64,000 bases of DNA. It comes from Ascidiella aspersa. Its lineage: Eukaryota. The number at the start of each line of letters is the position of its first letter. The stretch's first letter is position 1. A program made the position numbers and the translations under genes. The notes beneath the pieces are model-generated. The model searched no databases, was not told the DNA's origin, and was given only the letters and a program-made list of their open reading frames with translations. The stretch is taken from contig OZ004611.1 of assembly GCA_963924565.1 (NCBI GenBank), forward strand, positions 19,964,001 to 20,028,000, written 5' to 3'. Positions 1 to 64,000 of the stretch are shown piece by piece.

Positions 1-625
1 GTAATGCACAAATATGAAACTGAAAACCTGGTTTAAATACATTCTAGGAGATGGTGGGCTGGCCTGGGGAAAAAATGACATGGCATGGTAAAAATAGAAC
101 ATTTTTTTACCGATTTTGCCCGCAAGGCGAAACTTTCCGACTTACCTACACCACTGATGTTATGACGAGACCGTGTGCTATGTCAAAGCGACCAATCACA
201 ATCGAAGGGTTTTGCGTTATCAAATGACAAGACTTGTCTTTACTATGAATATGTGTATAGTACCAACTAAAGTTAGATACATGTGTACACAGAGCTAATC
301 TGGTGTTCCGCAAGGAATATCAAAGTACACATGACATCTACTACTATTAAAACGAGAATTTACCTGTTTTAAAACAGCCGAAAACGAAAAGCAATGAAGG
401 CTAACAGCTCATAGGACTGTACGATGACATGTCGTCTGTTAAAATCTATAGGCCACTTTAAAATACTAAAAACGCGATTGAAATAACACAGTGATAAATC
501 AGTTGTGTCTAAGTAACGCATATTGCTAAAAGGAACGTTGATTGAAAGGTGAACTGCTTCTTTCTACTGTAGCACACATACGCCTTATTTTCAGTTTACA
601 AATTTGTGAGTTTTCGTATGTTTAG

Positions 626-3600
626 GTCGTCTACTTTACAGCCACGTTTCCCTACATCATTCTTATTATTCTGCTGATCCGCGGTTGTACGCTAGAGGGC
701 GCCCTCGACGGAATTATCTTCTACGTGAAACCGGAGTGGGACAGACTTGCCGACCCAAACGTGAGTTTAATAAGTTTTTTGTTGTTTGACACCTTGTGTC
801 AGCATTATTGGCGCCAGTACAAACTATTTTGGTACGGAGGCGATGCACAGTTCAATAGAGTACAAACTTTTTTCCGTATAGGCTGAAAAACGAACCTCAA
901 AGGAAAAACAAAATCGATATGTACTTTTAAGAGATGCTTGTTTCTGGTTAACATATTTATTAACCCATGATGAAATCGTAGACGTAGACGGTCAAATTTT
1001 AGAAAAACTTTAAAACTAATGAAATAAATATTTTTGAAAGCATAATTATTACGGCAATTTTCGAAGCAAAACAAACGTTCCGTTACATTTTTGTTATAGT
1101 AGTCAAATTTATTTTTTACTTTTCACATTTTGACTGCGCTGTGTACTTGTGTAAAGTTTTTCTTCTTAAATATATTTACAAATCTTCGTTTAGGTTTGGA
1201 GCGCGGCAGCCACGCAGATCTTCTACTCACTTGGCGTATCTTTTGGTGGCCTCCTGACTTTTGCCTCTTACAGCGAATTTAACAACAATATTTTTAGGTA
1301 CATGTATACTATAACGTTACAGGCTGCAAGTTGATTTATTAACTTATTAAGATTGCCATTGTTGCTAATAGCGTCGCTTTAGAACAGTGGTTCTCACACT
1401 ATTTTGTCTTGCGGCACACTATAGGAATATTAAAACATATTCGCGACGCACTTCCTACAAAGCAATAAAATCATAACTTGAGAATTTGCCCCTCTTAGAA
1501 GGGTGCCTTATTTGGAACAGTATACACACTTTTACGTTTACTGAAGAACTTGTACACTCCAATCCACGTAATACACTGAACTCATAGAAACATTCAACCT
1601 GTTGTACTGCAAAAATAGCTATTAACCCTTATGAAGAACTAGCTAAGACCTCGCGGCAACGATTATCCAGATAAATATTTGGTTATGATGTCACATATGG
1701 TATATAGTATTTACAAGCTACGTAAGCTTAAATACATGTTGTGCCATGTATTGTACACTCCAATCAGTAAAAAATTGACGAGTGCTGTGTTCTTCAAACC
1801 TGAACAACACTTTCGTTTGCGCCCGTAGAGATACGATGATCGTTTCGGTGGGCAACTGCGCCACCAGCATCTTCGCCGGTTTCGTCATCTTTTCTGTGAT
1901 TGGCCATATGGCGTTTAAGCTCGACCAACCAGTGAGCAGCGTGATCGACACCGGGCCAGGCCTAGCCTTTATCGCCTATCCGCAAGCGGTCGCCCTTCTA
2001 CCAGCTCCACAGCTTTGGTCGATTCTGTTTTTCTTTATGCTACTGACGCTGGGCCTGGACAGTCAGGTGATTAGATTATTGTTCCCGTTGTTGAGCGCGT
2101 GTTTAAAGAATCTTGCTCACGCAAAGCTCTTTTAAAGCAGACAAATCATTTAAGATTGACTTAAAATATTGCCTATTTATTGGTGGCGGTCGATATAAAG
2201 ACATAACTAAATCGCGTATTATTCCTTCATAAAAAGCACATAAATTACTGAACAAGAGGTTTTACCTATACAAGCTATGTTTCTCGACCTAAAGTCATTA
2301 TGTTTTTGCATGTATTATGTTGTCAGAACACTCAAGTAGCTAAACAAATTGTGGTTTATGTTTTCGTTTTACTGGACCTGGATAAAAATCGTTGTAAATT
2401 GGGGCGTTATTTTTCAGGTGCGTATTTTTATTTATTTATTTATTTTTTAACCGTGGCTGTGACAGTGTGACAGCATTCATCGAATACATTAACGAGGCAT
2501 TTTTACGCTATGCATAAAATGGCCAAAATCTGAAACATTTTTTGTGTTTTCGATTAAACCAGTTGAAGTATGACGTCACAAAATATAAATACCACATGGT
2601 GAATTACTTAGTACGGGCCACTCGGTCATAGAGAATACCATAAAGAGGAATATTCCAATTAATCATGGTAAATAAGCTATGACTCTAAGGCATTGTAATT
2701 TTGTTTGAGCTTGCGTTCTGAAGCATAATTGTATCTATCAATGTTTCGCCAAATTGAACAATAAAACAGCCTCAATAACTATTGGCATTTATTTTGACTT
2801 AGTTCGCTATGTTGGAGACCATCGTTACTGGCCTTATTGATGAGTTCCCTGCCCAGCTTCGAAAGAGAAAGATGTTTCTCACTCTGGGAATTTGCGTCGT
2901 TGCATTTCTCATGGGCCTGATTATCGTAACCGAGGTAAACCAGATGTTTAAACCTTTGTTTTGGATAGAAATGTGGTGAGTGTACGGCAATGCATATAAA
3001 TTTGTAAAATGGAAAGTTAAATGACAATTCATCGCGTCCATATAACTTGTTGCCGTGTGAATTAAAAGTCTTAAAAAAAATTCTGTGAATTTTTTTTACG
3101 ATATTTAAGAATGGTTTACACCACTTTACCACTTATTTTCAGGGAGGAATATATTGGTTTGAGCTGTACAACTACTATTCTGGCTATTACGGGATACTCT
3201 TCTTATCAGTAACGGTGGTCGTCACATTGAACTGGGGTTACGGTAAATATATTGAAATAATAAAACTTGAATTCAATTCGAAATGTTTATGATAATATAC
3301 ACGATGTGATTCCGGTTTGTAAGTATATATTAATGAAGCAAAGCTGTAACCTTATGACGAACGGCTAAGAAATGATCATGTAACCTACATTTGGCAACAA
3401 TTTTACCAAAAACGAAAATTTAACAAACTTTCTGTAAACTTAAGGCATGATATCAGTATATTGTGGTATATCAAGGAAACAACCTCAATTGCAGTGCAAG
3501 TTATTTATAATCACCAGTTTCAATATTTTACAGGTTTTTTCTTTACTTATCCGTGGAGATTTAACAAGGACATCAAATTGATGATAGGGTTTGAGCCAAA

Positions 3601-5814
3601 CTGGTATTTCAAGTTGACTTGGTCTTTTATCACTCCGGCTTCAATTTTGGTAATTTTTATAAGACTGTGAGCTGCATTTAAGTTTATGTTGGTTTCATTT
3701 AGGGTTAATTACTCACTTTTGATTCACATTGGTAAGTCGTGTGCTTTGGGCATTTTAAAGTCACACCAAGCAGCAGTAGCGTCAAACATAAAATAGTATA
3801 CACTACACAGCCCATTTTTATTTTTATTAGGTTTAAGTTTTATTTTTTAAATAACTTTTTACAGTTGTATTTTAAAGTATGTGCCCTTCATGAAGGGCAA
3901 CTGAATGACTTAATCAATATTTCCGTATACAGTAGATAAAGATATTGTAGAAACAGCAATGGTTTCTTGCGAAGCATTAACAGTGTACAGCCTTAAAAGT
4001 CTGAATGATGTATGCAAGCACTTCGAACCCTCTGGCGGGGCTACTGACTCTAATGTTGCACTCTAAAGCATTTATTTTTTCGTTTAGTTTTTGCTCATCT
4101 ACGGAGGTGTCTACGCCAGTCGCATAACGTACAACGATTACGTGTACCCCAAGTGGGCCGACGACCTCGGTATTTGCATGAGCGTGTCCTGTGCGGCCTG
4201 CATTCCCATCTACGCCGTCTTCAGGATCGCACTGGCTTACAAACGGGGCGAAAACATTGCGGACGTATGTATTTCGCTGTCATTTTAGCGCTCAAATAAC
4301 CAATTGACCTTAATTAAAATTCATTGAGATGGCAATTCATAATTTGCTTTGTTCCACACGTCTTAACTTGACAATAACGAAAATTTGTTGTATTGCAGTC
4401 AAACTAAAATTTCGAAACCTCACTTGTTTAAGGAATGTGAAAGCTTTAATTGTGAGGCCTTTGATGTTAACTGATGCGCAATAAAAAGTTTTCTAGTTTA
4501 TTAGGACATTTGCTGTTTATTTACGTTATTTTTCACAATTCTTTTTTCACAAGTCTTTATTTTTTTAGGATAAGACCTTTGTATTAGATATATAAATAAA
4601 AACAACAGCTCTTCTGGTAATTTTAATTCTTTACCAACGTTTCGGCAACCTATGCAAGCCGCTTTCGTCAGGGTGAATGACACTAAACGCATGTACAATA
4701 AATGGAAAACACACCAAGGAAAAAAAGGCAGAAAAATCGCGAGCAACGAAACGATAAGAAAATAGTTAGCGATAGTGTTTGGCCTCTAGTCCAGTGGTTC
4801 TCAACCTTTTATGCTTCGTGGCCCCCTTTAAAAGGCTCCCAACTCTCGTGGCCCCCCTGCTCATAAAAGTGCCTATAGCTTTGTATTTAACGTGTTTTCA
4901 ATTGTTTTACTTCTCGTTTTTCAATGGAATGCTTGTTTTGCAACTTAACGCCCTCTAAGGAAATATCTTTACCTGGCATTACACGTTAGTTGCTCGCCCA
5001 ACTGCATTTAACGGACACGGAAAAGACGCCAACGCCGCATACATGGATGCATTTGAACCTGCAGCACAGTGATTCTTACGCCACAGCGATAGGCTGCGTT
5101 AATCCAAATTTTCCGCTATAAAACGACTACATTTTTCTCGTTTTCAATTACCGGATATAAACGGAAAATTTTTTGTAATACCATGATCTAGGTTGAGAGT
5201 TATGCCCGTGGCCCCCCAAGCACCGCTCCGTGGCCCCCCGAGGGGGGCCGAGGGCCACGGTTGAGAAACCCTGCTCTAGTCCTTCAGCAGGTGCCGAAAC
5301 GTTGGTAAAGAATTTAAATTACCAGAGGAGCCGTTTTTTTATTTATATTACCATGCCTGTGAAACAGTTTACACTTTGTGTCAGAGGTTTTAAATAAATT
5401 AATCAAATTGTTTATCAACACGCCAACACTTGCCTAATTACAATATCAACACGCCAACACTTGCCTAATTAGGTGTACACTAAAATACTGACTGACAACT
5501 GTTTTAGTATGTGTGCTATATTAAAACAATAACATTGTGCACTTGTTCAACTCTTGTCTGTTCGCGGTCTGTGTTCAAAGTTCGTGAACGCGGTGATCAT
5601 CATGAGTTTTAATAGTGTTTAAAACTGTGTGTTGCTATGTTTTGTTCAGCTCTTTAAACCCAGTCCGCGATGGGGCCCGTCTGATGCAACTATTCCATAC
5701 GATCATCTTACCGGAGCCCAGGATGCCAAGATGATGACCTTCGACAGTCCGCATGTGGTTGACGACAACTTTGTGGAGCCATTCCCTGTCGAAACACTGA
5801 AAACTCATTTGTAA
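626..5814 (+). CDS. SLC6 (SNF family) Na+/Cl--dependent amino-acid transporter, PROT/GlyT subfamily; 3' part only (TM5 to C-terminus)
   Basis: AG/GT-bounded, phase-consistent exons: 626-760, 1194-1297, 1829-2066, 2803-2934, 3143-3242, 3534-3649, 4088-4264, 5650-5814 (TAA). Motifs [50 protein letters not shown]. The 5' exons lie upstream of the window. Confidence 0.95.
4630..4677 (-). ncRNA. Minimal type I hammerhead ribozyme-like motif
   Basis: Minus strand reads ttcacc-CTGACGA-a-agcggc-ttgcatag-gttgcc-GAAA-C-GTT-ggtaaa: core, stem II, NUH triplet and stem I pairing all present. Confidence 0.6.
4792..5273. mobile_element. Non-autonomous hAT MITE
   Basis: TIRs cagtggttctcaacc / ggttgagaaaccctg; perfect 8-bp TSD CTCTAGTC at 4784-4791 and 5274-5281. 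Confidence 0.9.
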
Positions 5815-7342
5815 AGTCCATGCGTATTGGCATAGGGAGTTGTAGGCTGTTTTTTTCGCATCGGCATAGTTTTAATATGCCAAACCGTGACGTTTTTCTT
5901 TGCGTAGTTACTGTTAATTAGCCCATTCGTATTTGTATGCTATAGTCGCCAATCTAATTTGGCGAAGAAAATCCAGGAACGTTGTATTGACAAATTATAA
6001 GCATAATATCGTAATAGTGTATCCGTATTAAAAAGATACATATTTGTTAATTCTCGGGAGATTTTTAGGCGTTATTTAGCACTTTGGTTTTTACTATATT
6101 CGCGGAGGTTCGTATTGGGGAAATGTAGGTTCACGAAATAAAGTCTGTTGTATAACTTTGTGCTACCCATAAAAAACAATTAATACAATGTTACTTCATT
6201 CTGTATTTATAGCATGGGTTTCTACACCTTCTATAACTGTACACTAATATTTGAAGCTGATTCCAACATGCTTTCCAACGGTGTAATGCTATACACGGCT
6301 AATTCTGGGTGTTTTATGAACATGTTTGCAAATATGTCTTGAATATACGTAGAGCATTTACCACTGATTTGTAGTGCATTATTAGATTTTTAAAGCAAAT
6401 CTAAAGTTTTGTTCATGGATAGGTATAGATTATGGTAATATTATCAAGTAGGCCTATAGATTTTGCTATTATGAAACGTTCCCGAATAACACACGGGAAA
6501 TTTACAAACTCATCAGGATAAAACCTCAATAGCCTAAAAACCTAAAACTGCAGGGAGTGGGTATGGGACAATCAGGGGTGCACCGCACTGATATCGGCCG
6601 TTTTGTGATCGATGTTTGGGTGCCCTAGTTTAAATAGTTCTGTTCGGGTGCCACTGTTTTGGCCCCGGACTGTTTGCAGCCGTTTAGCGTCAGGGGTGGG
6701 CAGGGAGTAGGGTCAGGGGTGGGCGGAGCTAGGATTTTTATTTTGGGGGGCCACGAAAACTTTTAGGATGACGTCACACACGCAGGCTCAGTGGAGCGAG
6801 TCGAGTAACAACCATGACACCAATGCTTGATACATTCTCTTAGTTAAGCAACATTGAAGGGGGTCTACATCGATCGACAGATTCGGTTAGTCTGCGATGG
6901 CTTTCGGTGTACTACCTAAAACAATGTTAAGCCAGATTTGATGCCACAAATGCCCTGACACGAAGGGTAAATATGGATCGTGCAAGGACGTTTTTCTTCT
7001 GGCATTTGTTTGGTTGTGTCGTGTTGAACTAAAATTATTGCAAAACAAGCAGTTCTGGCGGTAATCTAGTTATTTCTTTCAATAAATCATGAAAGAATTC
7101 AAATCAAGTTTAATTACGGAACTAAAATCTAGTTTTTGGTCTTTGGTCGCGAGTTGTTTAAATGTCTAAATTTGGTTCGCACTAAAAAACAGTTGAGGCT
7201 ACTACTGCCTTAGTTTTGTAGGATTTCCTCACTTGAAGTAAGTTTCGTTAACAAACAATGGACTTTTGTTATAATAGAAAGGTTAACAAAAGAGCCCGCT
7301 GAGCGCTTTAGATAAATACGCCATATTCCCGCCTACGTAATT

Positions 7343-7470
7343 GGAGCTGGCGTAGTCGTGTGGTTACTTCGCACCAATGGTTCAACACAATCGTCTGACA
7401 CGATCGTGCGCGGGTTCGATTCCCGCACACTCCCCACACCACTGACGCTGTCCGGCGCCTTTTGGCTGCT
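7343..7470 (+). mobile_element. tRNA-derived SINE
   Basis: A-box-like TGGCGTAGTCGTGTGG and B-box GGTTCGATTCC (7413-7423), followed by a tail (caccactgacgctgtccgg) shared with the copies at 12937 and 15092. No clean cloverleaf. Confidence 0.7.
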
Positions 7471-7987
7471 GTTTTACTCAACTCGCGTTCAACTATGAGT
7501 ACGTACCACTGCTTTAAATGGTTTTAACTCACACTAATAGAGAAAGTATCGTTTTCCCTGTATAATACAGGCCGATATAGTTCTCCAGAAAACTGTCAAC
7601 AAAGTTTATTCTGATTTTAGCAAGGGTGGTTAATACCTACCTCCTAAGTAACGGGGGAATATAGAATGCATTATTTAGGACAACAACTGGCTTTTTTCGG
7701 TAATTTTTTTGTTATTGAAGATTTTTGACATCATATTTCAATAAATACACAACTCTTAAATAACCGGCCGTCGAGTCAGGATTGCTTTTAAAGGGTGCAA
7801 TTAAAGGCTTTTTTGTGCATATCCATGAATTAAAAATATATATTTGATACCAAACACACACGAACCCTTCATACCAACGACGCTGTCCGCCGCCGTTTTG
7901 CCATTGGAAGTTTTGCTCTTGGTATCATTACTTTGTATTAGGCTACTGGTTACAACCAACAGAAAAATAAATCTTTTCTATTTAAAG

Positions 7988-9111
7988 CAGGGGCGGGCAA
8001 CATACGGCCCGCGGGCCAGACCCGGCCCACGACGAGATTTTGAGCGGCCCGCAGACAGTTTCTAGTGTTACATGATAATGTGGCCCACGGCCACATTCTG
8101 CCAAAATCCCCCACTACTTGCTTAGCCTACTACGTCAATTTATAGCGATTGTTTTTAATTTGTGTTTTTTCTTTGTTTTGGGTTGATTAAAAGAAATATT
8201 TTCCCATCGATTTGCCCAGAAACGTAAGTTTAAGGAGTGTCGCGAATTTAACAAGGATTGAATGCCCAAGTACTTTTTCACTCAAATCGGCAATAATCAG
8301 TATTTTCTTTAGAATAACAAAATCCGAATGGTGAAAAACAAATGATTCCGGTTGCACATTAATGAAAATAAAGAATGTTTGGATGTTAAGGGATAAATAT
8401 AATTCGCTAATAAAAGCATCATCAGTAGGGCGATTATTTTTTGACCTAAAAATATATTTTTTTGACAAAATTTTGACCTATTATAAATATATTGATTACC
8501 GCATATAAAACAACAGCATTAGTGTGTCTTGGTGTCGTCAACAACACGATTTTCATATTTTACTGACTATCGGTCGAACACAAATCACCTATTTTTTCGG
8601 GTTTATAAAAAATTATTGAAATCCTTAGTTGATATTTTTGTCATTTCAAAAAGTCAAACAACTATAAATTGCTGAAGGAAACAAAGTCAAGAGAAAAAAG
8701 ACAGCAAATACTGTTCAATACATTTGTCCAAATCAGAAATAAACAACTGTATAATGCAAAAACGAAGCTGAGCCTAATGCAATAAAGTTGGACAGGGTGG
8801 TTAATATTTGAAGCTCGCGTATATATAACACAGTTAAAAAGTGTTTTGACTTGAAATAATTTTGACTAAATTTTTTTTTCCCTAACGTGTAATTATTTAT
8901 CTCATAACATCTAAACAAACCGATTTTCGGTTTATAAAGTTGTACTTAGTTTATTCTTTAAGTCGGCAAAAAAATGTTGCCGTGTTTAACGAGTACAACG
9001 TTAGTCGCTATTATGCGACAAAACATGCAAGCTTTGGCAGTACTTAATCCGGCCCGCCAAGTACTTCATTTGGCCATATCTGGCCCGCCGACCGGAGAAA
9101 TTGCCCGCCTG
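7988..9111. mobile_element. Non-autonomous hAT element (Buster/SPIN/Charlie-like)
   Basis: TIRs caggggcgggcaa / ttgcccgcctg; TSD ATTTAAAG on both sides. Internal remnant near 8979-9029 translates AVFNEYNVSRYYATKHA, resembling the KEYNLRRHYETKH motif of SPIN/GTF2IRD2-type transposases. Confidence 0.85.
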
Positions 9112-10046
9112 ATTTAAAGTATCGCATTTAAAATAGAAGGCCTAAATATTTTTTACGGTGGGCATAACTAATTTTTAAATAGTTGACAGTATTGTGGTTT
9201 TACATTTTTTAAATTACGCTCAACTTTGGTGTAACAGCAATGAAAGGTAAAGCTTTTGTTGGTAAATGACGATGTGTTGCTGGTAGTTAGCGAATGGCAA
9301 TTCACTTGAGAATAGATGCCGGTACGTGTGCACGAGGCAAGTATTCGCAGTGGCGTGTCTGAAACAAGGCAATTTGCCGATTACCTGCAGCTGTGGAATG
9401 CGTAGCAAGATGCTCGCAGTCTACAGTTAATCACTCAACAGTCAACACAAGACAAGTTTTGTTTTTATAACCACTCCAACGAATAGCCAGTATTTAACGT
9501 AGTTATGTAATGAGTGTGTTAAACGGAAAGTTCTTTAACAAAAAAAAAGTCTACAAAAGCATTCAGATTCCCGACATTCATCGCCTACGCAAGATTTCGA
9601 TCTACGAAGTAAAATACCAAGGTTTGTACTTTATCGACTGTAGTTAAATGAAATTTGCCTTTCACTGAGAAAAACTGCAATTTCTTGAAATGCCAAACTT
9701 TGACAAGTCCAAAGTAAGAGAATTACAGGTGAACCGGGTAAAAGCATTTTAGTTGGTGATAATAATCGCGTGCATATGCACATTGAAGCAAGTTATGAAC
9801 AGAGCCTACTATAAAATTTAAACATTAAGGGTGTTTTTCGCAAGCGAGAAAAAAACTCATGACTAACGCGACTAACGCGTAGGTACATTACGTTATATTA
9901 TATCGTCACAATGCACAGATTTTAGATTCAATTCGGACTGCAAGAACAAATATTTTGCAACATCATTTATACCCCAAACATTTTTAACACTGCTTCGATT
10001 TTCCACATTTAATTACAGATTTAAAAGCCTGTTTTGTAATATAGGG

Positions 10047-11697
10047 CAGTGCTTCTTAAACTTTTTTAGTTTCGTTCACCCTTAGCATCTATTTCCAGAA
10101 TTCATTCACCCTTGTCTCATGATATGATAAAATGATTAAACTATCTCGTCTATATATAACAGCACAAAATGACTTAGATTGTTTTGATTTTTGTTAAGAT
10201 CAACTCCAGCTAAGTTTTACAATTGCAAATCTACAATTTCTCGAGTCCAGAAATATAAAGCAACAAAAGCACAAAACAAAGTCACCAAATTGTTGTACCT
10301 ATACTAGGGATACCATATTTTTAGCACCCAAAAATAGGACATATTTTTGCCTGCAAGTAAAACGAAAATAGAATTGTTACGTTTGAGAAATACGTGCCAT
10401 ATCCACAAAATTTTTCAGCAGCGACTGAAAAATTTTGACTGAAAAACAGCAGCGACTGAAGCAGCGACACCCTTTGTAATTTTCCTATGACTTGCATCCC
10501 TACGAAAAGCAATTCGAAATTTTTATTTAAATTTCACTGAGGCAACTTGAAAATAGTGAAATTTGTTGTCGGTTCGATTTAATTGGTTGAATTGGCGCTA
10601 CACTGTAAATCCGGAGGATTTTGCAAAACATTTCGTCCCCCTGTTGCTAGCCTGGTATCCAATTATATAAAATATGAATAAAAAATAGTTCAAACAGTGG
10701 ATGACTTTTATCGTTTATCTATAAGTTAGAAAAATTATAATTAAATAGGGCCGTTATAGCATCGATGATATGAAAACATGAAATGGCACTCAAAGAGACT
10801 TTGTGCTCAACAAAGTAATAACAGAAAATTCACAAATTTTTTTTGGTAGTTTTTATGTTAAAGTTGGCAAAAACAGAGTTTGTTCAGCGCTGTAGAAGTG
10901 GTGTACAACCAAAACGAAAACGATACCATTAGAATCATAGCAAGAAGTTTGGCGCTCTTTCACTATTGTACGTAATAAAAAAAAAAACTTTCTTGAAATG
11001 CCGCATACCACAACGCATATTGTTTGGGTTAGGGTGCGGGTTAGCGTTTGGTTGAGGGTGGGTCTTGTTATTATTAATAATAAGCATAATATTACTTTAC
11101 CCACCTCACCCAAACGCTAACCCGCACCCTAACCCAAACAATACTCGTTGTGGTATGCGGTATTGTTTTGTTTTGTTTTTTGCATAACTTTTCACGTACA
11201 TAAGTGAAAGAGCGCCCGAAATTTAAATATTAACTTTTTCAGAGCCCGCCTCCCCTCTTACGAATTGTTTGAAGCCCCCCTAGAAACCCTTTTTAAACCA
11301 GCAATTCAGCATCTTTCGTGGCTTAAGTATTTTTTGGAAATAAATACAACCTGTCGCCTAAAAGTTTTATTAGAAGTATAAGCAACTAACTCGAAATGCG
11401 AAAAAAGAGGACATTTGGACATTTCAGTTTTCGAAAAGGGGATAAATCCTCCTTAAAGAGGACATTTGGTAGGCCTAACTTATACACTCAGTGCAAACCA
11501 ACTTAAATATTACAATAAGCAAAAAAACACCAAAAAACAACAGTTCAGTAGTCGATTTACTTCAGAAAGTTGTTTACTAGTGACTATAGGATGCTCCTGA
11601 ACTTTCGTACACCGTTATTCACCCCTTTTGGTTGGTTCACCCCTGCAAAAATTTTATTCACCCTGGGGTGAACCATTCACCACTTTAAGAAACACTG
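10047..11697. mobile_element. Non-autonomous hAT element (1.65 kb) with ttcaccc subterminal repeats
   Basis: TIRs cagtgcttcttaaa / tttaagaaacactg; TSD ATATAGGG at 10039-10046 and 11698-11705. A related 3' end lies at about 25390-25541. Confidence 0.85.
10951..11216. mobile_element. Palindromic (foldback) MITE with ggttag-type repeats, nested in the hAT element
   Basis: Long inverted arms ggcgctctttcact...gggttagggtgcgggttagcgtttg / caaacgctaacccgcaccctaaccc...agtgaaagagcgcc. Confidence 0.8.
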
Positions 11698-11729
11698 ATA
11701 TAGGGAACTTAGAACGCTTTCCCCTATGT

Positions 11730-12096
11730 CAGGGGCGGGCAATTTCTCCGGTTGGCGGGCATGATATGGGAAAATGAAGTACTTGGCGGGCCGGATCGCA
11801 TAATGGCGGCCAATCTTGTACTCGTTAAGCATGGCCACACTTTCATTGCACATTAAACGTACTGATTACTTCCCGACTTGAAGAATAAACTAAGTGTAGT
11901 ACTTAGTAAACCGAAAATCAATTTGTTTGGAATTTGAGGTTATAAGATAACAATATTTCGCTGCTATGAAAGCATGAAGCATAATGATTTTATTAGCGAA
12001 ATGTGGCAAAATGTGGCCGCGGACCACAATATCATTTAAGGCCTGAAAATGTCTGCTGGAAATCCTGTCCCGCAGGCCGTTTGTTGCCCGCCCCTG
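11730..12096. mobile_element. hAT MITE of the same family as 7988-9111, opposite orientation; duplicated at about 13821-14214
   Basis: TIRs caggggcgggcaa / ttgcccgcccctg; TSD CCCTATGT at 11722-11729 and 12097-12104. Confidence 0.9.
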
Positions 12097-12936
12097 CCCT
12101 ATGTAGTAGCAGATTTATCTTTCAGTGTCATTTATGGAAGGAGGTTGTGTTTCGAAATTAAGAGCAATTTTTGCCCATTTTCTTTAACAAAAAAGCTCTG
12201 TTAGCAGTGACCTGGTATTTAAATTTTGACCGTGAACCGTCAACATAAAATTTTGGCTAGAATCCTCCATATTTACACTATGATCATAAATCTGCAACAC
12301 ACTATCAAAGACAACTTGTTACAATTACAACCTACTGTTTTAATCGGATAACCAAACAAAAAAGATGTAGCCTACATGTTTTTATGCTTAGGCTACGACT
12401 ACGTCTAATCCTAACTTTATATAGTCATAGGTTAGTTTTCAAATTTAGCACAGAATGTAAGGCAACAAATGTTTTTCTTATTTACGCAAAACAGCAGTTT
12501 TATAAGTTTTTTCAATTCATTTTCGAGATTAAGTATTTTAGTACACCTGGAAAATACACCACTAACCGGATGTCATATGAGTGTATAATCGCATGACATA
12601 AGAAATTAAAAGCTCCAAACGAAAATATTTGCGCGTACCACAGAAAAATGCATCAGAGATGAGGTAAATGTCCTAAACTTTCGATTAGAAACACAAGTCT
12701 TAAATGCTTTAAATCAATTTGGAAGGAATATTCACGTAAACAAAGGGTAAGCTTTTTACCAATAAAACCGATTCGACAAAACGCTAGTATGACGTGTACT
12801 GTATCTCCGATTCTTGGAAGGAGTTTTTATTTTGAAGGATAATTTTGGTGAAAGTTATATACAACAACTCGTATATTTGCGGCGACGCGCGCAGCATAGC
12901 CTGAATTTATATACCTCGTTTTCACCGTGATATGTT

Positions 12937-13062
12937 GGCGCTGGCTTAGTCGCGTGGTTACTTCGACTTTACATGGTTAACACGAATGCGATCAAGCGCT
13001 TGTGCGCGGGTTCGATTCCCGCACGCTCCCACACCACTGACGCTGTCCGGTGCCTTTTGCCA
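12937..13062 (+). mobile_element. tRNA-derived SINE
   Basis: A-box-like and B-box (GGTTCGATTCC) motifs; homologous to 7343-7470. Confidence 0.7.
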
Positions 13063-15091
13063 CTTAAACTTTTGTTAAATAAATGATAATATTGTTATTT
13101 TTTTGTTCACGTCGGGATCTAAGCCTGCTCCGACATTTCTAGGGTGGGTCTTGTTATTATTAATAATAAGCATAATATTACTTTACCCACCCTCACCCAA
13201 ACGCCAACCCGCACCCTAACCCAAACAATCGTTGTGGTATGCGGTATTGTTTTGTTTTGTTTTTTGCATAACTTTTCACGTACATAAGTGAAAGAGCGCC
13301 AGAAATTTAAATATTAACTTTTTCAGAGCTCGCCTCCCCTCTTACGAATTGTTTGAAGCCCCCCTAGAAACCCTTTTTAAACCAGCAATTCAGCATCTTT
13401 CGTGGCTTAAGTATTTTTCGGAAATAAATACAACCTCTCGCCTAAAAGTTTGATTAGAAGTATAAGCAACTAACTCGAAATGCGAAAAAAGAGGACATTT
13501 GGAGATTTTTGAGCGTCCTCGGAGGACCATTCAGTTTTCGAAAAGGGGATAAATCCTCCTTAAAGAGGACATATGGTAGGCCTAACTTATACACTCAGTG
13601 CAAACCAACTTAACTATTACAATAAGCAAACAAACACCAAAAAACAACAGTTCAGTAGTCGATTTACTTCAGAAAGTTGTTTACTATAGTGACTATAGGA
13701 TGCTCCTGAACTTTCGTACACCGTTATTCACCCCTGCAAAAATTTTATTCACCCTGGGGTTAACCATTCACCACTTTAAGAAACACTGATATAGGGAACT
13801 TAGAACGCTTTTCCCTATGTCAGGGGCGGGCAATTTCTCCGGTTGGCGGGCATGATATGGGAAAATGAAGTACTTGGCGGGCCGGATGAAGTACTGCCAA
13901 ATCTCGCATGTTTTGTCGCATAATGGCGGCCAATGTTGTACTCGTTAAACATGGCCACACTTTCATTGCACATTAAACGTACTGATTACTTCCCGACTTG
14001 AAGAATAAACTAAGTGTAGTACTTAGTAAACCGAAAATCAATTTGTTTGGAATTTGAGGTTATAAGATAACAATATTTCGCTACTAAAAGTATAAAGCAT
14101 AATGATTTTATTAGCGAAATGTGGCAGAATGTGGCCGCGGACCACAATATCATTTAAGGCCGGAAAATGTCTGCTGAAAATCCTGTCCCGCAGGCCGTAT
14201 GTTGCCCGCCCCTGCCGTATGTAGTAGCAGATTTATCTTTCAGTGTCATTTATGGAAGGAGGTTGTGTTTCGAAATCAAGAGCAATTTTTGCCCATTTTC
14301 TTTAACAAAAAAGCTCTGTTAGCAGTGACCTGGTATTTAAATTTTGACCGTGAACCGTCAACATAAAATTTTGGCTAGAATCCTCCATATTTACACTTTG
14401 ATCATAAATCTGCAACACACTATCAAAGATAACTTGTTACAATTACAACCTACTGTTTTAATCCGATAACCAAACAAAAAATATGTAGCCTACATGTTTT
14501 TATGCTTAGGCTACGACTACGTCTAATCCTAACTTTATATAGTGTACATATATTCCTAAAAAAAGCTAGTGACAAGTAGTCACAGGTTAGTTTTCAAATT
14601 TAGCACAGCATGTAAGGGAACAAATGTTTTTCGTATTTACGCAAAACAGCAGTTTTATAAGTTTTTTCAATTCATTTTCGAGATTAAGTATTTTAGTACA
14701 CCTGGAAAATACACCACTAACCGGATGTCATATGAGTGTATAATCGCAAGACATAAGAAATTAAAAGCTCCAAACGAAAATATTTGCGCGTACCACAGAA
14801 AAATGCATCAGAGATGAGGTAAATGTCCTAAACTTTCGATTAGAAACACAAGTCTTAAATGCTTTAAATCAATTTGGAAGGAATATTCACGTAAACAAAG
14901 GGTAAGCTTTTTACCAATAAAAGCGATTCGACAAAACGCTAGTATGACGTGTACTGTATCTCCGATTCTTGGAAGGAGTTTTTATTTTGAAGGATAATTT
15001 TGGTGAAAGTTATATACAACAACTCATATATTTGCGGCGACGCGCGCAGCATAGCCTGAATTTATATACCTCGTTTTCACCGTGGCATGTT

Positions 15092-15217
15092 GGCGCTGGC
15101 TTAGTCGCGTGGTTACTTCGACTTTACATGGTTAACACGAATGCGATCAAGCGCTTGTGCGCGGGTTCGATTCCCGCACGCTCCCACACCACTGACGCTG
15201 TCCGGTGCCTTTTGCCA
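15092..15217 (+). mobile_element. tRNA-derived SINE (copy made by the tandem duplication)
   Basis: Near-identical to 12937-13062. Confidence 0.7.
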
Positions 15218-18189
15218 CTTAAACTTTTGTTAAATAAATGATAATATTGTTATTTTTTTTTTTCATGTCGGGATCTAAGCCTGCTCCAACATTTCTAGTT
15301 GTTGATCTTTTGTCTATATCGTAAGATCCAAGCAAAACCACAAAGATTGTAAAAAGATCCAAAATGAATCATTCGAATTAAGAATCTTAGCAGAACTAGC
15401 GATGCTTTTTGCGTAACTATAGTATTTCACTCTTGTTGAATAAAGTTGTTTGGATCTTTTTTACAACCTTTGTGGTTTTGCTTGGATGTTTCTTAAACTG
15501 TTTTACACCACGCGCCAGTTTTGTTAAAAAAATGTCTAGCGTGACTGGTTTTACTACATGAAATATTAATAAGGCACTAAACTAAACGTCCGTGGCCCAC
15601 CAAAATTTTACCAGCACCTCAAGCATTGAACAAAACCAGGTAGGGCTTAGTCAGCTGTTCGATCATTCTGTACGTTTATTGCACGAGTTCAACTGTGGGT
15701 ACGGTAAGTTCTAGATGTAACTTGTCCTCTACCTCGCGTTTAAATAATTCATTTTAAAGAAACCTTTAAAAACGCCATGCTCGCCGTTCTTTGTTAGGTT
15801 GGCAGGATAAACGGAATTTTCAGTGAAATCGTAACTTGTGTACTTCGAGTGACAATACTTGGGATTTGGTGAACTTGAAAGGGTCGCGAGACGGCTGACT
15901 TTTATGGGTGTTACCAAATATTTGCCGTCTCCTGCCGTAACGTTTAAAGTTGACAGGTGACCAGCGTGATTTTTTAGCTTTAACGATTTTCCCCCACATA
16001 CATTTCTACTGAATGTTTACACTAATTACCGCAAGAGTAGAACTATTTTTCACTGTAACAATTAACTGGTTTGTTGTGTTATACGGCAGTGGCGTAGCCA
16101 GCCGAATATTTTTTTTTGGGGGGGGCAAAGAGTTGGAATTTTTTGTTTAGCTTTTGTCATCGTATTAACTGCCGTAATGAACACATATAACAATGTTAGC
16201 AAACCGTTTCGAACAGCAACCGGCTGAGTGTTAACGCAATACTCAAAGAACAAGGCAAAGAGCAAAAACTGTCTAAAAGTAGTAAAGCTACATTAATGTA
16301 TAGCATACGTTATATTAACTACATCGTTTGTGACGTAACAAGGCATGACAACTAAAGGTGTGGCATGCCTGTGATCGACTGTTGTGGTACTGCTCTTAAA
16401 TGCTAAAAAACAAACAAATTATTAAGAGTAAAATATACGGCCGCAGTGTAATTGTCGCAGAGGCAAATTGTATGGTCGATTTATTATTATGGACCAAGCA
16501 ATCCAAATAAAGCTAACCACAACGACGATACCGGAGTTATGGAAAGGCGAACAGAATGTTTTTTGAATGTTGCTTTCGTTGTAATTATCTTCTTTGTTAG
16601 AATAGGAAATGTAAGTGTAACCACAATATAGTGCTATCGCATTTGCCATTAGGCCTATATATGAAATTAACGTCACCGCCCAAGTTATTGTTAAAGTGTT
16701 TTCATTTTGACGAAACGTTATAACCAACTTATGGTTGTAATACTGCTGTCCACGTGTTTAAAGTAATAGTCTTAACTTTAAAATAAGAATAATTGTTATA
16801 GCATTAACTCTTTAAAAAACGTGTGACGTATCAACAATTATACTGTACAAAATACTGATTATACGGTATCTAATACATCTTCAATTAGTCGCCCCTAAAT
16901 TTGCGTAGTGCATTTAAGTTGGTGATATCCGAAACCTCAATTTTCATTTCGTTTTCTGACATTTCTGGCAAAAAGTACAGCCTGTCGATCAGTACTAAAT
17001 CCTTCAGTAACAGTTAACAAGCTAAATGAAAAAAATCTTACCAAAGTGTATAATACAACATTGAAAGGTAACTAAGTTTCCTTTGCTTAATTCTCTTTAG
17101 ATTGGTACCGGATTAGCACCGAAACTACTCCAGTATTGCTAGAGTACAGATACCGTATCGGCTCCGATCTGATAATACCACACAGTCATCCAAACTTAAT
17201 TCAGAATAGCACAGTGTTTAGGTCCATATTGTTGTATTTGCACGAGATTCTTACGAATGTGAAAAGTATTATATCTTTAAACTTGTCTTGCTGTGGAAGT
17301 GACGTGAACTATAGACTCGACTTTCGGCAATTTAAAAACACTCCGTTTAGCACACTGTTTCATCTAACTAATTAAACAATCACTCGGGTTTACACGTAGT
17401 ATGTCGAATATACTGTTTCGTCAATCCCTTCTGATTTAATAGTAACTCCATTGCAGGGCCTTTATCTAGCCAAGGATGGACGACCCTACTCTACCTGGCT
17501 AAAAACGTCGACGTAACTGTTGCCCAGGTGTCTTCTCTGTTCACTGGAAAGTCGGCTGGATTTTTCCTTGGCTCTATTCTCTTCAGCGTAGTCGTGAATT
17601 GGCGCAAGGAGTTCAAATCACTTTTGACTGTCGGTATGTCGGCTGTTTAAATAGGCCTTGATGATCATGTGTTTTTTACCTAATTTTGCTGTAAGTTCTA
17701 TTTGTTTAATAAGGCTCTTCAGCAAACTAATACAAGCTTTGCATTTTTAAAGTTTTAATATTGCCCAAAGTTAAGAGCAAAAACATACGTCCAATATAAC
17801 AATTCAGAGAAAAATGGATAAAATTAAAATGTACATAAAAAGTAATTCTACTATAAAATCCATTCTCAATTTATAGCAAGATGACTTTTCTTTAAACCTT
17901 AAAAATGAACTAAATCAATCCCTGTGTTTGGTTCGAATTGCTTTTCGAGGAATACGGAAAGTCAACTTTCCATTGTTACGTTTAAGCGCGCAATACATTT
18001 TCTTTAGGATTAAAAAGTCGCATTGAACCGTAAATTTAGGTAATTGTGCATGCTTTTAGCGTGAATTCTGATGTGTTTGCTAATTTTTGAAGAATCTATA
18101 TAGAAATGTGAACATTTTGCCAAATTGTTTATGATTGTAAACTAAAAAGGAATCGCCACAACAAAACGTCCGGAATCATTGTATTAAAG

Positions 18190-18377
18190 CGGGGGTTCCC
18201 AACCTGTGGTACGGTTTTTCAAATGGTATTCGCTAGTAGCCTTCGTTTTTTGCTATTTTTAACCTAAAAATTGATAAAAATATCATTCGATCAAATTAGG
18301 TGTTCTGCAAGAAGTGGTATGCGTGACACTACAGAGCGTCCAAATGGTACGAGATCTGAAAAGGTTGGGAATCCTTG
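18190..18377. mobile_element. hAT MITE
   Basis: TIRs cgggggttcccaacct / aggttgggaatccttg; TSD TATTAAAG. Confidence 0.85.
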
Positions 18378-18832
18378 TATTAAAGGAATATATGGATTTA
18401 CCGTCGCTTTACATTTGTAATTTTCCCAACACATCACTATATGCCTTTTACAATATGTTGGCTATACAGATTTAGAAAATACCACCTTTGGAGCACAGGT
18501 TACTGTTACGCCGTATATATAGGCTGTTTAAAACAAACTCGCAATTATTTGCAGGACTGGGAATAATTCTTAACGGCGTCCTGATTTTGATTACCCCTGG
18601 GTCACCAACCTGGCCGGCCTCGTCATTCTAACAATCTTCAATGGACTTATGTCCGGGTATCTCGACGGAAGTAACTATTTCAATGTAGCAATCGTCATTT
18701 TTTTGCCTGAATATTTAAACAACAGCACCTGAAATTCTCTGCTGTATCTGTTGAACTATACCTCGTTCACCTTTACTGCGGCTGAGTGAATATTAGATTC
18801 CTAAATAAAAGGTCAAAGCAATCCGATTAAGT

Positions 18833-19104
18833 CGGTGGTTCTCAACCGGTATATTTGAAATTCTTTGGGATTCTAATTTTTCCCTGTCGGTAATTCTTCT
18901 TGATACCATTTTTGTGTACGATAAAAGTGCCAATAATTAGGCTACAAAGGTTTAATCAGCATTGTTGTGCAGTCAATGTGCTTTTTTTTATCTCGTTTAT
19001 TGTAACATTACAGTTAACCACTAACCAAACTACGATCAAGGGTGCGGCGAACTATTTCTAATTTTTGTAGGGTGTCACAAGTCAAATCAGGTTGCGAAAC
19101 ACTG
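18833..19104. mobile_element. hAT MITE
   Basis: TIRs cggtggttctcaacc / ggttgcgaaacactg; TSD GATTAAGT. Confidence 0.85.
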
Positions 19105-20574
19105 GATTAAGTGCTCACAATGCCGGCTTTTTTAATCATAGTTAATTTTTTTTAAATAAACCTTAATTATTATGTATTCGATAAATACGACTTAATGTCT
19201 GTCACCTGTCTTGGTTTGGGCTTTCACTTAATTATATCGGTCAAACACGTGCTTTGTGTGTTGTCGCGCAGCCATGCAATGAATTTAACTGCTGAGGCGA
19301 AAAGAATTCCCAGCCTTTTTTATTCAAGCCTACCACTTTGCCTTCAGCCTTGGAGCAGTTTTCGCGCCTATCGTTGGTAGGTTTCAACTCACAAACCGGT
19401 TTGCCCTTTTTGAGATCAGAGAAATTAAATATCTGTTTTATAGGTTTATCTAATGTGTGGGATGTTTAAGATGGGCGAACATCACCTGGTTGAACAGATG
19501 GACAATTACTCGTCAATGAACAAGAACCCAGGCTTTTCAACAAAACTGTAAATGAAATTCTAATTCTTACGCTCCTTCCATACGTATAATGGTAGAATGC
19601 ATTGCTTAGTGGCAAAAGAAAAAAAGTAAAAGTTTCCTTAGGTTTGTAACGTGAACTCTTTGGCGAACAATCAAAGTGTCGCTTTGTGGCTTTAATTGTT
19701 GAAATTAGTACTGTTTTACACAGAAATAGATTGGCTTTACTTGTGAAAAATAACAATAGGCATTTTTAATGTCGTCGGTAGCAGACTACACGATTAAGAA
19801 AGTCCAATATTTTTCAGTCAAAAAGCACCACCTTGCACACTATCACATATGCTGTGCTATGTAAAATCACATTTTCTAGAATGCAACAAATTTCCACCTA
19901 GCAATTGAATCTACAACTCACCTTCATACAATTCGTATTTGTGACATAATAAACAACTTGAATGTTCTATGTTGACTTATTAAATACATTGTCAAAGTCA
20001 AACTAGCATTCAGCTAAGGAAACCACAGTTCACAAACAAATTTCGCACTATTTGCACGTTTTTCATTTCAGCCCCTATTTGCACATCTGTGGGATTTTCT
20101 ATGTATCTGAAAACAGTGCTGTTGTAATACTGATCATTTGAACTATGACAGAAACCCTAATTTACGCAATCGGTTGCAAATTCACAAGTTTTCATAGATT
20201 TGTTCTTTACCATAGAAAGTCGCAATCAAAATGCAGCAAACAACCTATCCAAATTTGGCAAGGCCAGCGGATAAGAGCAATGGAATTTATTTAAACAGAT
20301 TTGAAAGGTGTCATAAGGCTGTTACATGAACAACGTCTTAAAATCCATACAACTCCTTTAGTTGCATCAAAATGGTTTATAATAAAAATTGGTAAACCTA
20401 TACAGGCTTGTCAGTTTTTAAAACTTCTTTTGATCTCCTTGTTCATGCGGAATGTTTGCACAAATGTAGGCAAATTTACAAATGTATTGTTCCTTAATAA
20501 TTAACCGATTTGTTATGTCATAAGGCTGTTACAAAGCAGTGCAATTGTTGCAGCAGCAACTTGCGTGTTCAATA

Positions 20575-23500
20575 ATGGATCAAGATGAGCAAAATAAAGT
20601 TAGCCACGGCGACGTTGTGAAAGTTAAAGGCAAAAAGAATCTGTTTTGGACTGTTGCTTTTATTGTGATTATCTTCTTTGTCAGAATAGGAAATGTAAGT
20701 GTAACCGAACTCACCTCCTGTGTATCGGCAACTTTTTGGGTTTAATAAGTGATAAAAGTGTTTTGCGTTTGCTAAAGCAATGATTTTAACAGCCATTTTC
20801 AGGTGTTTTTTTACATAAAGTCAGCTGTGTTTAAATTATTGCGTTTTGCGCCTTTTATTGAAAAGTAACCGTAACCAAAATGATGACGTATAGGTAACTT
20901 ACGATAACACACTAACAAGGTGTCGATTGTAATTTTAATGTTTTCTTCCACCAATACATTTGCGCAATTAGGTGTTTTTCGGCATAATAACCAATAGTTT
21001 AAGTAAAATTACAGTAAATTAAATAAAGATGAAGTGTATCGTTCAGATTACGGCTACGCTTTAATTAGATAGGAAGATTTCACTTCGATTTCCATTTTGA
21101 TGTTTAGAAATCATATTGTTTACTTACAAAATTTGCTTTGTGTTACATATTACTTTGCGTTTGCATCGTCAATATGGTTTAACCTGAATTGGTTAATTTT
21201 GACAAAAATATTTAGTTATTAAGGCTAGGTTTTGTGTTAAATTCTGTTTTGATTTTTGTCGTGTATTCCTAATTTTTATAGGCTTAGTTTTGGCGTTTTC
21301 TAACGAAAAGTATAGCTCGAAATATTGTTTACTATAGTTTTATACCGAAACCATTGCAGATTCTTCACCGAATTCTGTAGATTTCAGTTGTAAACACACA
21401 TATGTGTGTCCAGGTTTCATTGCTATAGTTTTAAAGGCATATCTGCATGTAATTTTTCGAATTAATGCCTCAAATTAAACTTACGACTACAAATTATACT
21501 TGACGTGCATTTTTTTAAATACAATGTTTTAACGGGTTAAACCATTGTGCAACTAAGTTAACCTAAACAGGTCTATTTAAACCACTGACGGTCTCTAATG
21601 GATTGTATAAAACAGCAAAATGAATCTGTTTATCAACTTTTGCCTTGTTTTCAAGGGCATGTTCCAATCAATGGGCGGGCCGACCCTACTCTACCTGGCA
21701 GATAACGTCGACGCTACCGTGGCCCAAGTGTCTTCTGTGTTCACAGGCAGATCAGCTGGATTTTTCGTTGGCTCTGTTCTTTTCAGTGTTATCGTAAACT
21801 GGCGCAACAAATTCAAACCGCTCTTGACCGTCGGTATGCTTAACATTGAAATTACAGATAAGTTTACTTGACTGTTTTGTTGTAGTTAAGCTGCTTTGTC
21901 CAATTGTGCTTTGAAGCAGACGCACTATGCATTTTTACATATTCAAACACTTTTGTGTCATGCGCTTTATTTTAGTGTAACTCAAGTAGAAAATAAACCT
22001 AAAAAATCGGATTCCTTTCTAGGCTGTCTTTAAGTTACGAATTTTATTTATCCTACTATTTATTTGTTTTTTTTGGCAGGACTCGGAATCACATTGAACG
22101 GTGTTCTGGTTTTCATAACCCCATGGGTGACCAACTTGGCTGGTCTGGTCGTCACAACAACTATCACTGGTCTCATGTTTGGTTATCTTGACGCAGGTAT
22201 TGTATACTCCAGCTTAAACCCGTTTTCCGTTTACCCACTTAGTTTGTACTTATTCATTGCATTAAAGCTGATTGTTTGGTGCTTTTGTACTGTAAGTGTT
22301 ATATTCAAAATGATAAAAAAAAATGTTTTATTAGTGTTATTTCGGGACTGGAACTTATTTTATCGGATGTCAATACCTATGATAAAAAACATAAACAAAG
22401 TCTCTTCATTATTTTAGGCTCCCGTCGGACTATATTTCAAAGGCTCTGCAATTTTAAAGATCCGAATTCGTTTAATTACTGTTCCAACAGTTCTCTTATT
22501 CTATAATATCCCTAATGTCTTAAGCTTTGTACTTTGCTTGTTTCAGCCATGCAATCGATTTACCTGCAAATCTGGGGCGAAAAGAATTCCCGACCTTACA
22601 TGCAAGCCTACCATTTTGCCTTCAGCGTCGGGGCTCTGCTTGCGCCCGTAGTAGGTAAGATTCTAATTGTTTGGTCAATAAAGAGTGATAGTGCAAATCA
22701 ACCTGATAAATGCATCAAAAATCCAATGTCGAGGTCATGGGCGCCCGCACGGGGGCGCAAGGGGGGCGGGAGTTCTTACCCCCTTTTTGTAAGTGATATT
22801 ATCGTTTTTGGTTCGTTTTTGTCATGGTTTAACAAACTGTTCGAACCGGCGTGCCTTTTAAGTAATTGGGTCACGCGTCTTAATCTAATACGAAACCAAA
22901 ATCGAGCGCAAAACGCCGTTTTTCGTCTTTTGTTTGGTCGCCCGTAAACGCTGGGAGTTTTTCTCTTTCGTTATTTGTTTAGGTTGACTAATTAGCAAGT
23001 GTGTATTCGACAATTGACAACGCTTTTCTTTTTTTCTCGCTTAAAAACGAGTTATACGCAGTATGTTCCTCGCTGTGCGGTCTCTGCGCTAATATCCGAT
23101 GTTGGTGTAACATCGACATTTGTTTAACTGAAGCAGATTCTTGAAAGGAGGTATAATGGTGACTGTCGTGCGCGTTTCAAAGTCTCCATTTTTAAGTAAT
23201 GATGGTTAACGCAAAATGATGCTCTTTAAGCATACTCTAAGACCACGTGTTAAGTGTGCAATGGACATTAGCGCTCGTTCCGTTCATGTATACCGTGATG
23301 CAGCTGGCGCCTGACAGGATTGACGACGCATGTGGTCGCTTTTGCTGGACGTATTTGGCTGTTTCTGATTAGTTTTTTTATCACGTCTTGCAATTAACGT
23401 TCTATGACGTCATACTGTCACTGTTTTATGACGTTATTATTCATTAACGTCAGGCGAATTTTTGATTTTCTGGTTACGCCCCTGTTTGCTCCCCCTGGAA

Positions 23501-26500
23501 ATTTTTCTGCGGGCGCCCCTGGTCGAGGTGATGTTTTAGACTGCATTTCCATTTAACACGAAAAACAGTCTTGAAATCGCATCATTGCTCAACCAAGTCG
23601 ATAAATGACGCGTTATCAGTTTTCAATCGCTTAATATTTCAATAAATTAAATTTAATTATGTCGTGCATTACCAGAAAGTAATCACCCCAACTGGGAGGT
23701 ACATATATTAGCTAGGTTTACCACTTAAAATCGTATAGCTCTTAATCATTGTGGCATAGGATATGGCCACTTTACATCTTTAGTGGGGGTCAGTTTATTG
23801 CGTTTAAAACGCAGCACTCTTTGTAACACACACACTCAATATTAAAAAAAATAAAAACGAAAATTTATTTTAGCGGCACCGTTTTTACGACTCGACGACC
23901 AGGACAATAGTGCTGACGAGCGTTGCCCCGACAGCGGCAATTCTGATGTCACAATGACAACGATCTCTTACGAAAACGCCTCTATGCTTTCAACCACGAA
24001 AGCCACGCCGGTCGACGGCCTAGAACCAGTTGCGTGGACGTACATCATTTGCGGAATTCTAAATTTGCTGGGAGGCTTGCTAGTGCTCTTGCTCGTCGCC
24101 GCGCGGACGGAAAGCAAGCTGGTGCAAAACCGCGAGACGGAGATAGAGAGTCGCGAGGAAGAGCCGTTCAAGGATGTGATGTGGTTCTTTTTGCCGGTTG
24201 TCTTCTTCTACTTTACGGTGGTGGCAGTTGAAGTTGTCTACCAAAGTTACATTTACTCGATTGCCCTTTGCTCGGAACTCAATTTTTCGGTATGTCTGCA
24301 TCATTTGATAATTAATTAATTGCAGAGACAAAAAGGTCGAGTAGATATCGACATCATCTTAATTAAGACGTTTCGATTGCACTATAGAAACTTTAGAAAC
24401 TCAGAATGATAGCAATTGCGTTCCACCTTTTATAGGTGATGCTTGACTTACTTTTCAGTCACATTAACTGAAGATGATACAACCCCGTATAAAAACGTCT
24501 TAAACAAGATGATGTCGATCTACTCGACATTTTTGGCTTTGTACTTCATTATCAAGCTACTTTACAGATCCGTGCATACTAGTGTACTCATCTATATATT
24601 TTCGTTATTAAATATTAATGCGTATTTTACTTAATTTGTCGGGTGTCCTTCATTAATATTCGCGTCGATTGCTGTGTGAGCGTTTATAAAACGCAAGTCA
24701 AAAGCTGACAATATTTTCCACTGTTTAAAAAGCATTTTAAATTTGTGTTTTCAAGAAGTGTTCACGGAAGTATTCACTTCATGTTAAAAGTAAATATTGT
24801 TTTATTTGAATTTTAAAGGTGCGCAAAGAACTGAATAAAATAAATGATTACTGTTTTTTTTAACTTAACCCTTAATTTTTACGCTGGAAATCACCTATGA
24901 ATATCACTTACACGATCGCTTCCCAGCATGCCAGGTTCATTTATCATTTTTCTCTTAACCATTTTATACACGACCATACACACTGGCCTGGTGTCTTCTT
25001 AATTTTTCCGCTGTTTTTTTTTAAGCATCCAGCCAACGAGTCGCTATGTTTTGTGCCAGGTAAACTAATATAACCAACACACATTGTTTGTTTTATTCAC
25101 ATCTTGATGAGATGTGCCAATCACTTAAAATATACACTCTTATTATACCCATAGGTAACCGACGCATCGACGCTAAACACAATATTTTGGGTCGGCTTCG
25201 GCCTTGGTCGAGGATCGGGAATTGTCTACTCCAAGTTCTTTGAACCCGTCACGATGATTGTGTACGACACAGTCGGCACCACTCTCTCCATTGTGAGCTC
25301 CGTTAGGTTTTAGTGGAAAATGTCGAAATTTTTGTTATGCATATTTAACACAATACGCCCGGCAATTTTACTATGGCGATATGACAAAACTCTCTCGTCT
25401 ATATATAACAGCACAAAATGACCACCCGGTATATCCGCCCTGCTCGCAAGCTGTCCTCCATTTCTGACGGTTCACCCTTATTCACCCGTGCAAAAAATTT
25501 ATTCACCCTGGGGTGAACCATTCACCTGATTAAGAAACACTACCGTACAACTTTCTTTGAATAACTTAAAATTGAATTTTGCCAATTAAAGATACAGATC
25601 AGATGAATTTATTTCTGAGATTTTAACTCACAGCCTCTGTCGTTGCTGGTTTGTCGCTTTGTGAAGTGTGTTGCGGAATGCCCCCTTGTGGGCATTGGCG
25701 AGTTACAAGGGGGGTCTTTTTCTCATTTGGGGGGCGCTGAACGCACATAAGGGGGCGTTACATGAAACTACTTAAAAAAGTTTACATAAAAATAGTAATA
25801 AACAGCACTGTAGGTAACTTCCGTACTGCGAACTTCTAGTAGTTTCCCGACCATTGTTACGTAATAATAATTGGCTTTCTTATGTAAAGCTGTTGGTTAC
25901 TGTTGCGTTTCACCGTTTTATACGCGGCGAAATGTTTGTATATTTAAATCAGGGGTCGCCAACCTACGGCCCACAGGCCAGATTCGGCACGCCGCCTCTT
26001 GACAACTAGACACGAGTCCATTTCAAATACTTTTTGACTATTTTAACTTAGTACGTGCAAAAAAATTTCGAATGATCTTTCTACGTCCAGTTTATTTACG
26101 TTTTGATGCTGTCTTTGGACTAGATCAGCGTTTTTTTTTACCCTTGCGCCGTGGAAGGCTGCCAAGTGCGTGACGGACAAAATCAAAAATATTGGTCATA
26201 TATTTTATAATTTTTTGATTTTTTTTAGGCAGTGTAATAAAAACTAGCAAGAAATTTAAAAGAAATGCCGGTATACCCCCAAAAAATCGCGCTCGCTTCG
26301 CTCGCCAGATGCGCCTCAGCTTAAAGCGATTAACAAACACTGAATTACACTACTTATTAAGGTTATCGCATTTCCTCAAAGTAGTGTTATTACACTTTTT
26401 ATTAGTAGTATGGATGAAAAAAATCTGAGGCCCGCCTGATTCACAGTTGTTTTAACACAGTTCTTAGTTAACATTTTCTGCGGCCCACGGAGACCTTTCT

Positions 26501-28477
26501 GAGTTTGGTTGGCGATTAGAAAAGGTTGGCAACCCCGGATTTAAAGTCTTTATGGTAATGACATAACCTGGTGAAATAATGTCCTATAGTGAATGTATGT
26601 TAGACAACCTAAAATGTGACTGACAGCTTATCGAAACGAAAGTGAAGACAATATTATGTTAGATAACGATTAATATAATAACTTACTGTAAAGGAAGATA
26701 AGTGGAGCGATATGAAATAATAGTGAGCCCAAGGGGGCACTAGTGTAAAAAAGGTTGGGAAACACTGACTTATACTTATTATCAGATTATCCACAAGTTT
26801 GTAAAGTAAACATTTGAAATAACCTTGGGCCCTTGGAAAACATTTGCTATATTGGATTTTAGTTATTTCCGGAATCACATTTGATTTTCATGCTAGATAC
26901 CTATATAAACCAGACAAGAGCTGTTGAAAATTAATATCGACTGTGTGTTTCGATATTACTATGGACATGCTCTCAGCTTTAGGTATTTACATTTTAGGCT
27001 TTTAATACTTTTACGCCTTACACCAGTGGTTCTCAACTAGGATGCCGCGGCACCATCGGGTGCCATTTCTAATCCTCAAGGGTGCCGCGACATATTTGGG
27101 AATCTCAAAGAATCCGATTTTTTTAACTCTTACAACCTTTTTTGTAAGATGAGAGTGTAATAAATCCAAGTATTATTTTCTACGTTGTGTAGAGCTGATT
27201 TGTGCTGTTCCACTTCCGTTTATTGTGACATTCTGGTGAATTACCTACAGAAAATCTTATAAGGGAGCCCCAATCTATTTATTATTTCTGATTGGTGCCG
27301 CTATCCATTAAAGGCTGAGAACCACTGCTTCACACCAATATTACTGTTGCATTTAGGCTGTGCTGGCGATTTTCGGCAGGTTCATCCCATTGCTGATTTG
27401 GTTTGTGACGTTTTTCTTTGGCTTCTCGATCGCAACGTTCTACTCGAGTGGTATGCTTTTACTATTTCTCCTCACTTCTGTAGTTCTTAAAAATCGGTAT
27501 ACACACAACTTGCTTTAGACATTTCTAAAACTAACTTGAACCTAAGCGCCTGTTTCTTGTGCACCTACATTTGCCAGGCATAATTCGAGCGCCAAAAAGA
27601 TTGTGAACATAGTTTATTAAATTTGTCAACCACACCATATACAATACATGTGCTGGATGGTTTGGCCTTCTTCTGTTCGTGATTACCTATGTTATCGTCA
27701 TATTACGTAACCTTCAAAAATTTGGAAATAAATTGTCTAATCCGGGTTGAATAAAGAGAGTTGTTAAGCCTAGTTAATAATTGTTTCAAGCTATCACTGT
27801 CATGTTTTTCAGGTATATCCTACAGTTCAAAGGTTACCAACGTGTCTGCAGCCTACATTTACATATTCGCGGTTGGAAACACCCTAGGTGGAATGACAAT
27901 GTCACCTCTGGCTGGCGTTATATTTGACGAGGACCCGTTTGCGGTGGTCAGTCCCATTTAACATAGATAATTTTGGCGCTAACGATTAACTGTCGTTCTC
28001 AAAAACTACAGAAAAATGATATCAAAAACCGCAAACTTGTGCCGAATTGAACTGTTAAATGACTAGCGAAAATTAATCTTTAATATTATTAATTAGAAGG
28101 ATATGGACTAAGTAAAATACGTGACTTTAGAAAAATAAATAGATTTATTACTTTTTAGGATCGTAGCAACTAAGTTGTCGGTTTGCAGCATTACAATTAC
28201 TGAGTAAAAAATATGTTATTTAAAAAAACTCAACTTTAACAGGTTTCAACGATTATTGAGTTTTTTTGGTGATTCGATTTAACTAAATTAACACAAAGGA
28301 ATAAAAAATAATGCTTTTGCTGTTTAACAGGTTTATCTGTTGTGCGGTTTGGCTGTCTTCAATGTTATTTGTTTTCTGTGGATGTATAAGATGGGCGAAC
28401 GCCACCTTGTCAAATTGACAGGTAGAAAACAAAGTGTTATGGAGCAAGACAACCAAGCCTTTTCAACCGAAATGTAG
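20575..28477 (+). CDS. MFS transporter, MFSD4/NaGLT1 (sodium-dependent glucose transporter 1)-like, 483 aa
   Basis: Nine phase-consistent exons: 20575-20694, 21656-21833, 22080-22196, 22547-22654, 23874-24289, 25155-25292, 27357-27450, 27813-27946, 28331-28477 (1452 nt, ATG to TAG). Motifs GPTLLYLA, VFTGRSAG, IWGEKNSRPYMQAYHFAFSVGALLAP, FWVGFGLGR. Confidence 0.9.
22736..23521. mobile_element. hAT-type non-autonomous element in MFS intron 4
   Basis: TIRs catgggcgcccgca / tgcgggcgcccctg; TSD GTCGAGGT at 22728-22735 and 23522-23529. Confidence 0.88.
24331..24600 (+). mobile_element. Penelope-like terminal-repeat relic with degenerate hammerhead core
   Basis: Inverted repeats 24331-24377 / 24489-24534; attaa-CTGAAGA-t-gatac-aacccc-gtata-AAAA-CGTC-ttaa. 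Same family as 44812-45011. Confidence 0.65.
25950..26538. mobile_element. hAT MITE
   Basis: TIRs caggggtcgccaacct / aggttggcaaccccgg; TSD ATTTAAAT/ATTTAAAG. Confidence 0.8.
27024..27327. mobile_element. hAT MITE, related to 18833-19104 and ~46200-46463
   Basis: TIRs cagtggttctca / tgagaaccactg; degenerate 8-bp TSD ccttacac/cttcacac; gggtgccgc motifs. Confidence 0.8.
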
Positions 28478-28885
28478 TTGAAATGATATATGTTCTGTTC
28501 TTTAAAATCAAAACGTGTAATCAAATGGCAATTCCGTTCGTTTAAAGTATTTGGGTTAGTCCAGAAGGACTTTTTGACGTTGAACGTCGCTTATCAACAA
28601 CTGAGAAATGTTAAGCACTGATCATTGTAATAAAATGAAAATGGCTAATCGATAATAAAACAACAACAACGATAGCTTTGCTTGTGGCATAAATCGGCAC
28701 CTCAGCAACCGACAGACCTTTGAATACAACTCTCCGGAATGACGTTAAAATTAAAATCATGTGCCGATAAATTCGTAGTTTTTAGAAATTTACTTTCTTG
28801 TGTCAATGTTTGATATAGGGTGGTACTATACAGGCAGTTGAAATTTAACAAAACAAGCAATCTCCCTTAACACACAACAAACTAT

Positions 28886-28950
28886 ATGAAAATGCCTCAA
28901 ATTATTATGAAAATGTCTCAAAATTATTATGAAAATGTCTCAAAATTATT
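28886..28950. repeat. Minisatellite, 21 bp x3
   Basis: tatgaaaatgYctcaaattat repeated three times. Confidence 0.9.
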
Positions 28951-29980
28951 AATTTGTAATGAAAAGTGCTTATTTGAGCCTAAAATGCTTGCATGCCTAT
29001 TAGTTATGAAATACTCTTTTTTCTGAAATTGCAAAAAGTTTCGAGGCACACTTGACAATCTTTCATGACACACTAGTGTGCCGCGGCACGCACACAGTTT
29101 CGGTGTCACTGACCTACACACACGAAAATATTTAATTTATAAATTTTGTAGAATTTTGATTTGTTATCAAAATAATAGGTTTTGGCATGAGGTAAGCGAA
29201 ACCAGTCAGTTGCCACTTGTGCGCCAATTATGTCGCAAACGTGTAACGAACGCGTTTTGCACTCGAACGTTGTGACATGAAAGTTCGTCCCCGTTTTGCG
29301 ACATGAAGGGCCAGAAACCCTACGCGAAAGCCATTCAGGAAAGTATCTTTTGTAACAGTTGCCGAACTAGGAGGAGAAACTGACCCCGTTACTAAATAGA
29401 CCCATGTATTGGGTTTCACCTCAGCACCGTTTTGCATGACAACGAGGACTTGCGTACGCTTGATTGACACACAAGGCGGGTGTTTTTTTTTCCGACGGAT
29501 CGCTAACACGTCATATTTTCCACAGATTGTTTCGTAAAAAGATGTCCAGCTTCGTGTATATGACGTTACGTCACAGCTGCGGAGTATATAACAGGTGTAT
29601 GTGTGGGGCACAAGATGACAAAACTATATAGAGACTCTTTTTGTCGAAAAACATTCTTGTATCGTTTGCGCACGGTATAAAAAAGTAAAAAGTATTTTTG
29701 AAATTTCTTAGAGAAATCTGTTGCCTAAAAGTAGAGCATCAATTTATTTTTTTACTCAAAATGCAATACAATAAATAATGGACAGGACAGTTGTTTAAAT
29801 TCAATATTTGTTATTTACCAAATATGGTGACGTATAACGAAATTGAAAAAGAGTTTAATATTTTATTATTCTATTAGCAGCCTGGACTTGATTCTGTTGA
29901 ATAAACCTGACATTATATAATTGTCCCGTTAGACTGCCTCTGAAATTCGTTCAAGTCAATTCAAACTTATCGGCACAAAA

Positions 29981-32479
29981 ATGAAGCCGCATGGGCGCGC
30001 AACGATCATGATAGTTCTCGTGTTATGCGTGACCTCACACTTGGTGACGTCATCCTGTCCGTGCCGTCGCAAGCGTCGCGACTGCTCGCGGCACCGCTAC
30101 CGACGCGCCTTCGACAGCTGCGCATCTTGCGAAAAGTTTGTTCAGAGGTACGGACTAAACCCGGTATTGGTGCCGCGATCGAAAGGAAGTTCACTCGAAA
30201 ACTGGACGAGGCATTATTGTCGGGGCAGGTGAGGTTATAGTGTTTGACTGCATCTTTGACAGATACCGATAAACCAGTGTCTTTAACACCATTGTTGTAA
30301 ACAGGTCATTTTGAAATGAAATAAGTCCCAAGTCAAGTTTGGATCATAATGGTTGGAGGTTTTAGTAAGACGTAATAAGTATATCAAAGCCCATACAGAA
30401 GTAGTAGCATTCTGATCGTTTCGAATAAGTCTTTATTCATTTTCAACATCAAAGTCAAAGTATTTTGCAAAGTCCCAGTCAAGTCATTTTGGGAGAAGGT
30501 CAATTTAAGTTAAGTCATTGACATAAAAAAGAAACTAATAAAATTGGTCGTCATTTTATGAGCAATAAATCCAAACAAAATTAAAAACGCTATATACAGC
30601 AAGCGAATTGTTTTACTTGCAAAAATTAATACAAATAACCCAATTTTATTAAGATATATTTAATGAACACACTTAATCTTAACCCAATTTATTTGACAAA
30701 ATAACAAGGGGCGGGTGTTTCCTAAATAAATGGTATACTTAAATTTACAAACAAATTCCCGCGTTCTTTATTCTGGATTGTTGTTTTGTTAAGCTGAATG
30801 TGCAATGGGTCCCTTGCTTTTAATAGTGATTTTCATTAGCGATTTTTCTAATGTAAAACCTTATTTCGCCTGAATTTGAACAACACGTTTATAGCACCGC
30901 CTAAAACAAAAAATTACAGCTGGTAATATCAGCAAGGCGCCGCTTCAGCAAATTCTTTATTCTAGACTTGGGGTAAAATATATGGTTAACATTCTTACCT
31001 CACTTTTTCACAATGACCAAGCTATAGTCGCGTAAAGGTGAAGATTACGCACCGCTGCTCTTCTATCAAATGTAATATATTAATACAAAACGTTTTCGTC
31101 GAAATGCAGTTGCGAAGTAAATGCTACGAAAGTATTTCCACAGCAATCGGACTACATGATTAAGCCAAACTTTGCGTCTAAATATAATTTGAATCGCCCT
31201 ACAGCAAACCTGTAACAACCTAAATAAGTCGTAACAAACAATTGGAAAATTTCTTATCTTGTTCGGCAGTGTTTCCGCTAAGGTGCGCAACTGGAGAAAC
31301 ATCCCAATAATATTCGCACTTGGAAAATCAGATTTCTATTAGGGTTTAGCAATAAACCTGAACGAAGTGCATAAAATCAAATAAGGGGTCCGTGAACTAG
31401 TTTTAGGGGGGTCATGAAGGTCTAATTAGTGTATATTTAAGAAGTAATCTTTGGAGCATAATGGTTGGAGGTTGTAGTAAGACGTAATAAGAATATCAAA
31501 GCCCATACAGAAGTAGGTATCATTTTGGACGTTTTCGATAACTCTTTATTCATTTTCAACATCTTAAGAGTTATTCGAAACGTCCAAAATGATACCTACT
31601 TCTGTATGGGCTTTGATATTCTTATTACGTCTTAAGAAGTAATCGATTTTTAAAAAAAGAGTTTAATTGAAAATAAAGCGGTTTTGCACTAATGGGTTTA
31701 GACTTTATTTTACTTTTACATTTTCGGCCTGAAATCAGCAGATTTCTTAAGTTTATTGTATTGTGACGTCAATTTATTACGTAATCTTTGAAATATTTTT
31801 TGCCTAACGTGGTCCACGCGCAGAAAAAAAATAATGGGTCGACGGTAAAAAAAGAACCACTGCACTAACTTAACCTTTTTTCCTAACATAACGATTAAAA
31901 AGTTGCGAACCATGAACGGCTGGAAAATATCACAATCTTGAAATGAAAAAAATACTTTCATTGGCGAAAAAACAGGTCCAACTTTTCCACAAAATTGTTC
32001 TGTTGAGCCTAAACGTTTCTTTCCGCATCGTTCTAATTTATTTCTACCTTCTGGCAAATGAAGCTGAGGTGATGGTATGTACAATACTGTATCAGAACCA
32101 AAACGGTCCGGTTGGTGTACTATAACATGCATGACATGAGTACGATGGACCAACATTATTTATAAACTTATAAATCAACCATGGTAGAACCCCCTCTATG
32201 GTTGACTTAATAAGTTATTCTTTTGGTTCACAAAAACAATCAAAAAGTTGTGTGACTTTTTCATTTTCTTTTTATCTCAGCGACCCAACGTTCGTTTCGG
32301 AGCTGACGTCTTGTCAGAGTTGCTCGGCCGGACTCTTTCCTTACAGCGCTGGCGTACTCTACTCCCGCTACATACGAACTCCCCACTACGTATGCCATCC
32401 GTGTGGTGCAGCGTGGTACCCGGTGCTGAAAACAAGAAGGGTTGGCTGCGAATGCAGTTTCGTTACATTCGTGAAATAG
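29981..32479 (+). CDS. Secreted cysteine-rich protein, 148 aa; putative divergent IL-17/cystine-knot cytokine
   Basis: Exons 29981-30228 (AG|GTGAGG donor, phase 2) and 32281-32479 (pyrimidine tract plus CAG) join in frame. Both are GC-rich islands in AT-rich DNA. Signal peptide, RRKRR and RYRR sites, terminal VGCEC. The gene itself is well supported; the family assignment is tentative. Confidence 0.8.
31437..31644. repeat. Near-perfect 69-bp-arm hairpin insertion flanked by 13-bp direct repeats (Penelope-like relic)
   Basis: Arms 31478-31546 and 31566-31634; TTAAGAAGTAATC at 31437-31449 and 31632-31644. A single-arm copy lies at about 30341-30450. Confidence 0.85.
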
Positions 32480-34376
32480 AATTAGGCACCCAAGATGTTT
32501 TTCCCTATTAACCGACCTGCTTGATTTTGTGCTTTGGTTGCCTTTCTCCCCTTTAACTAATTCAATTTTCAGTTTGTTTAGAATTTACTTTGATTTTTTT
32601 TTCAATTTAAAAATGGTATATTTAAATGGTGACTGACGTTTAGCGATAATTTTGCCAACTAATAAAGTTCTAAACCATTAAAAGTTTCAACAAATTTCAA
32701 TGGAACCCATGTCACTTTTTTACCTGTCTTAATTTGTATAAGTATCTAAATTTACACAAATAGCTCTGATATTAATTTGTTTTCTTTTCTAGTTTCCGAA
32801 GCGGGTCATTTATTTACTGTTACATCACAGCTTATACCAGGTTGATCCACGATTTACCGATTAACTGAGTCGCAATACTATTGACGTATTTATCGCAGAC
32901 CACACACAAATGACAAACACCCTTACCGATCGTTATTTAAGAATTGTAATTTTCTTAACTTTTGAATTTTTTTCTGAATATAGGTGTGAAGTGATTTTTC
33001 AGGGCTTTACTAAATTAAATAATCTTCCTCAAACCGCAACTGAATATGTCGGGCCTCGAGTTGGAGGACCCCGTATAGTGTAACGCTTAGCTGATGTTGC
33101 ATGAAACATGTCTATATGCGTTTTTATGTACTGTAGCTTATTGATCGTTTGTTCTTCACGCTAACTATTCAATTGAAATCAACATTTTTTTTTATTATCG
33201 TCGGACATTTATTTGCCATTGTTAATTATAACACGAAAATAAATGCAAATCAGAAATGAAAAGCACCAGCTGGAAAAAAAGTGTTTCCACCATTATAAAG
33301 TAATACATTCCATTTTGTTTGGTTTATTATGAAAAGTATATACAGACCAAAAATAGGTTTAAATACCACATTTATTTTACTGTATAGTTATTGTTCTTCC
33401 AATTGATCATTTTAACTTCCTTTATACGCGCCACCTATTTTTTTTAGTTTTACATCGTTAGGTTTATACGACACCGAATTGCTTGCAAATGATAAAGATT
33501 GTTGTTAAACTCCTATAGCCGCTGACTTTATTCTGCGTTTATAAAAGACCCAACACTTTACTATAACATTGAAATCCGTTCCATTCTAAAATTGTTGATT
33601 ACTATAACATTGAAAATTACCATCCATTTGACAGCGTAAGTTGGCACAATATAATGAAATAAACATACGTGTATGAAAATCAACAATTTTAGACTTGGAA
33701 TGTACAGCTGCGTTTATGTATAAATCCCATGGGACAGTGCGTATATGCATTTCAGATATAGGTACAGAGATAGAAACTCTTATGCTACTGACTAAGATGA
33801 TCATAGTTATATCATAATTATACCATTGGGATTAATTTTACCATGTGAACCGATCAACAATAAAAAACATTTCGCTGAGGTTGGGCAGATGGTTCATTTT
33901 AAATCATTTTATCAAAGCACAGATTTTATTGTACGAGTCCTTATATAAGCCTAAAAAAAATTGCAATGCATACGTTAATGTAATTAATTGACCAAAACCA
34001 ACTTGAAATTAAACAAAAAGTTAACGTCAAGTAAACAAAAATGAAATATATAAGAGGTTATTGCGGGGACCACTATACGAGTTGTTCTAATGACTGATAG
34101 CGGTCCACGGCCTGGATTGTGGAGCCCATTGTGTTATGACATTTAACCTTATTATTAAAAGAACATGCGGCGGTTGATAAAGCAAAGCATATGAGGCTTG
34201 CAATATAACAAAAATAGTTTGTGCACGACAGGTTATTTAACAAAGGCACTGCGTATGTGATGCTGTTATACAAAAACAAGGCTAAAAAAATCAATGCAAC
34301 TTTGGGCACTTTTCCACGTACTAATTGTTAAAATGAAATCATGTGTAGCGCGGTTGCTCGTGTCTACCACCACGCT

Positions 34377-37300
34377 TCACTTTTCGGGGTAAGGGTCACT
34401 GACATCATCACTGACGGCCTGCGCGAACGTGGGCAGCGCTGTCATGGCAACGTCCTTGGGTGGACCGGTCAGTGGGTCGTAGAGAATGCTCCTGTCTTGC
34501 GGGCCCCACTTCGGACTTGGTCGGAACAACTGAAAAACGTAGTTTGCTGTTAAAGTATAGGTATACATATGCTGTTGCTACTGTCAGGCATAATATACTC
34601 ACAAGATATACTCTTACGACAAGTTATGTATTATTTTATTTTACGTTTCGACTTCCCATAAAGTGTTTCTCAACCATTTTTCGTGTTTCTCAACCATTTT
34701 TCGCAAATACTAAGCGTAATTATAACAGCAAAGGATTGCCTATCCAACTCTTCAATGAATATTTTTTTCAATGAATATTTTTTCAAGTGAACAAATAATT
34801 CAAGTTTAATTAATATGAGCCATTTATTCGTAATGGTTCCGCGTTTTTTTAGTTATCGGGAAAATCGTGCTCAGAAGCTTCTTTAAAGACGTGACATCAA
34901 GCGTTTCAAACCGCGTTTTTTTAAACAGTTGAAGTTAATTATAAGACTTCTGGTGTAAAATAGAGAAAAATTCGAATCGATTTTCAATATGTATATGGGG
35001 TTTGCTTATAGCATGATTACCGGTGCTACTTGGAGTATAAGCAAAACAGCTTGGGTCCAATGTAGGACAAGTCACTTTTTAGAAACCTAATCAAGTATAA
35101 CTTCTTGCCTGGACCTCGCCTTACTTGTTTTTGAAAAGTTACATAACATAGTTATGGTAACTCATCTTACTAAAGTTTCCTTTTTACCGCGTAGCCTACT
35201 GCATTTCCAACTACCGCTTGTCGCATTTTGTAAATTTCATCATGATATAGATTCCATTATTTGTTTTACATATTGTGTAGAAAATATGTCATAGCTTTCG
35301 CAAAACAGCATACGTCTAACGTTCGGTGTAGAGTAGTCCACGAACATCGTGAATATTTTTAGGGGGGAAGTGTGAAAATCAACGTTTTTCTGTTATTTCA
35401 TACTTTGAATTTTATCCGATATAAACACTTTACATCTAAAGCAAGATTTAAAAAAATGAAAGTTTTTTAACGGTTTAAAATAAGCTTACCTCGGAAATGG
35501 ACTCTCCCTTGTATAGGCCACGCGCCAGTCGGTACAACATGTAGAGCGGCACAACCACGACGCAAGTGGCGCTCATGCAAATGCCCAAGTCGTCGGCCCA
35601 CTTGGGGTAGACGTCGTTTGAAGTCGGGTAGGCGATCGGCGTGTGCTGGATGGCCGCGTATATGATCACGAACTGAAAGCAGAAAAGGTTTTTCACGCTT
35701 ATTTCTACGAAGAGAGGCAAATGATGTTCGCCTGCAAAACTATCAAAAAAAGCTGCCAAATTAGCAGAAACGCACAGGTAAATAAATCAACTTCAAAATG
35801 ACGAAATTTTGTTGTCATCGCCCTTTTTCGGGCAGAAGCGAATCTAGTGAGCGGTTACAATTAAGGACGGCTTTTGTGACCAAGCAATATGCGAAACTCT
35901 TACATGTGCTTAAGGCGCCTCGTTTACTTTTTACATTAAAACATATATCCTTTATCCTTTTTACATTAAAACAAAGATAAACCAAACAACTGCTATGTTA
36001 TTCGCGCTTTGCACAATTAGACTCGATTTCGGCGGCATATTTGCATACAAATTCGCTAAAGAACATTTTTTAAAGATAGTGTTTTTGACGAAACGTTTTG
36101 ACACAACTTTATTATCTTTAAAAAGTTTCGTGCCTATCAAAGAAAATTCTTATTTCCGCCACGGTATTTATATGTGACCATTTCTTCCGTCTATTTGCAA
36201 ATAGAATATATTAGCTCCGCTGATAATAATTTCCAACCGAGAAAAGCTTTATGCCTCAAGCCATTGCGCTTTACTCACCAGCAAGAGCCCTGGGGTAATA
36301 AGCATCCAGTTGATCCGGAAATACCAGTTCGGTTGGAATCCGATCATCAGCTTGACGTCGCTAAGGAGTCTCCACTTGTACGTGAAGAAAAATCCTACAT
36401 TAAACCTTTAGTTTAATATACGAAGCGTCGCTTTAAATTTGTTTACTTGCATGAACTCGTTTGATTGATTGTAACGTAAACTTGCTTAAAAGTTCAGGGT
36501 TTCGGCATTCCATTATTATTTTAAAATGGTAATATTGGATAGAGTCACATGTAATTTTGCTTACTAAAATGTTAACACGAAGCCATTACACAGTTAGGTA
36601 TTAAAATGACCAGTTACACGCCCTTGAGCAGGTTATACCTGAAATAAGCAATTTGCAACCAGCACTTACCGTATCCCCAATTAGCAGCAACACACAGGAT
36701 CAGCGACAGAATAAGGAGTCCGTAGAACGCCGAATAGGTGTTGTAGAGCTGGAACCAGTACATTCCCCCCTGTGACAAGTTGGGCCTACAGTTAGGTGCT
36801 AATATATCTACGTTGCTATGTTCGATTCACTTTTCCAATTAAAAAAAGTAAAGATAAAAAAAAATGTTGTTTTACGTCCACACAAATTTAAGTGCCATCA
36901 TTTAGGTGCGACATTGGTTAACAACCTCAATAAATAACTATGAGCAAAATGTGGAAAACTTGAGTTTTTAGACAAAGACAATCGGCTGTTTATGTGTTTC
37001 ACCACATTTTACCTGGGTTACTAAGAGAATTCCGAGAAGAAACGAAATAGTGCAGATAAGGGCTGTGAAAGCTGCCTTCTTTGGGCGCAGGAATTCCGGA
37101 AATTCGTCTAGAAAGCCGGTAATAATGGTTTCCACCATCGCGAACTGTAAACAACACAAACAGAAAGGTTATATTTCTAACCATGAACTCTTTGTGGCTG
37201 CGTTGCACTATAGTTGGAATGTTTTCTAAAAACGCTGCATATAACCCCGGGGTATAACGGGAGTGGTTCAATTTTGCGCCGGTACTAATACAGCAGCATT

Positions 37301-40300
37301 TAAATCTATTAGGAGCCAAGGTTGCTAAGGCTTTCTGAGGACCAAAATAGTATACAATCCTATCCGGTAACTTCTTGAGGCATTATTCCGAAGCGTGTTG
37401 TAAACTCGGGACTGTGCTGACATGATTATCTCAAACCGCATGTGGTGTAACCCCGGATGTATTTGCCATTATTATTGTGCTTTGCTGTACACCAGGGGTA
37501 TCCAAACCGCTCTCGCGAGCCACATGCGGCTGATTGCAGTTTGCTAAAATCTAATTTATACTTGATTTTTATTCCACATTTTTTCGTACAAGACTTTTTT
37601 TATGGCGTCACGTTTGTACCACGCACTCCTCAAACAAAATTACCCACCATTGCTCAGATTATATTTCTTTTTCTAGAATAAAGTTAGATTTTAGAAACTT
37701 TCAGAGCATGACTTCATTTGTTCGAGAATAGTGTGCGACATCTCTCACAAATCTAGCTGAGCAAAGGTAAGTGTGCAATTATGGAAGAAACAGAGTGGTT
37801 TTATTTTTGCCCAATTTAAGGAGTGGTGCATTGCGGTTACCCAAGCAAGAACAGTGGCTATTGGTCTCTGACTGGTTGGCTTCCTTGTTATATGGGAATG
37901 ACTTACACACTAGGAAATAGTTTGATATGTTTGATTTATTTTATAAGACGATTTTAATATTACAAACATAAATAATAAGTATACCTGACTGTCCAATCCT
38001 AGGGTGAGCAGCATGAAGAAGAAAAGTATAGACCACAGCTGGGGAACTGGCAGAAGTGAGACAGCCTCCGGGTACACGATAAAGGCTAAGCCAGGGCCTA
38101 AGCAACAAAACGTCGTGTTTATTAATATGATACAAAGTTTCTAAAACTAACATAAAACATTAAACACAGCAGTATGAAAGTAAGGTAGAACTCACTAGTA
38201 AGGACCTAAGTATACGTAAATATATGCTATGCGTATCATATGGTATTATTCCGTTAGATAATAATTTTTAGATAAATGCAGGTGCTAGTTTTTGTAATTG
38301 CAGGTAAAATTTCGTGTTATCGTTTAAATGTGTTGAAAAAACAAAACAATCAGCATTCCATACATACATTTTGCTAAGAAATGACCTATTAAACAATGAT
38401 AATAATTTATATAGTGGTACCTAATCCATAAAACGTACCCTGTGCTGCCACGTCCTGCACTTGAATGCCAAGCTTGAATGCCATGTGACCAATCACGGAG
38501 AATATGACAAACCCGGCGAATATGCTGGTGGCACAGTTGCCAATAGCGACGATCAGCGTATCTCTAAAAAGCAAAAACGAGTTTACGCGAACTACGTTGA
38601 GCGTCTGCCGTTTGATTAGATTTCAACAAAGCCTATATTATACAAAAAGCTACAATAGATGTTTAGAGCGTCTACCATGTTAGACCCAATTCTATCGCCG
38701 CACTATAAATTCACGCTTGTACGTGGTCCTGAAGGTTGTGTAATTGTCATAGGCCTCAATGTTTAAAGAGAATCATTAACCCTTAACCAGGAAATAAGGA
38801 CTGTCAAGGATGAATCTATTAACCACATCGCGCCAGTTAAGCCACCATCGTACAGTATCATATTTTTTCATGCGAATTACCTGACAATAAGGATTTTCAC
38901 TAGTTCACTTTTTATCACCTGTAAATGTTGTTGTTGAACTTGTTGTATGACGCGAAAGTGAGCAAACCCCCGAAAGAAATTCCCAAAGAGTAGAAGATCT
39001 GTGTGGCAGCGTCTTTCCAAACCTTAATGGGTAACAACATTGTAAAAAAACATAGATCGAGATTTACTATTGATTAAAGCCATGCGTCCTTATTTTACCT
39101 TAGCGGTTTGAAGCTTGTACCATTTGGGCCTCACGTAGAACTTAATTCCGTCGAGTGCGCCCTCCAGTGTACAGCCTCGGACTAGCAGAATGATGAGAAT
39201 GATGTAGGGGAAGGTGGCGGTGAAATAGACCACCTATAAACAACAGGAAAATTAGTATTGGAATAAAAATAAGAGGTGTAAGCAGTTTACGTTTGTTGTA
39301 TACATACCATAACACTATTTATTTGGCCAGCTCTATTGAATCGATTGACGTCAGATAACCTTAAACTCAGTTCCGTAACGGAATTCTTACCGAGCAGACG
39401 CTTTCTAAGAAAAATGATATGTCACTAACATTTATACTTTTTGCCCCAGGCGCCAATGTAAGTTTATCAATGAGAACTGAAGAATTTGGTAAAGGTCGCA
39501 TGCGGAGCTCATTGGAAATTCCAAAATGACGAATGATTTATTAAAGCTATCGTTAGAAATAGCCAATACTTGTGAAAATTATGGTTAAAACATACAGTTC
39601 TACGTAGGTTATTTTCAGATCTGTTATTAGAGTTAAACCATTTGGTTAATATTATCTTCTTACGGAAATTGTTCAGTCGTATAACTCCCTGTGATATTTC
39701 ATCCTAGGTTTTATATTTAATTTGTGTCTGTGTAAACGTCATGTGCTGTGACCTCTTGAAGAAACAAAACAATAAACGCAACAACAAAGATATAAAAACA
39801 TGCAGTGCAAATCAGCATGAATTAAATTTTACGAATTTATTATTTTTTGTAGAAAAATTATGTCACCAAAACATTCTTAAAAAGATTTACCATAATCCCT
39901 TTTGTTTAAAAAAGAGGTGTGAGATTCTTCGTAAACTAAAAAAATAAATTAAACCACTAAACAAAGTAATGCCGACCTTTCCGGACGATTGCACTCCTTT
40001 GATGAGACAGAAAAACACCAGCAGCCAAGCGAGTAACAGGCATAACACCAAATCCCACAGCACTTCGCCAGGGTCTTCAATGCCGGTGCTCTTGTTCAGC
40101 CTGAGCACACGATTTCTGCCAAAAATGGGGATGTTAGGAAAAGATTCGTGGAATAGATATCGCCTTGGTCAGTACAATTTTGTTTTGGAAGGCCAATTTA
40201 CCACAATAGGTGGAAATAGTTTTTACCAGGACGAAAAATGTATATCAAATCACACGAACTTGGTTTGTGAACTGCAGTAAGTAGTTTAGATTTAACAGAT

Positions 40301-43300
40301 TTCTGTAGTTTTATATTTGTAAAAACATACGCTTATGAAAAACGACTTATTAAATTGCCTATCCTATAGCAATATGTAAAGTATAGCCGCCATGATTTAT
40401 AATTAAATACCCAGTCAGAAATTTTAATGCGGGCCTTACTCGAACTATCATCGGTGTTAGTATGGCCCATTACCAGATTACCACAGAAACCCCATAGATA
40501 TATCCCAGCTGGGAGACCGGAAAGGTAACATCGGCCCATGTTAGATTTTCTTTGATTTCCCATACATGGCATCCCACATATGGTTCAAGCGTGAAACTAG
40601 CCTGGCCAAATATATTCCTGCTTTACACCAATTTTAAAATAGCAAGCAATCAATATTTATTGTCATTAAATTTCCGCGCACAGAAGCACAATAACAGCAC
40701 GTACAAAAATATCAAACGGTTATTCAAAAAAAAAAAAGTTAAAAACAATTGAAGAAAACGGCTTAAAAGAATAACTTAGGAATGATTAAATATAAACACA
40801 AATAGAAAAAAAGAATTATAAACATTGCTGTAATAAAAAAAACATGGATAGAACTTTTGACATCACACGAGTTACAAACCGCAAAATACTAAACAATTAA
40901 ATCATAAGTTATGGCCAATTCTTTCAGAGTTTTGACAGTTGATGGAAAGCTTAACCAAGAGGTTCGTAAACAATAAATGGCTAAATGTAACTGTTGACGG
41001 TATACTCATAAGTAAACACATATTAATGCAATTTATGCCTGAGTTTTGGTTTTCATATCCACTTGTAATTGTTTCTTGGTGGTTACAAACACAATATTGA
41101 GTGTTGAGTGAGGATATGGAACATCTGTAATAACATAATTAGTGTTAAAGTATGTGTATACATGTATATATACATATATATATTAAAATTATGTGCTAGT
41201 AAAACGTTTGAACTAACTATGTTTACAAAAGCAACAAACCAAATAAAGCCTTTTTCTTAATAAAAATAATTCATAAAACATGTAATTATAATTTAAAATT
41301 TATGTTAGTCACTTTATTTTAGAATAAATCCTTAACTTGGCAGTTTATTTTTGTTCTTTGATAGCATTCGTGTAATCTCTGCATCCCTGTGTGGATGTAG
41401 CCTGATTAACAAAATAGTGCTTGCAGGAATGCTTGTCTGTAGATGACATTTTGAAGTGGTGCCATTCAAATTCTAAACAAAAACAGTTAAATGGCCACAA
41501 TTTATATAAAATGATGTTGTAGTTGTACCCTCCAAATAATCACACAAAACACATATTTAACAATATAGCACTCGAGAAAGTATGGCAAGTGTACACACAA
41601 TTTTTTTAGTAGACCCAACCTGCACCCCAATTTGCCTATGATTCATAAGTGGGGTGAATTTTAATATGTTGTGCACTTGTGAGATCTCATCAAAACATGC
41701 CATACTTTCCAGAGTAGGTTATATTGAACCCAAAAATTCAATAAACACATTTAACACAATATATTATGTATGTAGAGACAATCATTTAAATCAAAATATT
41801 TATATAATGATATAAAACAACAAAACTTGGAATAATCCTCACAGTAACAAAAAAATAAACCATACCTTTTTGTACCTTTCATACTTTTTTCTGGCTTTCA
41901 ATTATAAAGAGTATTCCACTTTCTGAAAATAAATACATGAATACATGAAATATCTAAGGAATGTATATTTTTATATAGAAGTAAAATAATTGTTCTTGTG
42001 TAAACTGCTTCAATTATAACTTAAAACGAGGTCCTTGTAAGAATTATTTCTTCATTTTATAGGCATAGTAATAGTTTTTATGAACTTTCATTATGGATAC
42101 TTAGTATTTTTCTGTTAAAAAATCTTTAAAATCAAGTGGATTAACTCATAATTTAGCTAAAACTCATAAGATGAAACAATATAGTTTTAAGTGGTATTGG
42201 GATATTTTCTAGTTAAACATTTTAACAGACAAATTTAACATTAAAAAAAAGAAAAACAACAGACATTTTGACTTACCATATGGGGATTTGGTTTGAGATG
42301 GACTTTACATTTCTTCATCATTTTTTCTGTTCAAAGACAATGCAGCATCGAGCGTACAACCTTCCTTAGCTGCATAGTAAATTTCGTTGTCCACAAGCTA
42401 CAACTGCACTTAGTTCCATAACATTTTCACGATAAAACTTGCGCTGCTTCTTCAATGCATCCGTTTGGTAAAAGAAAACAGTTCACTTTTTTAAAAAGGT
42501 CGAACAACCCGCAACAATGGTTGTCATTGTGACGTAACGTTTCCCGCCAACAATTTTAAATTTGTTAACGGTGATTTTGAAAAGTGTTGCTGGTAATTTT
42601 AAATTTTATAACGACGAATTTTTTTTTAAGATTATAAAACATTTAAATAAATAAAAATGTTACACCTGGTAGTGGCCAAGAGCTTACACATAAATGTTAC
42701 GTTACGCTCGGTCGATTTTTATTTAAAAATCGATTTCCTGCCGGAGTCTCATTAAGAACAGTTTAGGTATCCAATATGTTTGGTATTATTAGTACAATGA
42801 CATTTTCACGCTTGATCCATAAAACACACATTGGTTATATCACATGTTTTCCAAAAAAAACTAGTTTATCCTCACCCTTTTGAGCTCATCGTAATTTGGT
42901 AAAACTTAGGAAGCTCAAAACATGGAACCCGTGATGAACAAGTAATATTAGATATTCAATTTCTTTAAAGTCATTGATGTGGGCTTAAAAAACATGCAGG
43001 AAATACCGTTGACCTATCTTCGATTTTTCCGCGGGTTATCATAGAATATCATAGAAACAGTTTACAAAAACCTCAGCAATTTTTCCACTTACAATAAAAA
43101 ACAACTTTTTTGTCGCTAAAAATCTTTCTACTTTGTTTAAAGTGAATTATTTGAGCTTAAAAACCATGCAAGAAATATCATGGGCTAATCTTCGATTTAC
43201 CCGTGGGCTATCATAGAATATCATAGATACAGCTCATAAAAATCTTAGCAATTTTTGAATTTACAACAAAAAACTAACGTTTATGTATCAAAACATGTAC

Positions 43301-46300
43301 TACACAACATCTTACACTAAATTTCGTTAAGATAAGTTATCTTAATTTATCTAAGATAGGACACTGCTAATTCGAACATGCCTAGTTTATCTAAGATAGG
43401 CCACTGCTAGTTCGAACATGCCTAGTAAGGCCCAGGGATAACTCCAAGATAATTTCTGACTGGGTAGGTCGTCTATAATCGGTAACAGCCATTTCCGTGG
43501 CAATGCTCTATTGGCAATATAACTTTTTACATGGTGCATGTTTAGAACAAATTTAATTGAGTTGTATTTTAACACACAAACTAACGCAACTGCAGTTACG
43601 CCAAATTTACTATCAAATTAACTTGAAAGTAAAAATCGAAGTCAAGCCCAAATCAGAGCTCCATATCAGGTGTCAGTCATTCTACGTTGTTGTTTGCAAC
43701 AAAGTTGAAAACAATCCAATTACAAACTCACGTCCAGTACTCCTCGCTCGGACTGATTCTTTTCGTTTGATTTGCCAGGGTCTGTACGGCGTCGACTGGC
43801 GTAAAGTTGCTTGCTGCTGTTGGATCCACAGTTGTCGTTATCGAGGTCGTTGTCACCGGGATCATAGTCGTGTTGTAAACTCCCGTGCAGTTCAGTCCCA
43901 CACAGGGTGACAAGGTTGCCTAAGCAAAATAAAACAGCGTTATCGTTTACCGACCGGTTTTCGGTAGCTTTTTCTTTTTATGATTCTATAATTTACAATT
44001 GAAGTGACTAACAATAAACGACGTCAAGTACGTTTACTTGGCTTGTTCACTTTGATTTAAACGACAAATTACAACGTAGTTGCTGTAACCAAAAAAAAAC
44101 GTTTAATAGATGACAAAGCAAAGTAGAATCAGGACCCACGAGTGTTGAGCTAATGAGAAGGTTTTTTACGCTCAAAACTGTTCAACATGTTTAATAACCA
44201 CATGTTTTGCATAATGTTTTTTGTTTGTTTGCGGTTTAACCCCACCGCTGCGTGTTTCGCGTTTCAAAATTTGATTTAAGCTTTTAATATTTTACTTCAA
44301 TTTTGTTGTGTGAGACACACAAGCCGACATCGCAAAAAGACTAGACATCTAATCTCGCATCAGATTGTCTGGTAATTGTTGCAATAACACCGCAATCCGT
44401 TGCTTGTTAAAGCTATTATCTTCACTTCCTTTCTGGCGAGAAGCGATTTGCCGTATCCATTTGTGAACAACTACCCAGCGATTTTCTTACACTTACGTTG
44501 TACTCTTCGCAAGTATACTGGTTCCAAGACTCGCCGCACTTTATGGTCCAGGGAAGCACGGATTGGAAGGACGCGAAAAGATAGAATAACGCCCAGGCAA
44601 TGATGACGTTGTAATAGACGATGACGAAAAACGACACCAGCATCATTCCCAATCCGATACCTGCAATCGCATATGCTTGGTGAAACGATAGCGGGTTCTT
44701 CTTTTAATTCAAAATTATATACTGTATAACAGATGTTTAGAAAGTCCAAAAATATATATTATATCAATTTAATTCTAAGGTTAAGAATATATTATCAACC
44801 AAAAATACGTCAAAAAGGTCGAGTTGATCGACATCATCTTGATTAAGACGTTTCGATACGAGCTTGTATTAACTGTTATTCAACCAAATTGAAATAGTTC
44901 TTAGTCACAATAACTGAAGATAATACAAGCGCGCATTGAAACGTATTAATCAAGATAATGTCGATCTGCTCGAACTTTTTGGCTTTGCAACTCCGTGCAT
45001 ATAGTGTACCCTAAAATATGCCAGTTCAGTATGACTCCCCATTTGTTTATTTTGTATTTGATGTTTCTAAAATTGGCAGCGCTTTCAGTTAACCAATACT
45101 AAGATTGTAATAGCTGATAGTTGAAGCCCTTAAATCCGGTGAAACTGTATATACTGGTTCTTCGGGTTGTGCCGAAACCTATAGACCTATAACCGTGGGA
45201 ATCAAGCTAATGACTCATTTCGTCTTTGAGTAAAACTGGTCTTTTCCGTGCGACTTCTTATTTGGTCGACTACAATTACAGACTACATCGACTGCATCGT
45301 GCTTGACGAACGGTTTGACCACATTCAACGGGCCGTAAAGCTCTTTTAGGTGGGCAAAGTCATTTCTGCTGGGCAAATTCAATTTTCGATGAGGAAGTAG
45401 CAGTAGAAGCAATAATCTGTGATTTGAGCGCTTTGAACGCTTACCTTTAAACATAGGGCTGGACCTCCAAGCCGTCATTGCACCATATCCAGAAAACTGG
45501 CCGAGGGATAGCTCGATAAAAAACAAGGGGATCCCGCAGAAAGTCAACATGATGAGATAGGGAATAAGAAAGGAGCCTATAAACGAAAACAAAATTGGTA
45601 TGACCGGATTGTTCCAACAAAAGTAGAGACATGCTAAGGGTGCCCCTAAAATAAATTAATGTTGAAAGAGCACTACAAAATACAGAGAAATTCTACGATA
45701 ATTGGCACCGCACTTAAAGATTATTTAAAGGCATTATTGATCTATGACCAGAAATCCGGCATTTCACATATGCCGCGGTAGATGTTATGCACGCTTTAAT
45801 ATCACTTTATACAGCAAGGTTAAACATTAACTGTTCTAGACCAAAGCGATCTGCTAATATTATAGGATTGCACACCATAGACACCATACAGAAGAAAAGT
45901 TAGCATTCGCAACGCAACCTACCTCCGCCATTGTCGTAGGCGAGGTACGGAAATCGCCAAACGTTCCCCAACCCGACACAATATCCGATGCAGGACAGTA
46001 AGAACTCGACCTTGTTGGCCCATTGCCCTCTCTCCTTGCGGTCTGCCGCCTCCTCCTTGTCCACATCCGAGGCTTCATTCTGTGGACATTCACATACATT
46101 TAAGATTACACTTGTTTTAAGCTGCCTTTGAATTTTGTCCAGAATGTTTTGAGTACGTGGTGCATGTGATACTATAGTATAGTCACTATAGTGCATCAAC
46201 CGGGGTGCCGCGGCGCCCTGGTGTGCATTTACTAATGCTTAAGGGCTCCGTTTAAATTTGAGAATTTTTACGAATATGATTTTTTGCTTCATTTGTAAGC

Positions 46301-49017
46301 TTCTTAATACAACTATTTGTGTTCGATTAGAGATCATTATATCAAATGTCAATTTTTAATTTGATTGTTTTGCAAAATACTCGAAAATTCGAGTCGGCTT
46401 GCCGCAAATCTATTTAATATTCTTGAGGGGCGTCATAAGCCATAAAACGTTGAAAGTCACAGCTATAGTGACACGCTAGGGTTTTTCATAGTTTGTACCT
46501 TGACCGCAGCTTTCGTTTTTTTTACCGACGTTTAAACGATTAACACAAGTGTAATACTTTTGCTGCTGTAAGTAATGTTCTTTCTAGTCCTCGTTAAATC
46601 GAACTCAATCAAAATGTTTAGCGATCCCTTAGTTTTTTAAATAGGCAAAAATGTATAGTACGCAGCGACAGTAAAAGCCCATAGGTGGCAAAGAAAATGT
46701 TTAGAGCCGATGTTTCAACTGGTGTTATGTGCAAGGTTTTAAACGATAAAATGTCTACAGTCTTTTTACTGTTTTTCCAACGAAGAGAAGCAAAACTGTT
46801 CAATGATGCCAAAAAATTTATAATAAAAATCAAGGAATGGTTTTATAGGCTAAATGTTGTTCGTTATAGTATAAAAAATTCCCTTTACTTTGACTTATGA
46901 TCAGTTTGTTTTATTTTCGAAAGTTTAAGAGACTTTACCAGTAATTTGTTTTTCATTTTATTTCTGTTTTACGTAGGGAATTAGGTATGTGATTAAGTAA
47001 GTATATTTGTATGATTTATCAAAGTTTGATGTTTTGGGCCAAAAACATTGACGTGAGTAACAGAGTCTTGGATATATAAAAGTTTTTACAGTGTCATTTA
47101 GCGCTTCCTAATGAATCATGTTTTGAATTTAGATGATTTATTATCAAACGCCAAGTACGACAGAGGTAAGGCGAATTCGAATGACACAAAAAGTACAGCG
47201 ATGTATAGCAGGAGTAAGGCAGGCATTAATACAAAATCTTTGTTTTATAAATCCCTTAATAGCCTAACCGGTGAGTTCGGTTTATCGCTTGCCTGTAAAT
47301 ACGCCGGGTAAATAAATAAACTGCGTGAGCAAGCGGCCTGCCCTAGAGGCATTCTCAGCGCTGCATTTTAAGGTGTAATTACTCGCTACGTGGTGCCGTT
47401 GACCTTTGATATGTCAAAGATGCGTGGGCGTCACCTTAAGGGGCATGATTTACTGCTTTTACACGTGGTCTTTAACGTCTGAGCTGGCTTAAGGTCGTTG
47501 CGCTTAAGTTATTTTGGGATTTGCCCAGTTAATGAACAATTTTGGAAATACCGGATCGGATCTGATAATACCTTATAGCCGTTCGCACTTCTTATACTTT
47601 TGTAAAAAGCATTCTAACTCAAAATTTCATTCCTGGCCTTGTCTATCATATAGTGATGAAAGTAAAGCGTCCAGATAAAATGCTTTTTGCATGTTTGCCT
47701 GTCGATAAAAAGTGTTCTTATTTGACCAGAAAAGTCCCTTTTACCAGAGCAGCCAAAATATCCTTAAATAAATTTACCTGAGGATTTCAGTTGCATATTG
47801 ATGCGTTACGAGAGTTTTCCTAAGGTTATTTGTTAAAGACGAACCGTTATGACGCAACTTAGTGACGTCACCTTTGAAAGTTTTCATGCCTATCGGTCAG
47901 AAATATTTTCGTCGTTCCAGTATAAAAATTGTTCGACTCCCCCAGCTATCATGGCAAATAAATTAATACACTAAGAGTGCCTTGTCAGACGTTAAAATAA
48001 AGTATTTCCATTCGAAGTCAATAATTTTGATCATGTTAATTCGTCATTTACATAGGAAAACAAATCACGAACTTCACGAAATGGTTTTGCAATGAAACAC
48101 AATGTGCCAAATATACTATTACGTATTTTACCAGAGTTGTGTAGACTGGACGAATAAAAATGAGTGTTATAAAGTTAAACACTAAATGGTAATCTTGGTG
48201 AAATATTTTTTAGGCGCAAAGAAGGATTTTAACGTTAAGATTTCACGGTAGCGTACACAAATATCGCCATAAATACTATTCAGGATACCTACCCATCTAA
48301 CGATGCCTAGTTTTGCACCTAATACAATACAGCTATACATAAAAACGATTAGCAGATGCTCACACTGATGTCCTGAGCCAATATCTTGTTTCGCAAGGAT
48401 TTGCTTATTTATTTACGTGCGTTGATCAATTTAAGCAAGAATGTACCGATAGTGGAAGCCATGGGCACAGCTAAGTGTTGTGTTAGGGCGTTGTAACGTT
48501 AGTGACGAATAATCAATTACTTAACATCTGTTTTTATTAAATTACCAACGTAACGAAAAAATTGCAAAAATTATTGCTTACTTCATAGCGTAACGTTTTC
48601 TATATAACTAACTTATGACGTCATAAATTCAACAAACAGCTTTACTATTAACGCTACGGCATTTTCTTAGCTTTAATTCTTAAAACATATTTTCTTAGCT
48701 TTAATTCTTAAAACATATTTTCTTAGCTTTAATTCTTTAAAACATATTAGACGAAATGATAAAAAAAAACTCTTGTTTAGTTATGGATTTGCTGTCTTTC
48801 TTGGGTAGAGTGGCGTTCAATTAACAAGGCTCTTCTTTTATATATAATATACTAAAACGTTACGTTTTACAGGGGCTCGTTATAAATACTGAATATACAC
48901 TAATATTTCAATTAAACCTTCATAAAACCCCTGTGCTAAAGTCATTTTATTAGCAAATTATTTTTGTTCGGGTTCTGCGTTTATACTTACAACATTTTTG
49001 CCGTTGCTTTCACTCAT
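34377..49017 (-). CDS. SLC6A7 (PROT)-like Na+/Cl--dependent amino-acid transporter, complete
   Basis: Exons 49017-48991 (MSESNGKNV, least certain), 46079-45923, 45576-45445, 44660-44497, 43919-43732, 40115-39977, 39233-39099, 39022-38919, 38563-38439, 38097-37985, 37144-37013, 36769-36670, 36394-36279, 35672-35490, 34529-34377; all GT-AG and phase-consistent. TM1 [20 protein letters not shown] and TM6 SLGISFGGL resemble PROT. Confidence 0.95.
40410..43464. mobile_element. 3.05-kb non-autonomous TIR DNA transposon (CMC/EnSpm-like CCCAG ends) in an SLC6 intron
   Basis: Perfect 14-bp TIR CCCAGTCAGAAATT (40410-40423 / 43451-43464) with TA on both sides. Both ends share subterminal motifs gggccttact and cgaacta. 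40-bp tandem repeat at 43347-43426. Confidence 0.75.
42277..42419 (-). pseudogene. FEM1B-like first-exon fragment (frameshift and stop) inside the TIR element
   Basis: ATG at 42419, then a frameshift into [30 protein letters not shown], which resembles the FEM1B N-terminus as I recall it ([22 protein letters not shown]). Ends at a G|GTAAGT donor. Confidence 0.45.
44812..45011 (+). mobile_element. Penelope-like terminal-repeat relic with inverted partial copy
   Basis: Inverted repeats 44812-44870 / 44921-44980; homologous to 24331-24600. Confidence 0.65.
44909..44950 (+). ncRNA. Minimal type I hammerhead ribozyme-like motif
   Basis: aataa-CTGAAGA-t-aatac-aagcgc-gcatt-GAAA-C-GTA-ttaat; core intact, one mismatch each in stems I and II. 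Confidence 0.6.
48661..48747. repeat. Minisatellite, 28 bp x3
   Basis: attttcttagctttaattcttaaaacat repeated three times. Confidence 0.9.
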
Positions 49018-49736
49018 TCTCTAGTTGAAGTTATCCTTTTTGCCAAGTACCCTCCTCTCGCCTGTTACCAATGAATAAAATACCTAAAAGACTCGCAGCA
49101 GTTCAATTTAAATGCCCTAGCAGCCGATTTTCTTGCGACACATACGTTAGGTCGTTAGGGCGTTTTATCTGGGTGATGACATCAATAGCCTTTTCGCCGT
49201 TTGCTTAAAATCCCCCGCGGCAAACTAAAAGCGAGAGAAAAAACCTGAGCTAAGAATAACGCAGAAGATTTTTAAATTTTACAGGCTTAGTTGCCAAAAG
49301 CCTAGTCTCTATATTCCAGTGAACCTCATGCAACAAACGGTGTAATGTAAGAACGATTTATGTACAAACTTAACATAAATGGTATACACGATCTTTGACC
49401 ATACGGTTTGACCTTTGATATAGTTGTTTGGAAGTTCAATTTCTGCTAACAAGACCTGGCCACACTATATCTTAAAATCCTAAAGGCGAAACCTACTTTT
49501 GTGAAAGAAACGCCGCATCTAATATGCATATAAAGTTTTTTCAGAAAAGGTCACAAGTGCCGTTTTTATTTATTGGACGATAGTCATGTAAGATTTTTTT
49601 TACTTTGTGTTGTGCTACGTCACAAATTTATTGACCCAAACAGATTTGCGCAAAATAAAAATAAATGGAGTTTTAACCTGCCAAAAAGTGATATACATCT
49701 GATTACTAACTTACATAGTTACATCTTATACTAGCC

Positions 49737-50162
49737 CAGGGGTTCCCAAACTGTGGGCCATGACCCAGGAGTAGGCCACAATACTATTTTCATTGGGCCT
49801 TAGAGCTATTTTTACGAAAATAGCTGTTAGCATTTTTAAAACCATGATAGTAACGAGGCCATTTTTGACTATTTGTGAACTATAGGCTACGTAAAGTCAA
49901 AATCTCACATGTTGGTTTCGCTACGCAGTTAGCACGGCAGTTTACTTTAAATTAAGTTTCTTGTCATCGAGATATTTAATTCCAATCTAAAAATGAGCCG
50001 GTACTAAAAAAGCATTATTTGGATGTTGTTAGAATTGATGTATTTATTGGGAAATTGTCCGATCATGTAGAGTTGTAGACGTAAATTGGGATTACAAAAA
50101 GGTAACGGCACATGGTGGGCCACAAACTGTTTTATGAAAAAAAATTAGTTTGGGAACCACTG
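49737..50162. mobile_element. hAT MITE
   Basis: TIRs caggggttcccaaact / agtttgggaaccactg; TACTAGCC on both flanks, with a 5-bp stutter on the right. Confidence 0.8.
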
Positions 50163-51887
50163 TACTGTACTAGCCGATCTGGTTATTGCATAATTTTAAC
50201 CATTAAACCAAGTTAATTCGGACAGTTATGATAATTTCGTAAAAATGATGTAAAAATACGATCAATTTCGATTTGGAAATGGTTAATATGTAGCGCACTT
50301 AAACAATTTAGAAGGCGTCCTGTTTCTACATAAAAGGTCTGTTTAATAGGAGATCAAATTGAAAATGCCTACAAACAACGGAAATTACTTTGGTTGGGAG
50401 TTTTACTTACAACGCGCTGACAGAGAACAATCCTAATAACTATTGTTTAAAACAGCCGTTTAATGAAATGAAAACACAAATACTTATACCTTCGGTCACA
50501 ATTTACAATGCACACGAAGCATATCTTTAACAACTTAATTATGAAATATACGTTATTACCTTGATACTTGCAGTTTTTACAGGGCATTTTGATAAGCATA
50601 AAGTCGTCATGTTTGCGTTAATATATGATTTAAATCAAACATTAATAATAATTATTGGTTCGTCAGTTTAGCATTAAAACATACTCTAAATCAGGTTGGT
50701 CCACACCAAAAAGACATCATTATATGTGACATGCAGAGCATTTAAATATTTCAAAAACTCTTTTGTTTCGCGCCCTATTGAAAATTTTAATTAAGGCTAA
50801 ACAAATAATATATCAAAATTTCTTGATAAACTCTTCAAATCGATTGGCGTTTGTATAGAATTCGTATTGGTTGCGGTCAGGGGCTTATCTATAGATGAAA
50901 AGCGTCATGCCCCACCCACTAAAAAAAATGCAAAAAAAATCGCGCTTGTCTGTTTAATGTGTTTTAGCACGTTTCGAGAAATTCGAGTCAAATATGCGAT
51001 GCGCAAAATCGCATTTTACCAAAAACGAAACAAATATATAATTTATTTTTGACTGAATTCTAAAATGTTTTTGACTCCTAGTTCACAAAAAATCAAATTT
51101 TGGATCCATTCCTGCTTGCTGTGTCGCTCCTGCTTTAACGGTGAATAATTAGCAAGGAAGATTGTTGTACCAGAAGATTTTCAGCCGTGACGCTATTGTT
51201 ATTAAAAAAGAAAGAAAGGAATCGTCTTTTCATGAGCGGATTGGGTGAATCACGATTTACACGACTAAAATGACGTCAAATACAAAAACGTTCGTTGAAG
51301 ATCGGCAAGCTTAATATTAGAAAGAATAAGTCAAATTCAAGTCAAGTCATTGGCATAAACATAAAACGTACATCTAGTAAAAATTATAAACTCGTCCGTG
51401 TATAAGCAACACTTCAACCAAAAACTAACAAAACGCAAGATATAGCAAGCAAATTGTTAGTAGTTCAAAAATTAAGATAAATAACAGAATTTGTAAAAAA
51501 AAAACTACAACAACCTTCAAAGTCCAAGTCAAGTAATTTCCGAAAACCTTAAGTCAAGCAAGACAATGTTGCTCAAAACTCTTTAATTAAATTAATTTGA
51601 AAACAGTGACTTTAGTGCACTTAAATCAAGTCATTTAAGTCAAGCCACTTAAGTCAAACATTAAGTCATTGACTTAAGTGAATTATTGTGTATAATTTTA
51701 CGCGCAAACATAAAACAAATTTACCGTGTTTATGAGGAAACAAAATATCGAAGACTATAGTTTCCTTATATGGATTTTTAAAATAATTGAAAGCACACAT
51801 ACGGATTTTCCTTTTAGCTTCCTGTTCCAGCTTAAACTTCAAGGTTCGAAATAAGTATAAAGCAGAGCCCGAAAGTTTACTAAGAAC

Positions 51888-52270
51888 CAGAGATCTACCG
51901 ATATCACTTTTTTGGACCGATACCGATACACGATTTTTTACAATTTTGTCAAACGATACCCGATACCGATACCGACTTGTTTTTATATACCTTTGAAATG
52001 TTCAAAACTTGAATTAATTAAAAATAAAATTCAACTAACGTTTCATTATATATATCTTTATTAATCCTTAACTATTATATTTTGCATATTAACTTGGTGT
52101 GATGCTTAAACCCATTTTTTTTATTACAAAATGGCTAAGTTGTTTTTTGTATAGTAAAAATGATATCATATTTTCGTACTTATAAGTATCAGCCTACATA
52201 TACCGATATATCGGTAGAAGCCAAATATTGGCCGATATTATCGGTAAACCTGTATATCGGTCTATCTCTA
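51888..52270. mobile_element. hAT-type MITE with ccgata/tatcgg subterminal repeats
   Basis: Ends cagagatctaccgatat / atatcggtctatctcta; TSD CTAAGAAC at 51880-51887 and 52271-52278. Confidence 0.85.
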
Positions 52271-55227
52271 CTAAGAACCATCACCGCGAAAAGTTTGCCT
52301 ATCCCTTTGGTAAACAAGACGATCGTTAAGTAGCTGTCGTGATTAGATCACTCGAAATGGTGGACTGGACGTAAACACGTAAGGCATATTTCCAACCGTG
52401 GTTGAACCCTGGATCATGTATACGCCGCACAACGAAAAGCATGCCAACATCTGATTAGTATCCTATTATTTTGTATTAAGTGACCCTAAACAAAAACACA
52501 AATAACATATCAACGTAATGTTTACAAGTGGTGTTCAACGTTCCATAAAGGTAAATGCAACGACAAACTTTGGTGAGGTATTGTAGGCCGAATGTGAAAC
52601 ATATTTCTTTCTGAGAAGCCCTTACAGATGGACTTTACCATAACGTTTAAACATGCTTTTTTATAATTATAATCCAAACCGGAGATTTTGAAACGAGATG
52701 TTTAAAGCTTTAAAAATTGTTATAACTTCACACAAAAATTGTTTAGGGTAGGCTTCGTGCACTTCAGGATGCATTTTTTTCATTATAACGAATTATATCG
52801 AAGGTACATATATATCAAGGTGACTGGTAAACCGTATTGCAAAACAGTCCAATATAGTTTACTGTATCCTTGTTTCGATTTACAAAGCATCAAGGGTTAA
52901 CACGTCAAAAAAGTTCCTCCTTTAAATATTAATTTATTTACAGTGACAAACGCCAATAGATTTACAAATCCCACAGAATTAACAACAGCCATACTGTGAA
53001 AAATTAGAACAGGCTAAAGACTTCTTGCCTAATTTTACCTTGAAAAAGGTATTGTAGTGTCGCTTAAGGCTGCATAGACTCTGTTTTGTTGCGTTTTGCT
53101 CAACGCTTTTGTTTCGTTTGCTTTAAGAAATAACGGTAATCGTACAGTTCTACTAGAGTTGTAAAATACAACGGTATGGTGGGTCAGAAGGACGACAGAC
53201 TATTTGTTCTCTCTTTCGAAAACACATTTAGGGTCCTTAATGTATTAACCGCATGTGTATGTAGTATTAAAATTTAACCGCATGTGTACAGTATAAAAAA
53301 ACCCTGCATAAACCGTTATTATGATTTCCATGATGCCCTATGTATCAAAAAGTTTTAACTATTCCGATATTCAGGAGATAATTTCGGGTAATCTGAATTA
53401 CTACCCTTCGGCAAAACGAGACAATGCAAAATAGGGTGTACTTATTTGCCCGTCAATGATAGCCATACATTGAAATGGATAGCTTGCTAATAGTCTAAAA
53501 ATATCTAAACTAAACTTACTGTCACCTTATATATACGTTGGTGATAACCACATTTACAATAACACATTAGCTATCTAACAATGTTTGAACCAAATGGACT
53601 TTGTACATTTATGACCGTTAATGATAACTAAAGGGCGATCGAAAGCACGTCAATTTTCTGATGACAAACCTCGCGCGTTCTCAAACGACCGCATTATAAC
53701 TGTAGATCCACAAAACAAAAGCGTTTTAACAATTTAAAAATACATAAACTCAATTGGCTTTGCACAGGGGCGGATCAAGGATTTTTGTTTGGAGAGTGGC
53801 ATAATATATTGCAGATATAAAGTGACAATTTAGCTAGCATTAAAAATCGTGTTTTTGTCGAATAAACCACTGTGGAATTTACCATAATTTATGAGAATCA
53901 GCAGTTGGTTTCAGTTTGGTCACATAAAAGATTCGCCATATTTTCGACACAGCTTAACGGCTACACACCAAAATACGTAAAACGTTTATTTAACGAATCA
54001 ATGGTAGTATTTCAAAGACGTTACAGATTTGCACAAAAGGTAAGTAGATTAGTTGTCAGAAACAACAATTCGTAGAGAGTTTCAGTACATTTAGGGCTTG
54101 GTTGTGGACACATAAAAAATATAAAAATATGAAAAGGTAAAGCTGATATTTGTTGCAGTATGGTTTTTGAAGTTTGCAAAAAATACCATTTTTCCCCTGG
54201 CTGTGTGGAGTGTGTTCTGACATGACCATTCGGAATATGGAGGAATGCATCACTGAACAAAAGTGTACGTAATGTGCACTAATATACAGTGGTATAATAA
54301 CTGATCTATGTGTAAGCGTATAGTATGAAGTTACATGTATGTGACGTGGGAACGCGTTAATTAGTTTAACCCCGGTCAGTGATAACAATATTTACGTGTT
54401 TAACATTTTAACAAACTGAAAAAACACCTGCACATTCGTTACAAAAAACGACAAAAGGTTGGAACTTAAACGGCTGCTTTAATACCAACCGCCAGTAAGA
54501 ATTATTTCTGCCTGATCAATGCATGCCTGCTTTTCCACTATTTGAATAAAAAAATCAGATGCCTTTTGTCTTATTTCTTTGCGAAAAGTTTGTTGAGCGA
54601 CTGAGGTTTCGTATAATATGTTGAATTTCTTGGTTAGTTAGGAAACTTATTAGCGGCGCTTTAGTTGCTTTTTTGTGGCAAAACATTATCTTTGCTCGCT
54701 TTGTTTTTAAGAAGACTTACGTTTCGTTCTGGCCATTTTCCATTTTTGTTAAGCAAATTAGAAACTTTGCATTTTAGGCCGCTATGTCTAAAACACATAC
54801 GACCATAGTAAACATAATTTTGCAAAAAGCTCTTCGCAGCATTGAACGAAATTAATGAATGTATTTACAGTTTATTCGCAGTTAAACGCTACAGCCATGG
54901 TCAGCTTTAATTAATTTGTGATTTATTTAATTTATGTTCCCCTTTTTGCAAATTTGTAAAATATGAATACGTATACAAAAGTTAAAGCTCACCTGTAAAC
55001 GTTTTGCCTAAACCATTATCTTTTCCGATAATATCAAAATCTTTAATTTTTAAAACACATACACCAAATTACTTTTCAAAATAACACATACACGAAAATA
55101 GGTAGGCCTATATATATATATATATCCTTCGATGACCAACCAATATGTTTTATCCACGCGACTATATTTACCAGATAAATATTTTTTAATAGGTATTTAT
55201 ATATCAGGTATTATTGTAGCTTATGCA

Positions 55228-58188
55228 ATGAAGATCTTGATTCAAATTGTTTTGGTGTCTTGTGTGCTCCAGTCGGTAATCGGCGAAGAAGATTGTGCAC
55301 TCCACTGGGGCGAGTGCAGCACCTGGGATGGTCAGCGAGTAACAAATAAATGCATCAATGAAAGCGAGCGATGTGATGGAGTTCCCGATTGCTCTATTTT
55401 ACGCGAGGACGAGGAAAACTGTGAGACATGCAAGGAATTCTCGTCGATGTGCGAAGATGGGAACAAGTGCGTTCACCAAGACAATATTTGTGACGGATTT
55501 TTCCAATGTATTGACAACAGCGACGAGTGGAACTGCTTAACAGCCTGCCCTGTCAATCAGCATTTGTGTAACGACGGGAGCAAGTGCGTTGCGAAAAGAT
55601 TGGTTTGTAATGGATACAATGAGTGCCACGACAATAGCGACGAGTGGAATTGTCTGACAATCTGTCCCGATGATAAGTTTCTTTGTCACGATGGGAGTGT
55701 TTGCACCGAAGGAATGCATGTTTGCAACGGATGGAGCCAGTGCCACGACAATAGCGACGAATCGAACTGTGCTGTTTGCGGGAGCACGGCGGTTATGTGT
55801 GGTTGCTTGTCGAACCAAACCACATGTCAACCAACTGGGCGGTGTATCGACAAACAACTTCTCTTAGATGGCCGGGTGGATTGCGAAGACGGAGACGACG
55901 AACCTTGTACGCATTGGCAAGTAGATGTGAAACATTCGTGGCGCTGTTTGAATGAAAGTTTAAAAAACATCCTTTTGTCCTAAAAGATTGACTCAAACTG
56001 CAGCGAAGTAATTGGACAGTGTAAAGATGGCTTAGATGAACGTTGTTATACGGGAGAGTGGTTTTGTAGCCAGGCGAATTTAGAAGAATTCTACCAACTC
56101 GATGACGGATCCTATGGTCTTACATACGATCGATGTTTGACTCCTAAACCGGATTTTGGGTTTAAATGTTTAGAGAAAAAGGAAGTGTCTCGACTTACAA
56201 AAACCTGCATCTTACCACAAATTAACCTTTACGATGATATTGCCCATTGTGGGGACGGTTCAGATTTATGCTTCGATGAAGGGAAATTTAAGTGCTTTGT
56301 TTGCTTAGACAAACGATTAGTCATCTCTGAACGACAGGTCTGTGACGGGATTGTTGATTGCTACGATCTCTCCGACGAATGTTTATGTGGCGATCAAACT
56401 CTTTGTCAAGTAATCCTAGGCGACGCTAAAGACACTTGTCCTCACAATTATATACATTGTCACTCTAACAGCGATTGCGTGGCTATCGAGGAAGCGTTGT
56501 GCAATGAAGAGGCCTTCTGTGTTGGAGAATCCAATATTCCATGTAGTAGCTCACAAAAAGAAAATTCACCAACTGAGCAGTGTCCTTCTTATGGAAGGGT
56601 TTCTTTAAAAGTAACGTTTGCTCATAAATGCGATGGAAGGCCAGAATGTAAGTATCTTACTGATGAATGTGACGGCTGTGAAGACCGTCCTCCATTTTGC
56701 GACGATCCTTGTTCACTAACAAAGGCTTCCTTACAATGGAACTGCAGAGGTTTGCTCGACCCCTTAACTGGTAAATCAGTATGCAATGAAACGACGAGTA
56801 ACCTCTGCCCGAAACGTCACAACTGTCCCAACAATGAAAAATACACCAGCATTGACGTGGAAATGGTTTGTGATGGAACTGTAGACTGCGACGACCAGTC
56901 AGATGAGTTGGAGTCCATTTGCAAGACGAGGTTTTTTTGCGACAACAAGCAGCCGATATCAGTCGACATCTCATTGATTGAAGATGGACTAAAACAGTGC
57001 TCGGACGGAAGCGACGAATGTCCGACTGTAAGCAAGTACAGAACAGTATTTTCAAATGTTAGGGAAATGATTGCCAACCCTATTTTTAGAGCAACATTTT
57101 GGATTATGGGAGTTTTAGCAGGGTTCGGAAACTTTACCGTTTTTTTATCAACACTAAAGGAAATGTTAGCTAATAAGGAAGCGTCTGTAATCAAATCAAT
57201 GAACAATTTGTTTATAATAAATCTATCCTTTGCAGATTTCCTAATGGGTTTGTATTTGCTTGGTATAGCCGCTAAAAGTGCCCAACTTTCTGGCATATAT
57301 TGTACAAACGACACCGTCTGGCGAACCAGTGTTAGTTGCAATATTTTCGGATTTTTAGTGATCCTTGCTTCTACAGCTAGTGCTTTAACAATGGCAATAA
57401 TGACTGGCTACCGGCTCTACACTGTATGTAATCCGTTTGTGTCGAGAGAAGTAAATCTTAAAAGGGTTTATTTTTATTGTATGAGTGTTTGGGTCGTCAG
57501 TGTGTTACTGGGCGCTATACCCTTGTTTGATTACCAATCTGGTTATTTTGTTTCTCACGTTTGGTTTTCAAACCTGTTTTTTCAAACCGATAGAGTTCCC
57601 CGAAACGACGCTTTGCAACTCGCAAAACGAATATCAAAGGAAAATATTTCCGATTTTTCTTGGTACGAAGCTAAACAATTAATAAGAGCAACTTTTCCTC
57701 AGTTCCCTATCAAAGGGGAATTTGGGTATTACGGTGAAACCAGTGTTTGTATGCCACGGTTGTTTGCGTCAGTAAATGAAGCGTCATGGCAATATTCCAT
57801 ATTTCTCATTTCTCTTAACTGTTTGTTGTTTATCTTTATGTTCGTATCATATCTTGTAATTTACCAAAAAAGCAACAAAATGTCCAAAGCTAAAAAGAAG
57901 CAAGTTAATACCAAAATGCAAAGACGTATTTCTCGTTTGCTGATAACTGACTTCTGTTGTTGGATTCCATTGTGTCTTTGTGGTTTCTTGGCTACAGCGG
58001 GTGTTTCACTTTCCAAAGAGGTTTACATTGTAGCTGCTGGAATATTGCTTCCTATCAACAGTGCTATGAACCCATTTCTTTATTCCAATATGTTCGACAT
58101 GTTGTACATGTCGTGCATAACGTTTGTTAGGACTAGGCTTTCTAATAAGACAACAGTAACTAAAACAATCGAGATCCGATCTGCCTAA
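55228..58188 (+). pseudogene. Intronless LDLa-repeat class A GPCR (GRL101/RXFP-related) interrupted by one in-frame TAA at 55981-55983
   Basis: Signal peptide MKILIQIVLVSCVLQSVIG, many CDG..DC.D.SDE repeats, and a 7TM domain with NLSFADFLMGLYL, TDFCCWIP, LPINSAMNPFLY. ORFs 55132-55983 and 56137-58188 share one frame and the sequence between them is open. The paralog has TAT at the stop position. Confidence 0.85.
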
Positions 58189-59929
58189 CTTAACTAGTGT
58201 TTCTTATTTTTGTAACACTTGTAAATAAACAAACAAGGTTTTTTGCTTAGTGCAATGTTTTTATGGGCTTTGTTCGTACATTTAAACCAAATTTTGAGGT
58301 TGTGAAAACTTCAGACATCTTATGAACAACGCCTTGTTGAATTAAAACGACGCTTGCTGTTGATAAGACCCTCCTATATAAGGGTTACTAAAACAATGCA
58401 TCAAAGGGTCAATTCACTAAATTATATTGTACACATGTATTTTCACGCTTTTTTGTCATGCCTTGTCGTTGAAACACCATGATTAGGCACGTTTTTGCAT
58501 TTTTTACTAATTATATTTTTTTGATGTAAATGCTGTAAATTGGTTCACATAAAATACACATATATTACAATATTGTCTGTGAGTTTGTAGAAATTCGAAG
58601 TATGAAGGAACTTTTTAAAATACTTTTGAAAACGAAAAAACACAGGCGAGATCACGCGAACTCAAGTTTAACCAACCAATAAATAGTTGTTTGTTTGTCC
58701 TTGGCCTGTCAAACTCATTTTTTTTAAAACTGCTAAGCTAGCGGCTTTGTCCCAGAATAAAACCCATAAAGTTGTTTACACAAAGTTTTGATGATGCCTG
58801 CGAAAATTACATTCAGCAGATGGATGTTTTTAGGTGCTTCGTATAACCCGATAAGTAGAGCAGTATACCGTAAGATAGCCTTCGCCAAGTTGTATTAAGT
58901 CTTCAATTAGGTATATATAATCAATGAAGGACTTTGTCTAACTGGAGATTAAAACATAAAAATGCTTACTTGTGGATTTTTGTGAATGACCCCAGCAGAA
59001 GCTTACAGTCATACAAGTCTGTATAGTTGGTTAACTTATTGTTATTTAATAATGAGACTCGGTGCGTAATAATAGGATTGCAAGTCCAAAATATACATGT
59101 TGTGCTTATCCGAATAGGCCCGGATATCGTTCTATAGGAAATACTGTAGCGAATTAATGGTCGTCGTTGTTTATTGTAATGCATTATTATAAACTCTTGT
59201 TGGTTGTTTGGTTCCGTAAAATACTAAGTGTTCCGTGCCTCCGTGGCTTAAAAAAGTTTGAAAAACCCTGTTATTTTGCGTAGGCTATAATATTTAACTA
59301 CCTCGTGCATATCAATCATCAAAAGTTTTGAAAGTTGAAATGTTATAAAATTAAAAAAATAAGCTTTTTTTTGCTGGTTGCGGCCCATGTAACATTCCGG
59401 CAGGGGTACTTCATTTTTTTAACCCACAACCCAAAATTGTTTTTTTGTCGCGTGGGCCAGAAACGGCATGAAATTTTTATAGTTGACAACATAAAACAAG
59501 AAGTCGTAAGAAATCTGCTGTTTTCGATTCAACAAATGTCAAACTGAAATGGAGTCCAAATACATCAAAGGAGAAGGCACAAAAGCGTTTTACAATTAAA
59601 AATTTTATTCTGAACAAGTTATTCCATTTTTTAAATAACACCCTCAGGTTTTAACTCGGCCTTAATTTCCCCGTAAGTCTAGTTCACGTACCCCAAAGGG
59701 TTCCACGGACTCCACTTTAAGAACCCCTGCCACAGCAGCTAAACAATGATTACCTAACACTTTGAGCGGAGTAGGATTACCCAGATTAATTAGCAGGAAT
59801 TGCAATTTTGATACAGTTGTAGTCCAACGGCTTACCTATGTATTAACTAATGCTCCCAGGCATTATATTGATAATCAAGATTAGCTCATGCTGCTACCCT
59901 TCTTGTGAATGTTTCTTTATTCCGAAAAT

Positions 59930-60295
59930 GTTATTTTCCTGTCGTCTGACTCTCGTGCTATTACAGACGCGGCAATAAAATGAATTTTGTGGTCTCGTCA
60001 TATTGCATGGTTCGAAAGTGCAGACTTTTGTGCGTCAATGTTAGCACCATCCTTTTGGTGTTCTTTTCGGCGAGTCTTGAACGACCTTTCGGTCTCCTTG
60101 ATACGACAAACACTAAATTACAATCTATACAGGGGATTGAATGCACAAAGCCTCGTTGGTTAAAGAAACCGATTGGATCTTTAGGGTGACTCAAAAGTTT
60201 GCGGAGATTACTGGCAGGTTTTACACTAACCGCTATACTGAAGTCTCCCAACATATGCCGTAATACATTAGTTATAGTTTTGGTATAGGCAGCGT
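59930..60295 (-). mobile_element. Penelope-like retroelement GIY-YIG endonuclease relic
   Basis: KPASNLRKLLSHPKDP...GFVHSIPCIDCNLVFV, then a frameshift into ETERSFKTRRKEH...KSALSNHA..DHKI, typical of the PLE RT-to-GIY-YIG region. Confidence 0.8.
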
Positions 60296-61771
60296 AACAA
60301 CCTATATGATTTTAACCTTAATAGCTATCCTATATGATCACTTAGAAAACCTGAAATTATATAACTCGGAAACGCATTAAATTTTATCGTTTATAAACAA
60401 AAAAATAACGTGAAAAAAACGTGATTTAAAATTAGGCGTTTAAACTCTCGATAAAAGTTTCTGGTTATAAAAGAATTTGCAATGAAACAGAACTGTCAAT
60501 ATTAATTGTAATGAGAAAAATACAGGAATTTTTAACTCTTAAGCACCTTTTTTAAATATATTTATGGAATTTTCAAAAACCAATGAAGAATCCCTGGTCC
60601 AGACTTTAAATATTGTCGTTATTTCACCACACTGTTTTATTATTGTGTTAAATCGTGAATATAGGTGTCAAACAGAATTGAACTTGGATTGATGTGCGTT
60701 TACAGCTGTTGACGTTTAATTTTAGAACGAGCCATCAATGCTGCGATGACACTTAGAGACATTGTAGCGTGCATGTCGTTGTTTTCGACTCTCCCTGTGC
60801 AGATTGTAATTTAGTATATGTAGTATCGAGGAGATTTCAAGATACAAAACTTGCGTTGATTGATATGCAGGAGTTATTTAAATATTAGCCTACACAATGA
60901 CAGGGGTTTTCATCCTTTTTTAGGCCACGGAACACTTTATGAATCAAGTATTTTACGGAAAGTAAACAACGACGATCATTTATTTGCGACATATTTTCCA
61001 TAGAACGAGCGGGCATGTTGGAATAAACACAAATATGTATTCGGGCTGGATTGCAATCCTATTGTTACGCAACAAGAAATTAGGCAAATCACAATAGAAA
61101 GCGCAAAATGGTGATAGTGGATAATAATTATTTTCATAAAACAAAAAAGTCTATTGTGTTAACCGGTGACTTTTTATCGGAGTTCCATGGGATATTTATA
61201 AAATTTTCGAATTTTTCGCGAAACACCTGGCCATCTAACACGAAACACTGGTTAAAATCACTCGCCTATACAGCAACAAAAACTTGTATTACGGCAAGCT
61301 TCTTTGCTAATGTCATTCATAAAAATTAGAGAAAATCCTTTCCAAGTATTAATCGCGTATTTACTTCCAGTTTCTGCAAACTAACAGACAATATTGTAAT
61401 ATAGGTGTATTTTATGTGAACCAAATTACAGCATTTACATCAAAAAAATATAATCAGTAAAAAATGCAAAAACGTGCCTAATCATGGTGTTTCAACGACA
61501 AGGCATGCCAAAAAGCGAGAAAATACATGTGTACAATATAATTTAGTGATTTGACCCTTTGAAGCATTGTTGTAATAAGCCTTAGGAGGGTCTTATCAAC
61601 AGCAAGCTTCGTTCTAACTCAACAAGGTGTTGTTCATAAGATGTCTGAAGTTTTCACAACCTCGCGATTCGGTTTAAATGTACAAACAAAGCTCATAAAA
61701 ACATTTCACGAAGCAAAAAACCTTGTTTGTTTATTTACAAGGGTTATAAAAATATTAAACCCTAGTTAAGG

Positions 61772-64000
61772 TTAGGCAGATCGGATCTCGCTCGTTTCAG
61801 CTCCTGTTGTCTTATCAGAAAGCCTAGTCCTAACAAACGTTTTGTACGACATGTACAACATGTCAAACATATTTGAATAAAGAAATGGGTTCATAGCACT
61901 GTTGATAGGAAGCAATATTCCAGCAGCTACGATGTAAACCTCTTTGGAAAGTGAAACACCCGCTGTAGCCAAGAAACCACAAAGACACAATGGAATCCAA
62001 CAACAGAAGTCAGTTATCAGCAAACGAGAAATACGTCTTTGCATTTTGGTATTAACTTGCTTCTTTTTAGCTTTGGACATTTTGTTGCTTTTGTGGTAAA
62101 TAATAACATACGATACAAGCATAAAGATAAACAACAAACAGTTAAGAGAAATGAGAAATATGGAATATTGCCATGACGCTTCATTTACTGACGCAAACAA
62201 CCGTGGCATACAAACACTGGTTTCACCGTAATACCCAAATTCTCCTTTGATAGGGAACTGAGGAAAAGTTGCTTCTATCAATTGTTTAGCATCGTACCAA
62301 GAAAAATCGGAAATATTTTCCTTTGATATTCGTTTTGCGAGTTGCAAAGCGTCGTTTCGGGGAACTCTATCGGTTTGAAAAAACAGGTTTGAAAACCAAA
62401 CGTGAGAAACAAAATAACCAGATTGGTAATCAAACAAGGGTATAGCGCCCAGTAACACACTGACGACCCAAATACTCATACAATAAAAATAAACTCTTTT
62501 AAGATTTACTTCTCTCGACACAAACGGATTGCACACAGTGTAAAGCCGGTAGCCAGTCATTATTGCCATTGTTAAAGCACTAGCTGTAGAAGCAAGGATC
62601 ACTAAAAATCCGAAAATATTGCAACTAACACTGGATCGCCAGACGGTGTCGTTTGTGCAATATATGCCAGAAAGTTGGGCACTTTTAGCGGCTATGCCAA
62701 GCAAATACAAACCCATTAGGAAATCTGCAAAGGATAGATTTATTATAAACAAATTGTTCATTGATTTGATTACAGACGCTTCCTTATTAGCTAACATTTC
62801 CTTCAGTGTTGATAAAAAAACGGTTAAATTTCCGAACCCTGCTGAAACTCCCATTATCCAAAAAACTGCTCGAAAAATAGGGTTAGCAATCATTTCCCTA
62901 ACATTTGAAAATACTGTACTGTACTTGCTTACAGTCGGACATTCGTCGCTTCCGTCCGAGCACTGCTTTAGTCCATCTTCAACCAATGAGATGTCGACTG
63001 ATAACGGCTGCTTGTTGTCGCAAAAAAACCTCGTCTTGCAAATGGACTCCAACTCATCTGACTGGTCGTCGCAGTCTACTGTTCCATCACAAACCATTTC
63101 CACGTCAATGCTGGTGTATTTTTCATTGTTAGGACAGTTGTGACGTTTCGGGCAGAGGTTTCTCGTCGTTTCATTGCATACTGATTTACCAGTTGAGGGG
63201 TCAAGCAATCCTCTGCAGTTCAACTTTAAAAAAGCTTTTGTTAGTGAACAAAGATCGTCGCAAAATGGAGGACGGTCTTCACAGCCGTCACATTCATCAG
63301 TAAGAGAGTCACATTCTGGCCTTCCATCGCATTTATGAGCAAACGTTCCTAAAGAAGAAGCCCTTCCATAAGAGGGACACTGCTCAGTTGGTGAATTTTC
63401 TTTTTGTGAACTACTGCATGGAATGTTGGATTCTCCAGCGCAGAATGCCTCTTCATTGCACAACGCTTCCTCGATAGCCACGCAATCGCTGTCAGAGTGA
63501 CAATGTATGTGATTGTGGGGACAAGTGTATTTAGCGTCGCCTAGGATTACTTGACAAAGAGTTTGATCGCCACATAAACATTCGTCCGAGAGATCGTAGC
63601 AATCAACAATCCCGTCACAGACCTGTCGTTCAGAGATCACTAATCTTTTGTCTAAGCATACAAAGCACTTAAACTTCCCTTCATCGAAACATAAATCTGA
63701 TCCGTCCCCACAATGGGCAATATCATCGTAAAGGTTAATTTGTGGTAAGATGCAGGTTTTTGTAAGTCGAGCCACTTCCTTTTTTTCTAAACATTTAAAC
63801 CCAAAACCCGATTTAGGAGTCAAACATCGATCGTATGTAAGACCATAGGATCCGTCATCGAGTTGGTAGAATTCTTCTAAATTCGTCTGGCTACAAAACC
63901 ACTCTCCCGTATAACAACGTTCATCCAAGCTATCGCTACATGGTATAATAACTTCGCTGCAGTTTGAGTCAGGCTTATAGGACAAAAGGATGTTTTTTTT
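61772..64000 (-). CDS. LDLa-repeat class A GPCR (GRL101/RXFP-related), inverted paralog; 5' end beyond the window
   Basis: Open frame of at least 737 aa running to the window edge; highly similar to the + copy, with LDLa repeats and 7TM motifs. Confidence 0.93.
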   Translation of the reverse strand, partial: KKNILLSYKPDSNCSEVIIPCSDSLDERCYTGEWFCSQTNLEEFYQLDDGSYGLTYDRCLTPKSGFGFKCLEKKEVARLTKTCILPQINLYDDIAHCGDGSDLCFDEGKFKCFVCLDKRLVISERQVCDGIVDCYDLSDECLCGDQTLCQVILGDAKYTCPHNHIHCHSDSDCVAIEEALCNEEAFCAGESNIPCSSSQKENSPTEQCPSYGRASSLGTFAHKCDGRPECDSLTDECDGCEDRPPFCDDLCSLTKAFLKLNCRGLLDPSTGKSVCNETTRNLCPKRHNCPNNEKYTSIDVEMVCDGTVDCDDQSDELESICKTRFFCDNKQPLSVDISLVEDGLKQCSDGSDECPTVSKYSTVFSNVREMIANPIFRAVFWIMGVSAGFGNLTVFLSTLKEMLANKEASVIKSMNNLFIINLSFADFLMGLYLLGIAAKSAQLSGIYCTNDTVWRSSVSCNIFGFLVILASTASALTMAIMTGYRLYTVCNPFVSREVNLKRVYFYCMSIWVVSVLLGAIPLFDYQSGYFVSHVWFSNLFFQTDRVPRNDALQLAKRISKENISDFSWYDAKQLIEATFPQFPIKGEFGYYGETSVCMPRLFASVNEASWQYSIFLISLNCLLFIFMLVSYVIIYHKSNKMSKAKKKQVNTKMQRRISRLLITDFCCWIPLCLCGFLATAGVSLSKEVYIVAAGILLPINSAMNPFLYSNMFDMLYMSYKTFVRTRLSDKTTGAETSEIRSA

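What the first reader, a model, noticed from the sequence alone, without database searches (positions are those of the whole stretch)
29981..32479. Orphan two-exon secreted pro-protein with an IL-17/cystine-knot-like signature, split across two short ORFs in the ORF track
Seen: splicing 30228 to 32281 gives MKPHGRATIMIVLVLCVTSHLVTS-SCPCRRKRRDCSRHRYRR-AFDSCASCEKFVQRYGLNPVLVPRSKGSSLENWTRHYCRGSDPTFVSELTSCQSCSAGLFPYSAGVLYSRYIRTPHYVCHPCGAAWYPVLKTRRVGCECSFVTFVK. This has a signal peptide, two convertase sites and 12 Cys after the signal. Known: IL-17s have RSLSPW...DPNRYP..I.EA.C...C...V.VGCTC. Inference: SSLENW, SDPTFVSEL, CQSC and RVGCEC follow that layout in order, so this may be a very divergent IL-17/Trunk/PTTH/noggin-fold ligand with extra CxxC pairs and a Cys-containing basic propeptide.
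Basis: partly seen in the sequence, partly recalled or inferred. Interest (0 to 1): 0.8.

Follow-up and report, generated by a model that had tools for sequence, protein, structure and literature searches.

The report
Orphan sea-squirt secreted cysteine-rich gene
This is a real, transcribed and spliced two-exon gene for a small secreted cysteine-rich pro-protein with no detectable relatives. It shares some layout with the interleukin-17 genes of the same genome, but every profile and fold test for that family failed.

Summary
Exon 1 (29981-30228) and exon 2 (32281-32479) join through a canonical GT..AG phase-2 intron. A 618-nt contig from an RNA-like public run lies on 29882-30225 and then 32278-32551, which is that junction. 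Stranded RNA reads cover both exons at low depth on the + strand.

The product is 148 aa. It has a signal peptide, an 18-aa polybasic segment with two furin-type sites, and 12 cysteines after the signal. It is single-copy in its genome. The word searches for both exons and an exhaustive search for exon 2 found no real relative.

The IL-17 reading is not demonstrated:
- Pfam IL17, an iterated profile of about 16 IL-17 genes from this genome, and hhalign never reach the locus.
- The family's invariant C-x4-C is C-x2-C here.
- The 'SSLENW' region is not significant.
- AlphaFold models were low-confidence even with IL-17 rows as the alignment.

A residual parallel remains. The intron has the same phase and nearly the same position as in this genome's IL-17 genes. 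The last exon has the same length, and 'VGCxC' sits at the same place (end-to-end alignment z about 3.7, mostly from cysteine spacing).

The parts
29882..29980 (+). 5' UTR (minimum extent)
   Evidence: The spliced X3 contig starts at 29882. The stretch has no ATG, an in-frame stop lies at 29930-29932, and A is at -3 of the ATG.
29981..30228 (+). Coding exon 1 (codons 1-82 plus 2 nt of codon 83)
   Evidence: GC is 57% against 32% in the flank. RNA depth is about 1 in X4 and 6-8 in X3. Other individuals carry the variants P3S, I9V, one synonymous change and S67A, with no frameshift.
29981..30052 (+). Predicted signal peptide (residues 1-24, MKPHGRATIMIVLVLCVTSHLVTS)
   Evidence: Basic n-region, then a hydrophobic core with 9-residue Kyte-Doolittle means up to 3.7, then V-T-S before the proposed cut. 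No SignalP run was available; this is inferred from the sequence.
30053..30106 (+). Polybasic Cys-containing segment (residues 25-42, SCPCRRKRRDCSRHRYRR) with two furin-type sites
   Evidence: Net charge +8, 3 Cys, pI 11.5. RRKRR and RYRR fit R-x-[KR]-R. Cleavage itself is inferred, not shown.
30229..32280 (+). Intron, 2052 nt, GT..AG, phase 2
   Evidence: the X3 contig skips it, and X3 and X4 have zero depth in its unique parts.
31442..31640 (.). High-copy foldback (MITE-like) repeat inside the intron; a half copy lies at 30330-30450
   Evidence: 69-nt arms, 96% complementary. Word depth is 4-8e5 against about 90 for single-copy sequence in DNA runs.
32281..32479 (+). Coding exon 2 (last nt of codon 83, codons 84-148, stop TAG 32477-32479)
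   Evidence: GC is 54%. The X3 contig part shows 0 differences. It has 6 Cys arranged CxxC...CxxC...CxC.
32480..32680 (+). 3' UTR (shown to at least 32551), with AATAAA at 32661 and ATTAAA at 32677
   Evidence: The X3 contig reaches 32551. Poly(A) signals are.

Best explanation
This is a real, lowly expressed, single-copy gene of a probable sea squirt. It encodes a lineage-restricted secreted protein that cannot be placed in any described family.

Shown: the gene is transcribed from the + strand and spliced once (GT..AG, phase 2), giving a 148-codon reading frame.

Inferred from the sequence:
- The first 24 residues direct the protein into the ER.
- The next 18 residues are a polybasic, 3-Cys pro-segment. 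Furin-type convertases would cut it after RRKRR33 and/or RYRR42.
- The released C-terminal domain would be about 106 residues, net charge about +6, with 9 Cys. It would fold into a disulfide-stabilised beta-rich module.
- The odd Cys count would allow one interchain bond, giving a covalent dimer.

I take the domain to act outside the cell as a signalling ligand (cytokine or growth-factor-like) rather than as a bulk effector. Its evolutionary source is open. Descent from the IL-17 family is possible but undemonstrated.
For: - Splice sites and frame.
- Spliced 618-nt contig in X3 and strand-specific reads in X4.
- Sharp GC step confined to the two coding exons, with AT-rich UTRs.
- Complete ORF with an upstream in-frame stop and no upstream ATG.
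- Hydrophobic leader and charge/Cys distribution.
- ORF intact (no indels) in contigs of three other runs.
- No paralogue in the genome.
- No word-search relative for either exon.
- No true relative of exon 2 among 1.84e9 representatives.
- No Pfam or PDB sequence match.
- Low RNA depth and a roughly 106-aa mature size fit a ligand better than a bulk defence peptide (inference).
Against: - No orthologue was found, so purifying selection could not be measured.
- Exon 1 carries three amino-acid polymorphisms against one synonymous change, which shows no clear constraint.
- Signal-peptide cleavage, convertase processing, disulfide pattern, dimerisation and any receptor are all inferred.
- The fold is unknown (pLDDT 44-52).
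- The joined protein was neither searched nor folded.
- No eukaryotic genome other than this one could be searched.
Confidence: 0.5

Rival explanations
1. It is an extremely diverged member of the IL-17 family, derived from one of this genome's many IL-17 genes. It would keep the family's last-exon architecture, but with a shortened first Cys pair (C-x2-C) and extra CxxC pairs. It would act as a dimeric cytokine through SEFIR-domain IL-17 receptors.
For: - This genome's IL-17 genes have a phase-2 intron just before R-x-P, 10-12 residues before the first Cys of a 65-67-aa last exon. That exon ends [VI]GC[TQH]C plus 5-6 residues (17 in the L019 subgroup). The gene here has a phase-2 intron before S-D-P, 11 residues before the first Cys, in a 66-aa last exon ending VGCEC plus 7 residues.
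- End-to-end alignment of exon 2 to four own IL-17 last exons gives z 3.6-3.9 (1-2 of 3000 shuffles). Against seven family members z is 4.2 (0 of 2000). The maximum z for 252 real control windows, 133 of them Cys-rich, was 2.15.
- With Cys fixed, z against seven members is still 2.6 (12 of 2000).
- Paralogue L007 has RRYRR followed by a Cys, like RYRR...C here.
- IL-17 coding exons are also GC-rich.
- Eight SEFIR hits show the pathway is present.
- The literature states that many IL-17s are too divergent for standard searches (PMC11087794) and that the family shows low sequence conservation (PMC4517768).
Against: - No PF06083 match at E<=10.
- The own-genome IL-17 HMM scores exon 2 at 3.5 bits, and 70 of 2000 shuffles do as well.
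- hhalign gives probability 2.4-2.6% over 11 columns only.
- Two rounds of profile iteration recover about 16 loci, including very divergent ones, but never this one.
- The same profile hits human IL-17F/A at E 4e-10, so true members are easy to recognise.
- The invariant C-x4-C is not met.
- W-to-P spacing is 10 against 12-13. The exon-1 tail gives z 1.05-1.36, while true members give 3.2-6.9.
- With Cys fixed, z against the four core members is only 1.85-1.94, while the weakest accepted members give 3.2-5.5.
- AlphaFold with IL-17 rows still gives pLDDT 52, and Foldseek's best hit is E 6.6.
Confidence: 0.25
2. It is a precursor of a defence effector (antimicrobial or toxin-like). The cationic, disulfide-rich product or the polybasic N-terminal peptides would act directly on microbes rather than on a receptor.
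For: - The 25-42 segment has net charge +8, and each later part has +3.
- It has dibasic processing sites.
- Exon 1 is highly polymorphic.
- Other agents of this scan noted several orphan cationic Cys-rich secreted peptide genes in the same genome. These are leads only and were not tested here.
Against: - A mature domain of about 106 aa with only moderate charge is large for an antimicrobial peptide.
- RNA depth is very low in both RNA data sets.
- It is single-copy, not in a tandem family.
- It resembles no known antimicrobial or toxin family.
Confidence: 0.15
3. It is a transcribed but functionless or very young reading frame, for example a decaying duplicate or a de novo ORF. The protein features would then be fortuitous.
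For: - No orthologues or paralogues were found.
- Expression is low.
- Exon 1 has three non-synonymous changes against one synonymous change.
- Codon usage is unlike that of the neighbouring GPCR genes.
Against: - At this exon composition, a 148-codon frame that stays open across a splice has a chance probability of about 0.3% per frame (my estimate).
- The GC rise coincides exactly with the coding parts.
- It has a proper signal peptide, an even 12-Cys complement and canonical splice signals.
- The frame is intact in all four sampled data sets.
- Exon 2 shows no difference in the RNA contig, although intron diversity is 1-2%.
Confidence: 0.07

Closest known systems
IL-17 family (Pfam PF06083), specifically the chordate 'T2' type present in about 16 copies in this genome
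   Same: Small secreted protein with a pro-region. A phase-2 intron lies just before an x-x-P motif, 10-12 residues upstream of the first Cys of the last exon. The last exon is about 66 aa. 'VGCxC' is followed by 5-7 residues and the stop. First Cys to CxC is 45 residues, as in paralogue L007.
   Different: No profile match of any kind. It has C-x2-C instead of the invariant C-x4-C. An extra CHPC pair is present. 'SSLENW' replaces 'RSLSPW', with W-to-P spacing of 10 rather than 12-13. It has two coding exons instead of three or more. No IL-17 fold was recovered by AlphaFold and Foldseek.
Canonical growth-factor cystine-knot ligands (TGF-beta/PDGF/NGF/noggin/PTTH-Trunk type)
   Same: Secreted, convertase-type pro-protein. 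It has a C-terminal C-x-C near the end of the chain. The odd Cys number after processing is compatible with a covalent dimer.
   Different: No C-x-G-x-C ring motif. No Pfam hit to any such family at E<=10. No PDB sequence match.
Orphan cationic Cys-rich secreted peptide genes noted elsewhere in this genome by other agents of the scan
   Same: Small two-exon genes encoding a signal peptide, dibasic sites and several cysteines, with few or no relatives (leads only).
   Different: Those are described as short six-Cys peptides, partly in families. This one is a 148-aa, 12-Cys, single-copy gene, and the findings index holds no look-alike sequence.

Membership tests
IL-17 (PF06083) | Match to the family profile at or above the curated cut-off (24 bits) | tested here: not met
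   hmmscan of each exon at E<=10 gave no IL17 hit. The six-frame PF06083 scan of the genome found 7 loci over the cut-off and 2 weak ones, none at this locus. The own-genome IL-17 HMM with --max scored exon 2 at 3.5 bits.
IL-17 (PF06083) | Four knot cysteines: C-x4-C on strand 2 and C-x-C on strand 4 | tested here: not met
   C-x-C is present (C139, C141). The first pair is C-x2-C, whereas C-x4-C is invariant in 8 own paralogues and in human IL-17F (alignment). See the alignment.
IL-17 (PF06083) | N-terminal 'RS[LV]SPW' strand, 12-13 residues before the R-x-P proline | tested here: not met
   The sequence here is SSLENW with W-to-P spacing of 10. Exon-tail alignment gives z 1.05 and 1.36 (not significant), while true members give 3.2-6.9.
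IL-17 (PF06083) | Conserved proline of the 'S-V-P' motif at the start of strand 3 | tested here: inconclusive
   Two candidates exist: P35 in RTP or P41 in CHP. Pairwise alignment and MAFFT choose differently.
IL-17 (PF06083) | Two long beta-hairpins tied by the knot disulfides (IL-17 fold) | tested here: inconclusive
   Exon 2 alone gave pLDDT 44. With IL-17 rows as the alignment it gave pLDDT 52, with only one hairpin (37-47 / 52-61). Foldseek against the PDB gave best E 6.6 and no IL-17. The full-length joined protein was not folded.
IL-17 (PF06083) | Gene architecture seen in this genome's members: phase-2 intron before x-x-P, last exon of about 65-67 aa carrying all knot cysteines | tested here: met
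   The phase-2 junction lies 11 residues before the first Cys, against 10-12 in the paralogues (17 in L006). The last exon is 66 aa.
IL-17 (PF06083) | Binding to an IL-17 receptor and signalling through SEFIR/CIKS | not testable with these tools
   Only the presence of 8 SEFIR hits in the genome was shown.
Growth-factor cystine knot (TGF-beta/PDGF/NGF/noggin/PTTH) | Six knot cysteines with a C-x-G-x-C / C-x-C ring, or a profile match | tested here: not met
   No C-x-G-x-C in the sequence. No Pfam family of this kind at E<=10.
Proprotein-convertase substrates | R-x-[KR]-R motif after a signal peptide | tested here: met
   RRKRR (residues 29-33) and RYRR (39-42) are present. Only the motif was tested; cleavage was not.

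The most novel reading that the evidence does not exclude
The gene is a cryptic IL-17-superfamily cytokine that has diverged past every profile method. It keeps the ancestral intron phase and position and the terminal VGCxC, but with a re-wired disulfide framework (C-x2-C plus extra CxxC pairs and a Cys-containing basic pro-segment). If so, ascidian IL-17 repertoires, and perhaps others, contain hidden members with altered knots.
Probability: 0.25. Interest if true: 0.6.

Novelty: new variant of a known kind. Interest (0 to 1): 0.38.

Why it matters
Sea squirts are the closest invertebrate relatives of vertebrates, and their cytokine repertoire is poorly known because ligands evolve fast. An expressed, unannotated, secreted 12-Cys pro-protein with no relatives is a candidate new extracellular signal. 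If it proves to be a hidden IL-17 derivative, intron position and exon architecture could trace cytokines beyond the reach of sequence profiles. As it stands, it is one more orphan secreted cysteine-rich gene with no functional data, so its value is as a lead.

Tried and rejected

2. A word search seeded with an own IL-17 exon, meant to collect an outside IL-17 set, found nothing. The profiles were therefore built from own-genome paralogues only.

3. The only exhaustive-search hit, P0001, is a 618-aa bacterial protein with six 'CNPADTGWNQ...TNTVGCDS' repeats. Its score is summed over the repeats and is not homology.

4. The weak zinc-finger-like hits were rejected as CxxC...CxxC pattern noise in a secreted protein. 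These were zf_Tbcl_Rhp7 at E 0.024 and GATA-1 and astrotactin at E about 0.7.

5. A link to the divergent C7 IL-17-like subgroup, which has a Cys shortly after the W as this gene does, was not significant in local alignments (z -0.6 to 1.25).

6. An internal duplication was suggested by 'SCxSC' and 'HY(V)C' occurring once in each exon. It was not significant (z 0.8).

7. Horizontal origin, suggested by the GC-rich coding sequence, was rejected. The gene has a spliceosomal intron and a eukaryotic signal peptide, has no bacterial or viral relative, and own IL-17 exons are similarly GC-rich.

8. The fold search on the AlphaFold model returned noise only.

Full report
**What is there**

An ATG at 29981 has A at -3. 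It is preceded by an in-frame stop at 29930-29932, and no upstream ATG lies in the transcribed leader. The frame runs to 30228 and is followed by gtgagg. A pyrimidine-rich acceptor (ttttatctcag) ends at 32280, and the frame continues from 32281 to the TAG at 32477-32479. The split codon AG|C encodes Ser83, so the 2052-nt intron is phase 2. The two exons are 57% and 54% GC. The intron is 34% GC and the flanks, including the UTRs, are 31-32%. The compositional step therefore coincides with the coding parts.

**Transcription and splicing**

One call of read laying over 28300-34000 was decisive. Run X3 has zero depth in all unique intronic and intergenic bins but covers the exons of this gene and of the upstream gene, so it behaves as RNA. 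It contains a 618-nt contig lying on 29882-30225 and then directly on 32278-32551. Because 'cag' occurs on both sides, this is the 30228/32281 junction.

The stranded RNA run X4 comes from a different study, and only about 6% of it was read. It covers both exons at about 1x, with first mates only on the - strand. The clearly expressed + strand gene upstream (last exon from 28330) shows the same orientation. The gene is therefore transcribed from the + strand at a low level, and the junction is documented by one assembled contig.

Contigs of X1 and X2 (DNA-like) and X3 carry P3S, I9V, one synonymous change and S67A in exon 1. They carry no indel in either exon. The exon-2 part of the X3 contig shows no difference.

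**The product, read exon by exon**

- Residues 1-24 form a typical leader: a basic n-region, a hydrophobic core with 9-residue hydropathy means up to 3.7, and V-T-S before the proposed cut.
- Residues 25-42 (SCPCRRKRRDCSRHRYRR) have net charge +8 and three Cys. They contain two R-x-[KR]-R sites.
- The rest of exon 1 (40 aa, 3 Cys) and exon 2 (66 aa, 6 Cys: CxxC...CxxC...CxC) are each net +3.

Twelve Cys follow the signal peptide. Nine would remain after cleavage at RYRR42. Cleavage, disulfides and dimerisation are inferences.

Every search and both structure predictions used single exons.

**Relatives**

- The 308.6-Mb genome holds only the locus itself for either exon at E<=10.
- The word searches used the natural open frames around each exon, so that proteins of roughly 50-170 aa were eligible. 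They found nothing, not even the protein itself.
- The exhaustive phmmer search of exon 2 against 1.84 billion representatives returned a single hit. It is a bacterial six-repeat protein whose score is summed over repeats, so it is spurious.
- Pfam and PDB sequence searches gave only CxxC-pattern noise.

'Orphan' therefore stands, with two caveats: exon 1 did not get the exhaustive search, and no other eukaryotic genome could be searched.

**Testing the IL-17 idea: the negatives**

The genome is a good test bed. PF06083 finds seven loci over the cut-off. A profile of their last exons hits human IL-17F/A at E 4e-10. Two rounds of own-genome profile iteration raise the family to about 16 last exons, including subgroups that Pfam misses. 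This locus never appears at E<=10.

- An unfiltered hmmsearch scores exon 2 at 3.5 bits, and 70 of 2000 shuffles reach that.
- hhalign aligns 11 columns around VGCxC at 2.4-2.6% probability.
- Among eight paralogues, the invariant last-exon positions are C-x4-C, one Pro, and C-x-C. This gene has C-x2-C.
- The exon-1 tail with 'SSLENW' is not significantly like the 'RSLSPW' tails. It gives z 1.05-1.36, while true members give 3.2-6.9.
- AlphaFold on exon 2 alone gave pLDDT 44.
- AlphaFold with eight IL-17 exons as alignment rows, a set-up biased towards the hypothesis, gave only pLDDT 52 and one hairpin. Foldseek then found nothing better than E 6.6.

The structural test was low-confidence rather than contrary.

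**Testing the IL-17 idea: what remains in favour**

In this genome's IL-17 genes, the last intron is phase 2 and lies just before R-x-P, 10-12 residues before the first Cys of the last exon (17 in one gene). That exon is 65-67 aa in two subgroups and ends [VI]GCxC plus 5-6 residues. The gene here has a phase-2 intron before S-D-P, its first Cys at +11, a 66-aa last exon, CxC 45 residues after the first Cys (exactly as in L007), and 7 residues to the stop.

| End-to-end alignment of exon 2 | Full shuffle | Cys held fixed |
|---|---|---|
| Against four core paralogues | z 3.6-3.9 (1-2 of 3000) | z 1.85-1.94 |
| Against seven family members | z 4.2 (0 of 2000) | z 2.6 (12 of 2000) |
| Weakest accepted family members (against the four core paralogues) | z 4.1-8.4 | z 3.2-5.5 |

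The maximum z among 252 real control windows, 133 of them Cys-rich LDLa sequence, was 2.15. Most of the signal comes from cysteine spacing. The locus therefore sits just below the weakest real members.

The literature says IL-17s show little sequence conservation and that many escape standard searches (PMC11087794, PMC4517768). It also says tunicates and vertebrates have only the type lacking Cys 1/4 (PMC11087794). I put descent from IL-17 at about one in four.

**Most likely mechanism**

The protein enters the secretory pathway, is oxidised in the ER, and is trimmed by furin-type convertases. It is released as a moderately basic, disulfide-rich domain of about 106 aa, possibly a covalent dimer because the Cys count is odd. 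Low RNA depth, single-copy status and size favour a signalling ligand over a bulk defence peptide. Both remain inferences.

Eight SEFIR hits show that IL-17-type receptors exist in the genome. Nothing links them to this protein.

**Context**

Other agents of this scan call the genome a sea squirt (leads only). A cellulose-synthase profile hit on the same chromosome is consistent with that.

**Verdict**

The gene model and the secretory pro-protein reading are supported. IL-17 membership was tested and not met on its defining features, though an architectural resemblance keeps 'IL-17-derived' alive as a minority hypothesis. This is an orphan secreted cysteine-rich gene of moderate interest.

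Noticed in passing
window 31442-31640 (half copy 30330-30450): A foldback, MITE-like element lies inside the intron. Its 69-nt arms are 96% complementary. Word depth in DNA runs is about 4-8e5 against about 90 for single-copy sequence, so it is a very abundant repeat family in this genome.
   Followed up: partly
G000 C3:22.17-22.25 Mb, C5:17.72/17.73/22.38 Mb, C7:1.36 Mb (loci L003-L023): The genome's IL-17 family is larger than Pfam shows. Iterated own-genome profiles find about 16 last exons. These include a tandem 'SQDDLFIVDTACACLGC' subgroup. They also include a C7 trio that lacks the phase-2 intron and carries an extra Cys 7 residues after the conserved W. One C2 copy has two stops.
   Followed up: partly
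L007/L008/L009, penultimate-exon donor: The triplicated C3 IL-17 genes appear to use a GC-AG intron (AAG|GCAAGT) at the conserved phase-2 position.
   Followed up: no
window 28330-28681: This is the last exon and 3' UTR of an upstream + strand transporter-like gene (stop at 28477). It is well expressed (depth 54 in X4). Reads splice in from about 27950.
   Followed up: partly
window 33173-34000: An X3 (RNA-like) contig of depth about 120 covers this stretch downstream of the gene. A 38-nt skip at 33580-33619 is also present in a DNA run, so it is an indel allele rather than splicing. The transcript is unidentified.
   Followed up: no
G000 C5:19610700-19611167: A cellulose-synthase (PF03552) profile hit of 27.5 bits lies in a 647-aa open frame, about 0.35 Mb from the window. 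This is consistent with a tunicate genome.
   Followed up: no
G000 C4:2.37-2.40 Mb, 4.39-4.42 Mb, 13.86 Mb; C2:13.22 Mb: Eight SEFIR-domain hits (IL-17 receptor or CIKS type) were found, several in a tandem cluster on C4.
   Followed up: no
window 30050-30130 and 32310-32400: 'S-C-x-S-C' and 'H-Y-(V)-C' each occur once in exon 1 and once in exon 2, in the same order. The exon-to-exon alignment is not significant (z 0.8).
   Followed up: yes

What the first reader, a model, noticed from the sequence alone, without database searches (positions are those of the whole stretch)
40410..43464. Pack-type DNA transposon: a 3-kb TIR element with no transposase, apparently carrying host-gene pieces, inside an SLC6 intron
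Seen: a perfect 14-bp TIR with TA flanks and shared subterminal motifs brackets about 85% of intron 40116-43731. Inside, on the minus strand, are a promoter-like patch (TGACGT and TTTCCCGCC at about 42530-42548), an ATG exon ending in GTAAGT, and further splice-site-bounded segments (41922-41866; acceptor near 41472). I found no transposase. Known: Pack-MULE and Pack-CACTA gene capture is well described in plants and less so in animals. Inference: this is a gene-capturing non-autonomous CMC/EnSpm-like element. Its splice sites are on the same strand as the host SLC6 gene and could make chimeric transcripts.
Basis: partly seen in the sequence, partly recalled or inferred. Interest (0 to 1): 0.7.

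Follow-up and report, generated by a model that had tools for sequence, protein, structure and literature searches.

The report
Mobile EnSpm transposon with spliced RNA
A 3-kb piece of jumping DNA, found in about 20 copies and missing from this spot in other samples of the species, makes its own spliced RNA that likely codes for nothing; no host gene it could have captured was found, so it is likely an ordinary non-autonomous transposon.

Summary
The element is real. A perfect 14-bp TIR (CCCAGTCAGAAATT) brackets 84.5% of an SLC6 intron. About 20 copies exist; 12 aligned are 96.7-98.5% identical to it. The target duplication is a variable 2-mer (14 of 16 copies; TA in only 3). An empty site with one TA is seen in two other data sets. 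Two EnSpm-type transposase families in the genome have near-identical ends and likely move it. The Pack reading fails: the ordinary copies share one interior, ~70%-identical old copies have it too, no exon matches a host gene, and no frame shows coding constraint. No splice into SLC6 was listed, but SLC6 is near-silent in the one RNA run. Verdict: a recently mobile non-autonomous CMC-EnSpm family with a self-promoted, likely non-coding four-exon transcript of unknown origin. Side finding: its left arm sits in a 6.27-kb head-to-tail unit with parvovirus-like genes, about 25 copies in one DNA run against 2 arm copies in the assembly.

The parts
40410..43464 (.). Non-autonomous CMC-EnSpm-type DNA transposon, 3055 bp
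   Evidence: empty site
40408..40409 (.). Left copy of the 2-bp target-site duplication (TA)
   Evidence: one TA at the empty site
43465..43466 (.). Right copy of the target-site duplication (TA)
40410..40423 (+). Left TIR, 14 bp
43451..43464 (-). Right TIR, 14 bp
40431..40440 (+). Subterminal motif GGGCCTTACT, mirrored at 43424-43433; partly shared with both autonomous families
42960..43274 (+). Two 143-bp direct repeats (80% alike) in the right arm
   Evidence: D1
43343..43422 (+). Two 40-bp tandem repeats (93%); their number varies among copies
   Evidence: D2
42530..42548 (-). Likely promoter core: CRE-like and E2F-like motifs (labels recalled), kept in the older copies L025 and L029. Sense RNA starts just downstream; weak opposite-strand RNA covers the right arm
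42277..42490 (-). Exon 1 (5' end approximate: RNA depth 1 at 42492, 58 at 42433); donor GTAAGT
   Evidence: 248 junction reads
41866..41922 (-). Exon 2, 57 nt
   Evidence: 248 and 147 junction reads
41570..41715 (.). Small nested hairpin (MITE-like) in intron 2, with dispersed relatives elsewhere in the genome
   Evidence: (I14)
41336..41472 (-). Exon 3; its donor is GT in 5 of 13 aligned copies and TT in the other 8, this one included
40700..41124 (-). Exon 4 (3' end approximate; AATAAA at 40661)
40116..43731 (-). Host SLC6 (Pfam SNF) intron that holds the element

Best explanation
This is a recently mobile, non-autonomous CMC-EnSpm DNA transposon, likely moved in trans by related transposase-coding elements, whose fixed interior is transcribed and spliced into a four-exon RNA that is likely non-coding and is likely a decayed leftover of an ancestral element's own gene rather than host cargo. 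Shown: paired TIRs, a variable 2-bp duplication, about 20 dispersed copies, an empty site, splicing, and transposase elements with the same ends. Inferred: (1) a transposase of the L039 family (closest arms) or the L066 family binds the TIR and subterminal motifs and cuts and pastes the element. (2) The promoter at about 42540 drives the RNA from the right arm towards the left arm, the same direction as the transposase and multi-exon accessory gene in L039. (3) The interior came from an autonomous lineage that is now lost or too diverged to align. My odds for its origin: element's own gene 50%, old host capture 30%, de novo 20%. (4) The RNA has no selected product, and the insertion is mostly spliced out with the SLC6 intron.
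For: Left-end search 34 matches, interior search 46 matches. Of 16 copies tabulated, 14 have a 2-bp duplication, of seven kinds. Empty site: 2 reads in X15 and one X1 contig at depth 61, equal to its flank depth. L039 (5825 bp, GG duplication) shares the left 209 bp at 81% and 226 bp of the right arm at 69%. L066, L067 and L070 have CCCAGTCA ends with TA, AT and AC duplications. L066 has a 688-codon open frame with D, D, CxxC, HxxxH and E motifs; among its Atlas neighbours are clusters where 10% and 47% of members carry Transposase_21. RNA depth is 170-340 on the main exon bins, with GT-AG joints of 248 and 147 reads. At five window-private sites, 80 of 1241 RNA reads lack the other copies' allele, which fits expression of this copy or a close sibling. 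No coding signal: synonymous changes among young copies are 1-8 against 10-21 non-synonymous in the nine frames tested in exons 1, 3 and 4, with frameshifting indels in all three exons. Old copies keep the interior at 57-80% (L029 throughout; L031-L034 from intron 1 to exon 4).
Against: No autonomous element with this interior was found. A profile of the interior hit nothing in L039, L040, L041 or the ten transposase loci L066-L075, and exon-versus-L039/L066 scores equalled shuffles. So 'own gene' rests on position and direction only. Two frames show a mild third-position excess against old copy L029 (exon 3: 7/7/14; exon 1: 7/15/22; 2 of 36 frame comparisons), a possible trace of past coding. 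Pfam gave no hit above its curated cut-off for either transposase. Strong expression of an element that is still moving is not what a silenced relic would show.
Confidence: 0.7

Rival explanations
1. Old Pack-TIR: an ancestral element captured the promoter and first exons of a host gene, or a whole small gene, before the subfamilies split. The parent has since been lost or has diverged beyond detection.
For: The interior has a promoter, exons and introns and does not align to either autonomous family. One host-intron locus, L035 (C5:27223549), shares about 175 bp with intron 2 and the exon-3 acceptor at 77-79%.
Against: L035 is closer to the young copies (77-79%) than the oldest element copies are (68-72%). 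It holds only half of the nested hairpin, and none of its exons match. That fits a remnant, although the tree is unrooted. No exon source was found. The own-genome search scores only its best candidates, so a weak parent could be missed.
Confidence: 0.2
2. The RNA is kept by selection on the element or the host: a transposon-encoded long non-coding RNA, or transcription that opens the element for transposition.
For: High expression from several copy types. The promoter motifs are kept in old copies. Splice dinucleotides are kept at 4 of 6 sites in L029 and 5 of 6 in L034.
Against: Exons are no more conserved than introns among young copies (exons 1.4-4.4%, introns 2.5-3.2% divergence). Only 2 of 6 sites are canonical in L031-L033. 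The third donor is lost in 8 of 13 young copies. Rfam gave two weak matches far below their cut-offs.
Confidence: 0.1
3. The element acts as an internal promoter or exon donor for SLC6, giving chimeric or truncated transporter transcripts.
For: Same strand and an active promoter. RNA depth is 1.8 in the intron remainder 40148-40411, against 0 in bins 39356-39883, 43580-43843 and 44108-44635, which suggests slight read-through.
Against: None of the 15 listed joints links the element to SLC6 (107 were not shown). The bin with the next SLC6 exon has depth 0.76, against roughly 15-20 expected for this copy if it gives 6% of the reads. Only about 6% of one run was read.
Confidence: 0.08

Closest known systems
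CMC (CACTA/EnSpm-Mirage-Chapaev) non-autonomous elements of animals, e.g. CMC-NA and ENS1_Cis (PMC6004678, passages read)
   Same: Short TIR, 2-bp target duplication, no transposase, matching ends on transposase elements
   Different: Ends are CCC rather than the CAC given there (CCC ends in animal EnSpm families are recalled, not checked); 3 kb long with a spliced, highly expressed interior
Pack-TIRs of animals, including multicopy Ssk-FB4 (PMC8277862; abstract, passages and sections 10 and 14 read)
   Same: TIR arms around non-transposase sequence; multicopy, polymorphic and transcribed
   Different: Pack-TIRs were defined by a parental copy at 90% identity or more, 80-120% of the length, not linked to the transposon (median capture 224 bp). 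No such parent exists here, and no coding product is evident.
Maize dSpm and other deletion derivatives of En/Spm (recalled; only a search listing was seen)
   Same: Non-autonomous element that keeps a promoter near one end and spliced exons; the partner families have a transposase plus a multi-exon accessory gene
   Different: dSpm interiors align with the autonomous element; this interior aligns with neither autonomous family found

Membership tests
CMC-EnSpm DNA transposon (non-autonomous) | Short TIR beginning C(A/C)C(A/T)(A/G) (consensus recalled) | tested here: met
   CCCAG at both ends in 15 of 16 copies tabulated; one left end damaged. PMC12730594 gives CA..TG 'in most cases', so CC ends are the minority form.
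CMC-EnSpm DNA transposon (non-autonomous) | Short target duplication without fixed sequence (2-5 bp for the CMCT group) | tested here: met
   2 bp in 14 of 16: TT 4, TA 3, AT 2, AC 2, TG, CA, GA
CMC-EnSpm DNA transposon (non-autonomous) | Partner with the same ends encoding a DDE transposase with C(2)C and H(3-4)H motifs | tested here: met
   L066 motifs, ends, Atlas neighbours; L039 frames. No Pfam hit above its cut-off.
CMC-EnSpm DNA transposon (non-autonomous) | Mobilisation by that transposase | not testable with these tools
   Only indirect: dispersed copies with different duplications and an empty site
Pack-TIR / Pack-CACTA | Both arms of one TIR element around 100-5000 bp of internal sequence | tested here: met
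Pack-TIR / Pack-CACTA | Parental host copy, 90% identical or more, not linked to the transposon | tested here: not met
   No such match; the best non-element match is about 175 bp at 77%
Pack-TIR / Pack-CACTA | Cargo recognisable as host gene sequence | tested here: not met
   No Pfam hit under E 0.1 for 10 interior frames; own-genome protein searches hit only element copies, 18 of 18 and 12 of 12 matches; the Atlas gave only unnamed short clusters
Pack-TIR / Pack-CACTA | Different cargo among copies with the same ends | tested here: not met
   The copies with both ends share one interior, apart from deletions and nested insertions. The C3 unit with virus-like genes has only the left arm.
Pack-TIR / Pack-CACTA | Chimeric transcripts with the host gene (common, not defining) | tested here: inconclusive
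   None listed, but SLC6 is near-silent in the one RNA run

The most novel reading that the evidence does not exclude
An animal EnSpm family has carried, through about 30% sequence divergence, a self-promoted four-exon non-coding gene, captured from a lost host gene or built by the element, that its mobile copies express strongly and that helps the element move or escape silencing: a transposon whose cargo is a functional long non-coding RNA.
Probability: 0.12. Interest if true: 0.65.

Novelty: new member of a known kind. Interest (0 to 1): 0.3.

Why it matters
As it stands it is an ordinary but unusually complete case: a polymorphic animal EnSpm family, two candidate transposase partners and a confirmed spliced transcript in one genome, ready for a transposition assay. 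It also shows that gene-like anatomy between TIRs is not proof of gene capture. Each new insertion carries a working promoter with some read-through, so it could alter neighbouring genes. If the RNA proved functional, it would be a transposon that carries a non-coding RNA gene.

Tried and rejected
Fem-1/ankyrin resemblance of the exon-1 frame IYYAAKEG (recalled): no Pfam hit, 18 of 18 genome matches are element copies, and older copies read differently. An 84-89 aa ORF across exons 3-4 (84-89 aa in 11 of 13 copies) and a 46-aa ORF (12 of 13): both lie behind upstream ATGs, show no synonymous excess and are broken in old copies. An ancestral frame starting in exon 2 of old copies: no Pfam or Atlas support. 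L035 as parent gene: rejected as more likely a remnant. snoRNA or other RNA family inside: nothing near an Rfam cut-off. The C3 unit as a Pack element with viral cargo: no right arm in 58.6 kb around it, and the right arm is not amplified in X15. A genome-wide profile search with a DNA alignment was not possible; profiles were run only on fetched loci and the window. Three look-ups of earlier findings returned nothing. Papers: seven searches were answered; no listing showed this family, but the organism was not identified and Repbase/Dfam were not available, so absence from print is not established. No supplements were read.

Full report
Observation. The element spans 40410-43464 with a perfect 14-bp TIR and TA on both sides. 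It lies in intron 40116-43731 of a minus-strand SLC6 gene: 4 of 5 frames scanned hit Pfam SNF, and the flanking exons join in frame as EEYWT/NRVLRL. It fills 84.5% of that intron.

It is a multicopy family. The window lies on C5 of a 309-Mb genome; the organism was not identified. The left end gave 34 matches, the interior 46 and the right part 49 (lower bounds), about 20 of them near-full copies. From the 20 loci I tabulated 15 with both ends, plus the window. Left out were L012 (left arm only), L015 and L025 (no right end in the stretch), and L028/L030 (one interrupted copy over two loci). Fourteen of the 16 have a 2-bp duplication: TT 4, TA 3, AT 2, AC 2, TG, CA, GA. L017 and L022 do not match. 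Twelve aligned copies are 96.7-98.5% identical to the window, gaps excluded. Their interiors are the same apart from deletions and nested insertions. Older copies exist: L029 (65-80% by region) and four on C6 (57-77% from intron 1 to exon 4; exon 1 does not align).

It moved recently. Reads of run X15 (2) and a contig of X1 (depth 61, flanks 59) skip the element and leave one TA.

Partners. L039 (C8:1176905-1182729; a copy with an identical transposase frame lies at C8:1.05 Mb; relatives L040, L041) has the same left TIR and a GG duplication. Its arms are 81% and 69% alike to ours. It has a transposase in two open frames, likely split by an intron, followed by a multi-exon gene with a weak DUF4806 match (E 0.0012, below cut-off). 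A second family (L066 5197 bp, L067, L070) has CCCAGTCA ends and 2-bp duplications. L066 has a 688-codon frame with the C(2)C and H(3-4)H motifs that PMC12730594 gives for EnSpm and its relatives (passages read). Its Atlas neighbours are eukaryotic proteins of similar length, some clusters with Transposase_21. That either enzyme moves this element is inferred.

The interior is transcribed and spliced. In RNA run X16 (about 6% read), depth is 170, 75, 208, 338 and 236 in the exon bins. Joints are 42277-41922 (248 reads), 41866-41472 (147) and 41336-41124 (67). The CT..AC ends place the RNA on the minus strand. The third donor is GT in only 5 of 13 copies and TT in the window, so those 67 reads likely come from other copies. 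Most reads carry non-window alleles; at five window-private sites 80 of 1241 do not (6.4%), about one copy's share. Weak opposite-strand RNA (depth 5-7) covers the right arm, which suggests a two-way promoter. The roughly 870-nt product has no long frame; the longest is 84-89 aa behind upstream ATGs. Changes among young copies show no synonymous excess in nine frames, and exons 1, 3 and 4 carry frameshifting indels. Against old copies, 2 of 36 comparisons show a mild third-position excess.

No host source. Promoter+exon 1 gave 23 matches, all element copies. Exon 4 gave 29: 27 element copies and two 53-bp matches on C1 that I could not assign. Protein searches with an exon-1 and an exon-3 frame returned only element copies. 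The other non-element matches are relatives of a small hairpin nested in intron 2 and one 175-bp stretch in a host intron (L035). L035 is closer to the young copies than the oldest element copies are and shares no exon. The Pack-TIR criterion of PMC8277862 (parent at 90% identity or more, unlinked to the transposon; section 14 read) is not met. The interior also fails to align with either autonomous family, so its origin is open. Position and direction match the transcription unit of L039, which is why I favour a leftover of an ancestral element's own gene.

SLC6. No listed joint links element and host (15 shown, 107 not shown). The host gene is near-silent here: bins covering its exons at 44.5-46.2 kb have depth 0 (0.76 at 43844-44107) and the bin with the next exon 0.76. 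Thirty-one reads at 38513 run on into a different sequence that I read as a paralog. Depth 1.8 between the left TIR and the acceptor suggests slight read-through. Chimerism is at most minor in this sample and untested elsewhere.

Side finding (described only). On C3 the first 831 bp of the element, without a right arm, occur twice 6270 bp apart beside open frames like parvovirus Rep and capsid genes (Pfam PF08398, E 1.6e-11; the parvovirus label is partly recalled). A 4-bp deletion found in these two arms and in none of 12 ordinary copies is in 107 of 188 X15 reads. Depth across the unit is about 105-140 against 3-6 on single-copy flanks, and 88 reads join its end to its start. That is about 25 head-to-tail copies, as an array or as circles. 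RNA depth over the virus-like genes is 0. The Rep-like frame has 58 matches genome-wide, on five contigs, so the arm is more likely a passenger in a virus-like repeat than the vehicle.

Verdict. Interest 0.3.

Noticed in passing
G000:C3:10794920-10804695 (L012, L060:3721-9981): 6.27-kb head-to-tail unit with the element's left arm and parvovirus-like Rep and capsid frames; about 25 copies in DNA run X15 against 2 arm copies in the assembly; no RNA over the virus-like genes. Array or circle is unresolved.
   Followed up: partly
G000 contigs C1, C3, C5, C7, C8: 58 matches to the Rep-like frame, in clusters: a large family of endogenous parvovirus-like sequences.
   Followed up: no
L066:2398-7594 (C2:27897397-27902593), L067, L070: Second EnSpm family with CCCAGTCA ends; L066 has an open 688-codon transposase and a multi-exon accessory gene.
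   Followed up: partly
L023:269-2803 (C4:21624068-21626602): Copy whose right arm is reduced to the 14-bp TIR yet has a matching TT duplication; either a deletion after insertion or subterminal repeats are dispensable.
   Followed up: no
L035:4550-4724 (C5:27223549): 175-bp piece of intron 2 with the exon-3 acceptor, 50 bp behind a proline-rich host exon; could act as a cryptic acceptor.
   Followed up: partly
window 44811-44990: High-copy hairpin repeat (64-nt arms, I1; X15 depth above 1100) in another SLC6 intron; the assembly differs here from several X1 contigs.
   Followed up: no
G000:C2:689551, C3:105444, C3:39.08-39.20 Mb, C4:10384, C5:109316: Pieces of the right arm (72-80% over 150-260 bp) recur near contig ends, probably in a subtelomeric repeat.
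   Followed up: no
L018, L026, L030, L040: Copies interrupted by other mobile elements: retrotransposon-like frames and a DDE_Tnp_4 transposase.
   Followed up: no
window 7987-14215: Long inverted repeats account for many perfect 16-nt pairs in the window; probably another TIR element.
   Followed up: no
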